Positions 1 through 64,000 are shown, counted from the stretch's first letter. The stretch: 64,000 bases of DNA from a virus (IMGVR_UViG_3300006931_000002:32001-96000); one strand, 5' to 3'. Numbers and translations are program-made. Notes: generated from the sequence alone by a model not told the origin.

Positions 1-783
1 CATCCAGCCAAGGCCGCCGCCCACCCAGTCGCCCGGGGTGAAATCGTCCGGTCCCCACACCTTCACGCCGCTGGCCTTGGCCGCTTCGATCTGGCCGCGC
101 CAGTAGCCGATCTGGTCGTCGAGTTGTGCGGCCATGCCGGTCAGCCGGTCGTGGTAGTCGCCGCCTTCGCTGGCGCCGGCCAGACGGCGGCCGATGTCGC
201 GGCGTTCCGCTTCGAGGCGTTCGACACGCCGAATCGTGGTGTGCAGGTTTTCGCGGTGCGACTGGGTAGCTTCTGCGGCGTGGGCCCGGTTCTGCCAATG
301 CTCGGCTTTGCGCACTTCGGTGGCCGACCGGTCGAGGGCGGCGCTGAGGCGTTCCCGGTCGCGTCGGGCGCGCCGCTCCGAATGGTGTCCGACGAGGATG
401 GGCTGCCCGAACGGGATGCCGTCGCTGATGAGCTGGGCCCGGTTGTAGGCCGCATCGGCACGGGTCGCAGCGTTGGTGGCGTAACCCTCGTACCGGTCGG
501 CCCGGTCGGCGGCGCGTTCGGCGCGTTCGGCCTCGACGGTGGCGGTGTCGCGGGGCGTGTCGTCGATGATGACTGTGACGTCGAAACCGGCGGCGCGTAG
601 CGCGTCGGCGGCCTGGTTGATGATGTGCCGGTCGGCCATCCGGTCGCGTGAGCCGCGGATACGCCACGCGCCGTAGCGCCAGGTGAACCGGTGGGCTTTG
701 AGAATGTCACCCGATCCGTCGCCCTTGCGGGTGCCGGCTACTTCCGTGCCGTCGGCATGCGTGTGGGTGATCGTGAGCGTCAT
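1..783 (-). CDS. DUF3560-domain protein (3' end runs out of the window)
   Basis: Manual translation from ATG 783: MTLTITHTHADGTEVAGTRKGDG...GIPFGQPILVGHHSERRARRD; RBS GAAAGGAG; missing from the ORF track because there is no stop in the window. Confidence 0.8.
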   Translation of the reverse strand, partial: MTLTITHTHADGTEVAGTRKGDGSGDILKAHRFTWRYGAWRIRGSRDRMADRHIINQAADALRAAGFDVTVIIDDTPRDTATVEAERAERAADRADRYEGYATNAATRADAAYNRAQLISDGIPFGQPILVGHHSERRARRDRERLSAALDRSATEVRKAEHWQNRAHAAEATQSHRENLHTTIRRVERLEAERRDIGRRLAGASEGGDYHDRLTGMAAQLDDQIGYWRGQIEAAKASGVKVWGPDDFTPGDWVGGGLGWM

Positions 784-835
784 GGCGCTCCTTTCGGGTG
801 GTGCTGGCCCGGGTCGGGGGGCCGGCGACGGAGAG

Positions 836-1099
836 TCAGATCGGGCGGCGGATACGCGCGTCATAGCCGTGCCACCAGACCTCGCGGGCGGGCAACGAGG
901 TGACGTGCGAGACGAGTCGCATGAGCGGGGCGCCACCGTGGAGCCGAGTCCCGGTTGGCTCTGACGCGACCGTGGCGACGGTGACGCCGTTGCGGGTGCG
1001 CTCGGCGTCACGGCCGGCGGTGAACCGCTGGCCGTCCGGGGTGAGGGAGAAGACCGTGCCGCACACGATTTCGCGGGCCGGCATCTTGCTGTGGGTCAT
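836..1099 (-). CDS. hypothetical phage protein
   Basis: 87 aa ORF with RBS GAAGGGA. Confidence 0.55.
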   Translation of the reverse strand: MTHSKMPAREIVCGTVFSLTPDGQRFTAGRDAERTRNGVTVATVASEPTGTRLHGGAPLMRLVSHVTSLPAREVWWHGYDARIRRPI

Positions 1100-1123
1100 G
1101 ACGATTCCCTTCTGGTGGACTGG

Positions 1124-1624
1124 TCAGGCGGCGACAGCGAACACGCCCGGGAGGGCAATGGCGGTCCGGGTGGTCGACTCGACACCGGCAACCAAGGTCA
1201 CGGCCGCCGAGTGGAAGCACGGCTTCCCGGCGAGTCCGCGGGCGCAGTTGCAGGTGCGGGTGGTGGTCCGGTAGGTGTCGCCGCGGTGGCCGACGGTCAG
1301 GAACACCTGTCCGCGCAGGTGGATGACGCCGCCGTCCTCGACCAGCTCGACCGCGTCGTCGATCTGGCGGTCGGTGTAGTCGGCGGTCAGTGCGGCGAGC
1401 CGGGCGCGGCGGTGGGCCTTGCGCCAGCAGCCAGCGCCGTAGCCGCGGGCGATCGCCTTCGCGGAACGGACGGGCCGGTCGCAGCCGATGCAGCGGACGA
1501 CTGGGGCGGGCTCGACGGGGGCGGGGATTCCGGCCGCGGCCTGGAAGTCAGCCCACATGCGGTCGCCGTCCTCGACTTCGTTGCCGAAGATCGCGAACGG
1601 GTCGTAGTCGGTTGTCGTGGTCAT
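1124..1624 (-). CDS. DUF6011-like CxxC motif + SWIM zinc-finger protein
   Basis: RCIGCDRPVRSAKAIARGYGAGCW; CNCARGLAGKPCFH; alternative leaderless start at 1651. Confidence 0.7.
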   Translation of the reverse strand: MTTTTDYDPFAIFGNEVEDGDRMWADFQAAAGIPAPVEPAPVVRCIGCDRPVRSAKAIARGYGAGCWRKAHRRARLAALTADYTDRQIDDAVELVEDGGVIHLRGQVFLTVGHRGDTYRTTTRTCNCARGLAGKPCFHSAAVTLVAGVESTTRTAIALPGVFAVAA

Positions 1625-1657
1625 TCTGGTTGCCCCCTCGCCTTGCCCCATGTCCAT

Positions 1658-1686
1658 ACTGTACCCACACTGTGGGAACAGAGCAA
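1658..1686 (-). promoter_or_regulatory. sigma70-type promoter with palindromic operator in the spacer
   Basis: TTGCTC-17 nt-TACAGT; near-perfect palindrome TGTACCCACA-C-TGTGGGAACA at 1660-1680. Confidence 0.7.
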
Positions 1687-1738
1687 GGGGTGGACGCGGA
1701 CGGGTGGCTAGCGGGGACCTGTAGGTACAGTGGGGCCC

Positions 1739-1915
1739 ATGGCAGAGACCCCGCTTCGCCGGTTCCGCGCCGACGACGAGCTGTGGAACGCATTCAAGGC
1801 CGCCGTAGAGCACAGCCCAGACCCAGAGGCCAACACCAACGCCGTCATCCGGCAGATGCTCCGCTGGTACGTCCGCCAACCAGGCGCGAAGCTCCCCGAA
1901 CGCCCACCGGCATGA
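1739..1915 (+). CDS. ribbon-helix-helix-like DNA-binding protein
   Basis: TPLRRFRADDELWNAFKAA...NAVIRQMLRWY; divergent from 1624 gene. Confidence 0.65.
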   Translation: MAETPLRRFRADDELWNAFKAAVEHSPDPEANTNAVIRQMLRWYVRQPGAKLPERPPA

Positions 1916-1924
1916 CCTTCGCCG

Positions 1925-2278
1925 TCACAGGGCATTCGCTCTCGCTGCGAGCACATCCCCGTGGCAGGCAAGCGGCGCGCAGTAACAGCCGAGTGCCTTG
2001 CCGCGTAGTTCGGGGAGAGCTGCCAGCAGGTTGGGACGGCTGTCGAGGTACCGCTCGAAGGCGGCGATGACCTGGGCCCGGTCGAACTCGTCGGCGCTCG
2101 GGGGAAGCGGGAACGGGTTGCCCCACGGTCCTGGGCGGGAGACGCGGACGAGTAGACCGCGGCGCTTCAAGTCCCGCAGGAACGGGGTGTAGGGCTTACG
2201 GAACGGGGGCAGGCGGACGACGACGGCAAGGCCGGAGTCGAGCTGGGCCAGGATCTCCGCCTCGTTCAACGACTCCAT
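1925..2278 (-). CDS. DUF4326-domain protein
   Basis: VSRPGPWGNPF...LRGKALGCYCAPLACHGDVL. Confidence 0.8.
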   Translation of the reverse strand: MESLNEAEILAQLDSGLAVVVRLPPFRKPYTPFLRDLKRRGLLVRVSRPGPWGNPFPLPPSADEFDRAQVIAAFERYLDSRPNLLAALPELRGKALGCYCAPLACHGDVLAARANAL

Positions 2279-2490
2279 GACGAACCCCTTCGGTGCCCGA
2301 CGTGGAACGCCGAGCACCTGTCGCAGCGGTACGCGGACCATAGGCCCGCCGCGGCACCCATCCGTCGATGCCAGCGGACCACTGCCAGCGCCTCAGCCTT
2401 CGTCTGCTTCTTCTTCCGCTCGCACTTCTGCTTGGCGGTGTGCTTCTCCCGGGGCATCTTGTGCTGACGGGAGCGAGTACGACGGCTCAT
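2266..2490 (-). CDS. small basic Zn-finger phage protein
   Basis: CERKK...AYRCDRCSAFHVGH. Confidence 0.6.
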   Translation of the reverse strand: MSRRTRSRQHKMPREKHTAKQKCERKKKQTKAEALAVVRWHRRMGAAAGLWSAYRCDRCSAFHVGHRRGSSWSR

Positions 2491-2807
2491 CAGTCGTCGT
2501 CGTGTTCGTTGGCCGGGTGGTCGCAGCCCGCACAGTCGTCGCCGCGCTGCCCGCCTTCGGGGATCTCGTAGTCCGAGTATCGGGAGCAGCAGCCGCACAG
2601 TTTGACCCCGTGGTCGGCGAACGCGGCGACGATCGCCGGGTCGTCTTTGAACCGGTCGAGTGAGTCCCGGGCCGTGTCCCAGTCTTCTTCCAACAGGCGG
2701 CCGACCAGACCGCCGAGCACCGTTTCCTTCATCTCGTCCGGCGCGCCGCAGTCGATCAAGGCCTGTGCGATCGGGTCGAAGATGTCGCCGGCAGAGGCCC
2801 AGCCCAT
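2490..2807 (-). CDS. hypothetical protein (MGW-S family, paralog of 3217-3522)
   Basis: MGWASAGDIFDPIA...DWDT...DPAIVAAF. Confidence 0.7.
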   Translation of the reverse strand: MGWASAGDIFDPIAQALIDCGAPDEMKETVLGGLVGRLLEEDWDTARDSLDRFKDDPAIVAAFADHGVKLCGCCSRYSDYEIPEGGQRGDDCAGCDHPANEHDDD

Positions 2808-3217
2808 CAGACAGCCTCTCCGCCGAAGTCGCCATGCGCCCAGTCCCACAGACACTCCGGAGCAGTATCACCGGATTCGATGCACTCCCACAGATCCACG
2901 GCGATCTCCTGGAGCTTTTGCGGCGCCACGACCTTGGCCAGTTCGAGCAGCAGGAAGATCGTGGAGAACTCGCCGATGAAGCCGACCACGCGGGAGTGGT
3001 AGAGCGGCCAGCGGGGATCGTCCTTGTCCGGCTCACCCTTGAGAAGGTCGTCGATCAGTTCCTGGCTTCGACCGACCCGTTCGCTGCCAGTTTTCGCCAG
3101 CCGGGCGATGAGACGGTCCGCAGTGACGTGCTCCCTGTAGTGGGGCCAGTCGCCGGGCTCGTAGGGCGGGGGTGCCCACGGCATCCCTGGCAGGGCTTCC
3201 TGGTCGAGGGTCGTCAT
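2807..3217 (-). CDS. hypothetical phage protein
   Basis: TGATG-coupled ORF. Confidence 0.6.
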   Translation of the reverse strand: MTTLDQEALPGMPWAPPPYEPGDWPHYREHVTADRLIARLAKTGSERVGRSQELIDDLLKGEPDKDDPRWPLYHSRVVGFIGEFSTIFLLLELAKVVAPQKLQEIAVDLWECIESGDTAPECLWDWAHGDFGGEAV

Positions 3218-3522
3218 CAGGAGTCGCTCCCGTCGTGGTTCGCAAGCGTGTGCCCGCAGTTCTCGCACCCACCCGCGTCGTCCTCGGGCTGCTCATAGTC
3301 GTTCCAGATGTGGCAGCACCTACAGGCGGCCCTGAACGCGGCCACAACGGCCGGGTGGTCCTTGTACTTCTCCTCGGACTCGTCTTCCGTATCCCAGTCG
3401 CCGTCCATCAACGCTCGGATTAGAACCGTCAGGACCGGCGTGACGATCTCAGCGGGCGCGCCCAGATTGATGAAGGCGTCCGCCACCGGGTCGAAGTACT
3501 CGTTGGCAGAGTTCCAGCCCAT
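3217..3522 (-). CDS. hypothetical protein (MGW-S family, paralog of 2490-2807)
   Basis: MGWNSANEYFDPVA...DWDT...HPAVVAAF. Confidence 0.7.
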   Translation of the reverse strand: MGWNSANEYFDPVADAFINLGAPAEIVTPVLTVLIRALMDGDWDTEDESEEKYKDHPAVVAAFRAACRCCHIWNDYEQPEDDAGGCENCGHTLANHDGSDS

Positions 3523-3875
3523 CAGTCGCCATCCTCCGTGATCAGGACCAGGTGGGTGCCGTCGGGAACCTCAACGACCAGTTCAGCGCTGTAACTTGTC
3601 GCGGCACACTGGCGGATACTCACAGCCCAGCCCGGCCACGGGAACGTCTCGTCCGCGCCGAGGGGAACGTCGTAGAGGGGGCGCCAGGCCGGTGATGCGC
3701 CGACCGCCCAGGCGCCGTCATGCGTAGCCCAGACCCTGAGTCTTGCGCCGTCGGGTGCGTGGAGTTCGGCCGTCCACGGGCTGTTGCCGTAGTGGTCGTG
3801 TTCGTCTTCGACGCCGCCGAGATTGGTTTCGATCAGGTCGTCGGAGGCGCCTGACAGGGTGAAGGTGATGGGCAT
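3522..3875 (-). CDS. hypothetical phage protein
   Basis: GASDDLIE motif; coupled ORF. Confidence 0.65.
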   Translation of the reverse strand: MPITFTLSGASDDLIETNLGGVEDEHDHYGNSPWTAELHAPDGARLRVWATHDGAWAVGASPAWRPLYDVPLGADETFPWPGWAVSIRQCAATSYSAELVVEVPDGTHLVLITEDGD

Positions 3876-3903
3876 CAGACACCGGCCTTACGGATCTCGT
3901 GAC

Positions 3904-4260
3904 TCATCGGGTGACCTTCTCGATTCGCCGGGGCAACTGGTTGCGTGAGAAGTAACGGCGGTAGAGCTTGTCCGCCGTCGCAACTACGGCGATGAACGGC
4001 GTGTCGGTTGTCGAGTCCGGGAGGAACCAGTACCGCTCGCCGCCGGGCTCGTCGGCGTCTCGATAGGCGGCGCCGATCTCGAAGATCGGGTCATCGTCTG
4101 GCGGTATCCAGGAGACCAGCATCGTCGGCACGGTGTAGGTGACGTGGTCGTCGCCGTCGAGGACCGTGACCACAAGGTTCGACGACCTTACGGTGCCGGA
4201 CACGCTGGCCTCGTAGATGGCGGCCCGGCCGCCGGGCTGGAGTTCACGGTGGTCAGACAT
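3904..4260 (-). CDS. hypothetical phage protein
   Basis: Coupled ORF with protein-like composition. Confidence 0.55.
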   Translation of the reverse strand: MSDHRELQPGGRAAIYEASVSGTVRSSNLVVTVLDGDDHVTYTVPTMLVSWIPPDDDPIFEIGAAYRDADEPGGERYWFLPDSTTDTPFIAVVATADKLYRRYFSRNQLPRRIEKVTR

Positions 4261-4498
4261 CGACATCCTCAAGGGCTGCGGTCGCAGGGACGATCTGGAC
4301 TCGAACTTCGCCGCCGGCAGCGATGTGCAGCGCGGTCCCCAGGTCGCGGTGAAGCCGCTCCGCCCGGCGCGGGTCGCAGAGTGCCATGAGCGTCAGCGCA
4401 TGCTCGATACCGACTGCATCACCCGCGCTGAGGGCCGCATGGAAGATGCGCTCCAGGGTGTCGGCGTCGGCCGCCCAGGCAGGAAGCGCGGTCGTCAC
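4253..4498 (-). CDS. hypothetical phage protein
   Basis: GTGA overlap with upstream stop. Confidence 0.55.
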   Translation of the reverse strand: MTTALPAWAADADTLERIFHAALSAGDAVGIEHALTLMALCDPRRAERLHRDLGTALHIAAGGEVRVQIVPATAALEDVDV

Positions 4499-4748
4499 CG
4501 CTCTCCGACCTTCAGGGCGATGGCATCCGCAGCGTCCTCGAAGTCGTCTGCGGTCTCCGTCACGGTCTGCACCGTGACGTCGTCGACGCACGCCACCCGC
4601 AGCAGATTCTGAATGAACGCGATCAGGCCGAGTCGGCTGACCGTGTGGTCCTCCGGGCAGTCGTGCTGGATGTTCAAGCTGCCGACCATCATGCCGTCGT
4701 GGCGGACTTGACATCCTCTCCGCCCTGAAGGGCGAAGATTCCCGCCTG

Positions 4749-5954
4749 CTACGCCGCTGTCGGCGTCAGCTTCGGGTGGGTTCCCGCTTCGCCGCGCTGT
4801 GCCGGCACGGATGCCGGTCTTACCTGCGCTCCACGGGCAGACACCGCCAGTCCGGCGGCCAAAGCGACGTTGACCGCCGCGTTCACATCCCGGTCGTGCA
4901 CCGACCCGCAGGCCGCACACGTCCACTCGCGGACGGCCAGCGGTTTCGGACCGTCCTTCACCCCGCAGGCCGAACAGGTCTGCGAGGTCGGCTCGAACCG
5001 GCCGATCTTCACGAAACGGCGCCCATACAACGCCGCCTTGTACTCCAACATGGCGACGAACGCTGACCATCCGGCGTCGTGCACTGACTTGGCCAGCCGG
5101 GTACGCGCGAGCCCCTTCACCGCCAGATCCTCCACAGCGACCGCTTGGTTCTCGCGGATCAGCCTCGTGGACAACTGGTGATGAAACTCGCGCCGCGCGT
5201 CGGCGACCTTGGCGTGCGCACGGGCCACCTTCACCCGAGCCTTGGCCCGGTTCGCCGAGCCCTTCTGTTTGCGGGACAGGTCCCGCTGTGCCTTCTTGAG
5301 CTTCTTCTCCGCTCGGCGTAGGAACTTCGGCGACTCGACCTTCGTGCCGTCTGACAGGACCGCGAAGTGCGTCAGCCCCAGGTCGATACCCACCTCGGAT
5401 GCGGCCGCCGGCAACGCCTCCGGGTCGGTCTCCACGACGAAGCTCGCGAAGTACCGACCCGCACTGTCCTTGACCACCGTCACCGATGACGGGACCGACG
5501 GCAGGCGCCGCGACCAGCGCACCTCCACATAGCCGATCTTCGGCAGGCGCAGTTTTCCATCCCTGACCGACCATCCGGCGTTCGCCGTGAACCGGACCGC
5601 CTGTCGCGTGTCCCGCTTCGACTTGAACCGGGGAGCGCCCATCCGGGGCCGCTTCCCCTTCAGTCCGTCGAAGAAGTTCCGGTAGGCCACATCCAAATCC
5701 CGGAGCGACTGTTGCAGCACCACCGCTGACACGTCGCCGAGCCAGGCTCGCTCGGGCGTCTTCTTCGCCTCGGTGATGACCAGCTTCGACAGGTCGCCGG
5801 ACTTCGGAAACGGCAGCCCATCCGCGCGGGCGGTCTCGCGGACGCGAAGCGCGTCGTTGTAGACCACCCGCGCACACCCGAACGTCCGGGCCAACGCCTT
5901 CTGCTGGCCGACGGTCGGGTACAGGCGGAAGCTGTACCGAAGCTGCACGATCAC
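4749..5954 (-). CDS. tnpB: RNA-guided endonuclease TnpB
   Basis: YSFRLYPT..Q...FGCARVVYN; RuvC GIDLG, AVEDL, HDRDVNAA intact; CxxC-CxxC zinc ribbon. Confidence 0.95.
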   Translation of the reverse strand: MIVQLRYSFRLYPTVGQQKALARTFGCARVVYNDALRVRETARADGLPFPKSGDLSKLVITEAKKTPERAWLGDVSAVVLQQSLRDLDVAYRNFFDGLKGKRPRMGAPRFKSKRDTRQAVRFTANAGWSVRDGKLRLPKIGYVEVRWSRRLPSVPSSVTVVKDSAGRYFASFVVETDPEALPAAASEVGIDLGLTHFAVLSDGTKVESPKFLRRAEKKLKKAQRDLSRKQKGSANRAKARVKVARAHAKVADARREFHHQLSTRLIRENQAVAVEDLAVKGLARTRLAKSVHDAGWSAFVAMLEYKAALYGRRFVKIGRFEPTSQTCSACGVKDGPKPLAVREWTCAACGSVHDRDVNAAVNVALAAGLAVSARGAQVRPASVPAQRGEAGTHPKLTPTAA

Positions 5955-5970
5955 AGTCTAGCATTGGCTT

Positions 5971-6387
5971 ATGGCCAAAGATCCCGACATTCGCACTGGC
6001 AGGCACTGCGTTTTCGCGCTGCACGCGCACTTGGTCTTCGTCACCAAGTACCGGCACCGCATCTTCGACGACCAGCACCTGACCCGCCTGGAAGAAATCA
6101 TGCAGGCGGTGTGCGCCGACTTCGAGGCCGAGTTGATCGAGTTCAACGGCGAACGCGACCACGTCCATCTGCTGGTCAACTTCCCGCCAAAGGTCGCACT
6201 GTCCCGACTGGTCAACAGCCTGAAAGGCGTCTCCTCCCGACGGCTGCGCCAGGAGTACCCCGAGCTGGTCCGGCACTACTGGCGCACCCAGCGACTCTGG
6301 GCCGGGTCCTACTTCGCGGGCTCTGTTGGTGGCGCCCCGCTTGACGTCCTCCGCCGGTACATCGAGGAGCAGACCCGTCCGGTCTAG
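5971..6387 (+). CDS. tnpA: IS200/IS605 Y1 transposase
   Basis: HLVFVTKYR, DHVHLL (HUH), LWAGSYF, RRYIE. Confidence 0.95.
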   Translation: MAKDPDIRTGRHCVFALHAHLVFVTKYRHRIFDDQHLTRLEEIMQAVCADFEAELIEFNGERDHVHLLVNFPPKVALSRLVNSLKGVSSRRLRQEYPELVRHYWRTQRLWAGSYFAGSVGGAPLDVLRRYIEEQTRPV

Positions 6388-6546
6388 AGCACGCTCGGGC
6401 CTGGCGGCCCTCCCGCGCGGGCCTTCACCCCCGGCCTGAAGGCCGGAGCACTGGCCCGCACCTTGGTAGACGTTCTCGATGTCGCCGTCGGCGTTGGTCG
6501 CATGGGTAATCGTGAAGGTCATCTCTCTCCTTGATCGGGGGGGCCG

Positions 6547-6831
6547 TTACCGTTGGTCGACCGGGCAGACGACGACCGCTGACGAACCGAGGCCGTAGGC
6601 GTAGCCCAGCCAGGCGCCCGCGGATACCAAGGCGGCCAGGAACACGACTGCCGACAGGGTGAGGCAGACAGCTCCGAACGTCCGGCGTAGACGTGAACGG
6701 GTGGGCGCCAGGACGACGGGCTCCGTCTCCGGCTCGGCGACCGAGGTGAGCCGGCGGAGTGCCAGCGTGTCCGGTTCGATGCGGTGCAGGTCCGTGGTCG
6801 TCTCGAACCGGCGGGCGGCATGACGGCTCAT
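6547..6831 (-). CDS. membrane protein
   Basis: C-terminal hydrophobic helix. Confidence 0.55.
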   Translation of the reverse strand: MSRHAARRFETTTDLHRIEPDTLALRRLTSVAEPETEPVVLAPTRSRLRRTFGAVCLTLSAVVFLAALVSAGAWLGYAYGLGSSAVVVCPVDQR

Positions 6832-6954
6832 GCGGCCGCCTCCGGGTTGGGCTCTCCCCGAGCCGCGGAGTCCCGGTCGCACGGCTCGGGGAGAGGTGTA
6901 GCCCCGTCGACGACGGAAGGGGGGCCGCCGCCGACGGGGAGCTTGAGACGAGGG

Positions 6955-7332
6955 TCAGCCATCACGGACCCCCAAGTGGGAAAGCTGTTCGGCCGCCTGG
7001 TCGAGGGCGCCCGCCAGGTGGCCTGCAAGGGAGATGGCGTCGATCAGCTCGGCGGCTGCCCATTGCGCGCAGCCCGCCCCGGCGCCCGGTGTTTCAGGAA
7101 GCCGGTCGTCGTACAGGCCACCTCGGGTCGACGTTGTTTCGGCGATCCGGGCGAACTGGCGGAGCGCCTGGGGCAGCTTGTGGGCCATCGCAGCGAGGCT
7201 GCGTACGGCCCGTTCCAGGTCGGATGGCCAGGTGATGCCGCCGTCGCCGGCGATCGTTGCATGGTTGATCTGGCGGATGAGCTGGTCGGCTCCGGCGGCG
7301 AGACGCACCACTTCGGGGGTGTCGTCAGCCAC
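6955..7332 (-). CDS. hypothetical phage protein
   Basis: Helical ORF (IRQINHAT...) coupled to neighbours. Confidence 0.55.
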   Translation of the reverse strand: MADDTPEVVRLAAGADQLIRQINHATIAGDGGITWPSDLERAVRSLAAMAHKLPQALRQFARIAETTSTRGGLYDDRLPETPGAGAGCAQWAAAELIDAISLAGHLAGALDQAAEQLSHLGVRDG

Positions 7333-7648
7333 GACGGCCCTCGCCGAGCAAGTCCAGGAGGGCGTCGAGAGAATCAACTCCGCCATAGACCCGGATCGTG
7401 TTGTCGCCCTTGCGGATGTCCTCCAACACCCAGGCGGCGAAGGGCTTGCCTTCCGGACAGCGGGCGCGGATGAAGTGGCTCTCGCCGTGCTGTTCGGCGC
7501 TGGCCTCCCAGCGGGGGGCGCAGCAGGGGCCGAGGGCTTTCGACTGGAACAGGATGCCGCCGGTGTCCGGGCTGGCGGTGTAGTCCTTCGAGCAGTCGTC
7601 GCAGAGAACAGCGGCACCGAAGTCGTAGGTTTCGATCGGCTCGGACAT
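7325..7648 (-). CDS. hypothetical Cys-containing phage protein
   Basis: CDDC...GPCC; coupled ORF. Confidence 0.6.
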   Translation of the reverse strand: MSEPIETYDFGAAVLCDDCSKDYTASPDTGGILFQSKALGPCCAPRWEASAEQHGESHFIRARCPEGKPFAAWVLEDIRKGDNTIRVYGGVDSLDALLDLLGEGRRG

Positions 7649-7757
7649 CAGTGGTTGCCTTTCGGCTGGCCGCACAAGGCGCAGGTGTCAGGTGATGGCC
7701 TGTCCGGGTTGACCGGGTCGACGGCCCATTCAGGGTCGAAGTCGTGGTCGACGGCCA

Positions 7758-8249
7758 TCAACGGTTCGCCTCCAATGCGACCGCTTCGGCCAGCGATGGC
7801 CGCTGGGTGAGCACGGCTGGTACGACCAGTGCGATGCCGCAGGATTCCGGGTCGACGTCGCACAGCGACATCTGCCGTGTTGCAGGGGCCACCGCCTCGG
7901 CGGGGCGGGTCGACGGGCCGGCATCCGCATGTGGCAGGTGCAGGAATACTGGGCCGACCGCGGCGGCCAGGCCCACGGTGAGGACGACGCCGAACAGGAT
8001 GCCGCCGCCGTCGGCACGCCTGGCCGGATGCCGGGCGGCAAGCGGCTCGTCGTCGACGTCGGGCTCCGGGTCGGTGTTCTCGTCGGGCTCGTCGCCATCC
8101 GGCAGGTCGGGCACGGGTCGCAGCGCCGACACGGTGACTACGGGCGGGGCGAGTGGGGGCAGGAGCGGAAACGCGACGATCTGTTTCGAGCTGAGGACCA
8201 CCGTTCTGTCGAGGTCCGGGCCGGTGTAGCGGACAGCGGTAACCGTCAT
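7758..8249 (-). CDS. membrane-anchored hypothetical protein
   Basis: One TM segment GILFGVVLTVGLAAAVGPVFL. Confidence 0.55.
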   Translation of the reverse strand: MTVTAVRYTGPDLDRTVVLSSKQIVAFPLLPPLAPPVVTVSALRPVPDLPDGDEPDENTDPEPDVDDEPLAARHPARRADGGGILFGVVLTVGLAAAVGPVFLHLPHADAGPSTRPAEAVAPATRQMSLCDVDPESCGIALVVPAVLTQRPSLAEAVALEANR

Positions 8250-8752
8250 CGGGCGGTCTCCCTGTAGACGTGAAGCTCTAGGCCGGCGCCCACCGCACGG
8301 GTGATGCAGTCATGGGTGCCGTGGGTGAAATGGCCCGGTGGAAGTAGGCGGCCGTCGTGACGGCAGGGGCCGGGCTTGGTGCAGCAGTGGGCGAACGCCA
8401 AAACCACGTCCTCACCCGGCACCATCAGCGTGACCATTTCGCCGTTGCGGATTTGGCCAGCGCCCGGGTTGAACCTGCCCCTGCCGTCTGGCCCGTTCCA
8501 GGCTGCGGGATGGGGATCGTGTACTACATCCCGCCGCGGATTCGGGCCGTAGATCAGAGCCATCGCCCAGTTGCGGGCGATCCGGTCGGCGCCCGGGGTG
8601 CCGTCCTTGCGGGGCGGGCAGTCGCCGTGGACCACGACCAGTTCGGACGTGCGGTTGGCGACGGCGAGCGGGCCGGGCAGATAGTCACCGAGCCGGGCGG
8701 AGATCAGAGCGAGGTTGGTCCACGAACGGCTGCCGGTCACTAGCACCCTCAT
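8246..8752 (-). CDS. SLOG superfamily (YspA/DUF2493-like) protein
   Basis: MRVLVTGSRSW, VVHGDCP, GAD, GAGQIRNGEM, GTHDC. Confidence 0.8.
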   Translation of the reverse strand: MRVLVTGSRSWTNLALISARLGDYLPGPLAVANRTSELVVVHGDCPPRKDGTPGADRIARNWAMALIYGPNPRRDVVHDPHPAAWNGPDGRGRFNPGAGQIRNGEMVTLMVPGEDVVLAFAHCCTKPGPCRHDGRLLPPGHFTHGTHDCITRAVGAGLELHVYRETAR

Positions 8753-9081
8753 GCCGCACCACCGATCATGACGACAGGCAGCCAGCGGGTGTCATCCGGC
8801 GACACGAACCCGTGATGTGCCTGCGGCTGGTAGGTCTTACCGGCTGGCGGCCACACCTCGAAACCGTCGTCGGCGCGCCGAACACGCATCCCGACAGTTC
8901 CGCCGGGCATCCGCTTTGCCGGGTAGTCCGGGTGCAGCCAGCACAGCCGGTCACTGTCACACCACATGGCCCAGGGCAGGGTCCAAGCTTCTTCGCCTGG
9001 CAGCATGCCGGCCAACGTGCGGGGCTCCAGCGTTTCCGGAAGCCGCTGCCGGGTCCGCGGCTGCCTTGTGAACAGGCTCAT
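8749..9081 (-). CDS. hypothetical phage protein
   Basis: ATGA-coupled, RBS. Confidence 0.55.
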   Translation of the reverse strand: MSLFTRQPRTRQRLPETLEPRTLAGMLPGEEAWTLPWAMWCDSDRLCWLHPDYPAKRMPGGTVGMRVRRADDGFEVWPPAGKTYQPQAHHGFVSPDDTRWLPVVMIGGAA

Positions 9082-9431
9082 GCCGCCACCGGCTCTCGGA
9101 GCGTGGCGACCTGCACCCATGGCATCCAGATCGGCACCGCGTTGGCGTCCAGCTTCCAGGCGATATCCCACAAACCCGGTGTCAAGGCGCCGGCCGTGTA
9201 GCCGTCGGCTAGCCAGTCACCCGGCGGATCGGACCACCAGTGGTCGAACGCGCACCATGACGCCGGGTCCAACGTGGAACGCAACAGTCCGCCGTAGGTC
9301 TGTGGCACCCGGCACCACGGCGTTGCCCCGTCGGCAAGTCCCGGGCAGTACGGGGTGATCTCCAGGTCGCCGTGCGGGTCCTCGGCGACAAGGACCCTGT
9401 GATCGTCGAACTGCCAGGCGAACAGGCTCAT
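9078..9431 (-). CDS. hypothetical phage protein
   Basis: ATGA-coupled. Confidence 0.55.
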   Translation of the reverse strand: MSLFAWQFDDHRVLVAEDPHGDLEITPYCPGLADGATPWCRVPQTYGGLLRSTLDPASWCAFDHWWSDPPGDWLADGYTAGALTPGLWDIAWKLDANAVPIWMPWVQVATLREPVAA

Positions 9432-9664
9432 GCGGCCACCGCCGTCTCGATGACGAAGCGGGCCACCGTCCGCCTGCCTGAGACCACCCGGCCTGTGCCG
9501 GTGACGGGGTCGAGTAGCACCTCAATGTCGCCGAGCACCGACGGCCAGACGTGGTTGCGGATCGCGTCCTCAATCTCGCGCGGGCTGTCTCCAATCGAGA
9601 CCATCAGCGGGAGGATCGGACGGCGGGAACCGGTGAACGTCACCATCGCGGGGTAGGCGCCCAT
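9428..9664 (-). CDS. hypothetical phage protein
   Basis: TGATG-coupled. Confidence 0.5.
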   Translation of the reverse strand: MGAYPAMVTFTGSRRPILPLMVSIGDSPREIEDAIRNHVWPSVLGDIEVLLDPVTGTGRVVSGRRTVARFVIETAVAA

Positions 9665-9855
9665 CAGGCACTCCGCCGGGCGTCGTCGAGTTCGCAGGCC
9701 CTGACCCACAGGGCTGTGGCCCGGTCGCCGCCGGCCTCGTCGAACAGGGCATCACACAGGTCGTCGCGCAGTGTGCCGGGGCTCATCGCCGCGAAGTCGA
9801 CGGCCAGCGCGGCGACGATCGCCTCATCGGACAGCCGCTCCAGGAAGGCGCTCAC
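9664..9855 (-). CDS. hypothetical phage protein
   Basis: GTGA-coupled. Confidence 0.5.
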   Translation of the reverse strand: MSAFLERLSDEAIVAALAVDFAAMSPGTLRDDLCDALFDEAGGDRATALWVRACELDDARRSA

Positions 9856-10271
9856 GCCGCCACCGCCCCACGGCGCAGCAGGCAGGAGTCCTCCAGATGC
9901 CACCGCCACACGAGGTCGGCCTTCTCCCGGCTCCAGCCGCGCGAGAACGCGCCACAGGGACAGACGACCATCCACAGGCCGTCCGAGTCGGGCAGCAGAC
10001 CGCCGGTCGACTCCTCGATGACCCGTTCGTGCCGGTGGCCCCGTCCCCACGCCTCAACCTGCTGACGGTCAGCCGCGACTGGGGTCAGCGCACCGCAGGC
10101 GCAGCGGGCCTGCCACAGAGATGACGGCTGTTCGTACACGTCGATGATTCGGCCTGAGTCCGGGTCGATCTCGATGCCGACCTTGACCGGGGCCGCTTCC
10201 AACGGCCAGTAGTGAAACCGGTGGGCGCGGCGAACCTCGTCTGGTGTGGGGGCGACGACGGTGGCGCCCAT
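9852..10271 (-). CDS. hypothetical protein with two CxCG..W..H motifs
   Basis: WQARCACG..WGRGH and WMVVCPCG..WRWH. Confidence 0.55.
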   Translation of the reverse strand: MGATVVAPTPDEVRRAHRFHYWPLEAAPVKVGIEIDPDSGRIIDVYEQPSSLWQARCACGALTPVAADRQQVEAWGRGHRHERVIEESTGGLLPDSDGLWMVVCPCGAFSRGWSREKADLVWRWHLEDSCLLRRGAVAA

Positions 10272-10615
10272 CAGGCCACCCCCGCCGGGTCGCTGTCGAG
10301 CCGCCCGCCGGGCGCAGCATTCCGGGCCTCGGTCTCTGCGCACAGCAGCGGCCAGTTGTGCGCGAGCCCCAGCATGTTGATGCTGTCCGCTTTCCAGTAG
10401 GCAGCCATCAGCAGCGCGCTGGCCGTCGCCTCGGGCATCGACGCGGCCTCCCGGTGGTCGAACCCGTAATCGTCTGGGAACTCGAAGAAGCGGTGCCACG
10501 TCTCGTCGATGCGGTCCGCGTCGTCGGCGTGGGAACGCTGGTGAGCGGCGATGATCAGACTGGCGAAGGATTCGTTACGCAACGCCTTCGACGCCTGGAA
10601 GTCGGCGAGGCTCAC
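10271..10615 (-). CDS. hypothetical phage protein (internally duplicated)
   Basis: FASLIIAAHQRSHADD / ASALLMAAYWKADSIN; ARNAAPGG. Confidence 0.6.
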   Translation of the reverse strand: MSLADFQASKALRNESFASLIIAAHQRSHADDADRIDETWHRFFEFPDDYGFDHREAASMPEATASALLMAAYWKADSINMLGLAHNWPLLCAETEARNAAPGGRLDSDPAGVA

Positions 10616-10938
10616 CGGGCCACCTCGACGGGCTCGTAGTCCTCGGTGACCCCGTACGGGGCGATCGGGAACACGTCCTCAGCCGGGGCCGGCGGCCAGA
10701 ACACGACGGTCAGCCGATCGATGACGGCCAGCAACTCGTCGTTGCCGTGAGCCAGGTCCCGGGCCCGTTCCGGCAGATCCCAGCGGTAGCCGTCCAAGTC
10801 CACGCCGTCCGGGCAGGTCGCCTCGGTGTAGATCGCGAACGGGTCGACCCCGCCCGAGATGACGGCGATCAGCGCCGCGTCGTGCGGGTCAACGGCGGCC
10901 AGGCCGGCGAGTGCTGGTTGGTCGGTGGTGACGGTCAC
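10612..10938 (-). CDS. hypothetical protein, first gene of leftward operon
   Basis: RBS GAGGGGG. Confidence 0.55.
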   Translation of the reverse strand: MTVTTDQPALAGLAAVDPHDAALIAVISGGVDPFAIYTEATCPDGVDLDGYRWDLPERARDLAHGNDELLAVIDRLTVVFWPPAPAEDVFPIAPYGVTEDYEPVEVAR

Positions 10939-10987
10939 AAAGCCCCCCTCTGCTCACGGCCCGTTCGGTCCGGGCCATGGCAGCATG

Positions 10988-11014
10988 TTCCCATACATTC
11001 CTTGATCGATCAAG
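10988..11014 (-). promoter_or_regulatory. conserved promoter/operator copy 1 (TTGATCGATCAAGGAATGTATGGGAA)
   Basis: 25/26 identical to 34698-34723; contains perfect palindrome CTTGATCGATCAAG. Confidence 0.75.
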
Positions 11015-11101
11015 TCAGCTCTAGGTAGCGGCCCGTCCGTGTGGCATGCTTGCCATACTGTAGGAACATAGAGGAACATGCCGCAGCGAGAGGGGGAAGC
11101 G

Positions 11102-11620
11102 ATGGCACTCCAGCGACGCACCCCCATGCCTCGCGGCGGCCCACTACGGCAGATCTCCGCCAGGCGCGAGGCACAGCACGACGGGCCGCTCTGGTCGACG
11201 CTCACCCGGTCCGAACTGCACCGATGCGCCGAACCTAGGCGCCTCACGGCACCTAGGTGGAAGACCGCCAAGCCCACGCCCGACCCGGTCACCACCGACG
11301 TGCGGGCCATCGTCCGCCGCCGCTCAGGTGGCCGCTGCGAACTGTGCGGAACCGTCCTACAGCCCGGCCACAGTTCGATACAGCACCGGCAGCGCCGAGG
11401 CCATGGCGACCACACCGTCACGAACCTGCTCGACGTCTGCGGCAGGGATGCGGGCGAAGGCTGCCACGCACTTTGTGATCGTTCGCCGCGTCGTTTCGAC
11501 GAGGGCTGGTCGGTCCGCTCGTGGCTGGACCCGGCCTCACAGCCTGTGCTGCTCGTGGGTGGCCGGCGGGTGCTGCTGACCACGGACGGCGGCTACGAGG
11601 CGGTGTCGATGCCGCCCTGA
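11102..11620 (+). CDS. HNH endonuclease
   Basis: RSGGRCELCG...QHRQRRGHG...NLLDVCG...GCH. Confidence 0.8.
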   Translation: MALQRRTPMPRGGPLRQISARREAQHDGPLWSTLTRSELHRCAEPRRLTAPRWKTAKPTPDPVTTDVRAIVRRRSGGRCELCGTVLQPGHSSIQHRQRRGHGDHTVTNLLDVCGRDAGEGCHALCDRSPRRFDEGWSVRSWLDPASQPVLLVGGRRVLLTTDGGYEAVSMPP

Positions 11621-11626
11621 ACAGCA

Positions 11627-11664
11627 AGAAGCCCGGCCACTCGGGGGGAAGCGGCCGGGCTTCT
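11627..11664 (+). terminator. stem-loop, possible terminator
   Basis: AGAAGCCCGGCC...GGCCGGGCTTCT. Confidence 0.5.
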
Positions 11665-11723
11665 GCGGGACGTCAACCCGGTTCCCGCCGGGCCAACTAC
11701 TCACACGCTATGGAGACAATACC

Positions 11724-12158
11724 ATGGCACGACCCGATTTGGGCCCAGAAAGCTGGGATCCGCCATCACGCCGCGACGCCGAGAAGGTTGCCGCAGCCCT
11801 GCACAGGTGGCGTGAGCGCGAGAAGTCCTTCTCGCGCAGCGCAGAAGAAATCCTCCACATCTGGGAGTCCGCCGACCTCATCGGGAACGACCTAGACCGC
11901 TATCGCGCACGGCCGTGGGAAGTGCTCGACGACCGCGGCGGAGAGTTCTGGCCGCCACTTCCGGACGATGACCGCGCCCACTCGATCATCTGGGGTTGGT
12001 TGCGAGCGGGCCTCGACGAAGACTTCCTCAAGCGAATCATGCTGCCACTCCGTAAGTCGACGGAGATCGACGACGCAGACAAGTGGGCCCACTACACCAC
12101 CGTTGTCGAGTCCGCCCTTTCCGCCTTTCGGCAGGAAGCGGCCGGCGAGGACCGGTGA
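11724..12158 (+). CDS. hypothetical protein
   Basis: Protein-like ORF coupled (GTGA) to the initiator gene. Confidence 0.55.
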   Translation: MARPDLGPESWDPPSRRDAEKVAAALHRWREREKSFSRSAEEILHIWESADLIGNDLDRYRARPWEVLDDRGGEFWPPLPDDDRAHSIIWGWLRAGLDEDFLKRIMLPLRKSTEIDDADKWAHYTTVVESALSAFRQEAAGEDR

Positions 12159-13312
12159 GCGAGTGGAAATGGGTGATCGAGCGGGCGGTGACCTGCCGCC
12201 CGAACCGCGAGGACCCGCCACTTCCCGAGCCGCTTCCCAGCACGTGTCGGCTAGTGATGCTCGCGCTGTTGTCGCTCACTGTTTCTGATGCCGTGATCCG
12301 CGAGGACCGTCAGCCGTCACTGGGCGAGCTGGCAGGCATGGTGGGGATGAGTAAGGACGCCGTCAGCAGTGCCCTGAACTACTTGGAGGGCCGGCGCCCG
12401 CGGAAGGACGAGAAGGGTCGGCAGCGATGGACCGACACGGCCGGCAGGTCGATGCCAGTTGTCGCTGGCATGGACGTGTGGATCGTGCGGCATCGGCCTG
12501 CTACGGCAAAGTCGCTCGGCGAAGGGGAGACGACCCGCTACGAGCTTCTGCACCCGTGCGCCAAGTCTCCTGCCGGCACGGTCAGTAGTCCGGGAGCCGG
12601 ACAGGGTGTAGTCTGGGAGCCGGACAGGGTTGCCGACCCGGCAGTAGCCCGGGAGCCGGACACCCCTAGTCCGATTCCCGGACAGGGTGAACGGTCCAAC
12701 ACCCCGTCCGGTTCCCCGGTGCCCCTAGTCCGGGGAACGGACACCCCTAGTCCGGGAAACGGACACATTCCTTATCCAGACTGTAAAGACCTTCTAGACC
12801 AGGACAGCGCGACTTCGCGCGCCCCCATCCCGGCAGATGATCAGAATCAAGAAGCGCAGGCCACACTGCCCTTCGGACTGGCCGCCGTCGCCGCCACGGC
12901 TCAGACGCCACCCGCGTCCAAGACGGCAGCGCCGAGGAAGAAGTCTGGATCAAGGTCCGCGAAACCCCTCAGCGAACAAGGTTTGATCGCCAAGGGCATC
13001 GTGGACGAGTGGTGGGCTCGCCAGAGTCCGCGACCGGCATCACAGAAGTTCTGGCCAATCCTGAGAATCGTTGAAGGTCATCTCAAGGCGGGATGGACGG
13101 CCGAACAGACTTCACGGGCTCTCGACGACTGCATCACCGCCGGCTTTGCGATCACCATCAACACTTTCGAGCGTGCCCTACGGCAGCCCGGCAAGGTCAT
13201 CCAGATGCCGGCTCGTAACGCGGCTGGCTACCAGCCGTACCGCGACCCCGAAGACGAGTCGATCTACAACTACAGCTCGACGCCTGCTACCCGGGAGGCG
13301 AGCGGCCAGTGA
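12155..13312 (+). CDS. phage replication initiator (lambda O-like, N-terminal wHTH)
   Basis: PSLGELAGMVGMSKDAVSSALNYLE HTH; internal iterons; directly upstream of loader and DnaB. Confidence 0.75.
   Translation: MSEWKWVIERAVTCRPNREDPPLPEPLPSTCRLVMLALLSLTVSDAVIREDRQPSLGELAGMVGMSKDAVSSALNYLEGRRPRKDEKGRQRWTDTAGRSMPVVAGMDVWIVRHRPATAKSLGEGETTRYELLHPCAKSPAGTVSSPGAGQGVVWEPDRVADPAVAREPDTPSPIPGQGERSNTPSGSPVPLVRGTDTPSPGNGHIPYPDCKDLLDQDSATSRAPIPADDQNQEAQATLPFGLAAVAATAQTPPASKTAAPRKKSGSRSAKPLSEQGLIAKGIVDEWWARQSPRPASQKFWPILRIVEGHLKAGWTAEQTSRALDDCITAGFAITINTFERALRQPGKVIQMPARNAAGYQPYRDPEDESIYNYSSTPATREASGQ
12586..12765 (+). repeat. six 18-bp iterons, candidate origin
   Basis: TAGTCCG-N5-CGGACA consensus at 12586, 12609, 12645, 12667, 12726, 12748. 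Confidence 0.8.
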
Positions 13313-13983
13313 ACACCTCCGACGCTCTCACCGCGGCCCTTGGTGCCCTGCCTGCTGGCATCACCGTCCCGGACGTCGCCGACTCGGCGCGGCTCGTCGA
13401 CCCGGCCGAGATCCGCGCCGACCAGATCGCCGAACGCCTCTCCGAACTGATCCCGCCGCTGTGGACGGACGCCACAGCCAGCCACCCAGACATTGCCGCA
13501 TGGGCCGATCGTGTGGCCGCCGGTGACACCTGCTCGCTGCTGCTCGTCGGGCTCGTGGGTCGCGGTAAGAGCCACCAGGCGTATGGAGCGCTTCGCCGAA
13601 TCGTGGAGCGGTCATGGCCCCGCTCCTTGTCGATCGTCGCCGGCCCAGCGCCGGATCTTCTCGACGATGCCCGCCCGTCTCCGGGTGTAGATGGCCGCGA
13701 GGTGATCCGCCGCTACCGGGAAGCCGACGTTCTGATGTTGGACGACGTCGGCGCCGAGAAGGGCTCCGACTGGGTTGGCGAACAACTCTACCGGATCTTG
13801 GACTACCGGTATCGCTACCTGCGGCCCACGCTCGTCGTGTCGAACCTTCCCCCGGAGGCACCCCGGGAAGCGAACATCCACACGCTGGCGGCTCATCTCG
13901 GCGACCGGCTGTTCTCGCGGCTCTGCCAGATGTGTCAGACGGTCGTCATCACCGGCCCAGACCGCCGCCGGGCGGCCCGGTGA
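13309..13983 (+). CDS. DnaC/IstB-like helicase loader ATPase
   Basis: GLVGRGKS, LMLDDVGAE, YRILDYRY..PTLVVSN, GDRLFSRL, GPDRR. Confidence 0.88.
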   Translation: MNTSDALTAALGALPAGITVPDVADSARLVDPAEIRADQIAERLSELIPPLWTDATASHPDIAAWADRVAAGDTCSLLLVGLVGRGKSHQAYGALRRIVERSWPRSLSIVAGPAPDLLDDARPSPGVDGREVIRRYREADVLMLDDVGAEKGSDWVGEQLYRILDYRYRYLRPTLVVSNLPPEAPREANIHTLAAHLGDRLFSRLCQMCQTVVITGPDRRRAAR

Positions 13984-15299
13984 CTGACACGCTGCCGCAC
14001 GACATTCCCGCGGAACAGGCCCTACTCGGCGGCATGCTGGCGTTCCCTGCTGCGATGGCTGATGCGGTTGAGCTGGTCAAGGGCGAGCACTTCTACCGGC
14101 CGGCACACCAGACCGTGTTCGACGTCCTCGTCGACATGTTCACCGAAGGGCAGCCGACCGGCACAGTTGCCGCCGCCGCTGAACTGGCCACCCGGGATTT
14201 GCTCGGCAAGGTCGGCGGCCATGACTACCTCCACACCTTGGAAGCATCGGCAACGACCGCGGCGAACACCACGCACTTCGCGCGAATCGTCGTCGACCGG
14301 GCAACCCGTCGACGCCTCGCCGAGGCCGGTGTCGCCGTCCAACAACTCGCCCTCGGCCCCGGCGCGGACGCCGACGAACTAGTCGACCGCGCGCAGACGG
14401 CCGTCTTCGCCGTCTCAGAAAGCCGTCAGGACGAGACAGCCCGGACGGTGGGGGATCTGCTTCCTGACACGCTGGCGGCGCTGGAAACGCCGCTTGACGG
14501 GCCGCAGGGTGTCATGACGGGCATCGCCGACTTGGACGAGGCCACGCAGGGTCTGCGCCCCGGGCAGGTCTGGGTGATCGGCGCGCGGCCGTCGGTCGGG
14601 AAGTCAACACTGGCACTCGGCATCGCTGCGCATGCGGCCATCCGCCAGAAGATCCCCACCGTCTACTTCTCGCTGGAGATGCCCGCCGCGGACCTCATGC
14701 AACGCCTACTGGCAGCCGAGGCCGGCGTGTCGCTGACTGCTTTGCAGAAGCACACCCTGTCAGAAGCCGACTGGGATCGGGTCGCCCACCGGATCGGCCC
14801 CATCACCCAGGCGCCGCTTGTCATCGACGATGCGAGCGCGGTCACGGTCGCCGAGATTCGGGCGAAGGCCCGGCGGATGTGCCAGCGCGACGGGCTCGGT
14901 CTGCTGGTCCTCGACTACCTCCAACTGGTCACGCCCGATGGCAGGTCGGAGAACCGGCAGCAGGCGGTAGCGGCGATGTCGATCGCCATGAGGACTCTGG
15001 CGAAGGATCTCGGCATCGTCGTGGTCGAGGTGGTCCAGTTGAACCGGGCCGTCGAGGGTCGTGCTGAGCGTCACCCGCAGTCGTCGGACATCCGGGAGAC
15101 GGGGCAGATCGAACAGGATGCCTACGGGATTGTGCTGCTGCATCGCGAGGACATGCACAATTCGATGTCGCCGCGGGCCGGGGAAATCGACCTGATCGTC
15201 GACAAGAACCGTGGCGGTGTCCGGGGAACCGTGTCGGCGGTCTATCAGGGTCACTATGCGCGGATTGTTGGAATGGCCCCCGATTGGGCGGATGGTTAG
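13980..15299 (+). CDS. dnaB: replicative DNA helicase DnaB
   Basis: PHDIPAEQALLG, GARPSVGKS, FSLEM, LDYLQL, QLNR, SDIRETGQIEQDA, KNRGG. Confidence 0.95.
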   Translation: MTDTLPHDIPAEQALLGGMLAFPAAMADAVELVKGEHFYRPAHQTVFDVLVDMFTEGQPTGTVAAAAELATRDLLGKVGGHDYLHTLEASATTAANTTHFARIVVDRATRRRLAEAGVAVQQLALGPGADADELVDRAQTAVFAVSESRQDETARTVGDLLPDTLAALETPLDGPQGVMTGIADLDEATQGLRPGQVWVIGARPSVGKSTLALGIAAHAAIRQKIPTVYFSLEMPAADLMQRLLAAEAGVSLTALQKHTLSEADWDRVAHRIGPITQAPLVIDDASAVTVAEIRAKARRMCQRDGLGLLVLDYLQLVTPDGRSENRQQAVAAMSIAMRTLAKDLGIVVVEVVQLNRAVEGRAERHPQSSDIRETGQIEQDAYGIVLLHREDMHNSMSPRAGEIDLIVDKNRGGVRGTVSAVYQGHYARIVGMAPDWADG

Positions 15300-15301
15300 A
15301 T

Positions 15302-16960
15302 ATGATAGGGACTATGGGGGCCACGCTTTTCGGGTCCGAAGGCTGGGGTGAGTCGTCCAGCCTCCTGGCGCTGAGGGACTACCAAGAGGCGGCGATCGAC
15401 GCCGTCACGTCCACATGGGATCGGGGCGTGCTGCGGCCCGCGGTTGTGCTTGCCACCGGTGGAGGCAAGACCGTAATTTTCTCCCATCTGACGGCACGGC
15501 AGCCGGAGCGGACGCTTATCCTTGCGCACCGCCAGGAGTTGGTGTTCCAAGCCGCAGGGAAGCTCTCCGATGTCGCGCCGCATATGCATGTGGGCGTGGA
15601 GATGGCGGAGAGTAGCGCCCACGGCGCCCATGCTGTTGTGGCCTCGGTGCAGACGTTGGCGTCGGAGAAGCGCCGTGCGGCATGGTCGCGGAACGCCTTC
15701 GGCCAGGTGATTGTCGACGAAGCGCACCATGCCGTGGCGCCGACGTATCGGCAGGTGCTCGACTACTTCGGTTGCTTTGACCGCACTCGGGCGGTGGGGT
15801 TCACGGCGACGCTGGCGCGTGGTGATGGCGCCGGGCTTGGCGAGGTGTGGCAGGAGGTTGCCTTCGAGCGCGGCATCGAACCGATGATCGCCGATGGCTG
15901 GCTTGTCCGGCCATGCGGCAAGGTGATTCCGCTCGAAGGTCTCGATTTCTCGAAGGTCACACAGTCCCGCGGGGATCTGGCAGCTGGTTCGCTCGGCGAC
16001 CATCTGATGGAGATCGGGTTTGCGGAGCATGTAGCAGCGGCTTACCGGGAGCACGGTGGCGAGCGGCAGGGCATCGTCTTTACTCCGACCGTTGCGACTG
16101 CGCAGGCGGCGGCTGGCGCGCTGAACGCGGCTGGCGTCACCGCCGAGGCGGTGTGGGGCGAGATGGACCCGGATGACCGGCGTCGGGTCATCGCCAAGTT
16201 CAAGGCGGGAGACCTCCAGACTCTGGTCAATTGCATGATCTTGACCGAGGGCTTCGACGCGCCGCAGGCGTCATGCTTGGTAGTGGCCCGGCCAACCAAG
16301 TCTGCGCCGCTCTACCAGCAGATGCTGGGAAGGGTCCTTCGCCCGTCTCCGGGTAAGACTGATGCGCTGGTCCTTGACATCGTTGGCATCTCGAAGAACA
16401 TCAAGATTCGCACGCTCAAGGACCTGTCGTTGCGCCCGGCGAAGAAGTTTGGGGAAGTCGGCGAACGGGGCGAAGGTGGCGGCGCGGAGGCCGAAGACGT
16501 CGAGACGCTGACCCATGGCGTTGTCGAGGAAGTCTCGCTGTTCGAGGAATCGAACCGGCTCTGGCTGCGGACGAAGGGCGGCCACTGGTTCATCCCTGCC
16601 GGCGGCGGGTTCGTCTTCCTGCGCCCGTGGCCGAACGGGGCGGGCTATTCGGTGGGCTGGTTCGGCCGGTACGACGACCAGCCGAAGCTGATCCAGAAGG
16701 TGACCGACTTGGGCTATGCGATGGCCCGCGGCGAGTCGGCGGCCGAGGAAGCGGACCGCATGTCGGGTCAGTTCCGGTCGTCGATGCGGGATGCCCGGTG
16801 GCGGGGCGAGTTGGCGCCGTCGAACAGGCAGTTGGAGACGGCGGCGAAGATGCGGATCAAGGTTCCGCGCGGCGCGACGGCGGGTCAGGTCTCGGATCTG
16901 ATCACGGTGAAGCTCGCTTCGTCGCGGGTGGATGGCTATTTCAGAACGCGCGCGGCGTGA
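15302..16960 (+). CDS. SF2 DEAH helicase
   Basis: LRDYQ, ATGGGKT, DEAHH, FTAT, LTEGFD, QMLGRVLR. Confidence 0.92.
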   Translation: MIGTMGATLFGSEGWGESSSLLALRDYQEAAIDAVTSTWDRGVLRPAVVLATGGGKTVIFSHLTARQPERTLILAHRQELVFQAAGKLSDVAPHMHVGVEMAESSAHGAHAVVASVQTLASEKRRAAWSRNAFGQVIVDEAHHAVAPTYRQVLDYFGCFDRTRAVGFTATLARGDGAGLGEVWQEVAFERGIEPMIADGWLVRPCGKVIPLEGLDFSKVTQSRGDLAAGSLGDHLMEIGFAEHVAAAYREHGGERQGIVFTPTVATAQAAAGALNAAGVTAEAVWGEMDPDDRRRVIAKFKAGDLQTLVNCMILTEGFDAPQASCLVVARPTKSAPLYQQMLGRVLRPSPGKTDALVLDIVGISKNIKIRTLKDLSLRPAKKFGEVGERGEGGGAEAEDVETLTHGVVEEVSLFEESNRLWLRTKGGHWFIPAGGGFVFLRPWPNGAGYSVGWFGRYDDQPKLIQKVTDLGYAMARGESAAEEADRMSGQFRSSMRDARWRGELAPSNRQLETAAKMRIKVPRGATAGQVSDLITVKLASSRVDGYFRTRAA

Positions 16961-17003
16961 GTTCTGCGTCGGCCAGACGAGTAGACGAGAAGGGTAGTGG
17001 ACG

Positions 17004-17531
17004 ATGGCCGGAGAAACGAGCATCACTGTGGTTGGCACGCTAACCGCCGATCCGGAGGTTCGGTTTCTGCCGAACGGAAACGCGGTGTGCAACTTCACGA
17101 TCGCGTCGAACGCGCGGACGTTCGACCGACAGGCGAACCAGTGGAAGGACGAGCCTCCGCTGTTCCTTCGCTGCTCGGTATGGCGTGACCTTGCCGAACA
17201 CTGCGCGGAGAGCTTGGCCAAGGGCGTTCGTGTGATCGCGCAGGGGAATTTGAAGATGCGCCCGTACGAGAAGGACGGGCAGAAGCGGTCGTCGACCGAG
17301 TTGGATGTGCAGGCGATCGGTCCTGAGCTTCGGTTTGCGACGGCGCGGGTACAGAAGGCGGACCGTGGCGGTCCGGGGCAGAACTCGGGCTACGACGGGC
17401 AGGCGCCGCAGCAGGGTTATGGCCAGCAGTCGCAGCGTCCGGCGCAGGGCTACGGCCAGCAGGGTCCGGCACCCGCGGACGACCCGTGGTCGCAGCCTGC
17501 GGGCGGCTATTCTGATCAGCCTCCCTTCTAG
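17004..17531 (+). CDS. ssb: single-stranded DNA-binding protein
   Basis: [18 protein letters not shown]; C-terminal DQPPF. Confidence 0.95.
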
Positions 17532-17539
17532 GTCAGCCC

Positions 17540-17866
17540 ATGGCCGAGAACATCGAAATCCCCATCTACCATCGGGGCGAGTGGTCTGGATCTACAACGA
17601 TCACCAGCCTCGGCTTCCGTAGCGGAGCGGAGACACCCCACTCGCTCGACTGGGATCTGGTCCTGTTTTTGGACAGCGAGCACAATGGAATGTGCCTGTC
17701 GATTTACGGTCGAAGCGGCTCCCCGGAGTACGTCATCACCCTTGGCGACTCCGGGGAGCGTGCGAACGAAAGTGCGACACCTGTTGCAGCAGGTGTGGAT
17801 ATGGCCGACGCGCTTGACCTGATCGTCCGGTGGGCGCCAGCCGTTCCCCCGGGTGGGAGGTCATGA
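17540..17866 (+). CDS. hypothetical protein
   Basis: ORF in operon. Confidence 0.5.
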   Translation: MAENIEIPIYHRGEWSGSTTITSLGFRSGAETPHSLDWDLVLFLDSEHNGMCLSIYGRSGSPEYVITLGDSGERANESATPVAAGVDMADALDLIVRWAPAVPPGGRS

Positions 17867-18306
17867 TGGCTGGGGTCACGCCACGCATCTGCCTAGACTG
17901 TGGCGTGGACAAGCCGTACGACGAATTCTGGATCGCGCACCCATTGCCAGGCGGACCGGAGTTTTGGGAACGGTGCCGTGACTGCCGCCAAAAGGTGTGG
18001 TTCGCGTCCAGTTTGGCCTATGTACTCGCACACCGCTGCCCGGCCTGCCATGCCGAGCCCGGCAACGACTGCCACTCGCCAGGCAAGCGGGCGAGGCAAC
18101 GCAGACTGGCGGAACTGCTTGCCCACGCGGGTCGTGAGTTTCACGAAGACCCGGACGTGGTCCGGATGGGCCTACAGCACGCGAGCCGGCAAAGCGCGGG
18201 AGGCAGACACCACAATCGCGACGTGATGGCCGCCCCGTGGCCGGAGCAGCGCGACCCGGACCGGTGCTACAGCACGATTGATCTGGCGATTGGTGATGCC
18301 CGGTGA
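17863..18306 (+). CDS. Zn-finger protein
   Basis: CLDC, CRDC, CPACHAEPGNDC. Confidence 0.6.
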   Translation: MMAGVTPRICLDCGVDKPYDEFWIAHPLPGGPEFWERCRDCRQKVWFASSLAYVLAHRCPACHAEPGNDCHSPGKRARQRRLAELLAHAGREFHEDPDVVRMGLQHASRQSAGGRHHNRDVMAAPWPEQRDPDRCYSTIDLAIGDAR

Positions 18307-18530
18307 GAACTCCCGAGCCTTTCAGGCGAGAGCACTACTGCCCGATGACTGAGGTTGCTCCGCCTAGGGAACTTCGGTTGCGGCATCACGAGCACTGTGC
18401 CGTGTTTACCGCTCCGACCGGGCTGAAGATCACTGTTATTGCCGAAGGCGGCTCCGGCTCCGGCAAGTCGGTGACTCTCGGCGCGATCACCGACCTGCTG
18501 ACCTCACTCCCAGAAGGTTTCTTCCTATGA
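18303..18530 (+). CDS. small protein with isolated P-loop-like motif
   Basis: EGGSGSGKS. Confidence 0.45.
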   Translation: MRTPEPFRREHYCPMTEVAPPRELRLRHHEHCAVFTAPTGLKITVIAEGGSGSGKSVTLGAITDLLTSLPEGFFL

Positions 18531-18796
18531 CCGTCGAACCCGAACGCGCGTCGGAGCGGAGCGCACCGATCTCCAGCGGCCTACGCGACATCCTCGCCGC
18601 GTCAGTAGGCCAGAAGATTCCCGGCGGTTGCGAAACCTGCGACGCCTACCAGCGGATGGAAGGCGTCGACGGAGTATGGCTCCTCCGCGTCTACCACGAC
18701 GACTGGTGCTCGGAGCTTGCCCGGCGCGAGTCGTCTACCTGTGCAGGGAACCGCTCGGGTGACCCGCGTAAGCGCCACCCGAAGGGCCCCCGATGA
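18527..18796 (+). CDS. hypothetical Zn-binding protein
   Basis: IPGGCETCDAYQ...HDDWC. Confidence 0.6.
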   Translation: MTVEPERASERSAPISSGLRDILAASVGQKIPGGCETCDAYQRMEGVDGVWLLRVYHDDWCSELARRESSTCAGNRSGDPRKRHPKGPR

Positions 18797-19290
18797 CCTG
18801 GCATGGGGTGGAGCCGCCCCGTCCGGGCGAGCGCCGGACCATTCACCACGGGGCGATCCGAGTAGACGGGCTACCCCGGAAGTACACGGGTCACGATCGC
18901 ATCGTGTCTCACGGCTACGTGGCCAGCGTCTCCGCAGTCGGCGGCGACATCTGCATGTTCTTCAACGACCTCGAAACCGCCCTCGTGTTCGGACGCGCTG
19001 CCCGCATGTCGCCTGACTGTTCAGCGGGGTACGGGGTCTATCGGGGCGCGCGGGAACAGCGCGACTCGTACGGGCGTCCGCCGATCGACGTCCTCTACGT
19101 CACTGGTCCGAGCCTCGATCGTGAACCCGGCGAGCGGGAGCACTTGCAACGCTGGGTTGACGGCGTTACGCCGATCAGCTCGCATTGGCACCACCCGGAC
19201 TGCATCGCTCACAAGGTCGATCCCTCGATCGCCAAGGGCGTCCCCTGCACATGCGAGAAGGTCCGCCGCCGCGCGGCTGGTGTCCGATGA
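18793..19290 (+). CDS. hypothetical protein
   Basis: ATGA-coupled. Confidence 0.55.
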   Translation: MTWHGVEPPRPGERRTIHHGAIRVDGLPRKYTGHDRIVSHGYVASVSAVGGDICMFFNDLETALVFGRAARMSPDCSAGYGVYRGAREQRDSYGRPPIDVLYVTGPSLDREPGEREHLQRWVDGVTPISSHWHHPDCIAHKVDPSIAKGVPCTCEKVRRRAAGVR

Positions 19291-19652
19291 ACGACTGCGC
19301 GCCATGCGCTCGGGGCAAGCGTCCCGCTTTCCACTGCGGCGCGTGTGGGCGGCATATCGCCATCGGAAGCTCCCACTGGCTGCTGTTTGCCGACGAGTCC
19401 AGGGAGCCGTACGGCCATGTTCGGGGCGGTAGCGGTGGGAGTGCCCAGCGGCATGCCGCCGAGATGGCTTCCCATCTCACCACACAGGACGTCATCTGCG
19501 CCCACTGCACGATCGACACAAGGTCGTTGCACGCCAAGTACTACCCCGGCTGCGATGTCAGGTGGCATGACCTGCACGACCACCGCATGTCTTCGGCGAC
19601 CCACGCCGCGGCGGTGCGCATTCTCCGCGCTGCAAGGGTGGCGGCTCGGTGA
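19287..19652 (+). CDS. Cys-rich hypothetical protein
   Basis: CAPC, CGAC, CAHC. Confidence 0.5.
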   Translation: MNDCAPCARGKRPAFHCGACGRHIAIGSSHWLLFADESREPYGHVRGGSGGSAQRHAAEMASHLTTQDVICAHCTIDTRSLHAKYYPGCDVRWHDLHDHRMSSATHAAAVRILRAARVAAR

Positions 19653-19674
19653 ACCACTCCCGAAAGGATCAGCG

Positions 19675-20583
19675 TTGAGTACGGCCAATGCAACCCAACC
19701 CCTCTTCCCCGTCAACGGGGACATCACCCTCAGCCCGGTTCCCCAGGTCCACATCGTCGACGTCACCCCGGCGATGGCGGCCGAGTGGCTGACGAACCGT
19801 AACAACCACAACCGGAAAATGTCCGCGAGCCGGGTCGCAACCTACATCGCCGAGATGCGGCGCGGCGACTGGCAGTACAACGGCGATCCGATCCGCTTCG
19901 ACATCAACGGAACTCTCCTTGACGGCCAGCACCGGCTGTCCGCAGTAGTCGGTGCTGCGGTCACCGCCCGGTTCGTGCTCGCGACCGGCCTGCCGACCGA
20001 GTCCCAGGACACGATGGACCAGGGCGGCAAGCGCAACGTGAACAACATGCTCGACCTGCGGGGCGTTGCAAACCCGAACCATGTCGCAGCAGTCGGCCAG
20101 ATGTGCTGGGGCTACGCGAACGACCGGCTATCTGGTGCCGCAACGTGGAAACGCGGCACACCCGCGCAGGTGCTCCCGTTCATCGAGGAGCATTTGGAGT
20201 CGTTGCGGGCGGCGGTCGGACAGTCACGGTCACTCCGGAGGATGGTCACAACGAGCCTGGCGGCGGCGGGTACCGCCTACTGGGTATTTGCCCGGGCCGA
20301 TGCGGACGCTGCGCGAGAATTCTGGAGTCCTCTGCTCGATGGGGTTGGGCTGGCCGAGTCGTCGCCGATTCTGCTGCTACGTTCGCGGCTGATCCGGGAG
20401 GCGGGCGCGTCCCGCAAGCTCCCCGCTAGAGATCTTCTCGCCGTGTACATCAAGGCGTGGAACGCTTGGTTGGCGGACCAGACGATTTCACTGCTGGTGT
20501 GGAAGGACAGTCAGCCTTTCCCGAAGGCGATGACTCCGGCAGCAGCTGCCGCACTCGCTGCCGCCTTGAACGAGGACAACTAA
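19675..20583 (+). CDS. ParB/Srx-like N-terminal domain protein (DGQHR)
   Basis: VTPAMAAEWL..N..NR...LLDGQHRL; TTG start with RBS GAAAGGA. Confidence 0.75.
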   Translation: MSTANATQPLFPVNGDITLSPVPQVHIVDVTPAMAAEWLTNRNNHNRKMSASRVATYIAEMRRGDWQYNGDPIRFDINGTLLDGQHRLSAVVGAAVTARFVLATGLPTESQDTMDQGGKRNVNNMLDLRGVANPNHVAAVGQMCWGYANDRLSGAATWKRGTPAQVLPFIEEHLESLRAAVGQSRSLRRMVTTSLAAAGTAYWVFARADADAAREFWSPLLDGVGLAESSPILLLRSRLIREAGASRKLPARDLLAVYIKAWNAWLADQTISLLVWKDSQPFPKAMTPAAAAALAAALNEDN

Positions 20584-20612
20584 GTCAAGGTAGGAGAGAA
20601 AAGGAGACCCCC

Positions 20613-21062
20613 ATGACTGATCACCCTGACGTGACCCGCTCTGCGGAACTGCTCCGCATGAAGGCCGGCCTCGTCGCCACTCTGATCGGTGAGATCGGCG
20701 ACCTGGCCGGCACGATCAGCGAAGCGTCCCGCACGCCGGCCTCCGAGGACCCGGTGTTGGACGACCGGATCGGCCACCTTGTTGCCGGTCTGCGGAAGCT
20801 GAACGCCGAGCGGGCGAAGCAGATCATCGACTCGGTGCTCCGTGACATCGACATCACGGGGACCGTTGACATTGCCCGCCAGGCGAAGGTCGAGATGCAG
20901 TCGTCCGGTTCGAAGGTGAACCAGACGACGTTGACCGATGAGCTTCGCCGCCGCGGGGTCGAGTTGGGGAACTACAAGGCCGGCGTGTTGTGGGATGCGG
21001 TCAAGGCCGACCCGGTGCCGTCGTTGAACGGCCGCCGCCCGCTGTCGGCGCTACCGCTCTGA
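20613..21062 (+). CDS. hypothetical protein
   Basis: Strong RBS AAGGAG. Confidence 0.6.
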   Translation: MTDHPDVTRSAELLRMKAGLVATLIGEIGDLAGTISEASRTPASEDPVLDDRIGHLVAGLRKLNAERAKQIIDSVLRDIDITGTVDIARQAKVEMQSSGSKVNQTTLTDELRRRGVELGNYKAGVLWDAVKADPVPSLNGRRPLSALPL

Positions 21063-21532
21063 TGACCGCCAAGGAAGCTCCGGACTACTTCGCCATTCCG
21101 GACCCGCTCGACGAGTCGAAGGTGTCCTACTGGTATCGGCCGAAGAACAGTGCCACGTTGAAGCCGTGGCCGCCGCGCCGCTCGAAGTGGGGGGTGCTCT
21201 GGTCGAAGGATGTTCCGTCCGATCTGCGGAAGGGCACGCCGGAGCGTCGGGCGTTTGTCAACGCCCACTACGCCCGGGTGGCGGCAGCGCGGCGGACGGC
21301 GAATGAGGTCATCCGTGCCGATCCCGCGCGGGCTGCTGCCCGATTCGCCGGGCTGGCCATTCGCTGCGCCTTCTGCGGCAAAGCGTTGACCGACGAACGG
21401 AGCAAGACATATGGCGTCGGACCCGAGTGTCGCAGTGGCACGCCGCGTGAAGTGGTCGACGCGATTGCCGAGCTGGTGCGCGAGGTCTACGGCGAGGGTC
21501 TGACCCGCAACAGTTCGGAGGTGGCATGCTGA
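21062..21532 (+). CDS. DUF6011-domain protein
   Basis: CAFCGKALTDERSKTYGVGPEC. Confidence 0.75.
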   Translation: MTAKEAPDYFAIPDPLDESKVSYWYRPKNSATLKPWPPRRSKWGVLWSKDVPSDLRKGTPERRAFVNAHYARVAAARRTANEVIRADPARAAARFAGLAIRCAFCGKALTDERSKTYGVGPECRSGTPREVVDAIAELVREVYGEGLTRNSSEVAC

Positions 21533-22125
21533 TGGCTGAGGTCGCGCGATCGGATGCGGCCGAGTTTTACGGCAACGGCAACCCGAAGACTGACGCAGAT
21601 GGCAACAGGCTCTGTCCCCATGGCGCCGGCGCAGATCCGGAGCGCTTCCGTTCATCAACATGTAACGACTGCCAGATCGCGGAGGAAACCCGGAAGAAGT
21701 GGCAGCGCGAGCACGGCGACCCCCGCGAGCGCCGCCGTCGTACAGCCGATGCAAAAGCTAGGGCCAGAGCCGAGGGCACTGTCTACATCGCAGAGAACGT
21801 GACACACGGATCTGTGAGCTCCGCGAGGTTTGGATGCGAATGCGAACCCTGCGCGAAGCTCCGGACATACATCAAGAGGTTCCGAAGAAAGGGACTCACG
21901 GCGTCAATGGCGGCAGCCGAATGGCGGCGTGCTGAGGCCGCGCTGGCTTTGGCTCAGCGCGAGTACCAGCGAACGAGGACTGAAACTGCCGCCCGCATGG
22001 TGGCGAACCGCTTGGCGGAACTTCGGGCACTCGACTTTCTGATGCGTCAAGCGCCCGGGGCATCAGGGTCGATGCACTCCGGCCGGGGATCGGTTCGCAA
22101 TCCAATCAAGGGGAAGGTCCTGTGA
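21532..22125 (+). CDS. Zn-binding hypothetical protein
   Basis: CPHG..CNDC; HGS...GCECEPC. Confidence 0.55.
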   Translation: MAEVARSDAAEFYGNGNPKTDADGNRLCPHGAGADPERFRSSTCNDCQIAEETRKKWQREHGDPRERRRRTADAKARARAEGTVYIAENVTHGSVSSARFGCECEPCAKLRTYIKRFRRKGLTASMAAAEWRRAEAALALAQREYQRTRTETAARMVANRLAELRALDFLMRQAPGASGSMHSGRGSVRNPIKGKVL

Positions 22126-22171
22126 AGGGTCCTGAGGACAAGCCGCTCAAGCTCACGGAGAAGGTGTACTC

Positions 22172-22432
22172 ATGGCAGCGTTGAGCAACGGGCCAGTCGG
22201 CGAGATGGCGCCGATTGACGTTGACGCGATTGCCCGGGGGCCCGTGCGCAAGACTGCACCGCCCGTCAGGCCGATCGGCCCGAAGCTGCTGACCCACAAC
22301 TTCCCGATCCGCCCGGATTTGGTGGTGCCGTTGACACTGCCCGCCGAACTGACGGCGGCGGACGCCCACAGGATCGCCGAGTTCGTGGCCGCCCTCGCAT
22401 TCCCGGAGAGGCCGGCGACGTCCGGTGTCTGA
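22172..22432 (+). CDS. hypothetical protein
   Basis: FPIRPDLVVPLTLPAELT..DA.RIAEFV. Confidence 0.55.
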   Translation: MAALSNGPVGEMAPIDVDAIARGPVRKTAPPVRPIGPKLLTHNFPIRPDLVVPLTLPAELTAADAHRIAEFVAALAFPERPATSGV

Positions 22433-22718
22433 CCGTCTGTCGGCGTCGATCCGCCGCACCCACACCGTGTTCGAGGTGGGACGTCGGATCGGTCGTCTGA
22501 TCGTCGCTTCGGTGCGTCTTGGCTGGCGTGCCGAGAAAGGTTCGACGGTGACCGGGGTGACGGTCGTCGCGTCGTCGTCGCAGGCGGAGACGCTTCTCTA
22601 CAGCCTGGACTTGGCGCCGCGGCCGATTTCCAGGGCTGTGGAGATCGAGACTGAACGCGGCTGGGAAATGATCGGCCTGGACGCCCCGGACACGGCCGAC
22701 GGGGTGTGGGATGTCTGA
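22425..22718 (+). CDS. hypothetical protein
   Basis: Coupled ORF. Confidence 0.5.
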   Translation: MSDRLSASIRRTHTVFEVGRRIGRLIVASVRLGWRAEKGSTVTGVTVVASSSQAETLLYSLDLAPRPISRAVEIETERGWEMIGLDAPDTADGVWDV

Positions 22719-22935
22719 CGGCCCGCGCATCGAGTGGGGTCACCGTCTCGCCGCGGACTTCCCGGGCCGGGAGCGGATGCGGGACCGCGACCGGATTCAC
22801 GCCTGCCTCGACGAGCATGGCCGTCCGAATCGAGTGCCGTGCGCCAACCCGGATGTGATGGGCTATCCCATGGATCATGTCTGGCGTCTGGTCACCGGCT
22901 GGCAGACCGGGCCGGTTCCGGAATGGAGACCCTGA
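22711..22935 (+). CDS. hypothetical protein (EWGHR family)
   Basis: RIEWGHR...PC...HVWR. Confidence 0.55.
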   Translation: MSDGPRIEWGHRLAADFPGRERMRDRDRIHACLDEHGRPNRVPCANPDVMGYPMDHVWRLVTGWQTGPVPEWRP

Positions 22936-23348
22936 TGGCCGAGTGGGAGCCGAGTCCGGTGGACCGTGTCGAGTGGGGTCATCGGAACCCGGACGGGTCG
23001 GTGTCGGGCTGCTGGTCCTACCACGCCAACGGCGCGGCTTTTCTGTCCAGCGAGCCATGTGGCCGGCCGATGTGGAACGGCGCGCCGACAGTGCATGTCT
23101 GGCGCCGCCGCCAGATCGGCGAGTGGAAGGCCGAAGGCTTCGTCGACCCGGACACCGTTGCCGGAACACCGGAGAACCTTCGGGCGCTCGCCCGGTTCCT
23201 GGCTCCGTACCGCTGCTGCGGGAATGTCGATCCCGCCGGCTGCGACTCCCGGTGCGGGTGGGACCGTCTGGGGCTGTCTTGGGATCTGTCGGTGATGGAA
23301 CGCCGCGTCCGCGAGGAACTGGAGCGGCTGGAGAAGGTCGATGGCTGA
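22935..23348 (+). CDS. hypothetical protein (EWGHR family)
   Basis: RVEWGHR...PC...HVWR. Confidence 0.55.
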   Translation: MAEWEPSPVDRVEWGHRNPDGSVSGCWSYHANGAAFLSSEPCGRPMWNGAPTVHVWRRRQIGEWKAEGFVDPDTVAGTPENLRALARFLAPYRCCGNVDPAGCDSRCGWDRLGLSWDLSVMERRVREELERLEKVDG

Positions 23349-23565
23349 CCCCCGCCTGAGTGCGAACAGGCAGGCGGTGACGATGGCGCCATCGGAGTCG
23401 GCTCTCCGCTCGGAACTGATCGCCCTTGTCGAGGCTCTTGAAACCGAAGCGTCGGAGGCCCGCGGCACGTCGAATCTGGCCATGGCCATGGAGGCGTCTG
23501 GCCGGCTGGTGGCCGCCTACCGGCTGCGCCGCGTCTTGAACGGGGAGGACTGGCGCGATGGATGA
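23341..23565 (+). CDS. hypothetical protein
   Basis: Coupled ORF. Confidence 0.5.
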   Translation: MADPRLSANRQAVTMAPSESALRSELIALVEALETEASEARGTSNLAMAMEASGRLVAAYRLRRVLNGEDWRDG

Positions 23566-24154
23566 TCCTCGCCGCCGGGTGCTGGCCCGTGTCGAAACCG
23601 AGCCGATCCCGGCTGGCCTGTGGGACTCGTTGTCGGACGCGCTGATGGAGACGGCCGCCGGCTTCGGGGTGATGTGCGGCGGCCACGTCGTCGACTGCGC
23701 GGAGGACGGCTGGGAGCCGGCGCCGAGCGTCGAACCTGAGTCGTGGCGTCCGACCGGCGAGATCGAGCGGCTGCGCGCCGCGCTGGCCGAGACTGAAGGC
23801 GACCTTCTTCGACTCGTGCGGTCGATGACTGTTCCGTGGGAGCGGATACCGGAGGCCCGCAGGGAGAAGATCCGCCAGCGGTGCCGCCAGCTTGAAGCGG
23901 AGATCGCGGCCGGGGACCGTCCGGAGCCGATCGGCATGGAAGACCTGACGGTTTGGCTGTGGAAGTTGCTCGCCGCGGTCTTTCCGAACGCGCCAGCGAA
24001 GCCGATCAGCGCCGAGACGATCGCGACCGCTGTGGAGCATCTTGCGGTGCTGCATGATCTAGCCCGGGAGGCCGACCGGCCGTCCACGTTCAAGGAAGAC
24101 GGGCAAACCTTGAACGCAGACGGCGGCCGTTCAACTTTCGACCGTCAAGGTTGA
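23558..24154 (+). CDS. hypothetical protein
   Basis: Last ORF of the rightward operon. Confidence 0.55.
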   Translation: MDDPRRRVLARVETEPIPAGLWDSLSDALMETAAGFGVMCGGHVVDCAEDGWEPAPSVEPESWRPTGEIERLRAALAETEGDLLRLVRSMTVPWERIPEARREKIRQRCRQLEAEIAAGDRPEPIGMEDLTVWLWKLLAAVFPNAPAKPISAETIATAVEHLAVLHDLAREADRPSTFKEDGQTLNADGGRSTFDRQG

Positions 24155-24157
24155 ACG

Positions 24158-24583
24158 TCAGGCCGCGTACCGGGTGATGTCCCCAACCCGGCAGGTGTAG
24201 GGGCCGTTCGCGGTTTGCAGGCTGGAGGCGTCCTGCGGGGAGGATGCCTGTCCGGGTGCGAGGCCGTTGACGGAGACGAGTCCGGTGCCGATCTGGGTTT
24301 TGCCGTCGGGCGATTCCATCACGATGTTGACGATGTAGTTCGACGCCTTCGACGAGTGGTTGGTGACGACCACCTTTGCCGCCGCGAACCCTGCATCGTC
24401 GGGCGCGCAGGCGGTGATGGCGACGTCCTCCGAGTGCGCCGGTCCGGCGCTGGCCTTCGCGGTCGCCCCACCGGTTGAGGTGGAGGCGCTGGCCCCGGTG
24501 GAGGTCTTGCAGGCTGCGAGACTGGCAGCGGCGAGCCCGGCGGCGGCGAGCATCACCCAGCGTCTGTGGTCGTTGCGTGGCAT
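24158..24583 (-). CDS. lipoprotein (Ig-like beta domain)
   Basis: Signal peptide with lipobox LAAC, S/T/A linker, beta-rich domain. Confidence 0.75.
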   Translation of the reverse strand: MPRNDHRRWVMLAAAGLAAASLAACKTSTGASASTSTGGATAKASAGPAHSEDVAITACAPDDAGFAAAKVVVTNHSSKASNYIVNIVMESPDGKTQIGTGLVSVNGLAPGQASSPQDASSLQTANGPYTCRVGDITRYAA

Positions 24584-24660
24584 GTGCATTCCCCCTTGCG
24601 ATGTTGGCGGGGGGACGGTAGCGCACGTTTGCTCACAAGACAGCCACCGGGGGTGACCGA

Positions 24661-24676
24661 TCGAACACAGGTTCGA
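24661..24676. promoter_or_regulatory. LexA (SOS) box
   Basis: TCGAAC-ACAG-GTTCGA, exact actinobacterial consensus, intergenic. Confidence 0.7.
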
Positions 24677-24904
24677 TGGAGGCGGGTGAACGCCCTCCAT
24701 CCGGAGGACGCTAGACGTGCGAGCCGGTCCCCGGGCAGGTCCGCCGGGTCTTCGGATGCTGGTGATCTGAAATGACCCCAGCAGTTGCCCACACCGTCGA
24801 ATCGCATGCGCCACACGTCGCCCACTGACCCTTGGCGCGTCCATCGTCATACTCCGGATCGGCATCATCCTGATCTGGCTGCCTACCCCACTTGGCCAAG
24901 ACGA

Positions 24905-25417
24905 TCAGATCCTTTCCGTGGTGATGTACTCGCGATCTGCCCGTAGAGGCTGACCCGCAGACAGCGTATAGACGAAAAGCAGGCAAATCTCCGCACCCGA
25001 GTGGAAATCCACGCTGATGCCAGGCCGCCGGACCGAGGTCTTCCCTTCACCGAGCGAGTGGCGGCGCACCCGTGCGATCTCCCGAGAGCCGCCATTGGTG
25101 ACAACCGCGGCGAGCCAGCCTTCAAAGGCCGCCACATCGACCTTGCCTGACGTCACGTCGAGGCGGGGCAGCGTCACAGGGGGCAACGCGGCGGCACCTT
25201 CGACGATCCGCTCGCCACCCACATCGCCGCCGGGCGGGCTGGCCCGCACGGTCTGAACGTAGATCTGCGCCCCTGTTGTGAACCGGAACCGGACCCCAGC
25301 AGGCTTGTCGTGGAACTGGTCGGTGTCGTCGGCGAACGTGACCGCCAGGTCGATTGCCGGGTCAGCGGCCTCGGCGATCTGCCCCATCAGGTAGGTGGTG
25401 AAGCGTGGCAATCGCAT
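24905..25417 (-). CDS. hypothetical protein
   Basis: RBS GGAGG; internally repeated F.F.[TS]GA.I motif. Confidence 0.6.
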   Translation of the reverse strand: MRLPRFTTYLMGQIAEAADPAIDLAVTFADDTDQFHDKPAGVRFRFTTGAQIYVQTVRASPPGGDVGGERIVEGAAALPPVTLPRLDVTSGKVDVAAFEGWLAAVVTNGGSREIARVRRHSLGEGKTSVRRPGISVDFHSGAEICLLFVYTLSAGQPLRADREYITTERI

Positions 25418-25495
25418 GCGTCCTCCGGGTTGCTGGTTGTCCCTGACGGTAGGGCGGGCAACCCGGAACAACACAAACCGAAAGTGCGTGTCGCG

Positions 25496-25756
25496 TCACG
25501 AGATGTCCGTGTTGTCCCGTTCCGCACGCCACCCGGGTCTGTTGCGGTCGAGCCATGGCTCCACATCTCGCCGGCGCCATACCCTCACGCGCCCGTCCAC
25601 GGACGTCCACCACGGCGCCGGGAAGTCCCGATAGCGCGAGAAGTGGTAGGCGCGGGTCTTCGCCACGCCCAGCCACAGCCGAATCTCGGCAATGGTGATC
25701 AGCTCGCCTGGGGCTGCCCGGCCGTCGTCTGCCCCCTGCCCGTCGGTGCTGTCCAC
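25496..25756 (-). CDS. AlpA/excisionase-like HTH protein
   Basis: LITIAEIRLWLGVAKTRAY...DFPAP....RVWRRRDVEPW. Confidence 0.8.
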   Translation of the reverse strand: MDSTDGQGADDGRAAPGELITIAEIRLWLGVAKTRAYHFSRYRDFPAPWWTSVDGRVRVWRRRDVEPWLDRNRPGWRAERDNTDIS

Positions 25757-25933
25757 AGGTTCACACGCTGGGGCTGACCGTGCGGTTCCCCCGTACGTAC
25801 TTCCGACATGGTCCTCGACGCGCTAACCTGACGTCCCAGTCGCGCGCCGCAACGGTCGCGTTGCTTTGAGACAGAAAAGCCCCGGGCAGGCTGGCGGGCC
25901 GACCCGGGGCACGACGCCATCGGAGGGCGCCGT

Positions 25934-26362
25934 ATGTCCACATCATCCCCGACGGACCCTGCGCCGGACCAGTCCACGCCCAGACCACAGCGAACGTCCC
26001 GCGACGGCGGATTCTCGATCTGGCACAGCCACGTGACCGATGGCTGGGAAGCCCGAATCGCGATCGGCACATCAGTGTTGGACCTGGTCCGCGGCCTGTC
26101 CATGTACCTACCCGGCGGGGTGCGGCTCGTCGACACCCGACCTGATGACGGCTCTGGAATGGCGCTACTGGTGTTTGAGCCGGACGAGCCGGACGGCGTC
26201 GTTGACCGGATGCTCGCCGCGGACCGCGCGGAGCTGGGTGCAGACCTGGCCACGCTGAACCTTGAGGCCGGGCTCGCCGCGATCGTCGGCACACAGCCGG
26301 ATGGCGAGACGACGCCGGACGCTGCCGGCTCACAGCCGGACCTGCATGGGGCGTCGTCGTGA
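25934..26362 (+). CDS. hypothetical protein
   Basis: RBS GGAGG; GWEARIAIG resembles DWEVRVPV in the next ORF. Confidence 0.55.
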   Translation: MSTSSPTDPAPDQSTPRPQRTSRDGGFSIWHSHVTDGWEARIAIGTSVLDLVRGLSMYLPGGVRLVDTRPDDGSGMALLVFEPDEPDGVVDRMLAADRAELGADLATLNLEAGLAAIVGTQPDGETTPDAAGSQPDLHGASS

Positions 26363-26583
26363 ACGGCCCGTCGGTCGTCGTCATAACCCACACCGCCGGC
26401 TCCGACGACTGGGAGGTCCGTGTCCCCGTCCGTATCCCGTCGGCTGCGCTGATCTGGGGTCTTCGGACGCTTCCGTCCGGGCTGGGGCTGAACACTGCCG
26501 GCCCGGACGTCGAGGACGAAGAGGCGTTGCTGTTCCAGTTCACCCGGCTCAACCCGGCCACTGCCCGCGATTCCAAGGACTAG
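26359..26583 (+). CDS. hypothetical protein
   Basis: GTGA-coupled. Confidence 0.5.
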   Translation: MNGPSVVVITHTAGSDDWEVRVPVRIPSAALIWGLRTLPSGLGLNTAGPDVEDEEALLFQFTRLNPATARDSKD

Positions 26584-26653
26584 CGTCCCGCCGATCCCAC
26601 ACGCTTCACGGGGAGACACACGTGTGCCACCGTCCGCCCGCACCGGACAGGAG

Positions 26654-27610
26654 ATGTCCTTGGACCACACCGACCGCCGCCGCATCCTCACCGCTGGGAT
26701 TCTCCTCCCGGTGGGCCTCTTGACCGCCGGAGGAACAGTCGGCGCCAGCACGACCAGCGTCCGCACCGACATCGACACGGGTGTTGCCGGCATAGTCGCC
26801 CGCTGGGAGTCGACGAACCTCGTCGACGTCCTCAACGCCACCCACCACTGGGCGTACCTGTGCCGCCAGCTCGGCAGCAGGGGCCGAGACTGGCAGTTGA
26901 CCACAGGGCGGGTGGCGCTGCTCTCAGCCCGCGCACATGCCGACCTGGGCGAAACAACCATGGCGCTTGCCGAAGCGCAGAAAGCCCGGGTTTTGGGCCG
27001 GGCCTGCGGCGACACGGCCACCGAAGCCGAAGCGACACTCGTCGCAGCAGAGGTTCATGACGCGGCCACCCCAACGTCGGCGATCCCCCTACAGATGACA
27101 CGGGCCGCACGGCGCCGCGCCGGCACATCGTGGCTGGGTGTAGCCGCCGCGTCGATCGAAGCGGCGATCCTCGCACGGGGAGGACCGGGCTCCGCATCCG
27201 ACGTGATCGACGTGCTGCGGGACGCGGACACAGCAGCCCGGCTGCTGCCCGAACCGCGACCCGGCGAGTTCAGCCCCGGCCAGCTTGCCGCGTTCGGCGG
27301 CTGTGCTCTGATCCGAGCGGGAAGGCCTGACGAGGCGACGGACCGTCTCTCTGACGCCGTGTTCGACGAGCACGCTGCTCCGGGGATGGCGTCGGCGGTG
27401 CTTGTCTACCGGGCTTCGGCGGCGGTCGCCGGCCGCCGGTTCGATGAGGGTGCGGCGCTTGCCGGGCGGGCGTTGGACGTGTCCGCCCAGAGGCCCACTG
27501 CATGGCTGGCCGCGTCGGTACGGGGTCAGGCGCAGACGGCAGGCGGTAAGGGCGGGTATGACGCCCTGGTCGGCCGACTCGGTGGTTGGCCTGCGGCGGC
27601 AACGGTCTGA
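26654..27610 (+). CDS. all-helical (TPR-like) protein resembling the C-terminal part of actinomycete XRE regulators
   Basis: DRRRIL start, Ala-rich helical repeats, RBS AGGAG. Confidence 0.55.
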   Translation: MSLDHTDRRRILTAGILLPVGLLTAGGTVGASTTSVRTDIDTGVAGIVARWESTNLVDVLNATHHWAYLCRQLGSRGRDWQLTTGRVALLSARAHADLGETTMALAEAQKARVLGRACGDTATEAEATLVAAEVHDAATPTSAIPLQMTRAARRRAGTSWLGVAAASIEAAILARGGPGSASDVIDVLRDADTAARLLPEPRPGEFSPGQLAAFGGCALIRAGRPDEATDRLSDAVFDEHAAPGMASAVLVYRASAAVAGRRFDEGAALAGRALDVSAQRPTAWLAASVRGQAQTAGGKGGYDALVGRLGGWPAAATV

Positions 27611-27966
27611 GGGGGCGGCGGATGGTCAACTCCTGCGGGACCTGCACTGGGCGGCAGAATTGAGTGCCTACGGCGAGCCGTCACCACCCAGACAGCCGTG
27701 CATCCGGTTCGCCGCGATCCCCTGTCCGACCTGTCGGGTGGAGCGGGAAGCGGTCGCGAAGGAACAGGCGGCAGGCACGTTCGTCGCCACCCGCTCCCGG
27801 CCGGGGGCGAAGAACAACCTGCGGCCCCTAGGTGCGCGGCCTGCGGGCTGCACCTGTCGGACCGTCTGGAAGGCGGGTGAGGGGCCGGAGGCCGCCCGGG
27901 AGCGGCAGGGGTGGGGCGAGACCCGACCGTCGACACCCCAGGACGCCGGACCGCCTGTTTGAGCGC

Positions 27967-28911
27967 TCACGCGGCTTTGGTCGGGTAGACCGAGCCGGTG
28001 CGTTCCAAACGTTCCAGCCGCGTGAGTACCACGGCGGCAGGGTCGGTGACGCACGCCAACATGCCGGCGAACGCCGGATCGAGGAACAGATCGTTGAGGA
28101 TGTCGAACCAGCCGTAGCGACACATCCGCGCCAACCGTTCGAGCAATGATCGGCGGGTGCGCGAGTCGCATTCGGGGATGTCGAGATCGGCAGGCCAAAG
28201 CAGGTCGAGTAGCCAGTCGGCGTCGTCGTACGAGTCGTCCCGGTCGGCCGCGGGCAGCGGTGGGGTGGCCTCTTCGGTGCGCTGTTCGCCTCGGGTCGCG
28301 GGTGGTGGGGTGGCCTCGCGCGCACGCGCCCGCGCGGTCTGTGGTTGCGCTGGTTCAACTGCGGCGTGCTCCTTCGTCGCCCGCGACGCGAGGGGATCAT
28401 CGTTGGCGTCGCCGCCGACGAAGGAGGTGGCCGCAGTTCCCGCGCTGGCAACTGCTACGTGGTCGCCTTCGGCTCCCCATATCTCTTCTGAGTGCGCAAC
28501 CAACTTGCCGACAACTTCGGCCATTTTGTCGGTTGCTGGTTGCCGACAACTCTGCGGGACGGTGGGCAGCCGGTTGCCTGCTACCTCCGGCACGGACGCC
28601 CGGTAGAGCGCCTTCCGGCCGTTGCCTCCGCGCCGAACATGGACTAGCCATCCGGTCTTGACCAGTTGCGCCTTGTGATAGCCAACGGTCCGGTCGGGCA
28701 TGCCGGTGGCGGAAGCGATCGCGGCGTTCGACGCGGAGAGGACGCCGTCTGGCGTCATCAGTTCGGCGAGGTCGCGGGCGGTTGCTCGGAACACGCGGGC
28801 GGACGCTGGCCACTCGGCGGCACGGATGGCCCGTAGCCAGCCTGAGCGGTCTGTGGTGGGCGTGGTCTCAGTCGCCGCATGTGAGGGCTCGGAACAGCTA
28901 GAATTGGGCAC
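27967..28911 (-). CDS. wHTH replication-initiator-like protein
   Basis: SNAAIASATGMPDRTVGYHKAQLVKTGWL..RRG; internal repeats after the HTH. Confidence 0.65.
   Translation of the reverse strand: MPNSSCSEPSHAATETTPTTDRSGWLRAIRAAEWPASARVFRATARDLAELMTPDGVLSASNAAIASATGMPDRTVGYHKAQLVKTGWLVHVRRGGNGRKALYRASVPEVAGNRLPTVPQSCRQPATDKMAEVVGKLVAHSEEIWGAEGDHVAVASAGTAATSFVGGDANDDPLASRATKEHAAVEPAQPQTARARAREATPPPATRGEQRTEEATPPLPAADRDDSYDDADWLLDLLWPADLDIPECDSRTRRSLLERLARMCRYGWFDILNDLFLDPAFAGMLACVTDPAAVVLTRLERLERTGSVYPTKAA
28505..28586. repeat. iteron-like repeats
   Basis: TTGCCGACAACT at 28505 and 28540; degenerate TTGCCTGCTACC at 28574. Confidence 0.5.
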
Positions 28912-29013
28912 GTCGGCCTCGTAGTCCTCTTCGTCGGTGGTGCAGGTCGGCCCGACCCCGGCAGGCGCGCCAACGCCTCCGGGGTCATACTTTTGTCCCG
29001 ATTCTACTGGTAG

Positions 29014-29098
29014 CCGAACAGATGTGCGGTTCGCCTACCTGGGCGGGGTCACTCCTTTCCGCCGCCAGGTGACAGTCACGTTTCGAACGCATGTACGT
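29014..29098. promoter_or_regulatory. two degenerate LexA-like boxes in divergent promoter region
   Basis: CCGAAC-AGAT-GTGCGG (29014) next to a minus-strand TAGAAT -10; TCGAAC-GCAT-GTACGT (29083). Confidence 0.45.
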
Positions 29099-29208
29099 GA
29101 TCACGACGTGCCGCTACGTGACGTGTCCGTGAGAACACCTACTGACCGCTCCAGGCGGCTAGGCTGGGGGCACTGTACCGGTAAACCCGTTAACGGGAGG
29201 ACCACATC

Positions 29209-29967
29209 GTGATCAGCCGCCAAGACTCCCGCCCGGCCTACCTTCAGATCGCGGACGACCTCCGCGAGGACATCGAGTCGCGCCGACTGGCAGCCGGCGC
29301 GCAACTGCCTACCATCGCCGAGCTTGTCGAGCGGTACGACGTCGGCACGAACACTGTCGTGCGCGCCATTGGCCATCTCCGCTCGCTCGGCCTAGTGGAA
29401 TCCCGCCAGGGGATGGGCAGCTACGTGCGCGAGGTTCAGCCCTGGATCGCGATCTCGTCGGAGTGGTGGTCGCCTCCCGGCAACGGAGAGTCGGACCACT
29501 GGACGCGGGTCAACCGGGAGCACGGCCACACGGGCTCCCAGGACGTCATCTTCGTTGGCACCCGCGTGCCGCCCGAGCGGATTCGCGACGAGATGGGCCT
29601 TGGCGACGATGGCACGGCGGTTCTTCGGGACAGGGTCCTGTTCCAGGACGGCTTGCCGATGCAGCTCGCCCGTAGCTGGTTCCCGCACGCGGTGGCCGAT
29701 GGAACCCCGCTTGCCGAAAGCCGGAAGATCAAGGGTGGGACGCCGCGGATTCTCGCCGAGCTGGCCGAGCCCCCAGTGGAAGTGCGGAAGGAGACTGTCG
29801 CCCGACCGCCGACGCAGGCCGAGCGTACGGCCCTCAACCTCCCGGAGGGCATCCCGGTCCTGGACATATTGATGACCGTGGTCAACGGGTCGGGCGAGGT
29901 GATCGAGGTCGGGGAGGTCGTCGCCCGTGGCGACCGACACCGACTTCGGGATCGCCATCCCGCCTGA
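29209..29967 (+). CDS. GntR family regulator with UTRA domain (KorSA-like)
   Basis: YLQIADDLR...LPTIAELVERYDVG..TV.RA...QGMGSYV; UTRA C-terminus. Confidence 0.88.
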   Translation: MISRQDSRPAYLQIADDLREDIESRRLAAGAQLPTIAELVERYDVGTNTVVRAIGHLRSLGLVESRQGMGSYVREVQPWIAISSEWWSPPGNGESDHWTRVNREHGHTGSQDVIFVGTRVPPERIRDEMGLGDDGTAVLRDRVLFQDGLPMQLARSWFPHAVADGTPLAESRKIKGGTPRILAELAEPPVEVRKETVARPPTQAERTALNLPEGIPVLDILMTVVNGSGEVIEVGEVVARGDRHRLRDRHPA

Positions 29968-30138
29968 GCCGGAGTCGGCTGCGCGGAGCGCAACTGGCTC
30001 GTATGGGGTCTTGTGGCTTTGTGGGGTAACGGGGTAAAGTCGCGATCACGGCCTAGCGGACCCTCGGCGTCAGCCGGCAAGCATCAACGCCGAGGGTCCT
30101 AGGTCGGCCCGTTCCTGCTGTCACAGGAGGCCCGACCC

Positions 30139-30273
30139 GTGTCCCATCATCCCCTTTCCTTCGTCCCCAACCCGCCGTCCGGTCCCGCGTCCGATCCGTC
30201 CAGCCCCGACGAGGAGGCCGCCGCCGCGACCCTCGCCGAGATGCTTGGCACCGCCGAGGACACCGACCAGTGA
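30139..30273 (+). CDS. micro-ORF (44 aa)
   Basis: RBS AGGAGG, GTG start, manual translation. Confidence 0.5.
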   Translation: MSHHPLSFVPNPPSGPASDPSSPDEEAAAATLAEMLGTAEDTDQ

Positions 30274-30416
30274 GCGCCGACAAGAAGGCGACCACCCCGC
30301 CCCCCGACCCGAACACGCTTCTCCGCGAGCTGGACACCGACGGCCGGATGGGCCAGCAGGTCCGCGACCGCTTCTTCGGCCAGTCGCTCCGCGGCGGGGA
30401 AGGCGGCACCCGGTGA
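30270..30416 (+). CDS. micro-ORF (48 aa)
   Basis: GTGA-coupled at both ends. Confidence 0.5.
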   Translation: MSADKKATTPPPDPNTLLRELDTDGRMGQQVRDRFFGQSLRGGEGGTR

Positions 30417-30583
30417 GCGGCCTCGAAGGCTCGGTGGGCACCTGCTCCAACGACGGCTGCAACGGCACCGTCTGGATCGGCCCGTCGGGCTCGGAGGTTC
30501 ACGCCAACAACCAGCCCTGCCCGGCGACCGGCCAGTGGGCTGTCAACCCGAAGCTCACCGCAGCACAGGCGGCGGGCCGGTGA
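30413..30583 (+). CDS. micro-ORF (56 aa, Cys/His)
   Basis: GTCSNDGC...H...C; GTGA-coupled. Confidence 0.5.
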   Translation: MSGLEGSVGTCSNDGCNGTVWIGPSGSEVHANNQPCPATGQWAVNPKLTAAQAAGR

Positions 30584-30729
30584 CCGTCAACGACGACAAC
30601 TCACGTGAGGCTGTCGACCTCGACCCGCGGGTTCAGGTCGAAACACTGAAGGAACGGCTTGACCCGCTGGCGGCCATCCAGGAGCGGGTCGCCGAGGGTG
30701 AGAAGCGCGGGAAGGGCGGCAAGCGGTGA
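30580..30729 (+). CDS. micro-ORF (49 aa)
   Basis: GTGA-coupled. Confidence 0.5.
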   Translation: MTVNDDNSREAVDLDPRVQVETLKERLDPLAAIQERVAEGEKRGKGGKR

Positions 30730-31046
30730 CCGCCGTCTTCCCCGAGGCGGGTACCGGCTGGGACCCGTGGGCCGACTTCGACGCCTTCGAGGAACTGTTG
30801 ACCGCCACTTCCGATCCCGTCCCACCGATGCGCACCGTCGACGTTGACGGGGTGCCGATGGTCCCAGCAGCCCGGCTGGAGGCGGCGTACGCGATGGTCG
30901 CCCGGCTGGCCGACGAGAACCGCCGCCGCGTCGGTGATCTGACCATCGCCAGGTCCACGCGGCTGGTCGACGTCGAGGCCGACGCGATGGTCCTCGCGCT
31001 GGACCTGATCCGCGGGTATCTAGCCGAACCCGATGGCGACTCGTAG
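30726..31046 (+). CDS. hypothetical protein
   Basis: GTGA-coupled. Confidence 0.55.
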   Translation: MTAVFPEAGTGWDPWADFDAFEELLTATSDPVPPMRTVDVDGVPMVPAARLEAAYAMVARLADENRRRVGDLTIARSTRLVDVEADAMVLALDLIRGYLAEPDGDS

Positions 31047-31383
31047 TAGGGCGACGAAAGAGCGGATGATCGCTCAGGCTGGCGGGCTGTGCTCCTACTG
31101 TCGAGTGCAGCCCGCCGACCATCTTGACCACATCGTCCCCAGGTCCCGGGGTGGGTCGAACGCGATGTCGAACCTGACCCCGGCGTGCCACGAGTGCGGC
31201 CAGTCGAAGGCTGATCTGACCGTCCACGACTGGGCGCTGGTCCTGGCCGCTGAGATCGTCGCGGCAAGGCCGCCGACACGGCCCGCCTGGCGCTGGAACC
31301 CGCGGCGACTACGACATCTGCGGGCAAGCCACCGTGCAGCGAACCTGTCAGTGCAATCTTCGGCAAGACGAAGATGGATCTAA
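31033..31383 (+). CDS. HNH endonuclease
   Basis: CSYC...DHIVPRSRGGSN..NLTPACHEC..K. Confidence 0.85.
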   Translation: MATRSRATKERMIAQAGGLCSYCRVQPADHLDHIVPRSRGGSNAMSNLTPACHECGQSKADLTVHDWALVLAAEIVAARPPTRPAWRWNPRRLRHLRASHRAANLSVQSSARRRWI

Positions 31384-31412
31384 CAGGTTGGGGCGCGGCA
31401 TGATGTAGGGCC

Positions 31413-32924
31413 GTGCAGCCCAAGACCAACCGCGCCCTGAAACGCATCGTCATCTACTGCCGCATCTCCCAGGACCGCACAGGCGCGGGACTGGGCGTCG
31501 AACGGCAAGACGCCGCATGCAGGGAACTGCTCGCCCGGCTCGGCTTCACAGAGGCAGAGATCGCCGCCGCCGTGGTACTCATCGACAACGACATGTCTGC
31601 GACCAGGCGTCGCAAACCCCGGCCTGGCTATCGGCGCCTGCTCGAAGGGCTGCGGCAGCGCCAGTGGGATGTCCTCGCCACCTTGCACAACGACCGGCTG
31701 CTTCGGAACAACCGGGAGCTGGAAGACTTCATCGCCGTCGTCGAAGCGAACCCGCTGCGGATCGTCACCGTCCTTGCCGGCGAGTATGACCTGGCGACGG
31801 CGACGGGCAGGATGACAGCCCGCATCGTGGGCGCGGTCGCACAGAAGGAAGCCGAGCAGGAAGCCGAACGGCTTCGGGAGCAGAGAAGGCAGGCAGCCGA
31901 GATGGGGCGGCTACATGGCGGCCGGCGACCGTTCGGCTGGGGTGCAGAAGTCGGCAAAGGTACAGACGGGGCGCCGCTGATTGACCGGTCGCGGCCACAT
32001 CCACTGGAGGCGTCGCTGATCCGCGAGGCGGCGGTGGATGTGCTTCACTCCGGGACAACGTGGGGTGCGGTCGCCCGGCGCTGGAACCAGGCCGATGTTC
32101 TGACCCCGTTCGGCAACCGGTGGACCGGGCAGACGGTGATGCAGACCTTGACCGCGCCCCGGCACGCCGGCCTGACCATCATCAGACCAGACGATCCGGA
32201 CGGAGCCGTCACCTACGGCCACGCCAAGACGTCAATCATCACTCCAGAGCAGCATCATGCGCTGGTCGAGTTGACCCGCGTGCCAGCTCGTCGGGCGATC
32301 ACACCCCGCGGCCGGGTTCATCTGCTGTCGGGGATCGCGCGCTGCGGCGCTGAGAACTGTGAGATGCCTGTCCAGGTTGCCGGCACCGATCGGGCTGGCC
32401 GTCCGGTGTATGGCTGTGGGGGACGCCGCCCAGGGATTCCGCATCGTGGGCATGCGAACCGGCCGACGGCTCTGGTAGAGGAAGCGGTGACCCGGCTGGT
32501 CTGTGCTCGGCTGGCTCGCTCAGATGCGGTGATGTTGCTGACACCTGACGACGGCCCGGCGAAGATCGCGGCGGAGGAGGCTCGGCAAGTACGGGAACGA
32601 CGGAAAAGGGCCGCAGCGCGGTGGATGCTGGGCGAGTTGGACGACGACGAGTGGGCCGCGGTGAAGGCCGAGGCTGACCCGCTGTTGGCTGATTTGGAGC
32701 GGCGGGCCGCCCCACCGCCTGCCGCGCTGATCTTTGAGGGGCTTGTCGGCTTGGGATCGCTGGGGGCGACGCGGAAGGCGTGGGACGCGATCGGCGACTT
32801 GGACCGTCGCCGGACGGTTGTGGACGCGCTGCTGTGGATCACGATCCTGCCGACTGGACGGTGGGGTGTGGCCTCGACTGACGGCGGCTCGGCGGCGTGG
32901 CTGCGGTACGGCTGGAAGCTTTGA
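31413..32924 (+). CDS. int: large serine recombinase (integrase)
   Basis: IYCRIS catalytic Ser, DRLLR, PFGW recombinase domain, LLSGIARCG zinc ribbon. Confidence 0.93.
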   Translation: MQPKTNRALKRIVIYCRISQDRTGAGLGVERQDAACRELLARLGFTEAEIAAAVVLIDNDMSATRRRKPRPGYRRLLEGLRQRQWDVLATLHNDRLLRNNRELEDFIAVVEANPLRIVTVLAGEYDLATATGRMTARIVGAVAQKEAEQEAERLREQRRQAAEMGRLHGGRRPFGWGAEVGKGTDGAPLIDRSRPHPLEASLIREAAVDVLHSGTTWGAVARRWNQADVLTPFGNRWTGQTVMQTLTAPRHAGLTIIRPDDPDGAVTYGHAKTSIITPEQHHALVELTRVPARRAITPRGRVHLLSGIARCGAENCEMPVQVAGTDRAGRPVYGCGGRRPGIPHRGHANRPTALVEEAVTRLVCARLARSDAVMLLTPDDGPAKIAAEEARQVRERRKRAAARWMLGELDDDEWAAVKAEADPLLADLERRAAPPPAALIFEGLVGLGSLGATRKAWDAIGDLDRRRTVVDALLWITILPTGRWGVASTDGGSAAWLRYGWKL

Positions 32925-32982
32925 CCCCTGGCATGCTGTTGCATCTTGTGGCATGGTTCGTTCCACCAGATGCAACGGGTAG

Positions 32983-33228
32983 GTGGATGCGGTGGACGTA
33001 CCAGCAGATCGCCCTGACGTCGTGTGGGTCGAGTTTGAGCCGGGTCGGACGTTCGCGGACTTGGATGAGTGGGCAGTGGCGTCGGCGGCCCAGGCCCCTC
33101 CGCTGTCGGACGCGCAGTGTGCGCTGATCCGGTGGGCGTTCGCGCCCGCGGTGGAGGCACTGGCGAGGCAGGAGGCGGCGGCAGTTTCGGATGGACCCGC
33201 GGTGTCGGGGGTCGATCGGGCTGCGTGA
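32983..33228 (+). CDS. putative recombination directionality factor
   Basis: AAQAPPLSDAQ..LI resembles the APPLTDEQ motif of the phiRv1 RDF; adjacent to int. Confidence 0.45.
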   Translation: MDAVDVPADRPDVVWVEFEPGRTFADLDEWAVASAAQAPPLSDAQCALIRWAFAPAVEALARQEAAAVSDGPAVSGVDRAA

Positions 33229-33238
33229 CCCGCGCGAC

Positions 33239-33274
33239 TTCTACTGCGTCGTAGAGGTTCTACTGTGTCGTAGA
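33239..33274. repeat. tandem palindromic 17-mers (candidate operators)
   Basis: TTCTACTGCGTCGTAGA (33239) and TTCTACTGTGTCGTAGA (33258). Confidence 0.65.
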
Positions 33275-33541
33275 TGTTTCGGGTTGCGGAACCCTGCTCC
33301 GCTTGTCACATCAGGGCCCCAACGGGCTACTAGGGTAGTCTGATCCGACTACGTAGCGCATCACCGATCCGTCCGGATATGACCCGGGTTCCGAACACGC
33401 TGAGTAGGCCACCGAGGCGATTGGCGCAGACTGCCAGCGCGACAGGCAGACAACGGCGCGGAAAACTATCGCCCACCGTCAGTGTTGCGGCATACGGTCC
33501 GTTACCCGGAACAGGATGACCAAGCGGCCTGTGGGGGAGTC

Positions 33542-33766
33542 GTGGCGAACGACAAGTTGACCAACTGGCTGGCCAAGACGGCGCAGGCGCGAACCGACGC
33601 CGCCGAGAAGGCCCGAGCGCAGATGGCCCTCAACGACAATACGGACTGGGTTGTGGTCGCCAAATGTGCCGAGAAGATCGTCTACATCGACCGGACGATG
33701 GCCAGCCTCGACAAGGCGCTCGCGGGAAGCGACACCGACCATCCCGGCGACCGGCCCGCGGTCTAA
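33542..33766 (+). CDS. hypothetical protein
   Basis: RBS; convergent with repressor. Confidence 0.5.
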   Translation: MANDKLTNWLAKTAQARTDAAEKARAQMALNDNTDWVVVAKCAEKIVYIDRTMASLDKALAGSDTDHPGDRPAV

Positions 33767-34581
33767 CCGTCGATGTCCTCCGGGTCCAGGTCCCGCCGGC
33801 CCTCACGCAGTTTCCGCAGCGCTTCGGCGGCCTCCTCGTCGGTGGGCAGTTCGCTGTCAGGACGGGTGATGATGTGGCCGACCGACGTGACCGCATCAGG
33901 AATTCGGGAAGGCCGTCCTGGCTGGTCAGACGACCATTTCACCATCGCCTCGACCATCCGGGTTGCCGCTTCGACGGCACCGTCGCGCAGCACTTCGGGT
34001 AGTTCCTGGAGCTGGTCGACAAGCGCTCGGATCTTCGCGTCGAGAACCGGGCTGTCCTCGTCAAGGTCGCCGATCGACTGGGCGAGCAGGTGGCGAAGGT
34101 TTGCCTCGGGGATGCCCAGCCCCTTGGACAGGCCGGTGAGGCTACGGGCGTTCGGTGTCCGCTCTGGCGGGGTCCGTTCGAGCCGGAACACGGTCGACGT
34201 GGACAGCCATGGCCGGCCCTGGTCGTCTGTTCCGGCGACTTGGGCGACCTGGTCGTAGCTCATCTTCTGCCGTGTCCGTCGGTCGAAGATCTCCCGCTGG
34301 AACGGGGTTGGTGCTGGCAGGGTGCGTAGCGGCTCGTTGTCGGGGTCGCGGACGTGTTTGGCCAACGTGCCGGGCTCGATCCAGAACGACGATTCGAGCA
34401 TTTGCCAGTTGACGGCGCGGGCTTCGACGCCGTCCCGCCAGCCGTTGACGGTGTTCGGCGAGACAGGCCAGATGTTGACGAAGGCGATGTGCAGGTCTTC
34501 CATGCGGTCGCGCAGCACCCGGTAGAGGTACTGGGACTGGCCGCTGGTGAGGCTGCGCCCTGTCGGCTGGTCGGGGGACAC
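33763..34581 (-). CDS. phage immunity repressor (tandem XRE-like HTH)
   Basis: VSPNTVNGWRDG and MSYDQVA...LSTSTVFRLE...L..LSKGLGIP; divergent from early operon. Confidence 0.75.
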   Translation of the reverse strand: MSPDQPTGRSLTSGQSQYLYRVLRDRMEDLHIAFVNIWPVSPNTVNGWRDGVEARAVNWQMLESSFWIEPGTLAKHVRDPDNEPLRTLPAPTPFQREIFDRRTRQKMSYDQVAQVAGTDDQGRPWLSTSTVFRLERTPPERTPNARSLTGLSKGLGIPEANLRHLLAQSIGDLDEDSPVLDAKIRALVDQLQELPEVLRDGAVEAATRMVEAMVKWSSDQPGRPSRIPDAVTSVGHIITRPDSELPTDEEAAEALRKLREGRRDLDPEDIDG

Positions 34582-34697
34582 GGGAGCATGGTGTCACATC
34601 CCGGCTTCACTCCGGTGGGGTTGTCGGGGTTTTCTTTGTGGCACAGTCGATGCTTCGTTGCCCTTCGTTCCCGTTCGGCATCAGCCGGAGCTGAGAG

Positions 34698-34723
34698 TTG
34701 ATCGATCAAGGAACGTATGGGAA
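34698..34723 (+). promoter_or_regulatory. conserved promoter/operator copy 2
   Basis: TTGATCGATCAAGGAACGTATGGGAA, 9 nt before ATG 34733. Confidence 0.75.
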
Positions 34724-34732
34724 GATACGGAC

Positions 34733-35035
34733 ATGCCCACGAACACCCCCACACTGCTGGTTGGTGCCCGGCTGGTCCGAACGACCCGGGCGGCCGAACT
34801 ACTGGGCTGCGACCCGGTCAAGGCAGCCAAGTTGGCTGCCGACGGTCTGGCCTTTATGAAGCGCACCGCCACCGCGTACGACGACGTCGACCCGAAGCTG
34901 TACCTGGTCCCGGTGCTGCCCGCACCTGGTTCCGGCCGTCTGGGTCACGTCTTCGACGAGGCCCGGGTGCGGATCTTCGCTCGGAGCCCCCTGTGGAAGG
35001 GCTGGCTCGCCGAGCGGTCGAAGAAGGCCGCCTAG
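34733..35035 (+). CDS. Cro/excisionase-like HTH protein
   Basis: VRTTRAAELLGC...FDEARV; first gene divergent from repressor. Confidence 0.6.
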   Translation: MPTNTPTLLVGARLVRTTRAAELLGCDPVKAAKLAADGLAFMKRTATAYDDVDPKLYLVPVLPAPGSGRLGHVFDEARVRIFARSPLWKGWLAERSKKAA

Positions 35036-35119
35036 AACGTCGGACGCCCCATGCCGCGGCTACGGCAGGGAGCGTCCTGAACCCAACCCCAAGACGTCAG
35101 TACCTGATTGGAGAGGGCC

Positions 35120-35542
35120 TTGTCCGAGAGTAACCCGAGCCCGGCGGAGCGGCAGGCACACGCCCTGACCGTTGGAGCCGATCTGGCGACCCGCCTGGAC
35201 GGGATCGCCCACCTGTACGTCACCGCCGGATCGTGGACAGGCATCCCGCAGCTAGGCGTCTCCGTGTCCTACGACTGCGGCAACCCGGAGGGCCACGAGT
35301 GCCAGAAGCTGACAGCGTTCCGGGCGGCGATCGACACGCTGGGCCTGTCCGTGACCGCCGCCGGGCCTCTCGGCGAGGACGGGTTGGCGGTGCACGCCGA
35401 CCACGACCGCGACGGAACTCCCCTCCAATTCTTCGTGCATATCGGCCCTGGTGCGGCCCAGGAGGCTGCACTGTCGTGGCTGGCCGGACTGGGCTTCACG
35501 GTTGTGTGGCCCGATGCGGCTTCGCTGGCGGTGGCCGCATGA
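35120..35542 (+). CDS. hypothetical protein
   Basis: RBS GGAGAGG. Confidence 0.55.
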   Translation: MSESNPSPAERQAHALTVGADLATRLDGIAHLYVTAGSWTGIPQLGVSVSYDCGNPEGHECQKLTAFRAAIDTLGLSVTAAGPLGEDGLAVHADHDRDGTPLQFFVHIGPGAAQEAALSWLAGLGFTVVWPDAASLAVAA

Positions 35543-36612
35543 GCGCCGACTGGGTGGACACCCTGACGCCGGAGATGTTCGCCAAGTTCACCGAGCTGTA
35601 CCGCGTCTCTCAGATGTGGAAGGCGGAGGAAACCGCGCGGGGCCGATTCACGGAGGAACAGTACGACCAGCTTCTCCGTCCGATCGACCCGAAGCGGGTA
35701 CTGGTCGCCAACAGGCAGTCCCACGTCTCGCAGCAGGACGTCCGCGCTCACCTGAACCGGATCTTCGGGTTTGAAGCGTGGGACAAGGAGATCCGCGAAC
35801 TGCGCCTTGTCCGCGACGGGGTGAAGAAGAACAACGACGGCAAGGAAGTCCCAGCCGTCACCTACCTGTGCGTCATGCGGCTGACGATCCGCGACTCGCA
35901 GGGCCGGTTCGTCAAGTTCTCCGACGACGTCGGCACTGGCACAAGCCCGAACCTGCCGGACTACGGTGGCGCCCACGACTTCGCGTCGAAGAACGCCGTG
36001 TCCTACGCGCTCAAGCGCTGCGCGATCGACCTTGGCGACCAGTTCGGCCTGTCGCTGTACAACAAGGGACAGTTGGAGGCGCTGGTCCGCGGCTCGTTCG
36101 GTGACCCGCGTCGGCAGCAGGTGCCGTCAGGGGACGTCCAGGACGGCGTTCCCCAGCAGGTTTCGATGGGCGACACCGAAGGTGGCGTAGACACCGAGAC
36201 AGGGGAGATCGCCCCAGCGCCGCAGGCCCGTGTCCAGCAGGATCGCGCCGCCGAGGGCCGCACCCGTCAGATCGGTCAGAACGGCAATGGCACCCGACCG
36301 GTTCAGAGGGCCCAGCAGTCGCAGCCGGCGACGGTAGCCGAGCCGGAGGTTCCGAACGGCACCAACGTCAACGAGTGGAAGAACTACCTTCTCGCCGTCG
36401 CGGTCTACTCCGACCCGGCCCGCTACCGGAAGGACGACGGCAAGGCGAACGTCCCGAACGTCGCCACCGAGTACACGCGGTTCATGCGGGGCGGGGCGTT
36501 GAAGGACGCGACGATCGAGGACATCAAGGTGTTCGCCGCGCATCTGCTGACGGGTGCGGTGATGGCCGGACGTCACACGGTCGGCAACACCCCGGCGGGG
36601 GTGGCCGCGTGA
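35539..36612 (+). CDS. Rad52/Rad22-family (Sak) single-strand annealing protein
   Basis: DVRAHLNRIFGFEAW...AHDFASKNAVSYALKRCAIDLGDQFGLSLY. Confidence 0.88.
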   Translation: MSADWVDTLTPEMFAKFTELYRVSQMWKAEETARGRFTEEQYDQLLRPIDPKRVLVANRQSHVSQQDVRAHLNRIFGFEAWDKEIRELRLVRDGVKKNNDGKEVPAVTYLCVMRLTIRDSQGRFVKFSDDVGTGTSPNLPDYGGAHDFASKNAVSYALKRCAIDLGDQFGLSLYNKGQLEALVRGSFGDPRRQQVPSGDVQDGVPQQVSMGDTEGGVDTETGEIAPAPQARVQQDRAAEGRTRQIGQNGNGTRPVQRAQQSQPATVAEPEVPNGTNVNEWKNYLLAVAVYSDPARYRKDDGKANVPNVATEYTRFMRGGALKDATIEDIKVFAAHLLTGAVMAGRHTVGNTPAGVAA

Positions 36613-36779
36613 CCGCGGTGGAGCGGGCGCTGGCCGGGGTTCTCGGGCCCCGGCCGGTCCGAGCCCGGAAGCTGGCCGCAGTGACTGGCCTGCCGAAGGC
36701 CGAGGTTCGGAATGGTCTTCGCCGCTTGCAGGACGAGGGCCGGGCCATGTCCCACGACCGACGGTGGGTGGCCCAGTGA
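36609..36779 (+). CDS. small winged-HTH protein
   Basis: ARKLAAVTGLPKAEVRNGLRRLQDEG. Confidence 0.55.
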   Translation: MTAVERALAGVLGPRPVRARKLAAVTGLPKAEVRNGLRRLQDEGRAMSHDRRWVAQ

Positions 36780-37132
36780 GCGGCGACCCGATGGCCGAGA
36801 TGTACATGGCGTTCACCGCATCACCAGCGGCCGAGATCGAGCGATCCCTCGTCGCCAGCCTTGGCCAGCAGGTGCCTCACGGCTGGCGACTGGAAAACCC
36901 GGCGGACATCACCTGCCGGGTACTGGTCGACCCGTCTGGCGCCCGGCATGTGTTGTCGATGTCGGTGCGGCTGGACCTGCTGCATCCACACGGCCAGCGG
37001 CCATCTCACCGGTCACCGCTCGACGACCCCAACCGAGAATCCCGTCTCGCCGAGATCCGTGAGGCGATGGCCACCGAACCCGCCGCCGTTCTCCCCTTGA
37101 CTCGTTCGACCGCGCCGGAGGCGACCCCGTGA
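36776..37132 (+). CDS. hypothetical protein
   Basis: Coupled ORF. Confidence 0.5.
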   Translation: MSGDPMAEMYMAFTASPAAEIERSLVASLGQQVPHGWRLENPADITCRVLVDPSGARHVLSMSVRLDLLHPHGQRPSHRSPLDDPNRESRLAEIREAMATEPAAVLPLTRSTAPEATP

Positions 37133-38211
37133 GTCACTACACCGTTCTCGTCATCGGCGGCGATGTCGAAGGCCAACTCGCACCGTTCAACGAGGAACTT
37201 GCGGTCGAGCCCTACATCGACTCGGAGGCCCCCGCCGACCACTGGTATGCACATGCCACCCGTGAGGCGTTCGGACTGGACGAAGACGCCCCGGTCACCG
37301 CCGAGCAGATCGTCGAGACCTACAACCGCAAGTACATACTGAGTGCGACCACGAAGGGACAGCTGGCGCTTCCGGTCGCTTCGGTTGTCGGCGAGCCGAC
37401 CGACCCCTATGCCCCGTGGACGCTTCCGTCGCCCGAGCGGGCACGGAAGATGGCCGAGGGCATCGACGAAGAGGTGCTGTTCGTCCACGAGGGCCAGGTC
37501 GCCTGCTGGTCGACAAGTAACCCCCGCGGCAAGTGGGACTGGTTCTCCGTCGGCGGCCGGTGGACAGGCTTCTGGCTGCTCACGAGTGAGGGTGCGGCCC
37601 TTCTCGGTATGAAGGACGACGAGGCGCCCTTCGTCGGCCACGCCGGCTTCATGACGCCTGGCCCCGACGCTGGCCATGCGGACAGCGCGCTTCGTCGCCA
37701 CATCGACCTCGACGGGATGCGCGCCGATGCCGAGGCCGAGGCGCGCAAGACGTGGGCCGACTACGCCACCCTCGTCGGACCGGTCATCGACCAGCACGGG
37801 ATCGGCGAGTCGTGGGATGCGGTGTTCCTGCGGGTAACCGGCCAGCCCACTGGAGTCGGTGGCGTTGACCAGGATCTCGTCGACCAGGCGCGCCGCGAGT
37901 ACCACGACCAGCCATACATCCGCGCTCTGTGGGGCCATGAGGACTTCCGCTGGCACGACGGCCCGCACGACCATTTCGGCCCGGACCTGTCGGAAGCGTC
38001 CGCGGAAGCATTCGCCCAGCGTGCCCGCGACAAGGCCGGCGTCCCCTACGCCGTAGTTCGTAATGGAGAGTGGCACGCCAAGGGCGAGATGGGCTGGTTC
38101 GGTATGTCGCGAAACGAGCGGACGCAGTCGGAGTGGAATGCGCTCGTAGCCGCGCTTCTTGACACCCTCGACCCGGATGAGCGGCTCACGCTCGTGGATT
38201 GCCATGTCTGA
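37129..38211 (+). CDS. conserved phage protein (NPxxKWDW..GGRW family)
   Basis: MSHYTVLV; NPRGKWDWFSVGGRW; GEWHAKGEMGWFG; VDCH end. Confidence 0.75.
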   Translation: MSHYTVLVIGGDVEGQLAPFNEELAVEPYIDSEAPADHWYAHATREAFGLDEDAPVTAEQIVETYNRKYILSATTKGQLALPVASVVGEPTDPYAPWTLPSPERARKMAEGIDEEVLFVHEGQVACWSTSNPRGKWDWFSVGGRWTGFWLLTSEGAALLGMKDDEAPFVGHAGFMTPGPDAGHADSALRRHIDLDGMRADAEAEARKTWADYATLVGPVIDQHGIGESWDAVFLRVTGQPTGVGGVDQDLVDQARREYHDQPYIRALWGHEDFRWHDGPHDHFGPDLSEASAEAFAQRARDKAGVPYAVVRNGEWHAKGEMGWFGMSRNERTQSEWNALVAALLDTLDPDERLTLVDCHV

Positions 38212-38638
38212 CCTCGACATCCCCGCCCTGCGGGCACTGGCCGAGACGACGATTGCCGGTCAGAGCGCACCAGTGGGGACGCTCGCGGTCGACCCGGCTG
38301 ATGGTGCGGTCGCGGTCCATGTCGGCGACGACCTGTGGCGCACCGGCGGTGTTTCCCTGCTGTCCGGCAGTCGGGTTGTCGACTGGGGCTACCAGCTGGA
38401 AGCGGTTCCGGTGCCGGTGGCCGATCTGCTGACATTGCTGGACGCGGCCGAACGGCGGGAGCAGCCATCGGCGGAAGGCTGGAAGCGTGCCCGTCTCGAA
38501 CGGGACGCCCTGCGACGGGACCGGGACCGCCTCCGCCGGGCGATCGGCGACTTCCTCGCCACCTACACCCTGCACACGGACATCACCCGCGGTCTCGCTG
38601 CCGCGCTTACCGCATCGGGGGATAAGACCGATGACTGA
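38204..38638 (+). CDS. hypothetical protein
   Basis: Coupled ORF. Confidence 0.55.
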   Translation: MSDLDIPALRALAETTIAGQSAPVGTLAVDPADGAVAVHVGDDLWRTGGVSLLSGSRVVDWGYQLEAVPVPVADLLTLLDAAERREQPSAEGWKRARLERDALRRDRDRLRRAIGDFLATYTLHTDITRGLAAALTASGDKTDD

Positions 38639-38909
38639 CCCGGTTGTCATGCCCTTCATCCGCCTGGTCCCGCTCCCGGACCGGGTGTGGACCGACGAGG
38701 ACAGGGATCAGGCTCTACGCGCCCTAGAGCACGCCCGTCAGGGCTTCGCTAGCGCCGGCTACATGGTCGGCTGGGCGGCCACTGTGCCGGGCTATGGCCG
38801 CTGTGCCCACGCCACCGTGTCCGCACTGGAGTCGGCCCGCTGGGAGTTGGACCGGCTGTTGGACCGGATCGCCACCGTCGACATGGGGGTCGATCACAGT
38901 GACCTCTGA
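38631..38909 (+). CDS. hypothetical protein
   Basis: Coupled ORF. Confidence 0.5.
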   Translation: MTDPVVMPFIRLVPLPDRVWTDEDRDQALRALEHARQGFASAGYMVGWAATVPGYGRCAHATVSALESARWELDRLLDRIATVDMGVDHSDL

Positions 38910-38969
38910 CCAGCAGGCGGCCTGCCGGAAGGCTGCGAAGGGCACTCCGAAGCCGCGGACGGCCGCAGC

Positions 38970-39707
38970 ATGACCGCGCCGACGACCCAAACCGCCGCGG
39001 TCGACATCCGTACAGTCGACGACCCGCCCGGCGTGGACAACCCCTACTGGATGCAGGTCCGCCAGATCCCGACCGATCCGATCCTCAGCCGGGTGTTCGC
39101 CGACGACCCGTGGTCGCCTGCAAGCTACAACCTTGAGCTGGTCCGGAAGGGTGGCCCTGGTTTCGACTCGCGGGACACGCTGGTTCACCGCTTTTCGTGG
39201 GCGATCCCCGACCCGCTGTCAGTCCAGTTCGTCGCGGCCTACACGGTCGGGTTCGACGGGCTTGTGGAGATCGGCGCCGGCACCGGCTACTGGGCATGGC
39301 AGTTGACCCAGCGCGGTATCGACGTGGCCGCGTTCGACGAAGCCCCGCCGGACGTCGCCGAGAACGTGTACTGCCAGGACGACAAGCTCCCCGCCGACCA
39401 GCGGCTTCGGCCCACCTTCCACCCGGTGGTCGAAGGCAACACCCGGGCGGCCATGGACTATCCGGATCGGGTTCTGTTCCTCTGCTGGCCGCCCTACGGC
39501 TCGCCGATGGCCGCCGCAGCGCTCGACTTCTACACCGGCAACCGGCTGATTTACCTCGGTGAGGGTGACGGCGGCTGCTGTGCGGACGACAACTTCTTCG
39601 CCGCGCTCGGCAAGGGCTGGGTTGAGGTCGCCGAGCATCGGCCGGTCAACTGGTCCGGAATTCACGATTGGATCACGGTGTACGACCGGAAGGCCGATGT
39701 CGCATGA
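38970..39707 (+). CDS. SAM-dependent methyltransferase-like protein
   Basis: VEIGAGTGYWA motif I; LFLCWPPY. Confidence 0.75.
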   Translation: MTAPTTQTAAVDIRTVDDPPGVDNPYWMQVRQIPTDPILSRVFADDPWSPASYNLELVRKGGPGFDSRDTLVHRFSWAIPDPLSVQFVAAYTVGFDGLVEIGAGTGYWAWQLTQRGIDVAAFDEAPPDVAENVYCQDDKLPADQRLRPTFHPVVEGNTRAAMDYPDRVLFLCWPPYGSPMAAAALDFYTGNRLIYLGEGDGGCCADDNFFAALGKGWVEVAEHRPVNWSGIHDWITVYDRKADVA

Positions 39708-40175
39708 CCGCCCCGACCGTGGACCGGGAGACCGGGGAGATCCGCCACAACACCCGGCCCCGGCTCGGGGAATGCCGCCAGGGCTGGATCTGGGACGGCA
39801 CCGGGCTGGCGCAAGCACCGCCGGGAACTGCCAAGCCCGATCGAGGTACAGGCCAAGTTCGACCTGCTCGACGACATGGTCAAGGAGCAGAGCGAGGAAT
39901 GGTCCCGCCTCGCAAAGGCCGCCACACAGGCGCGGGTTGCCTACGAACGGGCAAAGGCGGAGGCGTTCCTACGCGCCGAAGGCCCGATGGACGTCCGCAA
40001 GAAGATCGCCGACCTGGAAACGGCCGATCTTCTACTCGCCGCCGAGACAGCCAACATCATCGCCGACACGGCGAAGAACGAGATGTGGCGCCTCAAGACC
40101 ATGCAGGAGTCCAACCGGTCGACCAACGCGACCGTCAACCAGGAAATGCGTCTAGCTGGTCAGGGGCAGACCTGA
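39704..40175 (+). pseudogene. phage gene with apparent +1 frameshift at GGG 39803-39805
   Basis: Deleting one G joins MTAPTVDRETGE..GWIWDGT to GWRKHRRELPSPIEVQAKFDLLDDMVKEQ... Confidence 0.55.
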
Positions 40176-40369
40176 TGACCGCCGACGTGATCGCTTGCCA
40201 GCACTGCGACTGGACCGTGCCCTACGGCCTGCTGGTCGCGGCCGAGACCGAGGCCCGCGCGGTCTGGCACGTCTTTGAGACCCATCCCGACGTGTGGCAG
40301 GTGCTGCACTCGGCCGGACTTGTTGGCCCGTCACCGAAGGACCCGCGCCCGAAAGGAGCTGCCCTGTGA
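40175..40369 (+). CDS. small Zn-binding protein
   Basis: CQHC..H...HP. Confidence 0.55.
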   Translation: MTADVIACQHCDWTVPYGLLVAAETEARAVWHVFETHPDVWQVLHSAGLVGPSPKDPRPKGAAL

Positions 40370-40998
40370 CCGCCCTCGACGACCGGATCACCAGGGCCGA
40401 ACTGGTCCCGGCCTATGACACGACGCTTGCCGGCGCTGTCCGGGCTGCCGATGTCCTCGTCCCCGCGTTGCAGGCCGCGATCGACGACGGCCGGTTTCCC
40501 GACGTGGAAACCGCCGCCGACGTCCTGCTGGAGATCGACGACCTAGTGAAGGCGCTCCGGGCCGCCCGCGGGATGCTGGCCCGCTACACGGCCAAGGTCC
40601 TGCCGTGGAAGCGGAAGAAGCTCCGGTTCGAGGCGCTGAACTTCGAGGCGGAGCGGACAGCCAAGGGCGAGTGGAAGTACATCCCGCCAGCGGCCTGGCG
40701 TGCAATCGCAGCGCAGGTCTGCACCGTGGTCGACCCGACGTCGGGGGAGATCCTGACAGTGCCGCAGCGGCACGCCGAACTGATCCTTCTCGAAGCCGCC
40801 AAGTTTCTCGGCAAGAATCCCAACTTTGTCATCACCCCGTTCAAGGACCGTGGCATGCCACTGGACGGGATCGCGGAGTGGATTCCAGCGGAGGACGCGG
40901 AACCCGGCGTGGCCGTCCGACGTCTGAGCGAGACCAACCCTGCGGTCGGGTTCGCGGCCCGCATCCACGAGACCGCTGGAACGGTGGCCGATGTCTGA
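40366..40998 (+). CDS. hypothetical protein
   Basis: RBS AAAGGAG; VDPTSGEI motif. Confidence 0.6.
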   Translation: MTALDDRITRAELVPAYDTTLAGAVRAADVLVPALQAAIDDGRFPDVETAADVLLEIDDLVKALRAARGMLARYTAKVLPWKRKKLRFEALNFEAERTAKGEWKYIPPAAWRAIAAQVCTVVDPTSGEILTVPQRHAELILLEAAKFLGKNPNFVITPFKDRGMPLDGIAEWIPAEDAEPGVAVRRLSETNPAVGFAARIHETAGTVADV

Positions 40999-41100
40999 TC
41001 TTCTTCCGTTCGCTGTCCGCGTTGCCGAGATCATGGCCGTCGCTGGTCTGATCGGCATGGCCATCGGCTGGACGCATGCAACCCGGACAGGTGGTGCCCG

Positions 41101-41397
41101 ATGAGCCACGACACCGTTCTTTGGGCGCTCCATTACACCGGGCTGGTGATCAACGTTGCCGTCCTCTGCCGCGAGGTCACAGCCAGCGGGCCGCGCGTCC
41201 TCAAGATTCGCCGATACGCGCCGCTCGACGGTGCTTCCTCGCTGGCATGCACGTTGACGGCAATGGCCCTCGGCGCCCACATCCTCGCCGGGATCTGGGC
41301 GTTCCGCGCGGCACACGCCGGGTGGCGTTGGTGGAACAATCGGCCACCTCGCCCGCCTCGCCGCCGGACTGTTCTCGCCACGGCAGGTGCCCGATGA
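41101..41397 (+). CDS. membrane protein
   Basis: Hydrophobic helices, W/R-rich tail. Confidence 0.55.
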   Translation: MSHDTVLWALHYTGLVINVAVLCREVTASGPRVLKIRRYAPLDGASSLACTLTAMALGAHILAGIWAFRAAHAGWRWWNNRPPRPPRRRTVLATAGAR

Positions 41398-41906
41398 ACA
41401 CCCCAGACACCCCCCTCGACCTCGACTGGGTGCAGGGACTTTTCGACGGCATCGGCGACGACGAGTTCCGCGCCCAGTTCGCCGAGTGGGCGAACTTCGC
41501 CGTCCCGCTCTACGACGCCGACATGAAGGCCAACCCGCCGACCGACGCCGAACGGCAGGTCTGGTCCGAAACCGTGCTGGCCCTGCGGCATCTGCCAAAC
41601 GGCTGGCGGGAACTGCTCGGCTTCGGCGACGCCATCCAATATCCGGCGAAGAACCACCGGTCGCAGGTTCGCGCGGCCCGCGTCGCGGAGACCTACGGCC
41701 GCGGACTCGCACTGCTCGCCCGGAACCCGGGCGGGGTGACCCTCTTCGGCGCCCACTTCTGCAAAGCACCCCATGACGACTGCCCCTACGACTGGACACC
41801 CCGTGCACCGGTCGATGTGGCCGCGGCGATGGCCGAGGTCCGCCGTCTACTCGACGCCTACGCGGCCACGTTGGACGACGCCGAACCACTGGCGGACGTG
41901 GCATGA
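41394..41906 (+). CDS. hypothetical phage protein
   Basis: GLALLARNPGGVTLFGAHFC. Confidence 0.6.
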   Translation: MNTPDTPLDLDWVQGLFDGIGDDEFRAQFAEWANFAVPLYDADMKANPPTDAERQVWSETVLALRHLPNGWRELLGFGDAIQYPAKNHRSQVRAARVAETYGRGLALLARNPGGVTLFGAHFCKAPHDDCPYDWTPRAPVDVAAAMAEVRRLLDAYAATLDDAEPLADVA

Positions 41907-42676
41907 ACACCATTGACGCCCATGTTGCCCACGGCTACACCATGACCGACATCGCCCGCCTTGCCCGGGTCGGTGTCGCCAAAGCACGGACCAGCGGTGG
42001 CACATCCAAAGACCGCTACCAGGCCGCCTGGGATGCGGTGGTGCTCGCGCTCGCCGAAGCAGACAAGCCACCCACCGGAGGCGCCCTCACTGTCGCCGCA
42101 GCCGGCGCGGTCGAGGACGCCTGGCATGACCACCGCCACCACCACGGCATCACCAACGCAGGCAGGTCCGCGTCGAAGCATGCCGTCTACTGGCTGGACC
42201 TGTGTGCGCCAACACCATCACCCGAACCGCGGGCGGTCGAACATCTGGCGCTGACCCAGATCTGGGGCCAGCTAAACGACAACGACCGACAGGCCCTGAC
42301 CGCGCTGGCAACGATGGGCACCTACCAGGCCGCCGCCGACGCCCTCGAACTGGACTACCGCAGGTTCGCGAACCGGGTCCGCGCCGCCCGCCGACGTTTC
42401 CTCGACCTGTGGCACGAAGGGGAGACCCCGTCTCGGCTGTGGCGGGTCGACCGGCGAGAGCGGACTGTCAGCCTGTTCGGCGAGGACAACCCGAACCGGT
42501 ACTACACGATCCGCAAGGGTGTGGCGATCGGCCAGCGGAAGCCGTCGGCTGAACATGGGACATGGAAGCGGTACTGCGGGGGGTGCAAGTGCGAGCCCTG
42601 CAAGGCTGCGGCACAGGTCTACAACAAGGCCCAGTACGACCGTCGTAAGGCGGCCCGTCTGGAGGGTGCGTCGTGA
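41903..42676 (+). CDS. ECF-sigma-like / HTH protein with C-terminal Zn motif
   Basis: Region-4-like LNDNDRQAL...YQAAADAL...RVRAARRRF; HGT..Y..GCKCEPC. Confidence 0.6.
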   Translation: MNTIDAHVAHGYTMTDIARLARVGVAKARTSGGTSKDRYQAAWDAVVLALAEADKPPTGGALTVAAAGAVEDAWHDHRHHHGITNAGRSASKHAVYWLDLCAPTPSPEPRAVEHLALTQIWGQLNDNDRQALTALATMGTYQAAADALELDYRRFANRVRAARRRFLDLWHEGETPSRLWRVDRRERTVSLFGEDNPNRYYTIRKGVAIGQRKPSAEHGTWKRYCGGCKCEPCKAAAQVYNKAQYDRRKAARLEGAS

Positions 42677-43086
42677 CCGTCTTCGCCTCCCCAGCGCCGA
42701 CCGCAGAGCAGATCCCATACCTGTGGGCGTTGGGCACCGACCCGGCACCAACTGGGATGGCATCCGGTCCACGCTGGCAGCAGATGACGTCCACCGAGAA
42801 GGCGCTGTACGCCATGTCCGAGGCCGAATGGCAGGAACAGGTTATTGCGCTCGCGGAGCATTTCGGCTGGTGGTGGTGGCGAGACAACATGTCGACCCGC
42901 AACCGCCGCGGCATGACCGACCTGATCCTGTTCCGTGACCGCATCATCTGGGCCGAACTGAAGAAGGAGACCGGGAAGTCCCGCCCAGGTCAGCCCGAAT
43001 TCGCGGCCCGGGTGATCCGCGCTGGAGGCAAGCACTACATCTGGCGTCCCCGCCACAAAGCCGAGGTGTTGGAGGTGTTGAGGTGA
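42673..43086 (+). CDS. VRR-NUC nuclease
   Basis: MSEAEWQ; GMTDLIL..IIWAELKKETGK..PGQ; IWRP. Confidence 0.82.
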   Translation: MTVFASPAPTAEQIPYLWALGTDPAPTGMASGPRWQQMTSTEKALYAMSEAEWQEQVIALAEHFGWWWWRDNMSTRNRRGMTDLILFRDRIIWAELKKETGKSRPGQPEFAARVIRAGGKHYIWRPRHKAEVLEVLR

Positions 43087-43403
43087 CATCTCGGTCCCGC
43101 GCACGGTTCTACGTGGACCATGAAGGCCATGACGTCTCGATTGGGCCACGGAGCGCATGCTGTTTGACCTGCAAACGTGGCTACCTAGAAGCCGACCGAG
43201 TGATCATCCAGCGGGCGACGGATGGCGGGGTGAAGGCAGAAGACCTGCTGCCGGCGGAACGGATGGCCGTAGTGCGGGCGCTGACCGCGAAAGGTATACC
43301 TGCACGGCAGGTAGCCGACCGGCTTGGCATGTCGAAACGCCACGTCGAACGAGACCTTGCTCGACTCCGAGAGTTGGGATCCGGATGGCAGGTGGCGTCA
43401 TGA
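43083..43403 (+). CDS. HTH DNA-binding protein
   Basis: ARQVADRLGMSKRHVERD. Confidence 0.7.
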   Translation: MTSRSRARFYVDHEGHDVSIGPRSACCLTCKRGYLEADRVIIQRATDGGVKAEDLLPAERMAVVRALTAKGIPARQVADRLGMSKRHVERDLARLRELGSGWQVAS

Positions 43404-43654
43404 CGAGCCGTCCCGGCGACTATGCCCGCAAGCACGCCGGCCACGTGGTCACGGTCCGCGTCGACGGTGAGCGGTTCTGCCGAACCTGCGCCGACAGCCG
43501 GGTGGCCGAACGGCGAAACGCTGTGCGTGTCCTGACGCTGCTGGGCTGTTCGGCGAAGCAGATCGCCATCCGGTTGGGGATCTCGTCGCGGACAGTGGTC
43601 CGCGACCGGAACCGGCTGCGGGAACTTGCCTCGGAACGGAGGGCGACGGCATGA
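43400..43654 (+). CDS. HTH DNA-binding protein (paralog of previous)
   Basis: AKQIAIRLGISSRTVVRD. Confidence 0.7.
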   Translation: MTSRPGDYARKHAGHVVTVRVDGERFCRTCADSRVAERRNAVRVLTLLGCSAKQIAIRLGISSRTVVRDRNRLRELASERRATA

Positions 43655-44088
43655 CGACCCTTCTCGAAGCGCTGCTCGACAACCTGCCGGACCTTGAAGG
43701 CAAGGGCACCTGTCGGAATTACATGGAGGTGTTCGACCACGCCGCCGAAGGTCATCCGGGCGCGATCGACCAGGCGAAGGCGATCTGTGCCCGCTGCCCG
43801 GTGCTCGCCCGCTGCCAGGCAGATCTGACCGCGGTCGGAGGGTGGGGGGTCGTCGCAGGCCTGACCGCAGACGAGCGGGACCGGCAGATCCGTAGCGGTA
43901 GGCAGTACATCCGGCCCCTGCCGGCCGTCACCGTGGCGAGGACAGGTCCGGCGTCGAAACGCTGCCCGGCCTGTGAGCGCATCGTGCTGTGGACCAAAGG
44001 GCGGAGGGCTGCCGGCCCGTGGTGGTGTTCGGACCGCTGTCGCCGTGTTGGCCGCCGGATCGTTGAGGCCGAGGATGATGCGGCGTGA
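43651..44088 (+). CDS. whiB: WhiB-family transcription factor
   Basis: C..F...AKAICARCPV...C; WGVVAGLT..ER. Confidence 0.85.
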   Translation: MTTLLEALLDNLPDLEGKGTCRNYMEVFDHAAEGHPGAIDQAKAICARCPVLARCQADLTAVGGWGVVAGLTADERDRQIRSGRQYIRPLPAVTVARTGPASKRCPACERIVLWTKGRRAAGPWWCSDRCRRVGRRIVEAEDDAA

Positions 44089-45086
44089 ACGGCGACGGCG
44101 AGTCTGACACGCGCATTGTCGACGGCGATTCTGGGGTGAATTCCAGTAGAATGGAAGACGTGATGACCGGGGGGTTGGAAGTGCCGCGGCCCATTTCGGA
44201 TGCCATGGTGCAATCCGCAATTGACGCAGCCGAACAAGCCGGTGGTTTCGCTCGCGAGGATAGCCGCGCCGACCGTGAGCGGCTGTTCCGTGCCGCCCTC
44301 GGAGCAGCTTTCGCACCTTTGCTCGCCCGCGCCGTCAGTGCTGAAGCCGAGGTGACTCGTCTCCGCGGGCTGGATGCTGCACAGCAGCAGTCCCGGGCGG
44401 TCGCCGCGGAGGGCATGGTTGCCGAGCTGACCGCACGTGTCGCCGAACTGGAGGCAGAGCGCGCCGACATGGAGGCTGCATTCCACGACGCGATGGGCTA
44501 CCGGCCAACCGGTGAGGGTGCCGTCCTCGTGCTGGCGCTGATCACCCGGCTTCAGGAAGCGTGGCGGCAGGGCGACGAACGGGCGGACCGCCGGTTGACG
44601 TTGTGGGGTCAGGTGGCCCGGGTTCGGGCGCTGCATGCCAGTAGCCACTACTGCACATCGAAGCCGACGCGCGCCTGGACGACCTGGTACGGCCCGACGC
44701 AGAAGTGTCCGACCTTGCGTGCCCTCGACGACGTCGAAGTTACAAGTAACTCGCCGGATCGCTTGCAGGTGCAGGTAGAAGCCGCAAGCGGCGTTGGAAG
44801 TAGGGCTGCAAGTAGCCCGCTGGACCCAGACTTGACCCATCCCGCCTGGGATGAGGCGTGCCGCATCGGGGCCGCGTTCCATGGCGAGACCGACCACGAA
44901 TGCTGGCCGCCCGCGCCGAGTCCGCGTGTGCGCCACTGGGTCTGCCCGGACTGCACGGCGAAGTGGGAGCCGGCGACGGTTGGTACCGGTTCGCAGGTGT
45001 TCGGCGAAGGCTGGGAACGGGTCGACACCGGAGAACAGGTGATGTTGGAGACGTGGCGGCCCGACGGACCGGGTGAGGCGTCATGA
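44085..45086 (+). CDS. hypothetical coiled-coil protein (true start possibly ~44160)
   Basis: Long ORF; TAGAAT shortly before GTG 44160. Confidence 0.55.
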   Translation: MNGDGESDTRIVDGDSGVNSSRMEDVMTGGLEVPRPISDAMVQSAIDAAEQAGGFAREDSRADRERLFRAALGAAFAPLLARAVSAEAEVTRLRGLDAAQQQSRAVAAEGMVAELTARVAELEAERADMEAAFHDAMGYRPTGEGAVLVLALITRLQEAWRQGDERADRRLTLWGQVARVRALHASSHYCTSKPTRAWTTWYGPTQKCPTLRALDDVEVTSNSPDRLQVQVEAASGVGSRAASSPLDPDLTHPAWDEACRIGAAFHGETDHECWPPAPSPRVRHWVCPDCTAKWEPATVGTGSQVFGEGWERVDTGEQVMLETWRPDGPGEAS

Positions 45087-45343
45087 TCCGCTTTCGCTGT
45101 GTCTGTGGCCACGGCCGTTCACACGAGCACTACCGAAGGGGCTCGGACTGCGGCCTGTGCGGTTGCGACCGGTGGCGTTGGCGATGGTTCCACCCGCGGA
45201 CTTGGCGCCAACGGCGGCGGCAGACCCGGGCGCTCGCCGACCTGGTCCAGCTAACCGAAGAACTCGACCTGTACCACGTCTACCCGTCTGAGGCTCGGGC
45301 CGCTGCCCGGGAGGCCCGGAAAGGGGGAGAGGTCGATGGCTGA
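45083..45343 (+). CDS. small Cys/His protein
   Basis: CVCGH...H.H....C..CGC. Confidence 0.6.
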   Translation: MIRFRCVCGHGRSHEHYRRGSDCGLCGCDRWRWRWFHPRTWRQRRRQTRALADLVQLTEELDLYHVYPSEARAAAREARKGGEVDG

Positions 45344-45623
45344 CAATCTGTGTTTCATCTGCCATCTGCCGGTGAACTGGTTCGGCGACGACGACAACGG
45401 CGAATGGCTCCACGCCGACCGTTCGGCGTTGTGCATTGTCGTCCGCCGCACCCCTTGGTCGACGCGGTTGCTGTGGAACGTGTGGCGCCGGCCAGTCCCT
45501 CACCTGTTCAAGCGGTGGACGGTCGACACCTGGAGCGGCCCGGTGAACGGGTTTTGGCTTCGTCGGAGCGCCGATCGGTATCGGGCTGAGGCGATGCAAG
45601 ACGACGCTGTGCAGGTGTCCTGA
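45336..45623 (+). CDS. hypothetical protein
   Basis: Coupled ORF. Confidence 0.5.
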   Translation: MADNLCFICHLPVNWFGDDDNGEWLHADRSALCIVVRRTPWSTRLLWNVWRRPVPHLFKRWTVDTWSGPVNGFWLRRSADRYRAEAMQDDAVQVS

Positions 45624-45850
45624 TGCGCTCAGTCCTTGATGACCAGTACCGTGCCGACAGCCCGCCAGTTGACCCCGGTCAGAGTGCCGCCGGGTCCGTC
45701 GATCCAGGTGAAGCCGTGGCCGCGGACGATTTGTTCGCATCGGTCGAGGACGACATCGGGCTGGGCGGGTCGGATCTGGACGACCAGCTCCCCGTCGATG
45801 AGCAGACGCACCCGTCAACCGTCGCACATCCATTCGAGGGAGACCAGTAG

Positions 45851-46423
45851 ATGCGCAAGATCCCAACGCTGTTCGTCCGCGATGAGGCCGATCGCCGCTA
45901 CGTCACCGGTGTCGTGTCCCCGGGATGCGAGTGGGTGATCGAGGGTGTCGGGACCGCAACGAGGAAGTACGACGGAACCTGCATGATGTTCGATGGCGCC
46001 GAGTGGTGGGCGCGACGCGAGGTGAAGCCCGGCAAGCTGCCCCCGGCCGGCTGGGTCGAAGTCGAGCACGACGAGACCACTGGGAAGTCGGTCGGCTGGG
46101 AACCGGCGGAGCAGTCCCCGTTCGCCAAGCTGTGGCGCGATGCCCTCGACAACGCGGTGTTCGGCCCGGACTCGTTCGCCGCAGGCACCTACGAACTGTG
46201 CGGGCCGAAGGTCAACGGCAACCCGGAAGGTTTCGCCGTCCACCTGCTGATCGCCCATGCCGACGCGCAGGTTCTGGCCTGCCCTACGAATGCGAACGGT
46301 ATCCGCGGGTTCGTAGCCGAGGCTCACAAGAGTGATCGCTACGAGGGCATCGTCTGGCACTGGGAGCGTGAAGACGGCACGGTGCTCATGGCCAAACTTA
46401 AGGCCCGGGACCTGCGCCCATGA
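45851..46423 (+). CDS. RNA ligase (DUF5565/RLIG1-like)
   Basis: MRKIPTLF, ATRKYDGTC (KxDG), TYELCGPKVNGNP, YEGIVWH, MAKLK. Confidence 0.75.
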   Translation: MRKIPTLFVRDEADRRYVTGVVSPGCEWVIEGVGTATRKYDGTCMMFDGAEWWARREVKPGKLPPAGWVEVEHDETTGKSVGWEPAEQSPFAKLWRDALDNAVFGPDSFAAGTYELCGPKVNGNPEGFAVHLLIAHADAQVLACPTNANGIRGFVAEAHKSDRYEGIVWHWEREDGTVLMAKLKARDLRP

Positions 46424-46460
46424 TCTGCGCCTGGTTTGCCCGGCGAATGGAGTGGCACTG

Positions 46461-47072
46461 ATGGCCACCGAGCACGGCACGATCGCTGCCTACCGTCGCT
46501 GTCCGACGAAATGCGACGACTGCCGGACAGCGATGAACGACTACAACCGGACCCGCCGCCGGCTCGCGATGCAGGGCAGGCCGACAACGCCGCTGATCGA
46601 CGCCGGGCCAGTACACGACCACGTCGCCGAACTACGCGCCGCAGGCATGTCGTTCGACCGGATCGCCACGGCAGCGGGGATGGCCTGCCGAACCCTGTGG
46701 CAGATGACCGTGGACCGTCAGGCCCGGGTCAGCCCGAATGTTGCCCGCCGCATCCTCGCCGTGGCCGTCGACGATCCGATGTTCGTCGACGTCGAACCGA
46801 TGTGGCGGCTGGTCCACGGCATGGTCGCCCGCGGCTATCCGATGGTGTGGATCGCCCGGCAGATCGGCCAACCTGCGCGGGCGTCCCTCAAGTTGGGCGA
46901 GCGGCAGGTGAAAGCATCTACAGCGACGAAGATCCGCGCGTTGGCTGAACAGTGTGCGCTGACCCCGGGGCCGTCGAGGCAGGCGGAACGGTATGCGGCC
47001 CATCAGGGCTGGAAGGTCGAGTGGCTTTGGGAAGACCTGATCTCCCGGGCCGAAGAGAGGGAAGCGGCATGA
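46461..47072 (+). CDS. Zn-motif + HTH phage protein
   Basis: HGTIAAY..C..CDDC; HVAELRAAGMSFDRIA. Confidence 0.65.
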   Translation: MATEHGTIAAYRRCPTKCDDCRTAMNDYNRTRRRLAMQGRPTTPLIDAGPVHDHVAELRAAGMSFDRIATAAGMACRTLWQMTVDRQARVSPNVARRILAVAVDDPMFVDVEPMWRLVHGMVARGYPMVWIARQIGQPARASLKLGERQVKASTATKIRALAEQCALTPGPSRQAERYAAHQGWKVEWLWEDLISRAEEREAA

Positions 47073-47386
47073 CAACGCTGATCCTCTGGTGTGCCGGCGT
47101 CGCCTTGGTCTGTGCCGCCGCGGTCGCTTACCTCTGCCGGGCAAACCACCGGGTCACACGTTCCCGCCAGCGCCTGGACGCCGCAATGATCGTCGCCGAA
47201 GCGGAGGCGAAAAGGCGGTGGCGCCACCATCTGACCGATGATCCGTTCGCCTTCTCCGACGCGGAGGTGGACGTCATCATCGCCCAGGTGTTCGGCATGG
47301 ACCCGACGCAGATGCGGGCGGAGGCGCGGCGGCAGAACCGCGAGGAGTTCGGCCGGGTTGCCAAGAAAGACGGGGAGAAGCCGTGA
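47069..47386 (+). CDS. membrane-anchored hypothetical protein
   Basis: N-terminal TM helix. Confidence 0.55.
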   Translation: MTTLILWCAGVALVCAAAVAYLCRANHRVTRSRQRLDAAMIVAEAEAKRRWRHHLTDDPFAFSDAEVDVIIAQVFGMDPTQMRAEARRQNREEFGRVAKKDGEKP

Positions 47387-47775
47387 GCGCCCGCATACCA
47401 GACTCGACCCTCCGCTCCTGTGACCATCCGGGCTGCGAGGCAACCTTCGACGCGGCAGGCAGGGCCGAACCGGGCTGGGTCCAGGTCCCGTCCCGCAACG
47501 ACCACTACTGTCCAAAGCACCACGACTCGCCGGTACCCGCAGCAACACGCCGGCTGATCGACCGTCACGGTGCCGACTGGAGGACCGACCTTGGCGGCCT
47601 TCATCCGGATCTGCTGTGGGACTACGAGGACGTCCGTGACTTCCTGATCGCCTGCCCAACGCCGTCGTTGCTTTGGCAGCGGGCACTGTTGGAAGCCTTG
47701 CGGGTGATGAACGATGAGATCTCTGATCAGGTGGTCTTCGACTTCCTCGATGGCGGCGACGAGGAGCCGCTATGA
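47383..47775 (+). CDS. hypothetical Zn-binding protein
   Basis: CDHPGC...GW...YCPKH. Confidence 0.55.
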   Translation: MSARIPDSTLRSCDHPGCEATFDAAGRAEPGWVQVPSRNDHYCPKHHDSPVPAATRRLIDRHGADWRTDLGGLHPDLLWDYEDVRDFLIACPTPSLLWQRALLEALRVMNDEISDQVVFDFLDGGDEEPL

Positions 47776-48311
47776 GTTTGCCTACTCCAGACGCGGCGCC
47801 GCGTCCCCTGCCGACCGGTCCCGGCAAGTGCCTGAGCTGTCCGGCCATCGTCCCTGACCGTGGCGTCGACCCGCTGTGTCGTGACTGTAAGGATGAATGG
47901 GCCGCGGAGGCATCGGAGGACAGACCACCTCGCGCGAACTACCTCAACGTGCTCGCCTTGTGGCATCTGAACAACGCCGCCCCGGCAGTGGAGGCCGCGT
48001 TCGGCTCGACACCCTACTTGGTGGGGTCCTGTCTGGACCGCGCGGACTTCCGCGACGTCGACATCCGGGTCCTGTTGGACGACGACGACTTCGACCGGCT
48101 GTTCCCCGGCGTCGACGAGGGGGAGGCCGACCCTCTGTGGTCGCTGCTGTGTGCTACCACGTCGGCCTGGCTTGGTGGCCTGACCGGACTCCCGGTCGAC
48201 TTCCAGGTCCAGAGACGCGATCTTGCCAATGCGCGCTATCCGAAACGCCCGCGGCATCCCCTCGGAGTGGTCGGGCTGTACGCGGGTGGGGGTGATTCCG
48301 GTGTCCGCTGA
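47772..48311 (+). CDS. minimal nucleotidyltransferase (Pol-beta superfamily)
   Basis: YLVGS......RDVDIR ... PVDFQ. Confidence 0.72.
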   Translation: MSLPTPDAAPRPLPTGPGKCLSCPAIVPDRGVDPLCRDCKDEWAAEASEDRPPRANYLNVLALWHLNNAAPAVEAAFGSTPYLVGSCLDRADFRDVDIRVLLDDDDFDRLFPGVDEGEADPLWSLLCATTSAWLGGLTGLPVDFQVQRRDLANARYPKRPRHPLGVVGLYAGGGDSGVR

Positions 48312-48527
48312 CCCGCCACCTCCTTGGGGCCGTGCCTCGTGGGCTCGCCCTCGTGGGCTGTGCTCTGCCTGTGCTACCTCCCGGGCTCTCACCCAGGAAG
48401 GCCTCATCCACTGGCACAACGCCCCGGGTGGTCATGGCCGTGGATGGCGTCCGGACGGGATAACGCCGGGCGCGACCTGTGTAGGGGCTGGACGCCCACC
48501 ACATGTAGAGGCCAAGGGGGAGGCGCC

Positions 48528-48830
48528 GTGAACGAGCGCGACGAGGCGACGTTGCGGAACCTTCCGCAGATCCTCGAAGGCATCCTGATCTTGCACCGGG
48601 CCACCAACCCCAATCCATACGCCGAACTTGACATCCGAGTAGAAGACGGCCCGCTCGCCGGGCAGGTCATCCACAACGACGGCTCGTACTGGCAGGGCGA
48701 CTACTGGCATCCCGAGGTCGACGGGATCGGGCACCGCTACGTCCTCGGAACCCGGCTGGCCGGCGGTCGTGAGCCTGAGCCGTTGTGGTTCTACAAGGGC
48801 GTGCGACCAGACGACGGCCGGACGATCTGA
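48528..48830 (+). CDS. hypothetical protein
   Basis: RBS GGAGG; DGPLAG motif. Confidence 0.5.
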   Translation: MNERDEATLRNLPQILEGILILHRATNPNPYAELDIRVEDGPLAGQVIHNDGSYWQGDYWHPEVDGIGHRYVLGTRLAGGREPEPLWFYKGVRPDDGRTI

Positions 48831-48942
48831 CCAATATCGGCTTTTGCAAAACAGGCACCGGGTTAGGAGTTCGGGCCCGACTCCCCCACCAACATCGACT
48901 AGCGATATCCGTAAATTCCCAGTACCAGGGGAGCGATCTTCA

Positions 48943-49965
48943 ATGGACCTTGAACAGGCCGGTGGCGGAGCACTCGTACCCGTGGCGACATCCCTCGCCG
49001 AGATCCACGAGGCGCTCGACGAGCAGGCGAGGGCGTACGCCGCGCGATCGATCACGGCCAGTACTCGGCGGGCCTACGAAACGGATTGGTCACTGTTCGT
49101 TGACTGGTGTGCGCGGCAGCACTTTCAGCCGCTACCTGCCACGCCCGAGACCGTCTACCGATACATCGCAGACCTAGCTGCTGGCACGACCGGCGGCCAA
49201 CCCATGAAGACGTCAACCATTCTGCGGCGCGTCTCATCGATCTCCGTTATCCACAAGTCCGCCGGCTACAACTCCCCCACCGCCGACCGTGCCGTGCAGA
49301 CAGTCCTCAAAGGTGTCAAGCGACGCCCAGGCCGGGAGCACCGCCCGGTTGCCAAGACCGCGGCAACCACAGCGATCGTTCGCCGCATCGTGGCCGGCAT
49401 CGGTACCGAGACGCCCGTGGACATCCGTGACCGGGCGATCATCCTTATCGGATTTCCCAGCGCGCTCCGACGGTCCGAACTCACAGCACTCGACATCCCG
49501 GATCTCGTTGACTCGGGTGGCGAACTGCTGGTCTACATCGCGTCGTCGAAGACCGACCAGGAGGGCGAAGGCCTATGGCTTGGCATCCCGTCGGGCAGTC
49601 GAGCTGAGACCGACCCTGTACGGGCGTGGAACGCATGGCGCGAACTCGCCGCTGCGGCAGGTGACCCTGACGGCCCGGCGTTCCGCCCGGTCGGCCGCTC
49701 AGGGAAGGTCCTCCCCCGGCGCCTTTCGGATCAGTCCGTCGCGCTCATCGTGAAGCGCCGCGCGCTCGCGGCAGGGCTGAGCGCCGACGAGTTCGCCGCC
49801 CACTCTCTACGCTCTGGGTTCGCCACAAGCGCCGCAGAAGCGGGCGCCGAAGAACGAGAGATCATGCGCCAAGGCCGGTGGCGGTCAGTCCAGATGGCCC
49901 GTCGCTATGTCCAGCGCGGGAAGGCGCTCGACAAGAACAACCCGGCGCGGAAGCTCGGCCTTTAG
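48943..49965 (+). CDS. Cre-like tyrosine recombinase
   Basis: ALRRSEL (R), SKTDQ (K), AHSLRSG (HxxR), GRW...RRY (W,Y). Confidence 0.9.
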   Translation: MDLEQAGGGALVPVATSLAEIHEALDEQARAYAARSITASTRRAYETDWSLFVDWCARQHFQPLPATPETVYRYIADLAAGTTGGQPMKTSTILRRVSSISVIHKSAGYNSPTADRAVQTVLKGVKRRPGREHRPVAKTAATTAIVRRIVAGIGTETPVDIRDRAIILIGFPSALRRSELTALDIPDLVDSGGELLVYIASSKTDQEGEGLWLGIPSGSRAETDPVRAWNAWRELAAAAGDPDGPAFRPVGRSGKVLPRRLSDQSVALIVKRRALAAGLSADEFAAHSLRSGFATSAAEAGAEEREIMRQGRWRSVQMARRYVQRGKALDKNNPARKLGL

Positions 49966-50000
49966 GTATGTCGCACCCGCCTGACCAGCGAATCTAGTCG

Positions 50001-50006
50001 TATAAT
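50001..50006 (+). promoter_or_regulatory. -10 TATAAT for probable leaderless transcript
   Basis: TATAAT 6 nt upstream of ATG 50013. Confidence 0.55.
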
Positions 50007-50012
50007 CAACCT

Positions 50013-50642
50013 ATGCCGCAATGTGGCCGCACGAATCGCGAACGGACCGGCAGGTGTACGGAAGAGTGTGCGCGCGCGAGTCGTGGATCTCCTCCGACAT
50101 ACATCGCGCCTGCCTGCGCCATGCACATGAACGCAACAGAGTTGCGCGCGCTCGTAGCGGCCGAGAAGAGTGCCACCGTCGCGAGGCGAGCCCACGAACG
50201 CGAACGTCGCATTGCCGCGCGTCTCGCTGGATGGCCCCAGCCGCCCGATCCGGCCTGCTGGTCATGGGAGATAACAGCCGAAGACCGTGAAGAGGTAGCC
50301 CGGCTCGGTGTGGACGCACTTGCCCGTTGGCAGGTCGACCAGTGTGGCGCATGCGGCGACTGGAGCACCTGGGTTGAGGACCACGATCATGAGACGGGTT
50401 ACACGCGCGGCATGCTCTGCCGGAGATGCAACGGAATAGAACCCGGAGCCGAGCCGGGAAGCCTGCTCCACAAATGGCGCACGCGCTCAGCCGCGACACT
50501 GTTCGGACTGTCGGAGACGTACATCGACCCATTCACCCGTCACGCTGGACCAACTCGGCCGCGGGCGACAGACCTCACCCGGCACCCCACCTACGCAATC
50601 ACGAGCCTCATCGGCGCACAGACCACCCCGGAGACCCGATGA
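50013..50642 (+). CDS. endonuclease VII domain protein
   Basis: CGACG...VEDHDHETGYTRGMLCRRCN. Confidence 0.82.
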   Translation: MPQCGRTNRERTGRCTEECARASRGSPPTYIAPACAMHMNATELRALVAAEKSATVARRAHERERRIAARLAGWPQPPDPACWSWEITAEDREEVARLGVDALARWQVDQCGACGDWSTWVEDHDHETGYTRGMLCRRCNGIEPGAEPGSLLHKWRTRSAATLFGLSETYIDPFTRHAGPTRPRATDLTRHPTYAITSLIGAQTTPETR

Positions 50643-51529
50643 CCGCCAACGCCCTCTCAGAGGATCCCGAGGGTGCCGCACCCTGGCCGTCCATCCTCGA
50701 CCAGTACCTCGCCAGGTATGCCCCGGCTACACGGTCGGGCTACAGTCGCGATCTGGCGGACTGGACCGAGTGGTGCGCCGACCTCGATGTTCCACCACTC
50801 GATGCCCAGCGCACCCACGTAGATCTGTGGGTCCGTCATCTCGCCGAGAACCTCGGCCGCGGGCAGTCAACCATCCACCGCAAACTTGCTGCGGTTGCTG
50901 GCGCCTACCGGTGTGCCGTGGCCGAGACGCTCATTGAGGCCTCTCCCGTCGACCATGCCCGCCGTCCACACTTGGACGATCAGTCGTCAACCGTGGGGCT
51001 GACGAGAGAGCAGGTTGCCAAGTTGCGGGCGGTCGCGAAGGCCGATGGACCACGGTCCCGTGCGCTCATCGATGTACTTGTCTTCAACGGGCTCCAGATC
51101 TCGGAGGCCCTCTCGATACGAATCGAGGACGTGCAGGATGAGGGCGGCCACAAGGTGGCCACCATCGCACGAAGGGGTGGGCGGACGCGGCCCGCCCCCC
51201 TTGCACCGGTGGTCTTTGAGTCGTTCCAGCAGTGCGCTGCCGGACGTACCGAAGGTCCACTGTTTGGAGATCTCGACCGACACAACGCCTACACGCTCGT
51301 GGTGCGCCTTGCCCGCCGCGCCGGGTTTCGCGTTACCCCGCAGGGACTTCGCTGCACTTGGGTGGTCCTCTCCCGTGAGGCCGGGGTCCCGTTGGAGGAT
51401 GTGCAAGACGCCGCTGGCCATGCAGATCCGAGGACGACGCGTCGATACGACCGGGTGCGGCGCAGTCTTGAAAGTCATCCAACATACGCGCTTGCAACGG
51501 TGCTCGATGAAGTCACACCCACCTCCTGA
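50639..51529 (+). CDS. tyrosine recombinase with catalytic R->Q and H->Q substitutions
   Basis: NGLQISE (normally GxRxSE), TPQGLR (normally HxLR), GHADPRTTRRY retained. Confidence 0.85.
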   Translation: MTANALSEDPEGAAPWPSILDQYLARYAPATRSGYSRDLADWTEWCADLDVPPLDAQRTHVDLWVRHLAENLGRGQSTIHRKLAAVAGAYRCAVAETLIEASPVDHARRPHLDDQSSTVGLTREQVAKLRAVAKADGPRSRALIDVLVFNGLQISEALSIRIEDVQDEGGHKVATIARRGGRTRPAPLAPVVFESFQQCAAGRTEGPLFGDLDRHNAYTLVVRLARRAGFRVTPQGLRCTWVVLSREAGVPLEDVQDAAGHADPRTTRRYDRVRRSLESHPTYALATVLDEVTPTS

Positions 51530-51560
51530 CCTGCACTGACGCCGCAATAGAATCGGGTCT

Positions 51561-52289
51561 GTGACGGTCCTCGACCCCGTGGCGGAAGAGATTCGCGGTC
51601 TGCTGTGGGACTTTTACCGCTCCTACAAGCCGACCGGCGACAACGACGACGGCGAGGACACGCCGCTCGCGTTCCGCCTGTACCACCAGTTCGGGACACC
51701 GCTACAGGGTGACGATGTGGCGATCCGGAAGGCGAAGCCGCACTCGCAGGCTCCGGGTGACATCCCGGCGTTGTCGTTGGCGGAGAAGGTCCGCGAAGAG
51801 GTCATCTACTGGGCTGGCAAGCTGCATCCGGTGCAGGGCTTCGGCAAGACGGAGCCAACCTTCGTCTGGGCGTTGGAGAACCTTGCCGACCTGTCGACGG
51901 GTCATCCGTTCGGCGAAGAGGTGCTGGCCGATTTCCGATCGCTACGCGCCCAAGCACTGATCATGTTGCGGTTTGAGCGTGCCCCGGTTCCGATCCGCTC
52001 CCCCGGTGCCCGCTGTGGGGTGTGCGGAAACAGAACACTGGTCCAGGACCCGAAGTCGGGAGACGTGTACTGCTCGATGGGCGGCCCGGAGGGGTGCCAC
52101 GATGATCAGCAGTGGCCTTCATGCCGCGCCCTGTGTTCGGGCTGCGCAGACCGGCGTGACCCTGCCTGCCCGGTCTGCTGGGGGCAGCTTCCGTTGGTGC
52201 TGTGCCGTCGTTCGGAACGGTCGATGCGCCATGCGTGGCGGGTCGGGCATGACCGTCTGCACGAGCTGACCCAGTGGGGGGCCGCATGA
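51561..52289 (+). CDS. Zn-ribbon phage protein, possible late regulator
   Basis: CGVCGNRTL...YC; TAGAAT leaderless-type promoter upstream. Confidence 0.55.
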   Translation: MTVLDPVAEEIRGLLWDFYRSYKPTGDNDDGEDTPLAFRLYHQFGTPLQGDDVAIRKAKPHSQAPGDIPALSLAEKVREEVIYWAGKLHPVQGFGKTEPTFVWALENLADLSTGHPFGEEVLADFRSLRAQALIMLRFERAPVPIRSPGARCGVCGNRTLVQDPKSGDVYCSMGGPEGCHDDQQWPSCRALCSGCADRRDPACPVCWGQLPLVLCRRSERSMRHAWRVGHDRLHELTQWGAA

Positions 52290-52552
52290 TCGGCTGGTAT
52301 GGCGGGCGGCCTCCGATCCCATCCGATCCGCCCCCTGCGCAGAGCGCGGGTGTAGCACCGAACGGTGAAGGCTGGTTCGATCCGTGTGTCCGCGACCACA
52401 ACTTCCGGCGCCGCGGGCCACGCCCCGAGGTGGTCGCCGATCTGAACGGGCTGCTGGACCAGGTCGCGAAGATCCGTCTGGTTGAGATCGACCGCGACCC
52501 GCGCGGGGTGTTGTGGCGGTTCGCCGACGAGCCGAAGGTGGTCGCGGCGTGA
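52286..52552 (+). CDS. hypothetical protein
   Basis: Coupled ORF. Confidence 0.45.
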   Translation: MIGWYGGRPPIPSDPPPAQSAGVAPNGEGWFDPCVRDHNFRRRGPRPEVVADLNGLLDQVAKIRLVEIDRDPRGVLWRFADEPKVVAA

Positions 52553-52827
52553 GCGCCGAGGGCGACGAAACCTTTCCGGAGCCGATCGGCGACATCGTCG
52601 AGGGTCTGTGGCATTACGTTGAGGACAACGGGCTTGAGGACTGTAGCCCGGACCTCAGTGATCTGCTCTGGGATCAGTGGGTTGTCGCCGTGATCGCCTG
52701 CACTCACGGCAAGTATCGGGGTACGTCGCGCGGCTTCCACGGGTTCACCGAAGCCGTGTCAAAGGCCGCCGACAGGTTCCGTGAGAGCCACCCGCCGGCT
52801 GTGGAAGCCACGGCTTCTGACGTTTGA
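52549..52827 (+). CDS. hypothetical protein
   Basis: Coupled ORF. Confidence 0.5.
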   Translation: MSAEGDETFPEPIGDIVEGLWHYVEDNGLEDCSPDLSDLLWDQWVVAVIACTHGKYRGTSRGFHGFTEAVSKAADRFRESHPPAVEATASDV

Positions 52828-52890
52828 GGCGTAACATGTCGACAATTTCGGCGTAGAATTGATCTCCTAATCCTATTCCTTGGAGAATCT

Positions 52891-53217
52891 GTGGTCCAGA
52901 AGACGTTTACCGAACTGGTCGACGACCTCGACGGCGGTGCGGCCGACGAGACAGTCCGGTTCGGCCTCGACGGAGCCCTGTATGAGATCGACCTGTCCGA
53001 GCCGAACGCGACCGATCTACGGGAGACGCTGGCCCCGTTTGTCACGGCCGCCCGGCGGGTGAAGCGCGACGGCACAGCGGCCACTGGCCGCACCCGGTCG
53101 GCCGATCGGTCCGGGGAGATTCGCGGCTGGGCGCGTGCCAACGGGTACACAGTGTCGGACCGGGGCCGGATCTCGGCGACGGTGATTGAGGCGTTCGAGG
53201 CCGAGCAGGCAGCCTAG
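52891..53217 (+). CDS. lsr2: Lsr2 nucleoid-associated protein
   Basis: LVDDLDGG.ADETVRFGLDG..YEIDLS..N; IRGWARANGY.VSDRGRI. Confidence 0.95.
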   Translation: MVQKTFTELVDDLDGGAADETVRFGLDGALYEIDLSEPNATDLRETLAPFVTAARRVKRDGTAATGRTRSADRSGEIRGWARANGYTVSDRGRISATVIEAFEAEQAA

Positions 53218-53259
53218 CGAGGGAAGGACCGAACCCGACCAATGTTGAGGTGATGTCTG

Positions 53260-53589
53260 GTGAGCACTGACGACACCTACTGGGTTGACGGCAACCAGGT
53301 GTCCAAGGCGGAGTATGTCGCCGCCGAGCGTGCCGCCGGCTTCCGTAACACACTCGGCCAGCCTGACGAGCCTGCGACAAGTTGGTGGCATGGCGTCGGG
53401 GCGGATGGCTTTCACCACTCGGGACACATGGGGTGGCTGCGCGGCTCTCCGCTGGACCTGAGCGGGCTCGGAATCCCGCAGACCACGTCGGTGGTCAACG
53501 CTGTGGAACCGCTGCCGGCCGGCAAGTCGACGCCCTCCCCGAAGCCGAAACCTGTCCGCCGTCGCTGGTGGAGAAGGAGACGCCGGTGA
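53260..53589 (+). CDS. hypothetical protein
   Basis: YWVDG..VSK.EY..AERAAGF. Confidence 0.55.
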   Translation: MSTDDTYWVDGNQVSKAEYVAAERAAGFRNTLGQPDEPATSWWHGVGADGFHHSGHMGWLRGSPLDLSGLGIPQTTSVVNAVEPLPAGKSTPSPKPKPVRRRWWRRRRR

Positions 53590-53867
53590 CCATCGTCCTC
53601 GCGGTCGTCCTGACCGCCGCTGGTTTCGCGTTGGGCCGCCGCTCCGCCCGCCTGTCCCGTTCCGACACGACCACCGTCTATGCGGTCCGCACCGGGCGGG
53701 ACCCCTACTACGTGGCGGTTCACCTGTTCCGAGACCGGGATGAGGCCGAACAGTTCCGCGACGCCCAGATCCCAGCGCAGTCCCACCGCGGGGATGGCGA
53801 ACCGCTGCTGGAGACCTACCGGCTTCGGCCGGCAGGCGCTGCCGACCGGATCGAGGCTGGCCAATGA
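53586..53867 (+). CDS. membrane-anchored hypothetical protein
   Basis: N-terminal TM helix. Confidence 0.5.
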   Translation: MTIVLAVVLTAAGFALGRRSARLSRSDTTTVYAVRTGRDPYYVAVHLFRDRDEAEQFRDAQIPAQSHRGDGEPLLETYRLRPAGAADRIEAGQ

Positions 53868-54145
53868 GCAACGACATCCGCCCGCCGATCCCCCAGTTCC
53901 ACTGTGAGTGCTGCGGCCTGCCGCTGGTGTTCGAGAAGACCCGAGGTGTCGGCTACGTCTGCGAGCGCTGCAAGCTCCACTATGACGACGGCTGGCGGCT
54001 CGACTCGGCAGGACTTCGCCCTCAGCGGGACGTCGACCACGAGCTGATGTCTGCCGTCTGGTGGGCGCTGGTCGATGTCGAGTCCAACGGCCCGCTGGCC
54101 GACGCGATCCGAAAGGCGTTGCCTGATGGCCAAGCAGACCTTTGA
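53864..54145 (+). CDS. Zn-ribbon protein
   Basis: CECCG..YVCERC. Confidence 0.5.
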   Translation: MSNDIRPPIPQFHCECCGLPLVFEKTRGVGYVCERCKLHYDDGWRLDSAGLRPQRDVDHELMSAVWWALVDVESNGPLADAIRKALPDGQADL

Positions 54146-54476
54146 CCGCGCCGGCTTCTTCGCCGTCCTCGACGCCGAGCGGATGACCCGTGACCTGTCC
54201 TGGCGGCAGGTCGCCAAGGAAACCGGCATGTCCGCGTCGACGTTCACCCGGCTGCGTGACGGCCATGGGCCCGACCTGGACTCCTTGGGCGTGCTTTGCA
54301 ACTGGATCGGCCTCGATCCGGGCGCCTTCTACCCCACCGTGAACCGGCTGGGGAAGTTTAGTCTGGGTTGGTTTGTCGCCGAACTCGCGGGCGACAACAC
54401 CTTGTCTCCGACGGCCCGGACAGCAATCCGCAAGGTTGTTGTCGGTGTCTACGAGGCATTGAAGGAGCTGCCGTGA
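54126..54476 (+). CDS. XRE-family HTH protein
   Basis: LSWRQVAKETGMSASTFTRL..G..PD. Confidence 0.8.
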   Translation: MAKQTFDRAGFFAVLDAERMTRDLSWRQVAKETGMSASTFTRLRDGHGPDLDSLGVLCNWIGLDPGAFYPTVNRLGKFSLGWFVAELAGDNTLSPTARTAIRKVVVGVYEALKELP

Positions 54477-54630
54477 AGGACTCCGATCTCCGCTGCATGC
54501 GCTGGCCGTTGGGCCTTCTCTGCCTCCTTGACTGTGCAGCCGGTGGCTGCCGCTGGCCTGCCATCTGCTGCCTGCACAACCGGGTGTTCGCCGTCGCATG
54601 GCGGGTCGGCATGCACCGGGGGGTGGTCCG

Positions 54631-54978
54631 GTGACCGATGGCGGGGCAGTGACGCGCGGCCTTCACGACCTGGACTGGGTCATCACCCTCGACGGTGGAC
54701 GGCTGCACCACGCCGTCCTGACCGACAGGCAGGCCGAAGACCTCGAATACGACGGCACGCTTGGCGTCGAAGTCCCCCACGACGGCCCGTTCCGCTTGGA
54801 CTGCGGCCGACTGGTCGATGGCCTGTCGATCCCTGGGGTGTTCTCCCGGATGTCGCTACCCCGCTGCCGGCGGTGTTGCACGGTCAACGGGTTGCCGCAG
54901 GGCATCGGGAGCCCGAAGAACGACGGCGAGTGTCGGAAGATCCTCGGATTGGAGGACAGGGATGGGTCTTCTTCCTGA
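54631..54978 (+). CDS. hypothetical Cys-containing protein
   Basis: IPGVFSRMSLPRCRRCC...GSPKND..C. Confidence 0.55.
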   Translation: MTDGGAVTRGLHDLDWVITLDGGRLHHAVLTDRQAEDLEYDGTLGVEVPHDGPFRLDCGRLVDGLSIPGVFSRMSLPRCRRCCTVNGLPQGIGSPKNDGECRKILGLEDRDGSSS

Positions 54979-55133
54979 ACAGCAGGACGACGACGATCCC
55001 TGCGCCCATGAGTGGGAGCGGTCTTGGGTACAGACCGACGACTTCTGCGGCGAGCACGACGGCCTGTACTGCCCGCTGTGCGTCACCTTCGTCGATCTGA
55101 TGTTGGAGCCGGACCCGCGTAAGGCGGTAGACG

Positions 55134-55664
55134 ATGCCTGACGATCCGATCATCGTGTTCGTACTGGCCCGGCTCGCCGAGGAAGAGGCTGACGCGCGGG
55201 CGGCGATAGCCGCGTTCAGCAACCGTCGCCACCAAGATCAGGGTGCGTGGGCCGCCCTCGTCGACGAAAACGGCCCCGGCGTCGAACTGCTGAACTGGAC
55301 CCCCTCGACCGAACCCCCCGAAACGCAGGTCGACGTGATGGGCGGCAAGTGGAGCCAGGTCGGCTACTGGGATACCGAATACGTCGGCTACGACGGCGAA
55401 CACCTCGACGACTACGAGGACATCGTCAAACACATCGCCCGGCAGGATCCACGGGCCACACTCGCACGGGTGGCAGCGCTACGCGCCCTGGTGGGCGATC
55501 ATCGCCCGCAGCGGTATCTACCGACCAGCCATCCGGCGTGGTTCGAGTGCTCGCGCTGCATCGCGCCGAAGGAAGAGCAGGAAGACTGGCCCTGCGACGT
55601 CGTCAAGGGTGTCGCCGCGATCTGGCGTTCGCATCCCGACTTCGACCCGGCGTGGCAGTCATGA
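55134..55664 (+). CDS. DUF6221-family protein
   Basis: FVLARLAEEE..HIARQDP...V.A.R...HPDFDPAW. Confidence 0.78.
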   Translation: MPDDPIIVFVLARLAEEEADARAAIAAFSNRRHQDQGAWAALVDENGPGVELLNWTPSTEPPETQVDVMGGKWSQVGYWDTEYVGYDGEHLDDYEDIVKHIARQDPRATLARVAALRALVGDHRPQRYLPTSHPAWFECSRCIAPKEEQEDWPCDVVKGVAAIWRSHPDFDPAWQS

Positions 55665-55860
55665 ACGGCCCCATGCTTGCCCGCTCGAAGCTGGCCACCG
55701 ACGACCCGTACGACGAGCACTATCTGTACCACCCCCACCGTTCCCACGGCCGACGGAAGGCATGCGACTGCCGGGCACGGGATGGCAGCTGGTGGCGTCG
55801 CCAGATGCGCCGCCGGGAGGGCCGGGCCTGGCGCCGCGAACAGAGAGGCGAAGACCAGCC

Positions 55861-56118
55861 GTGAAGATCGAACTGTTCGCCACCGTCCACGGCGGCGACA
55901 ACGCCGGCTGGTATCAGCGCGACGTCGACTGGCCGGCGATCCCCCGTACGGGAGAGACCATCATCGCCACCGACAACTGGCCCGGGGCGTTGACCGTCGA
56001 CCATGTCGGCTACCTGTACGACGGCACCCCGGTAGTCCAGACCAAGCCAATCTCCGCGGAGCGGCCGATCGTGCCAACGAACCTGGCGGACCACGGATGG
56101 GAGAAGTTGCCGTCGTGA
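55861..56118 (+). CDS. hypothetical protein
   Basis: PAIPRTGETI. Confidence 0.55.
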   Translation: MKIELFATVHGGDNAGWYQRDVDWPAIPRTGETIIATDNWPGALTVDHVGYLYDGTPVVQTKPISAERPIVPTNLADHGWEKLPS

Positions 56119-56429
56119 CTGACGACCGGCACTGGTGTGAGCACTGCGGCGGATGGTTCGCTGTCGACCACTACGACGACCTGATCGTGCCCGACGACGA
56201 TGACAGTCCCTGTATGGGTGGCGGCCACAAGGTCGGAGTCGAGTACGGTCCGATCGGCCGGCTACTGGCCATCGAAGCTGCGGCGAAGGAACTGGCTGCC
56301 GCGACCGATCCCGAAGCGCTCGACGACGGCACCCTGGAGCCCTACTCGACCGCTTGGTACAGGCGCGACTGGATAGCGGAGGCCCACGGGAAGCTCGCCG
56401 GGCTGCTGGGCGTCGGTGCTGACGCTTGA
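56115..56429 (+). CDS. hypothetical protein
   Basis: Coupled ORF, CEHC. Confidence 0.5.
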   Translation: MTDDRHWCEHCGGWFAVDHYDDLIVPDDDDSPCMGGGHKVGVEYGPIGRLLAIEAAAKELAAATDPEALDDGTLEPYSTAWYRRDWIAEAHGKLAGLLGVGADA

Positions 56430-56492
56430 TTGGCCCTTTCGCTGCTCCCCTGCCCGTGACATCCTGTCTTCCCTGATCTAGGGGGGACGCCC

Positions 56493-56780
56493 ATGATGGA
56501 GCCATACGGCCCGGACCGCCTGCCCGACGACACGGGACCCCTCGCGGCCTTCAACATCGACCTGATGACTATCGAGCAGCGCTTCGCCGCCGCCCTGCTG
56601 ACAGAAGCCGTCCGCGACGCCGACGACGCGCTGTTCGACGACATGGCCCCAGGCAACCCGGACTGGGCCGAGATGATGCGAGCCGTCCGCGAGGTGATGC
56701 TGACCATGAACGCCCTCCAACGGAAGGGTGCGGTGAAGGTCCTCAACGCGACGATCCAAGCCCTGCGAGACGTCGACTAG
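56493..56780 (+). CDS. hypothetical protein
   Basis: RBS GGGGGA. Confidence 0.55.
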   Translation: MMEPYGPDRLPDDTGPLAAFNIDLMTIEQRFAAALLTEAVRDADDALFDDMAPGNPDWAEMMRAVREVMLTMNALQRKGAVKVLNATIQALRDVD

Positions 56781-56850
56781 GACCCCACTTGACCTGCGCC
56801 GATCGCGATGTCCTATATTGGGCCTGCACCGCTATGCCCGGAGGTCGCCG

Positions 56851-57084
56851 ATGCGTCCTGCGGGCATGCTCGTCTTGGAAGAGATCGCGATCTGGCTGGG
56901 TCCGCCGTACTGGCCCAACACGACCCGGTGTAAATCCACCTACCGGCTGTTGCTGCGCGAGGGCATCGCCCCGGCGGTCAGAGGCCACCAGCGGAAACCC
57001 TCTCTCTGGCGCTTCGTCGACCTCGAACCCCTCAAGGACCTCGTCCCCAGTGCCCGCTACGACGACGAATGGGAGGCGGCATGA
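56851..57084 (+). CDS. small DNA-binding-like protein
   Basis: RBS GGAGG. Confidence 0.5.
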   Translation: MRPAGMLVLEEIAIWLGPPYWPNTTRCKSTYRLLLREGIAPAVRGHQRKPSLWRFVDLEPLKDLVPSARYDDEWEAA

Positions 57085-57241
57085 CCGAGACCGCCGAGCT
57101 TGGCTCGTTCGCCGCGGCGTGGGCTGAGGCGCTTCGTACCGCCCGTTCCCGCCCCGTCTGTGGCCAGTGTGACCAGCCGTGGGACGCGGAACCCTGCGGG
57201 GCCATGCACGCCGTGGTGGCGACCGAACCGGCGGTCGAGGT

Positions 57242-57424
57242 TCACCCTTCCGCCTGACGGGCGAGTTTCGCCGCGTGGCGTGCACGGTTTCCGTACTCCC
57301 GGCGCCGGCCGTGTGCCTCCTGGAACTCGGCCAGCGCCTTTCTGCGCCGGCGGACCCGTTCGATTCGGGCTGCTACCCGGGCGTCGACAATCGCCCCCAC
57401 GTCTACATCAACCGAAACGTTCAT
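57242..57424 (-). CDS. small basic protein downstream of tRNA-like RNA
   Basis: 60 aa, Arg-rich helix. Confidence 0.5.
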   Translation of the reverse strand: MNVSVDVDVGAIVDARVAARIERVRRRRKALAEFQEAHGRRREYGNRARHAAKLARQAEG

Positions 57425-57464
57425 ACGTTGATCATCGCATGAACGGTCCAGTCTTTTTGCACTG

Positions 57465-57576
57465 CACCACCGGGCGGGGATTGAACCCGCGCGCTCCTGT
57501 CCCCGAACGGGTGCGACGCCATGGCCGGTCACGGTCCCGCCTTCGCCGGGTGCTCTACCGCTGAGCTACCGGGGTG
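57465..57576 (-). ncRNA. tRNA-like RNA with expanded anticodon arm
   Basis: TA-GCTC-AGCGGTA-GAGC D-arm; GCGGG-TTCAATC-CCCGC T-arm; CACCCCGG/CCGGTGGTG closing stem; about 60 nt between D and T arms. Confidence 0.65.
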
Positions 57577-57630
57577 TTGTGGGCGCCGCCCGGTGGGTTT
57601 GTTCGTCGCGATCGCCCGTCGGATGGGCGG

Positions 57631-57677
57631 CACCTGCACCCACTCTACCAGCGGAAACGCGGTAGAATGGGCAGGTG
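57631..57677. promoter_or_regulatory. symmetric bidirectional promoter
   Basis: Imperfect inverted repeat carrying TAGAAT (+, 57663) and TAGAGT (-, 57647). Confidence 0.5.
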
Positions 57678-57860
57678 GAAGAAGCTCGGTATCAGCTCAT
57701 CGTCGATGAGCGTGACCCCAATACGGTGACTGTGGTGGACCGGGTTGGCGAACGGCTCCCCAATGGGCACCGAAGGCACGCCAAGGGCTGTTCCCGCCGA
57801 CTCAAGACCCGCTGGTCTGGGATGCGCTGCGACTGTGGCGCCCGTTGGCAGTGCTACTAG
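57675..57860 (+). CDS. small Cys/His protein
   Basis: Leaderless-type start; H...C...CDC. Confidence 0.5.
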   Translation: MEEARYQLIVDERDPNTVTVVDRVGERLPNGHRRHAKGCSRRLKTRWSGMRCDCGARWQCY

Positions 57861-57875
57861 GCGCGGGGGTCTGAC

Positions 57876-58154
57876 ATGCCGTGGATCAACAGGATTCGCG
57901 AGTCGACACATCCGGCTTCACGATGCAAGAAGCCGCCCGTCGGCGGATTTGCCGCCGGCTCGGTGTTCGAGTGTGACGACTGCAAACGCCACTGGCGCTT
58001 CGACGGTCCCGGACAGCAAGACTGGACCGAGCTTCCTTCCGGTGCTTCCGACCCGGCTGAGACATGGTCGAACCTTCTCGTCGACCTCGACGAAGACGAG
58101 GCAACTGAGAAGCTGACAGCGTTCCTGACCGGCCCGGCATCCGACCAGCCGTGA
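57876..58154 (+). CDS. hypothetical Zn-binding protein
   Basis: H..C.KP...GSVFECDDC..W. Confidence 0.55.
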   Translation: MPWINRIRESTHPASRCKKPPVGGFAAGSVFECDDCKRHWRFDGPGQQDWTELPSGASDPAETWSNLLVDLDEDEATEKLTAFLTGPASDQP

Positions 58155-58344
58155 GCCTCCTTCTCGGCGCCTGCGAGGACTGCGGCCACGAGGTCCGCAC
58201 CGGTCAGCGGCTCGACTATGTGATCCTCCGCGCCGGCCACCTTCGCCGCTGGTTCTGGTGGCACAGGGACTGCGACGACCTCGAAGACCACCGGAACGGC
58301 TGAGCCCCTGACCCATCGACCATGAACACCTGTGGAGCGTCCCG

Positions 58345-58890
58345 ATGCGGTGCCGAGGCAAGACAAAGGCCGGCGGCCAGTGCAAGAAGGACGCAATTCG
58401 CGGCGGACTGGTGTGCAACACGCATGGCGGTAGCGCCCCGCAGGTGAAGGCCAAGGCCGCGGTCCGCGCCGAGGTCACCGCATGGGGCCTGACCGACGAG
58501 AAGGTCGACCCCGGGGAAACCCTGCTACGGCTTCTCGCCCAGTCGGCCCGCCGCGCCCAGGTCTACGCCGCCGAACTACAAGCCAAGGTCGACGAGTTCG
58601 GCCTGGAGAAAGCCACGGTCGGTGTCGCCTTCGGCGAGGGCGGCCTGATGGGCGAGTACATTCGCGCGTTGGCCCAGCTCGAAGCCGACGAACGGGACCG
58701 CTGCGCGAACTTCTCCCGCCTCGCGCTGGCCGCCGGGCTGGAGGAACGTCGGGTCAAGCTGGCCGAACAGCAGGGCAGTCTGATCACGGACTTCCTGCGT
58801 GCGGTGATGGGCGACCCGGAACTTGGGCTGACCGCAGAGCAGCGGAGTGCGATGCCAGCCGTGATCCGGCGTCATCTCCACTCTGCGTAG
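58345..58890 (+). CDS. terS: terminase small subunit (HGGxSTG-like domain)
   Basis: CRGKTKAGGQC....GGLVCNTHGG; directly upstream of TerL. Confidence 0.75.
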   Translation: MRCRGKTKAGGQCKKDAIRGGLVCNTHGGSAPQVKAKAAVRAEVTAWGLTDEKVDPGETLLRLLAQSARRAQVYAAELQAKVDEFGLEKATVGVAFGEGGLMGEYIRALAQLEADERDRCANFSRLALAAGLEERRVKLAEQQGSLITDFLRAVMGDPELGLTAEQRSAMPAVIRRHLHSA

Positions 58891-58964
58891 TCGAAATCAC
58901 CCGCTTGTGATCTTTGCGCCGGGGCTGAGACCCCAAGGCGCTCACGCTGCGTGGCGAGGGCCGG

Positions 58965-60578
58965 ATGTCGCTCCTGCCCGACGACCTCGTTGCCGCGTTT
59001 GAACTGGCCGCCGATGCGCTCGACGTCGACTCCCGCCAGCAGCAGTACCGCACCAACCCGGCGATGTGGATCGCCGACCGGCTCGACGAGTATCTGTGGT
59101 CCAAGCAGGTCGACATCCTGACCGCGCTGACCCGACACCGCCGCGTCGCGGTCAAGTCGTGCCACGGTGCTGGGAAGTCGCACACTGCCTCCCGGGCGGT
59201 GGCGTGGTGGCTGTCAATCTGGCCGCCTGGTACTGCGTTTGTCGTCACGACCGCGCCGACGGCCAAGCAGGTTGAGGCGATCCTGTGGCGGTACATCGGG
59301 CAGGCCGCGAAGAAGGCTGACGCTGCGGGGAAGCCGCTCGTCGGCCGCGTTCTCACCACAGAGTGGAAGATCGACACCGAGCTGATCGCGTTCGGCCGGA
59401 AGCCCGCCGACTACGACACCGAGGCGTTCCAGGGCATCCACGCCGAACACGTCCTCGTCGTCATCGACGAGGCGTCGGGTGTGCCCGAGCAGTTGTGGAC
59501 CGCGGCCGACTCGTTGACGTCGAACGATGGCTGCGCACTGCTGGCGATCGGTAACCCGGCCGACCCGGCGTCATACTTCGCCAGGGCCTGCGAGTCATGG
59601 CACACGATCACCATCTCGGCGTTCGACACACCCAACCTGACCGGCGAGAAGGTCCCCGACCAGCTCCGCAAGGTGCTCGTCTCCAAGTCGTGGGTTGAGG
59701 AGAAGCGCACCGACTGGGGTGAGGACTCCCCCCTGTGGTCGGAGAAGGTTCTCGGCGAGTTCCCCACCGACGCCTCCGACCAGGTCGTCCGCTCCTCGGA
59801 CCTCGCGAAGTGCCGGCAACCCAGCGACCGGGTGTACGCCCCGTCGGATCTGCTGCCCGTCGTCCTCGGCGTCGACGTTGGCGGCGGCGGCGACGAGACG
59901 GTGATCCGGGAGCGCCGCGGCCGGATGGTCGGACGCGAATGGCGGGACCGGAACGACAACACGATGACCGTCGTCAACAACGTGCTCCACGCGATCGAGG
60001 TAACCGGGGCGACGCTGGTCAACGTCGACTCGATCGGCATCGGCGCCGGCGTGTGCGACCGGCTGAACGAGCTACGCGACCAGGGCAAGCATGCCGCCAC
60101 CATCGTGGGTGTGAACGTCGGCCAGGCCGCGACCGACACCGAGCGGTTCGCGAACCTGCGGGCCGAACTGTGGTGGGTCATAGGCCGGCTGGGCTCCGAG
60201 CGGGGCGAATGGGACCTTGCCCCGGCCGAGTACTCGACTGACGGGGTGTGGCTGTCCGGGATGGAAAACCCGGATGCGGCGTGCGCCCAGTTGCTGGCGC
60301 CGAAGTGGTTTGCGGACATCAAGGGCCGCATCCAGATCGAGAAGAAGGACGAGGTCCGTAAGCGGCTGGGCCGCAGCCCGGACAACGCCGACGCTCTCCT
60401 TCTGTCGTTCGTCGACCTGCGCGGCGGCACGCAGTTCTTCATGGACCAGTGGTTCGCCCAAGAGGACGCCGCCGGCCCGAAGCCGCAGCTTCCGCCCGAT
60501 GAGACCCCGGCCCCGTTGGGCATCGAAGACCTGTTCCCCGGCCAGACCTCACAGGACGGGTGGCGGAGGCCGCTGTGA
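58965..60578 (+). CDS. terL: terminase large subunit
   Basis: SCHGAGKS, VIDEASG, IGNP, GVDVG..GD, SPDNADA. Confidence 0.93.
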   Translation: MSLLPDDLVAAFELAADALDVDSRQQQYRTNPAMWIADRLDEYLWSKQVDILTALTRHRRVAVKSCHGAGKSHTASRAVAWWLSIWPPGTAFVVTTAPTAKQVEAILWRYIGQAAKKADAAGKPLVGRVLTTEWKIDTELIAFGRKPADYDTEAFQGIHAEHVLVVIDEASGVPEQLWTAADSLTSNDGCALLAIGNPADPASYFARACESWHTITISAFDTPNLTGEKVPDQLRKVLVSKSWVEEKRTDWGEDSPLWSEKVLGEFPTDASDQVVRSSDLAKCRQPSDRVYAPSDLLPVVLGVDVGGGGDETVIRERRGRMVGREWRDRNDNTMTVVNNVLHAIEVTGATLVNVDSIGIGAGVCDRLNELRDQGKHAATIVGVNVGQAATDTERFANLRAELWWVIGRLGSERGEWDLAPAEYSTDGVWLSGMENPDAACAQLLAPKWFADIKGRIQIEKKDEVRKRLGRSPDNADALLLSFVDLRGGTQFFMDQWFAQEDAAGPKPQLPPDETPAPLGIEDLFPGQTSQDGWRRPL

Positions 60579-60850
60579 GCATCTGGAGTTCCCTCACCCT
60601 GCCAGAGCCGATCCGCGACATCGACGGCCACGAACTCGACGTGGCCCGCACCGGGATGCATCCAGCCGCAGCGCCTTCTGGCTATGCGGTCCGGATCGCC
60701 GCCTCGGACCCCGCTGTCGTGCCCGATGTGTACGTCGAACTGTCCGAACAGGACGCGGCCCGGCTGCGGGATGCACTGACAGCCGCGCTTGCCGAGAACG
60801 CCGAGAATGCCAGACGCTGGCGTGAGATAGCCGAGCAGGCCCGGCACTGA
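60575..60850 (+). CDS. hypothetical protein
   Basis: Between terL and portal. Confidence 0.55.
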   Translation: MSIWSSLTLPEPIRDIDGHELDVARTGMHPAAAPSGYAVRIAASDPAVVPDVYVELSEQDAARLRDALTAALAENAENARRWREIAEQARH

Positions 60851-60871
60851 CCTGAACGCCGCGGAGGGCCG

Positions 60872-63004
60872 ATGTCCTCCCGTAGCCGTCGCCGCGCCCA
60901 GCAGCGCCGCCGCCTCGACAAGGCCAGCTACGCGGCCGGCGCCCGTGCGATTGGCGCGCAAACCCGGGACATGTCCGCGCAGGCCAATGCCCTAGCAACG
61001 ATGCAGTCCGGGATGCCGATCGGATCCTACGAGCCGCTTCCCCGCGAGCTGCCCTACACGGTGCCGTTCGGCCCGCTGACCCCCCTGCCGCCCTACGGCA
61101 TCGACCCGCTACGGCCTGATGGCCGCAGTGATCCGCGGGCCTGGGAATATCCGGTCGGCTGGAACATTCCAGGCGGCGAACACAGGCTCATCCCGTTCGA
61201 CACGCTACGGGCGGCAGCGCGGACCGACATCGTCCAGGACTGCATGCGGGTCATACGGACGGAAATCTGCGGCCTCGACTGGGGTATCGCCGTTTCTGAG
61301 GATGCGATCGCCACTGCGGCCGAGTTGGGTGGGCTGCGGCAGACGGAGGCGAAGCAGCAGCTCCGCGAGAAGCTGGCCCCGCAGATCGCGAAGGCCCGGG
61401 ACTTCTGGCAGATGCCCGACCCGCGTGAGGGGCTGTCCTTCTCGGACTGGCTGTGGATCGGCCTCGAAGAAGTGTTGACATTGGATGCGTGGCCGCTGTT
61501 CCCGCAGCTGACCTACGGCAACGAACTGTTCGCACTGTGGAACATCGACGGCAGTGTCATTAAGCCGCTGTTGGACGGCTACGGCCGCCGGCCCGAACCT
61601 CCGGACCCCGCCTTCCAAGAGATCATGTATGGCTTCCCTCGGGGCGAGTACAAGGCTCCGGTCGGGAATGACGGCACCGTCGAGGGCGGGCGCACCGCCG
61701 ACGAGCTGATCTACAACGTTCGGAACAAGCGGGTCCACTCCCCCTACGGCTTCGGCCCGGTTGAGAACGCCTTGGTGCGGATCAACCTGTGGATGAAGCG
61801 CGCCGAGTGGATGACCCGCCAGTTCGACTCGTCCGCGCTGCCCCTGGCACTCATGGAACTTCCGGAGACGGTCCGGATGACTCCGGATGAGATGCAACGC
61901 TGGCGCCGGTCGATCAACACCCAGCTTGCCGGGGATCTCGCGGAGCGGCAGCGGATTCAGATCGGCCTGCCAGGTGGGAAGCTCGCGAAGTTCGCGGACA
62001 ACTCGGAGCTGTACAAGCCCGAGTACGACACGTACATCGTCAAGCTGATCTGCGCGTCGTTTCAGGTGACCCCGGCGGAGATCGGGTTCATCGAAACCGG
62101 CGGACTGGGTGGGGCGAGCTATCACGAGGGTCAGGAGAACATCCAGTACCGGAAGATGATCCTGCCGTGGGCGAAGTGGCTGTCCGGCATCTTCAACATG
62201 ATCAACCGCCGGTATCTGGGTTTGGACCCGGCGATCGAGTTCCGCTTCCTCGGATTGGAAGAAGAAGACGAAGCCGCCGCCGACGCGGTCCTTCTGTCCC
62301 GCGTCGAATCGGGCCGGATGACGTTGAACGAGGCCCGCGACGAGATGGGCCTAGCCCCCTATGCGGACATGCCCGAAGCAGACGAACCCTACATCCTGTC
62401 GAGGATGGGCCCGCAGTTCATCCGCGGGTTGCAGGAGCAGCAGGAAGCCCAGGGTGAGGCGGTCAAGGCCGGCGCCGAGGCGGCGAAAGCGAACCTTGCG
62501 GCCGGCAACCTGCCCTCCGGCAAGCCGCTGAACACGCCGAAGGGCGAGCGGGAGGACGGCGACGAGCAGACCCCGGACGAAGGCAGCCCGGACGCCGGCT
62601 CGAAGCCCCCAGCACAGGGCAACGCGAAGTCCGGCGACACACAGAAGCCCGTGAAGGGTGCGGAGAAGTCCGCCGCGGTCGCCGAACTCGACGCCTTCGC
62701 CAACTGGGCCCGCAAGCTCGCCAAGGGGCAGACGAAGGCCCGGCCGTTCACGTTCACCGCTGTCCCTGACGAAACAGCGAAGACGTTGAACCATCTCGTC
62801 GCCGACGACTCCCCCGCCGACGCCGCAAGCCTGGCGAAGGCAACCGCGGCCGAGCTGCGCAAGGCTGGCGGTGGTGGCGGGGGGCGAGCCGAAAGCCCGC
62901 CCCCGGGATCGGGAGCGGGCAGCGTGGCTGGGCTTCCAAGCCCACGACCAGCTAGGGCCACGGATGGCCGGGCACGTCTCCCGGGCCGCATCTGGGCTTA
63001 TTGA
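60872..63004 (+). CDS. phage portal protein
   Basis: SPYGFGPVE, ICASFQVTPAEIG, MTLNEARDEMGLAP; position after terL. Confidence 0.88.
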   Translation: MSSRSRRRAQQRRRLDKASYAAGARAIGAQTRDMSAQANALATMQSGMPIGSYEPLPRELPYTVPFGPLTPLPPYGIDPLRPDGRSDPRAWEYPVGWNIPGGEHRLIPFDTLRAAARTDIVQDCMRVIRTEICGLDWGIAVSEDAIATAAELGGLRQTEAKQQLREKLAPQIAKARDFWQMPDPREGLSFSDWLWIGLEEVLTLDAWPLFPQLTYGNELFALWNIDGSVIKPLLDGYGRRPEPPDPAFQEIMYGFPRGEYKAPVGNDGTVEGGRTADELIYNVRNKRVHSPYGFGPVENALVRINLWMKRAEWMTRQFDSSALPLALMELPETVRMTPDEMQRWRRSINTQLAGDLAERQRIQIGLPGGKLAKFADNSELYKPEYDTYIVKLICASFQVTPAEIGFIETGGLGGASYHEGQENIQYRKMILPWAKWLSGIFNMINRRYLGLDPAIEFRFLGLEEEDEAAADAVLLSRVESGRMTLNEARDEMGLAPYADMPEADEPYILSRMGPQFIRGLQEQQEAQGEAVKAGAEAAKANLAAGNLPSGKPLNTPKGEREDGDEQTPDEGSPDAGSKPPAQGNAKSGDTQKPVKGAEKSAAVAELDAFANWARKLAKGQTKARPFTFTAVPDETAKTLNHLVADDSPADAASLAKATAAELRKAGGGGGGRAESPPPGSGAGSVAGLPSPRPARATDGRARLPGRIWAY

Positions 63005-63371
63005 TGCGGAGGCAGTGGCGCGGGCCCTCGCGTCCCGCTGGCCGTCGGGGACGACCACCGACCCGGCAGTACTGCGGGCTGAGATTCGGATGATCCTCGA
63101 CCAGCATGCCCGTAAGGGTGTGCTCGGCCCGGCACTCGCCGAGGTCTACCGGGCGGGATGGAAGGCGGGCGAGGTAGCGGCAGACGACGCAGTGGCGCGG
63201 GTGAAACCGACGGCGCCACCGACAGTCGCAGTGCCGCTACACCACCAACCGACACCCGCGTTCAAGGCCGCGAAGCCTGACGACGCCGGGCGGAAACGTG
63301 AACTGCGCGACCTCGACCAGCTCATGCGCGAAGCGCCCGGCGCCCCACGTGGTGGCCGCAGCATCTTCTGA
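62871..63371 (+). CDS. head-associated/hypothetical protein overlapping portal 3' end
   Basis: Protein-like ORF (VYRAGWKAG); start uncertain. Confidence 0.5.
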   Translation: MVAGGEPKARPRDRERAAWLGFQAHDQLGPRMAGHVSRAASGLIDAEAVARALASRWPSGTTTDPAVLRAEIRMILDQHARKGVLGPALAEVYRAGWKAGEVAADDAVARVKPTAPPTVAVPLHHQPTPAFKAAKPDDAGRKRELRDLDQLMREAPGAPRGGRSIF

Positions 63372-63438
63372 GACCGTGCTGGCGTCGGGACCTTGAGGCG
63401 GCCACGACGCCAGCACGCACAACCCGGCTATCGCTTCC

Positions 63439-63873
63439 TCAACGCGGAAGGGGGTCGTGGTCCGGCGGGAAAGCCAGCGCCAAAAGGGCCTCCGGGTCCT
63501 CCACGAGCATCCGGGCGCGGTCCTCGCATCGGCAACCCTCCTGTCGATGTCGATACTGCGACCTGCTGGACATCGGCCTACCGCAGAACACGCATTCAGC
63601 GCCATCCTCGTGGGACGTGTACACATGCCTGTGGTCCCCGTCGAGAATCCCGATTGTCGACCCGCGAGCGCTATTGCATGGCTGACAGGCCGCACGACCA
63701 TTGGGAAGTACGCGCGCGCCTTTTCTGCTGGCGGGGCGTACATGTTCGAAGGTGGCGGCGGCGGTTCCTGGCGCAGCACCCTCGATCGACAGCGGAACTC
63801 CACAGTGGCAGCAGGCCGGCCCGTCGCGCTCCAAGATCCACGCCAGAATTCGGTTTGAGTTCGACGTGGGCAT
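63439..63873 (-). CDS. HNH endonuclease (antisense insertion)
   Basis: ERDG..CCHCG...TFEHVRPASRKG....N...ACQPCNSARG. Confidence 0.8.
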   Translation of the reverse strand: MPTSNSNRILAWILERDGPACCHCGVPLSIEGAAPGTAAATFEHVRPASRKGARVLPNGRAACQPCNSARGSTIGILDGDHRHVYTSHEDGAECVFCGRPMSSRSQYRHRQEGCRCEDRARMLVEDPEALLALAFPPDHDPLPR

Positions 63874-64000
63874 GTGGACGGTCGCGGTCCCGGCTTCAAT
63901 GCGGGTGGCGCGCGCTTGGTTGCATGGCGCACAACTTGGCCGGATGTTGAGGGCTTGGTAGGTGCCACCTGCGCTCGGTGGTGTGATGAGTTCGGCGACA

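What the first reader, a model, noticed from the sequence alone, without database searches (positions are those of the whole stretch)
57242..57677. tRNA-shaped RNA with canonical D/T elbow but a ~60-nt replaced anticodon region, in its own antisense unit with a small basic ORF
Seen: the minus strand of 57576-57465 reads CACCCCGG-TA-GCTC-AGCGGTA-GAGC-A-[CCCGGCGAAGGCGGGACCGTGACCGGCCATGGCGTCGCACCCGTTCGGGGACAGGAGCGC]-GCGGG-TTCAATC-CCCGC-CCGGTGGTG. The D-arm (U8, A9, A14, GG) and T-arm are textbook. The acceptor stem has a bulge, no CCA is encoded, and the anticodon region is a long bulged hairpin (CCC/GGG, CGAA/TTCG, CGGG/CCCG, GTGAC/GTCGC) with no 7-nt anticodon loop. It runs against the late-gene direction, is fed by the minus half of a symmetric promoter, and precedes a 60-aa Arg-rich ORF. 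Inference: keeping the elbow while losing decoding ability suggests a tRNA mimic. Options are an RNase P/RNase Z-processed regulatory RNA (C4/CI-like), a decoy for tRNA-targeting defence nucleases, or the partner of the small protein. D-before-T order argues against YrlA.
Basis: partly seen in the sequence, partly recalled or inferred. Interest (0 to 1): 0.72.

Follow-up and report, generated by a model that had tools for sequence, protein, structure and literature searches.

The report
Lone anticodon-less tRNA look-alike cassette
A soil phage carries one tRNA-derived RNA gene that cannot read codons; it lies between a fixed promoter and a small basic-protein gene, where sister phages carry a quite different folded RNA, and nothing yet shows that this copy works.

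Summary
The minus strand of 57576-57465 holds a tRNA-derived element. It scores 32.1 bits on Rfam tRNA (cut-off 29) and is the only tRNA-model hit in a complete 115-kb high-GC phage.

- **Intact parts:** the D-arm, T-arm and Levitt pair are canonical.
- **Defective parts:** the acceptor is imperfect (5 of 7 pairs, or 8 bp with a bulged U). No CCA is encoded. A 49-nt arm plus an 11-nt connector replace the anticodon arm, with no 7-nt loop and no U33.
- **The unit is real:** a TGn-TAGAGT -10 is kept in three phages, and the 60-aa ORF is under purifying selection (substitutions 3/4/18 by codon position).
- **The element is not a fixed part of that unit:** two sister phages carry an unrelated, strongly folding 163-nt RNA at exactly this place. 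That RNA is 98% conserved between them, against 46% for the leader.
- **No sign of selection on this copy:** it has no homologue anywhere. Its arm folds no better than shuffled sequence. The leader competes for its 3' strand.

It fails the tests for the phiC31-type anticodon-less tRNA-like family, YrlA, intron-bearing tRNA and tmRNA.

I put a working tRNA look-alike or processing module at about 0.45 and a recently acquired inert pseudo-tRNA at about 0.35.

This scan has already reported anticodon-less tRNA mimics in Streptomyces-type phages on other DNA. This is a weaker, solitary instance.

The parts
57465..57576 (-). tRNA-derived element. Acceptor 5' CACCCCGG 57576-57569; U8 A9 57568-57567; D-stem/loop/stem 57566-57552; A26 57551; 49-nt arm 57550-57502; 11-nt connector 57501-57491; T-stem/loop/stem 57490-57474; acceptor 3' CCGG-U-GGUG 57473-57465.
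   Evidence: RF00005 scores 32.1 bits. The cloverleaf with the 8-bp bulged acceptor is -47.5 kcal/mol against an MFE of -48.3.
57502..57550 (-). Arm that replaces the anticodon stem-loop. It has 16 predicted pairs, two internal loops and a 6-nt apical loop ACCGGC, with no 7-nt loop and no U33.
   Evidence: -21.1 kcal/mol, z=0.04 against shuffles. No similar sequence in any collection or locus.
57425..57580 (-). Exchanged cassette ('allele A', 156 nt) holding the tRNA-like element. Sister phages have an unrelated 163-nt RNA here.
   Evidence: the joint 57424|57581 has 163 other letters between its sides in run X4. Alignments; cassette 37% identical, flanks 86-92%.
57586..57596 (-). Leader segment CCACCGGGCGG, perfectly complementary to 57477-57467 (T-stem 3' strand plus acceptor 3' strand).
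   Evidence: In the 233-nt leader transcript the acceptor and T-stem pairing probabilities fall to 0.00-0.03.
57642..57650 (-). Extended -10-like motif TGGTAGAGT. It overlaps the stop of a non-coding 88-codon ORF.
   Evidence: Kept in the window, G006 (TAGGGT) and L062. Not called by the sigma-70 consensus scan. ORF88 substitutions are 8/7/8.
57418..57445 (-). Hairpin (7-10 pairs) that holds the ORF60 start codon and is followed by UUUCGGUU. It is terminator- or attenuator-like.
   Evidence: one site found, 0.7 expected by chance, so weak. Also seen in the fold.
57242..57424 (-). ORF60, a 60-aa Arg-rich protein of a small uncharacterised family.
   Evidence: substitutions 3/4/18 by codon position; homologues at 50-58% identity with a conserved core. 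No Pfam or PHROG family.
57069..57257 (+). Convergent 62-aa + strand gene that ends the upstream + operon and overlaps the ORF60 stop by 16 nt.
   Evidence: substitutions 1/0/6.
57651..57875 (.). Non-coding divergent control region, more conserved (93-97%) than the neighbouring genes.

Best explanation
The element is a tRNA-derived RNA that cannot decode. It is carried as an exchangeable cassette in the RNA position of a small antisense transcription unit: extended -10, then a roughly 55-nt leader, then the RNA cassette, then a hairpin over the start codon, then the 60-aa basic-protein gene.

Shown:
- Its tRNA ancestry.
- The loss of any anticodon loop.
- The reality of the ORF.
- The cassette-like replacement of an unrelated, highly conserved structured RNA found in the sister phages.

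Inferred:
- It is transcribed from the conserved -10 as part of a transcript of about 200 nt.
- Once the leader is removed, the 8-bp acceptor, T-arm and D/T elbow make it a substrate for tRNA end-processing (RNase P at the 5' end; RNase Z or exonucleases, then CCA addition, at the 3' end).
- This would release a stable tRNA-shaped RNA of about 110 nt and define the 5' end of the ORF60 message.
- The released RNA would act by shape, by occupying a host or defence protein that recognises the tRNA elbow or acceptor, and not by decoding.

Of the 0.45 given to this reading, about half goes to a purely cis role (processing or stability module) and half to a trans-acting look-alike or decoy.
For: - The tRNA model hit is above Rfam's cut-off and is unique in the genome.
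- Every tertiary-interaction position is intact: U8, A14, G15-C48, G18 G19, A21, G53-C61 and the T-loop UUCAAUC.
- The isolated element can adopt the cloverleaf within 0.8 kcal/mol of its MFE, with acceptor pairing probability about 0.9.
- It lies in the sense orientation in a slot that holds an RNA gene in relatives. There the 163-nt occupant folds at z=-2.9. It is 144/147 identical between two phages whose leaders are 43/94 identical and whose ORF60 genes are 139/183 identical.
- The allele persists. Contigs of two further studies hold it, one identical and one about 97% alike across 1.27 kb.
- There is precedent. Non-decoding tRNA-like genes with expanded anticodon arms are common in high-GC phage contigs. 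The phiC31-type family shows real covariation: 97.4% paired, 8 pairs with double changes, 0 of 500 shuffles reach its score.
Against: - There is no homologue of the element or its arm anywhere searched, so no covariation can be measured.
- The whole element folds no better than shuffles (z=+0.45, cloverleaf not the MFE). phiC31-type members give z=-2.0 with the cloverleaf as MFE. The arm gives z=0.04.
- The acceptor stem is imperfect, whereas nearly all other phage tRNA-likes seen have perfect 7-bp stems.
- In the primary transcript an 11-nt perfect complement in the leader out-competes the acceptor and T stems.
- The acquisition is recent, so the intact elbow needs no selection to explain it.
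- The phage encodes no Ro60, RtcB or CCA-adding enzyme.
- There is no expression data.
Confidence: 0.45

Rival explanations
1. It is an inert pseudo-tRNA. A tRNA or tRNA-like gene was damaged by rearrangement in its anticodon and variable region. It arrived by the same mosaic recombination that patterns this whole region, and displaced the resident structured RNA. It is transcribed only as passenger leader sequence, if at all.
For: - It is a one-off with no relatives.
- The acceptor has two mismatches, the connector is an odd 11 nt, and the arm is at chance-level stability.
- Leader pairing competes with the cloverleaf.
- The neighbourhood is a patchwork of blocks at more than 90% and about 50% identity between sister phages.
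- Relatives G001-G004 have no RF00005 hit at all; sister phage G006 has only a sub-threshold one (17.4 bits).
- The nearest normal tRNAs sharing its T-arm and 3' acceptor 21-mer are tRNA-Ile(UAU) genes, one with a 9-nt variable loop. A plausible parent type therefore exists.
Against: - It replaced an RNA that is the most conserved piece of the unit in the sisters, yet the lineage persists in samples from 2017 to 2025.
- It is in the sense orientation.
- All elbow positions are intact, though recent arrival weakens this point.
Confidence: 0.35
2. It is a decoding tRNA interrupted by a short intron that is removed to give a working tRNA (ARAGORN's tRNA-Gly(acc) with a 32-nt intron).
For: Short inserts at the anticodon loop occur in many viral tRNA genes.
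Against: - Bacterial tRNA introns are self-splicing group I introns of about 200 nt or more (PMC3984707, title and abstract; size from my own knowledge). Here the insert is 32-39 nt.
- No placement of the intron leaves U33 and a purine at 37.
- There is no bulge-helix-bulge motif: the internal loops are symmetric 3x3 and 2x2.
- The phage has no RtcB.
- The acceptor stem is mismatched.
Confidence: 0.03
3. It acts as DNA: a tRNA-like attachment or recombination site for one of the phage's recombinases or for a satellite element.
For: tRNA genes are common integration targets (PMC10865867). First-stage notes report recombinase genes elsewhere in this genome (not checked by me). The cassette has sharp exchange boundaries.
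Against: - It is at least 6 kb from the recombinase genes noted.
- Both tRNA halves are present, not only the 3' part typical of attP.
- No matching host tRNA or repeat was found.
Confidence: 0.05
4. The stretch is protein-coding and the tRNA resemblance is incidental. Candidate frames are the 96-codon GTG extension of ORF60 at 57242-57532 or the + ORF at 57100-57564.
For: Open frames cross it on both strands.
Against: - Substitutions in the + ORF fall 3/20/4 by its codon position, which is ORF60's third position.
- The N-terminal extension is not kept in sister phages, where the gene is called at 63 aa.
- The tRNA model E-value is 3.7e-6 for the genome.
Confidence: 0.02

Closest known systems
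phiC31-type anticodon-less tRNA-like RNAs of Streptomyces phages. Unannotated in phiC31 NC_001978.3 at 31424-31510; 'tRNA-OTHER' in AbbeyMikolon; 'tRNA-Gly' in Lilbooboo.
   Same: The D-arm is identical or differs at one or two D-loop positions (GCUC-AGCGGUA-GAGC; GCUC-ARCGGNA-GAGC across the family). The T-arm is canonical. The anticodon loop is replaced by an enlarged non-decoding arm. No CCA is encoded. It stands alone between protein genes and not in a tRNA array.
   Different: Family members have perfect 7-bp acceptors, a 4-bp covarying anticodon stem, a self-complementary hexamer at arm offset 7, a GNRA- or UUCG-capped hairpin and a 5-nt variable loop. They score 70-110 bits on the family model. 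The window element has none of these and scores 39 bits, like ordinary tRNAs.
YrlA / bacterial and phage Y RNAs (Rfam RF02553; Chen et al. 2014, PMC4201824)
   Same: A tRNA elbow (D/T mimic) joined to a long helix where the anticodon arm would be. Non-decoding.
   Different: YrlA is circularly permuted (T-arm before D-arm) and works with Ro60/Rsr. Here the order is D then T, there is no RF02553 hit, and the genome has no TROVE gene. A YrlA-like hit does occur in Streptomyces phage HaugeAnator.
tRNA-like processing modules: mascRNA/MALAT1 and the MHV68 TMER tRNA-like RNAs, and tRNAs co-transcribed with mRNAs (from my own knowledge, not tested)
   Same: A tRNA-shaped element inside a longer transcript could be cut out by RNase P and RNase Z, setting the ends of the neighbouring RNA.
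   Different: Those are eukaryotic or herpesviral. Processing has not been shown here, and the leader competes with the acceptor stem.
P1 C4 / P4 CI antisense RNAs, processed by RNase P
   Same: A small RNA gene upstream of the genes it shares a transcript with, in a phage control unit.
   Different: C4 and CI act through loops complementary to downstream targets. I made no dedicated search for such complementarity. A word-9 self-BLAST of the 156-nt cassette against the genome gave only chance-level matches of at most 16 nt.

Membership tests
Canonical tRNA (Rfam RF00005) | Cloverleaf with conserved D and T arms scoring above the curated cut-off | tested here: met
   32.1 bits against 29. Sole hit in the genome.
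Canonical tRNA (Rfam RF00005) | 5-bp anticodon stem with a 7-nt loop, U33 and a purine at 37 | tested here: not met
   A 49-nt arm with a 6-nt apical loop. ARAGORN's forced model has G33.
Canonical tRNA (Rfam RF00005) | Fully paired 7-bp acceptor stem | tested here: not met
   A1-G72 and C3-U70 are mismatched. The alternative is 8 bp with a bulged U.
Intron-bearing tRNA | A group I ribozyme core, or a bulge-helix-bulge motif with a ligase available | tested here: not met
   The insert is 32-39 nt. The internal loops are symmetric. No Rfam intron hit. No RtcB in the phage.
phiC31-type anticodon-less tRNA-like family | Self-complementary hexamer at arm offset 7 | tested here: not met
   18 of the 19 top members have one, in five different sequences. 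The window has GAAGGC there. Its GCCATGGC elsewhere is at chance level, P=0.39.
phiC31-type anticodon-less tRNA-like family | Family covariance-model score in the member range | tested here: not met
   39.0 bits, against 70-110 for members and 34-50 for ordinary tRNAs.
YrlA / Y RNA (RF02553) | Permuted order (T-arm before D-arm), a model hit and a Ro60/TROVE partner gene | tested here: not met
   D before T. No hit at E up to 10. No PF05731 in the genome.
tmRNA | tRNA-like domain plus a tag reading frame | tested here: not met
   ARAGORN with -m finds none. No Rfam tmRNA hit.
RNase P-processed phage antisense RNAs (C4/CI type) | Loops complementary to a target in the same operon, and an RNase P-generated 5' end | not tested
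   Needs RNA ends. Only a generic self-BLAST was run.

The most novel reading that the evidence does not exclude
This phage lineage has an 'RNA cassette slot'. Between a fixed promoter and a fixed small basic-protein gene, unrelated structured RNAs (a tRNA look-alike here, a 163-nt rod-and-hairpin RNA in the sisters) are exchanged as discrete modules. The modules could be alternative RNA baits against different host RNA- or tRNA-directed functions. The tRNA-shaped one would add a solitary, non-array form to the undescribed class of anticodon-less tRNA mimics of actinophages.
Probability: 0.15. Interest if true: 0.75.

Novelty: new variant of a known kind. Interest (0 to 1): 0.42.

Why it matters
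If it works, it would show that tRNA-shaped non-decoding RNAs in actinophages can sit outside tRNA arrays and Ro60 loci, as swappable modules of a small control unit. It would also give a simple two-allele natural experiment (tRNA-like against unrelated RNA, same promoter and same downstream gene) for asking what such RNAs do.

If it is inert, it is a clean example of how tRNA-like hits above Rfam's cut-off can be recombination debris. That is a caution against reading an intact elbow as evidence of selection.

Tried and rejected
- **Rfam at gathering thresholds** over the whole window missed the element because of its filters. It appears only in the local E-value search.
- **Searches for relatives of the element that found nothing useful:**
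  - blastn against 50,697 phage records, 551-nt query.
  - D-arm/T-arm gapped patterns in IMG/VR (only unrelated intron-type or tandem tRNAs), in JGI metagenomes (0) and in GTDB genomes (0).
  - Arm blast against all fetched loci.
  - Look-up among the scan's own findings by sequence (own stretch only).
- **Relatives of the phage:** the nearest are at 68% (L002) and 64% TerL identity, apart from sister genomes found through flank anchors. TerL in genome contigs gave nothing.
- **Closed or limited tools:**
  - No RNA holder was listed among the sequencing runs.
  - Read laying does not print the 163 replaced letters or all of X2's differences, so variation inside allele A in X2 is unknown.
- **The second metagenome scan**, with an allele-B 27-mer, returned only the two known sister contigs.
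- **Allele B** has no match in phage records or Rfam.
- **ORF60:**
  - No Pfam or PHROG family.
  - The Atlas gives only unnamed clusters below 0.9.
  - No relation to phiC31 gp13 or gp14.
- **The palindrome idea** for the window's arm was rejected (P=0.39).
- **Weak tRNA-like hits in G006**, about 650 nt from the slot (17.4 and 16.7 bits), did not hold up in Rfam.
- **The phiC31 genome paper** of 1999 is not in the library. Literature searches found no description of these RNAs.

Full report
**Where the window lies.** The window is bases 32001-96000 of a 115,477-bp IMG/VR virus record with direct terminal repeats, rated complete, at about 67% G+C. TerL (58965-60578) and the portal gene (60872-63004) follow a phrog_3678 gene (58345-890). 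The closest cultured TerL relatives are Arthrobacter, Streptomyces and Microbacterium phages at 35-40% identity. Many Streptomyces prophage proteins lie at 55-57%. This is an uncultured actinophage from soil or rhizosphere.

**The observation.**
- Rfam's tRNA model matches 57466-57575(-) at 32.1 bits, above the curated 29, with 47 nt inserted at the anticodon loop.
- It is the only RF00005 candidate in the whole genome (E=3.7e-6).
- ARAGORN sees it only with introns allowed. It then calls tRNA-Gly(acc) with a 32-nt 'intron', a loop without U33 and an 11-nt variable region.
- All elbow and core positions are canonical: U8, A14, G15-C48, G18 G19, A21, G53-C61 and the T-loop UUCAAUC.
- The acceptor is 5 of 7 pairs, or 8 bp with a bulged U. 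No CCA is encoded.
That fold is exactly what shuffled sequence of this composition gives (z=0.04).
- The whole element also folds no better than shuffles (z=+0.45). The cloverleaf with the 8-bp acceptor lies only 0.8 kcal/mol above the MFE.

**The unit.** I used substitutions against a sister phage as a coding test.
- ORF60 (57424-57242) gives 3/4/18 by codon position, so it is a real gene.
- The convergent + ORF at 57069-57257 gives 1/0/6 and is also real.
- The 88-codon minus ORF at 57645-57911 gives 8/7/8 and is not coding.
- The + ORF that crosses the element gives 3/20/4, which merely mirrors ORF60.
- A + gene probably starts at 57876 (23/23/41).
- Stretch 57651-57875 is non-coding yet 93-97% conserved.
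- An extended -10-like TGGTAGAGT (57650-57642) is kept in all three related phages. The sigma-70 consensus scan calls nothing, so 'symmetric promoter' remains unshown.
- A hairpin at 57445-57418 holds the ORF60 start codon and is followed by UUUCGGUU.
- ORF60 belongs to a small uncharacterised family with a conserved Arg/His-rich core and no Pfam or PHROG assignment.

**The decisive comparison.**
- The nearest relative at 68% protein identity (L002) has a different, shorter gene-filled spacer and no tRNA signal anywhere in its 92 kb.
- Laying contigs of four metagenomes on the region gave two kinds of result:
  - One run holds a 1.27-kb piece about 97% alike straight across the element, and another holds identical pieces.
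  - A third holds a 24.5-kb contig that matches both flanks but has 163 other letters in place of 57425-57580.
- Flank anchors then fetched two sister genomes: G006 (115,125 bp) and L062 (99,986 bp).
- Both keep the -10 and ORF60. In place of the tRNA-like cassette both carry an unrelated 163-nt sequence that gives no tRNA or Rfam hit.
- That sequence folds strongly (z=-2.9; 11-bp closing stem, GNRA-capped hairpin).
- Identity counts:

| Pair | Leader | Cassette | ORF60 |
|---|---|---|---|
| G006 vs L062 | 43/94 | 144/147 | 139/183 |
| Window vs G006 | 67/73 | 55/147 | 158/183 |

- The slot therefore holds an RNA gene that behaves as a discrete, exchangeable cassette.
- Because both sisters, including the more distant one, carry the 163-nt form, the tRNA-like form is most simply a recent replacement in the window's lineage.

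An intact elbow beside a lost anticodon would suggest selection only if there had been time to decay. With flanks 92-97% identical to a phage that lacks the element, there has not. No homologue of the element or of its arm exists in any collection I could search, so covariation cannot be measured. Two features argue for degeneracy:
- The acceptor is mismatched, while nearly every other phage tRNA-like I saw has a perfect one.
- An 11-nt leader segment (57596-57586) is perfectly complementary to the T-stem and acceptor 3' strand (57477-57467). It abolishes both stems in the predicted fold of the primary transcript.

ORF60 is not a dedicated partner. It follows the other cassette in the sisters. 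A distant homologue in another phage has no tRNA-like element within 1.5 kb on either side.

**Precedent.**
- A low-stringency blast of the element against phage records hit its D-arm in Streptomyces phages at unannotated places. This led to a conserved tRNA-like gene between gp13 and gp14 of phiC31 (NC_001978.3 31424-31510, unannotated).
- The same gene occurs in phiBT1, Vash, Euratis, Samora, RemusLoopin, Heather and Sebastisaurus. It is annotated tRNA-Gly in Lilbooboo and tRNA-OTHER in AbbeyMikolon.
- On ten sequences, the cloverleaf plus an inner hairpin is 97.4% paired. Eight pairs show changes on both sides, and the covariation score is reached by 0 of 500 shuffles. GNRA and UUCG tetraloops are interchanged.
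- With IMG/VR members added, 18 of the 19 top members carry a self-complementary hexamer at the same arm position, in five versions: CCCGGG, TCCGGA, CCTAGG, CCATGG and GGTACC.
- Whole members fold at z=-2.0 with the cloverleaf as MFE.
- Many further high-GC phage contigs carry tRNA bodies with other enlarged arms.
- After I had made these observations, the scan's own notebook showed that the same class, including the phiC31 RNA and its self-pairing hexamer, had already been reported on other DNA. I found no description in the searchable literature.

**Membership.**
- phiC31-type family: the window element fails the tests. It has no palindromic hexamer at the defining position. It scores 39 bits on the family model, against 70-110 for members and 34-50 for plain tRNAs. 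It has no GNRA hairpin, and its acceptor is imperfect.
- YrlA: the arm order is wrong, there is no model hit, and the genome has no Ro60 gene.
- Intron-bearing tRNA: the insert is too short for group I, there is no bulge-helix-bulge motif, and there is no RtcB.
- tmRNA: no hit.
- The nearest ordinary tRNAs sharing its T-arm and 3' acceptor 21-mer are phage tRNA-Ile(UAU) genes, one with an enlarged variable loop. This is a hint at parentage, no more.

**Verdict.** The element is a real, tRNA-derived, non-decoding element sitting as one of two alternative cassettes in the RNA slot of a small antisense unit.
- I give 0.45 to the reading that it is expressed and processed into a tRNA-shaped RNA, acting either in cis (end definition or stability for the ORF60 message) or in trans (as a look-alike).
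- I give 0.35 to an inert, recently acquired pseudo-tRNA.
- The rest goes to minor rivals.
- The class is of real interest, but this copy is its weakest-supported instance.
- The more informative result here is the cassette exchange and the strongly conserved 163-nt alternative RNA.

Noticed in passing
L058:6916-7075 (+) = G006; the same in L062 about 1840-2000: The 163-nt 'allele B' RNA occupies the tRNA-like element's place in two sister phages. It folds at z=-2.9 with an 11-bp closing stem and a CCCC-GUAA-GGGG hairpin. It is 144/147 identical between phages whose leaders are 46% identical. All three differences are structure-neutral: one in a loop, one in a bulge, one G-C to G-U. No Rfam or phage-database match.
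   Followed up: partly
L066:1206-1292 (phiC31 NC_001978.3 31424-31510), with L065, L067-L073, L063, L080, L093, L117, L134, L148, L084/L119/L170: A conserved, mostly unannotated tRNA-like gene of phiC31-type Streptomyces phages. The anticodon position is taken by a self-complementary hexamer in five variants, followed by a GNRA- or UUCG-capped hairpin. Covariation is strong. This agrees with earlier reports of this scan.
   Followed up: yes
L064:546-652 (Streptomyces phage HaugeAnator, gap between tRNA-Pro and tRNA-Gly): An unannotated YrlA-like match (RF02553, 36.9 bits, below the cut-off of 69, E=1e-5) with the T-arm before the D-arm, inside a tRNA array.
   Followed up: no
L063:239-317 (Streptomyces phage AbbeyMikolon 'tRNA-OTHER Thr/Tyr'): A tRNA body whose anticodon stem is capped by a GUAA tetraloop in place of a 7-nt loop. 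This is the same CCCC-GUAA-GGGG hairpin sequence as in allele B.
   Followed up: no
L144:3367-3463 (-), L099 about 600-680 (-), L096:1498-1595: IMG/VR high-GC phage tRNA-likes with other arm designs: an anticodon stem of about 17 bp with a normal-looking 7-nt loop GUUACGA; an arm that is a 26-nt perfect palindrome; and long irregular arms. All have perfect acceptor stems.
   Followed up: no
window 47316-47415 (-): ARAGORN's default run calls a 100-nt tRNA-Arg(tct) here. Neither Rfam run supports it (no hit at gathering threshold; not among the RF00005 candidates in the genome), so it is probably a false positive.
   Followed up: partly
window 57651-57875: A non-coding stretch between the divergent units that is 93-97% identical to the sister phage, more conserved than the flanking genes. 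It is likely a shared control region for the antisense unit and the late operon.
   Followed up: partly
L058:7738-7843 (-) = G006:88652-88700 region: Two T-arm-like motifs (GGTTCGAATCC and GGTTCGAGTCC) about 650 nt from the slot on the other strand in the sister phage. The tRNA-model scores are weak (16.7-17.4 bits) and Rfam gives no support.
   Followed up: partly
window 57435-57421 (-): A four-codon upstream ORF (MINV*) whose stop overlaps the ORF60 start (GTATGA), inside the hairpin that sequesters the start codon.
   Followed up: no
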